Shown: positions 1 through 340 of the stretch, one piece after another
How positions within the stretch are numbered: the stretch's first letter is position 1
Layout of the letters: the number at the start of each line of letters is the position of its first letter
Sequence record: AH003496.2
From: a phage
Reading direction: 5' to 3' (one strand)
DNA length: 340 nt
Translations under genes and position numbers: made by a program
The notes under the pieces: model-generated
Databases searched by the model: none
What the model was told of the DNA's origin: nothing
The model's input: only the letters and a program-made list of their open reading frames with translations

Positions 1-11
1 GGGGATACGTG

Positions 12-36
12 CCCCTCCACCGCCACCCGCACCCCC
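12..36 (-). other. Mirror G-rich tract on the - strand (the + strand here is C-rich: CCCCTCCACCGCCACCCGCACCCCC) with the same G-quadruplex potential
   Basis: Reverse complement of 305-329. Within 11-40 the + strand has 21 C and 3 G, a strong strand compositional bias. Confidence 0.3.
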
Positions 37-47
37 TACCAAAATAA

Positions 48-103
48 TTTCCGTCTGTCAATACCCCCTGCATCCGATAGGCCCGAACTATCACAAACGG
101 AAA
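48..103. repeat. Nested imperfect inverted repeat inside the left arm: 13-mer TTTCCGTCTGTCA (48-60) and the reverse complement of 91-103 (TTTCCGTTTGTGA), 11/13 identical, 30-bp spacer
   Basis: Direct reading of the sequence; the spacer contains a smaller 5-bp stem, GATAG (76-80) with CTATC (88-92). Confidence 0.5.
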
Positions 104-120
104 AGCGATAGCCCAAAACA

Positions 121-220
121 NNNNNNNNNNNNNNNNNNNNNNNNNNNNNNNNNNNNNNNNNNNNNNNNNNNNNNNNNNNNNNNNNNNNNNNNNNNNNNNN
201 NNNNNNNNNNNNNNNNNNNN
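121..220. other. Run of 100 N: undetermined or masked sequence (conventional-length assembly gap or deliberate mask); true length and content unknown
   Basis: Exactly 100 consecutive N characters; 100 N is the common placeholder for a gap of unknown size in scaffolds. Confidence 0.95.
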
Positions 221-237
221 ATTTTATTCCTATCGCT

Positions 238-293
238 TTTCCGTTTGTGATAGTTCGGGCCTATCGGATGCAGGGGGTATTGACAGACGGAAA
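238..293. repeat. Mirror copy of the nested 13-mer inverted repeat inside the right arm: TTTCCGTTTGTGA (238-250) and the reverse complement of 281-293 (TTTCCGTCTGTCA)
   Basis: Follows from the arm symmetry and was confirmed by reading 238-250 and 281-293; with the left arm this gives four copies of the motif TTTCCGTYTGTSA in the window. Confidence 0.5.
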
Positions 294-304
294 TTATTTT
301 GGTA

Positions 305-329
305 GGGGGTGCGGGTGGCGGTGGAGGGG
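305..329 (+). other. G-rich tract with G-quadruplex-forming potential on the + strand (GGGGGTGCGGGTGGCGGTGGAGGGG); i-motif potential on the opposite strand
   Basis: G runs GGGGG (305-309), GGG (313-315), GG (317-318), GG (320-321), GG (323-324), GGGG (326-329). Only three runs of three or more G, so a canonical three-tetrad quadruplex needs a bulged GGCGG tract or a long loop; a two-tetrad quadruplex fits easily. No structure prediction was run. Confidence 0.3.
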
Positions 330-340
330 CACGTATCCCC

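Follow-up and report, generated by a model that had tools for sequence, protein, structure and literature searches.

Phages of the PRD1 type have linear dsDNA genomes of ~15 kb whose 5' ends are both linked covalently to a terminal protein, and their replication is primed by protein from these ends, as described in the sections of PMC5175343 drawn on here. According to the same sections, PRD1 initiates opposite the fourth nucleotide of a terminal 3'-CCCC, with three sliding-back steps (PMC5175343). Passages of a preprint describe linear orthogonal plasmids in E. coli that carry 110-bp PRD1 inverted terminal repeats (ITRs) at both ends and are replicated by PRD1 proteins that a helper plasmid supplies; P12 and P19, the two ssDNA-binding proteins (SSBs), are said to be dispensable in this engineered system (bioRxiv 10.64898/2026.09.28.754915). 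The engineered replicon supports the ITRs as the probable cis origin, and the passages concerned report no comparison with an ITR-free molecule. For PRD1 and adenovirus, the literature offers panhandle and homology-restoring models (PMC11886824, with reference to Savilahti and Bamford 1993 and Wang et al. 1991). In the panhandle model, as outlined in the part of PMC11886824 used here, the displaced single strand anneals through its own ITRs, and the resulting panhandle acts as an origin and restores the homology of the ends. According to the same part, panhandle structures have yet to be demonstrated directly (PMC11886824).

Layout of the record and match to the PR772 genome ends

The stretch of phage DNA analysed here (the window) is the full source record of 340 bases. 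It has a symmetric layout of 120 bases, exactly 100 N (positions 121-220) and 120 bases, and real sequence is confined to bases 1-120 and 221-340. Positions 1-111 and 230-340 are exact reverse complements (111/111 bases), as determined both by direct reading and with a script, which confirms the perfect 111-bp inverted repeat described in the initial annotation. The complementarity breaks at 112/229, where positions 112-120 (CCCAAAACA) and the reverse complement of 221-229 (GAATAAAAT) match at 3 of 9 bases. Both boundaries of the repeat are thus visible, the inner one at 111/230 and the outer one at the end of the record. The repeat-finding tool reported one inverted pair with 170 nt per arm at 96%, a value for which the N run was scored as matching. 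Given the base composition of the arm obtained by script (C 0.38, A 0.30, G 0.17, T 0.15), the computed probability that 111 bases in a row match is ~0.29^111, or ~1e-60, and a chance origin of the repeat is excluded on account of this probability.

The only ORF in the window has 26 codons, lies on the minus strand and was taken as a chance occurrence. An Rfam scan of the window with E values up to 10 gave zero matches. When a single arm was folded as ssDNA, the z-scores (-1.2 and -1.6) could not be distinguished from those of shuffled sequences, so that a single arm does not constitute a structured element.

A BLAST comparison with 50,697 phage records placed the two halves of the window at the two ends of a single genome. 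Positions 1-120 are 100% identical over 120 nt to bases 3-122 of AY441783.1, and positions 221-340 are 100% identical over 120 nt to bases 14825-14944 of the same record, which is deposited as 'Bacteriophage PR772, complete genome' (linear, 14,946 bp; Tectiviridae, Alphatectivirus PRD1). The matched stretches fall under its annotated '5' terminal repeat' and '3' terminal repeat'. Since both halves are 100% identical to the ends of PR772, a plasmid-dependent relative of PRD1, the arms are, as judged from sequence, the 110-111 bp ITRs of a PR772-type tectivirus genome.

Positions 221-340 are also identical to the final 120 bases of a further PR772 record, AY848688.1, and in both PR772 records the 111-nt arms are base-for-base the same as those of the window. 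The unique bases that flank the arms agree with AY441783.1 at both sides. The window is nevertheless not byte-identical to either record: AY441783.1 has TT added outside the GGGG at both ends, and the window equals this sequence minus the outer TT, whereas AY848688.1 has G at position 115, where the window has A. Owing to this A/G difference, the window was not copied from AY848688.1. Position 115 is A in the window, in AY441783.1 and in most relatives; PR4 shares the G of AY848688.1.

The N run and the genome termini

A distance of 14,702 bases separates the two halves of the window in AY441783.1 (between bases 122 and 14825), and the arms are ~14.7 kb apart in every complete relative. The interval in AY441783.1 contains the whole gene set of the phage. 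The genes for the terminal protein and the DNA polymerase adjoin the left repeat; onward lie the structural, packaging and lysis genes, and two genes for ssDNA-binding proteins, on the opposite strand, adjoin the right repeat. Given this spacing in the complete relatives, the N run most likely stands in for ~14.7 kb of genome and does not represent a centre of 100 bases. A gap of exactly 100 N is the usual convention where the length of a gap is unknown. The 'undetermined centre' around which the initial annotation placed the repeat is not sequence, and most likely does not exist as a core of 100 bases. We hold it to be highly probable that the window presents both physical ends of the linear dsDNA genome of PR772, or of a near-identical isolate, joined by 100 N.

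The same layout could be read as a true short molecule, in which two PR772 ITRs, each with 9 nt of unique DNA, surround a real unsequenced centre of ~100 nt. Such a molecule could have arisen as a defective mini-replicon when the interior was deleted, or have been engineered as a linear ITR-cargo-ITR replicon whose cargo is represented by N. This would agree with a source of only 340 bases and a centre of exactly 100 N, and is viable in principle, given that the PRD1 machinery replicates ITR-flanked linear DNA in E. coli and that such replicons have been built by synthetic biologists. However, the exact 120 + 100 + 120 symmetry and the 100-N gap look constructed rather than measured. Inside each arm, the 9 nt simply continue the natural genome sequence, without the cloning sites described for engineered replicons, and there is no such construct in the plasmid collection. 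We regard a short molecule as unlikely. Its natural form, a mini-replicon within a PR772 population that has lost all but both origins and a ~118-nt centre and is replicated in trans by P8/P1, is very unlikely; to our knowledge, a natural 'minimal protein-primed replicon' has not been described for tectiviruses.

The reading of the window as two joined genome ends can be compared with the position of the repeat in related phages. BLAST of each half matched 36-38 phage records, which are alphatectiviruses except for two, and these two exceptions are a 21-nt, chance-level match to Halorubrum virus. The matching relatives are PR4, PRD1, PR5, PR3, L17, RH-42-1, CSP1, BCE1 and the recent PKJ and PRD-colour isolates, with identities of 89-98% to the ends of PR4, PRD1, PR5, L17, PR3, RH-42-1 and CSP1. 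In complete genomes the matches are always located at the ends of the record, and in complete linear records of ~14.9 kb they begin at base 1-3 at one end and stop at the last 0-2 bases at the other. A terminal location in a linear genome of ~15 kb holds for all relatives; the window's own interior is N. The sequence GGGGATACG opens the window as well as 7 of the 9 complete records, and in all 9 the perfect repeat extends 110-111 nt from the terminal GGGG to one common inner boundary.

The edges of the window thus coincide with the physical genome termini of these phages, and for this reason the repeat would not extend outwards. The suggestion in the initial annotation that the visible 111 bp may be only the inner part of a much larger inverted duplication is not supported by the complete records. 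The length of the repeat, which had been considered anomalous, is that of PRD1-type phages, which carry terminal repeats of 110-111 bp; the repeats are real, already known and ordinary for this group.

Arms of perfect identity that are separated by an N gap are also what a self-scaffolded contig would show, and the repeat could in that case be an assembly or sequencing artefact, either a chimera formed by fold-back or a short contig joined in scaffolding to its reverse complement, with a single copy of the arm in reality. Such an origin would not account for the divergence of the arms at 112/229 into the distinct left and right unique regions of PR772, nor for the same two-copy arrangement, with a common boundary, in nine separately deposited genomes that include Sanger-era ones, and we give it hardly any credence.

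Some records differ in their outermost bases. AY441783.1 has its extra TT at bases 1-2 and 14945-14946, and PR3 (AY848685.1) has an extra T at base 1 and at the last base. The annotated 110-nt repeat of AY441783.1 is thus offset, and the perfect repeat in this record is 113 nt long. The extra terminal T residues are probably artefacts of end determination, and not biology.

Inverted repeats that begin with GGGG and have a short apparent spacing between the arms could also mark the ends of a transposable element (for example one derived from the Tn3 family, or a miniature one) or the flanks of an invertible switch; Tn3-family ends begin with GGGG. We searched for the arm outside the known phages. 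Among 72,556 plasmids there is no copy of it, the only match being a 27-nt chance match to a Streptomyces NRPS gene, and 5,426 complete E. coli genomes contain no arm match. A conserved 24-mer of the arm has zero matches in GTDB (185,579 bacterial and archaeal species, one genome each). All real matches are ends of linear tectivirus genomes, and the matched genomes offer no transposase or invertase context. A mobile-element or inverton origin is accordingly extremely improbable. Terminal repeats of transposons or insertion sequences, including Tn3-family and miniature elements, were rejected for the lack of chromosomal or plasmid copies in the plasmid, E. coli and GTDB collections, and an inverton was rejected as the arms lie ~14.7 kb apart at the termini in all relatives, with no recombinase annotated in those genomes.

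In environmental collections the conserved 24-mer was found only in a metagenome contig of 14,388 bp, which is also present in IMG/VR, and in an IMG/VR contig of 14,954 bp. All of these matches are at the ends of tectivirus contigs of 14.4-14.9 kb, and none is in a record of 340 bases. In IMG/VR the outermost 18-mer of the arm is restricted to the two ends of the 14,954-bp contig (bases 1-18 and the final 18), and the PR772-specific left junction has no exact match in IMG/VR. The 14,388-bp contig (IMGVR_UViG_3300015214_001290 = Ga0172382_10008414, present in IMG/VR and in the JGI metagenome collection) is an alphatectivirus genome. Its right end (14259-14388) carries the arm without the outermost ~32 nt, and its left end lacks the repeat entirely, a loss that is typical for protein-capped ends in shotgun assemblies.

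Anatomy and concerted evolution of the arms

To describe the arms we aligned the left and right arms of the nine complete records and of the window (20 arms from 10 sources). The features are collected in Table 1.

Table 1. Features of the 340-base window, with mirror positions in the right arm where they apply
Feature	Position	Mirror	Strand	Observation
Left ITR	1..111		+	Equals AY441783.1 bases 3-113 at 100%; reverse complement of 230-340
Right ITR	230..340		-	Minus-strand reading equals 1-111; under AY441783.1 '3' terminal repeat'
Terminal 5'-GGGG (complement 3'-CCCC)	1..4	337-340	+	Kept in 9/9 genomes
Invariant outer block	1..18	323-340	+	0 variable columns in 20 arms from 10 sources
Variable middle	19..76	265-322	+	Holds 25/25 between-genome variable columns
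Invariant inner block (35 nt)	77..111	230-264	+	One exception, at ITR position 91
First 9 unique bases inside left ITR	112..120		+	Equals AY441783.1 114-122; start of early promoter region
N run	121..220		.	Exactly 100 N; most likely gap/placeholder
Last 9 unique bases inside right ITR	221..229		+	Equals AY441783.1 14825-14833

The two arms of one genome show 0 differences, except for 1 in L17 and in PR3, while arms of different genomes show up to 22 differences in 110 positions, the maximum being reached by PRD1 against L17 or PR3. Identity over the whole genome is 93-98% for the pairs compared, and 96.2% for PRD1 against L17. The variable middle has 0 differences within a genome: its sequence changes from phage to phage, but the two ends of each phage agree. 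This part of the ITR thus diverges faster than the genome average, and each change is present at both ends, which is concerted evolution of the arms. Gene conversion, recent duplication and artefact had all been proposed as causes of the identity between the arms; because the arms evolve in concert, ongoing gene conversion is favoured over the other two. Concerted evolution is what the published panhandle and end-repair models predict.

A different balance is observed between PR772 and PR4, with only 2 differences in 110 ITR positions, yet a genome identity of 93.0%, the opposite of PRD1 and L17. This contrast in the divergence of ITR and genome hints at an exchange of ends between lineages.

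The invariant outer block is presumably the core of the replication origin, where the complex of terminal protein and polymerase would bind, a role that is suggested by published work on PRD1. The invariant inner block may have a functional role. Its one exception is ITR position 91, where the right arm of L17 and that of PR3 each show a single T/A mismatch to the left arm. The two arms are hence not always fully homogenised, or are homogenised less efficiently close to the inner boundary.

In the reference genome the left ITR lies upstream of the early operon for terminal protein P8 and DNA polymerase P1, and the unique DNA at the right end lies, on the minus strand, upstream of the early genes XII and XIX, which encode ssDNA-binding proteins (XII at 14220-14702 and XIX at 13863-14147 of AY441783.1, both on the minus strand). 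In the PRD1 record M22161.1, bases 111-232 are annotated as 'promoter region' and the terminal-protein CDS starts at 233. Scanning the reference ends for promoters gave one promoter-like site, at AY441783.1 147-176, in the unique region beyond the reach of the window, and none within the repeat. The repeat also contains a perfect TTGACA at 280-285 on the plus strand (mirror 56-61, minus strand), within a conserved ITR sub-block that reads TGTCAATA in the left arm on the plus strand. This hexamer points outward to the genome terminus, and the consensus scan of the reference ends called no promoter there.

Replication and comparison with known systems

The following scheme takes priming, sliding-back and the ITRs as a cis element from the published work. 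A complex of P8 (terminal protein) and P1 (DNA polymerase) would bind each end of the genome, and synthesis would begin opposite the fourth C of 3'-CCCC, after which three slides back would regain the terminal bases. The GGGG at 1-4 and the CCCC at 337-340 provide the reiteration that sliding-back requires. The genome would then be copied by strand displacement, with each 5' end keeping its attached terminal protein. The arms are probably kept identical by mutual copy correction during replication: the repeats of the displaced strand would anneal to a panhandle, which would be repaired and used again as an origin. The panhandle as the correcting step is a model that we infer for these phages.

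As terminal repeats of the PRD1 type have been described as protein-primed origins for decades, the repeat carries little weight as a discovery. When both edges of a record carry a long inverted repeat with zero divergence that starts with a short base reiteration, this reliably marks a protein-primed linear replicon, and such repeats are to be interpreted as 'genome ends' rather than as a suspect palindrome. The counts of 0-1 differences within and up to 22 differences per 110 nt between genomes give a clean illustration of concerted end evolution.

Like PRD1, phi29, Bam35 and adenovirus have ITRs on linear dsDNA with covalently bound terminal protein; the sections of the sources used here also describe for them terminal reiteration, internal initiation and sliding or jumping back (PMC5175343; PMC4974454). 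The origins of these three have no detectable sequence similarity to the arms of the window. The repeat of phi29 is 6 nt, compared with the 111-nt arms of the window, and the initiating position differs, being the second T in phi29, the third base in Bam35 and the fourth C, with three steps, in PRD1, so that the numbers of back-steps also differ, according to the same sections (PMC5175343; PMC4974454).

The agreement with the alphatectivirus ITR family is much closer. The identity with the PR772 ends, the terminal position in the relatives, the reiteration and the concerted evolution were all observed in this work, and the arms have the sequence identity, inverted orientation, length, inner boundary and terminal reiteration of this family. 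The ITRs of PRD1, PR4, PR5, PR3, L17, RH-42-1 and CSP1 lie at the genome ends, differ from those of the window by 2-14 substitutions or indels, all within ITR positions 19-76, and share with them the length of 110-111 nt, the invariant blocks 1-18 and 77-111 and the inner boundary.

Follow-up and report, generated by a model that had tools for sequence, protein, structure and literature searches.

The stretch of DNA analysed here (the window, 340 nt, phage sequence record AH003496.2) consists of two blocks of real sequence, at positions 1-120 and 221-340, separated by a run of 100 N at 121-220. Its only open reading frame, of 26 amino acids, is trivial and was disregarded. The window starts with GGGG and finishes with CCCC. 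No match was found in an Rfam scan of the window at E<=10, and a tRNA and tmRNA scan of the window found none. The features that we assigned, including the inverted terminal repeats (ITRs) discussed below, are the following:

1-111, plus strand: left ITR, identical to AY441783.1, complementary to 230-340 and of the same extent in nine genomes.
1-4, plus strand: 5'-GGGG terminal reiteration, whose complement is the 3'-CCCC template.
1-18 (mirrored at 323-340), plus strand: invariant terminal block, GGGGATACGTGCCCCTCC, with no variable column in 20 aligned ends.
19-76, plus strand: variable middle, C-rich and then with an A/T stretch, holding 25 of the 26 variable columns, which differ among phages and are the same at both ends of each genome.
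77-111 (mirrored at 230-264), plus strand: nearly invariant 35-nt inner block finishing with CGATAG at the boundary, invariant in nine genomes save that L17 and PR3 depart at position 91 in their right copies.
112-120, plus strand: the nine unique nucleotides directly following the left ITR, with which the left early promoter region begins, identical in AY441783.
121-220, no strand: N run, a placeholder for 14,702 bp (AY441783 123-14824) and not sequence.
221-229, minus strand: the nine unique nucleotides directly preceding the right ITR, at the outer margin of the right early promoter region, equal to AY441783 14825-14833 and AY848688 14823-14831.
230-340, minus strand: right ITR, identical to the termini of AY848688.1 and AY441783.1.

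We compared positions 1-120 with the reverse complement of positions 221-340. The arms 1-111 and 230-340 were reverse-complementary at 111 of 111 positions, a match whose probability by chance is about 1e-67. Past the arms, mismatches appeared at 112-115 and at 119-120, and the next nine bases agreed at only three positions. This agreement between the inner 9-mers, CCCAAAACA at 112-120 against the reverse complement of 221-229, ATTTTATTC, is at chance level (probability of at least 3/9 equal to 0.40). A direct recount therefore gave exactly the coordinates and counts of the original prediction, which had the arms ending at 111 and 230 and the inner 9-mers matching at 3/9. Both inner edges had also been described as A/T-rich, which holds for the right edge (8/9) and only weakly for the left (5/9). 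The distinct central segment that had been proposed between the arms amounts to 18 real bases and a placeholder, because 121-220 is entirely N. An arm of 170 nt at 96% returned by a repeat finder was rejected as an artefact in which N had been paired with N.

A blastn search of the GenBank phage collection with positions 1-120 returned matches to PRD1-like tectiviruses only. The best match was a PR772 record, AY441783.1, whose positions 3-122 are identical to window 1-120 (100% over 120 nt), the arm 1-111 corresponding to 3-113, annotated as '5' terminal repeat'. On the other side, window 221-340 was identical (100%) to AY441783.1 14825-14944 and also to the last 120 nt of another PR772 record, AY848688.1. 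The right arm 230-340 corresponds in AY441783.1 to 14834-14944, annotated as '3' terminal repeat', and in AY848688.1 to the final 111 nt. Identity of the ends to those of PR4, PRD1, L17, PR3 and PR5 was 89-98%. The matches sat at positions 1-120 (or 3-122) and in the final 120 nt of records of 14,927-14,954 nt, that is, at the physical ends of linear genomes.

AY441783.1 shares with the window the 111-bp ITR and its boundary, and differs from it by two extra terminal T per end. The PR3 record carries one extra T at each end. Position 115 is A in the window and in AY441783, and G in AY848688 and PR4. The A/G difference at position 115 and the extra terminal T among the records are probably differences in end determination.

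The identity of the sequence and its terminal position could be read directly from the sequences and records, as could the conservation of the boundary, the concerted changes in both copies and the annotated genes and promoters nearby. We consider it nearly certain that the window comes from coliphage PR772 (Tectiviridae, Alphatectivirus, PRD1 group) and shows both ends of its linear double-stranded DNA genome, that the arms are the 111-bp ITRs and the protein-primed replication origins, and that 100 N take the place of the genome interior. The data contain nothing that speaks against this explanation.

The inner boundary was examined in nine complete genomes (two independent PR772, PRD1, PR4, L17, PR3, PR5, Erwinia phage RH-42-1 and Burkholderia phage CSP1) by setting each left end against the reverse complement of its own right end. 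The ends agreed through …AAAAGCGATAG in nine genomes out of nine and then parted ways, the left end continuing as CCC(A/G)AAACAC… (CCCRAAACA) and the right end as GAATAAAAT / GAATAAAATTTT… in every genome. The ITR was 111 nt long, except in PRD1, PR5 and CSP1, where it is 110 nt because one nucleotide is deleted at window position 32. The boundary was the same in the more divergent, end-truncated genomes of PRDemerald, PRDwine and PKJ.Vi.20.4 and in one IMG/VR UViG. The latter (IMGVR_UViG_3300015214_001290, 14,388 nt) is a metagenome-derived PRD1-like contig with the same boundary, a right ITR about 32 nt short and no left end; it illustrates the usual loss of ITR termini in metagenome assemblies.

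The layout of the window, two 120-nt blocks around exactly 100 N, resembles a scaffold, and the short-read assemblies of some relatives have damaged ends, for instance the right end of PKJ.Vi.20.4. The window could on these grounds be taken for an assembly or sequencing artefact, be it a fold-back chimera or a pair of short contigs with low-quality errors in their last nine bases. We give this explanation almost no credence. The 9-nt inner edges recurred in the two independent PR772 genomes and in seven further complete genomes from independent isolates, with a single A/G polymorphism at window position 115, and they run on into annotated promoter regions and genes. Since the boundary is the same across genomes, the nine-base edges are genuine conserved sequence and not contig-end noise; the suggestion of error-prone contig ends, made as an alternative in the original prediction, does not survive this comparison, which extends to the divergent relatives. 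A fold-back chimera had already been disfavoured there, and rightly so: it would be palindromic to its centre, whereas the complementarity of the window ends at 111 and 230 and the true interiors are without similarity, and a chimera is thereby excluded.

What lies beyond the boundary can be seen in the matching records. According to the record annotation, the left end of PR772 carries the genes for the terminal protein P8 (gene VIII, 234-1013) and for the DNA polymerase P1 (gene I, 1017-2678), a protein-primed family B enzyme. The right end carries the genes for P12 and P19, proteins that bind single-stranded DNA (genes XII and XIX), on the opposite strand and transcribed leftward. Because the window itself holds no gene, its link to P8 and P1 rests on these matching genome records. 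The left end of PRD1 is similarly annotated in M22161.1 with an ITR at 1-110, a 'promoter region' at 111-232 and the terminal-protein coding sequence from 233, and its right end in M30146.1 with an ITR at 1-111, a 'right early promoter' at 145-172 and gene XII from 242. In PR772 we located a sigma70-like promoter on the left (TTGTAA-18-TAAAAT, AY441783 147-176) and another on the right (TTGCAC-17-TATAAT, 144-172 from the end), the latter missed by a strict promoter scan. The two sigma70-like promoters lie about 144-174 nt from both genome ends, at a nearly equal distance despite the unrelated unique sequence that surrounds them.

No similarity could be detected between the two unique flanks: their local alignment score was 14, against a mean of 15.6 for shuffled sequences, and 426 of 500 shuffles reached 14. 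Residual homology past the boundary, as a trace of an older, longer ITR, was not found in this flank comparison either. The G+C content was 0.43 and 0.35 in the unique flanks, compared with 0.56 in the ITR. Positions 112-120 and 221-229 are the outermost bases of two different early-promoter regions. The repeat stops at 111 and 230 because the two ends then enter different regulatory DNA, the promoter region of the P8/P1 early operon on the left and that of the P12/P19 early operon on the right, both operons facing inward.

Perfect inverted repeats of 111 bp around non-palindromic sequence have the generic geometry of a site-specific invertible segment, a switch of the phase-variation type flipped by a recombinase, and the original prediction had proposed such a segment or, more broadly, an element whose distinct centre lies between inverted repeats. 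The broader proposal was borne out, in that the arms are ITRs belonging to a linear phage genome, whose remaining 14.7 kb make up the centre. An invertible switch, for its part, appears so improbable that it can be set aside. In every complete record the arms occupy the extreme ends of a linear genome of 14.9 kb, and such terminal arms leave no outside flanks against which a segment could invert, so that the inversion reading is unsupported. Moreover, no recombinase or invertase is present among the 31-32 annotated genes of PR772, as judged from the annotation. The arm had no match in 72,556 plasmids or in 5,426 complete E. coli genomes, and an exact 29-mer spanning the left junction had no match in GTDB species genomes or in JGI metagenomes. 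A 44-mer taken from the arm gave no match in IMG/VR; a shorter 20-mer matched PR4 and one end-truncated UViG only.

The same searches bear on the reading of the arms as the terminal inverted repeats (TIRs) of a transposable or integrating element (an insertion sequence, a transposon or a Polinton- or casposon-like element) moved by a transposase or integrase. Polintons have long terminal inverted repeats and a protein-primed family B polymerase, and here too long perfect TIRs bound an element that encodes such a polymerase. Nevertheless, no transposase or integrase is annotated in PR772, all copies of the arm were at the ends of virion genomes of about 14.9 kb, and no integrated copy was recovered in the host-genome and plasmid searches. 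A mobile element of this kind is therefore a most implausible source of the window.

Returning to the arms as the ITRs of PR772, we analysed their variation over 20 aligned ends, those of the nine genomes plus the window. Twenty-six ITR columns varied between genomes, and 25 of them carried the identical change at both ends. This co-variation is concerted evolution of the ITR copies. The sole non-concerted column corresponds to window position 91, where the left copy has T and the right copy A in L17 and PR3. The terminal block 1-18, without any variable column, is inferred to be the origin core.

In the short-read assemblies of PRDemerald, PKJ.Vi.20.4 and PRDwine, truncated ends are seen, and many positions differ between the left and the right ITR copy. 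The left copy of PRDemerald is PRD1-like and its right copy L17-like, the right copy of PRDwine carries several unique changes, and the right end of PKJ.Vi.20.4 begins with GGGGGGGGG, a poly-G start. These differences between copies could be real heterogeneity or recombination, or else an assembly artefact.

Two smaller repeats were noticed within the arms. An imperfect inverted repeat of 11 nt (10/11) occurs in each arm, at 48-58 and 93-103 and, in mirror image, at 238-248 and 283-293. The single-stranded DNA fold of positions 1-120 had an energy of -11.3 kcal/mol (z = -1.61), and 12 of 200 shuffles were equally good. No compensatory change in the 48-58/93-103 hairpin was found among the relatives, the L17 and PR3 substitutions in its 5' arm being uncompensated. 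With this z score and no compensation, the hairpin was dropped as a structured element. A direct repeat of 14 nt at 79% identity, CGATAGGCCCGAAC at 75-88 and CGATAGCCCAAAAC at 106-119, shares CGATAG(G)CCC, and its second copy straddles the ITR boundary; it is probably due to chance.

Apart from PR772 itself, the closest known systems include PRD1 (NC_001421.2, M22161.1, M30146.1). Its ITR agrees with that of PR772 in architecture, boundary sequence, invariant blocks (1-18 and 77-111) and flanking early operons. The PRD1 ITR differs from that of the window at 11 positions, all within 19-46 and including a 1-nt deletion, hence its length of 110 nt versus 111 nt. In PRD1, a terminal protein is covalently bound to each 5' end and replication proceeds from both ends by protein priming (PMC5175343). 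Initiation is templated by the fourth C of the 3'-CCCC, and sliding-back then takes place in three steps (PMC5175343, citing Caldentey et al. 1993).

By analogy, each PR772 ITR would be an origin of protein-primed replication. A complex of P8 and P1 would start opposite the fourth C of the 3'-CCCC and then slide back to regain the terminal bases, and the GGGG and CCCC at the ends of the window fit this sliding-back requirement. The genome would be copied by strand displacement, P8 being left covalently on each 5' end and the displaced single strands being coated by P12. The repeats could then anneal, either on the displaced single strand as a panhandle or between strands, which would restore the duplex origin and keep the two copies identical. 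The initiation site, the sliding-back and the panhandle are in this scheme carried over to PR772 from the PRD1 literature. According to the ITR panhandle model, such structures can restore homology between the ends, direct evidence for panhandles being still lacking (PMC11886824). The concerted variation of the ITR copies is what end-homogenisation predicts. On engineered linear replicons, 110-bp ITRs alone suffice as origins (bioRxiv 10.64898/2026.09.28.754915).

Other genomes replicated by protein priming share the general organisation. In phi29, adenovirus, Bam35 and other tectiviruses of Gram-positive bacteria, GC1 and the Microbacterium tectiviruses, an origin likewise lies in the ITR at each end, a terminal reiteration allows sliding or jumping back and a terminal protein is present on the 5' ends (PMC5175343, PMC4974454, PMC5795452, PMC11768872). 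The length of the ITR ranges among them from 6 bp in phi29 through about 100 bp in adenovirus and 112-120 bp in the Microbacterium tectiviruses to 326 bp in GC1 (same sources). However, the ITR lengths and initiation positions of phi29, adenovirus, Bam35, GC1 and the Microbacterium tectiviruses differ from those of PR772, and no sequence similarity to them was seen, the phage blastn having given PRD1-like records only.

The PR772 ITR is already known, and the defining features of Alphatectivirus termini that can be read from sequence were all found in the window or in the matching PR772 records. Descriptions of the PRD1-family ITRs, of how long they are and of their function as origins of protein-primed replication date back to the 1980s and 1990s, and the result consequently carries little weight as a discovery. 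Savilahti and Bamford (Gene 49:199, 1986) reportedly described ITRs of 110-111 bp for five of the phages, in which terminal and inner blocks are conserved; the same authors (J Virol 1993) are said to have studied the role of the ITR in the life cycle. For the triage of similar records, a very short record with an N gap between perfectly inverted repeats is to be read as the two ends of a linear ITR-bearing genome and not as a switch or a chimera. The sequences also have an applied relevance, since continuous-evolution systems in E. coli use ITRs as the origins of their orthogonal linear replicons (bioRxiv 10.64898/2026.09.28.754915, 10.64898/2026.02.20.706958).

The one point that still holds some biological interest is the invariance of the inner 35 nt of the ITR, which equals that of its extreme terminus. 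This block (77-111, mirrored at 230-264) is more conserved than the ITR middle, and at both early promoters it is found about 33 nt upstream of the -35 hexamer. From this conservation pattern it is conceivable, though unlikely, that the block is not origin DNA only but a shared cis-regulatory or protein-binding element, selection on which would fix the ITR boundary. As candidate roles, the block might co-regulate the two early operons, or might bind P12, P19 or a host factor.
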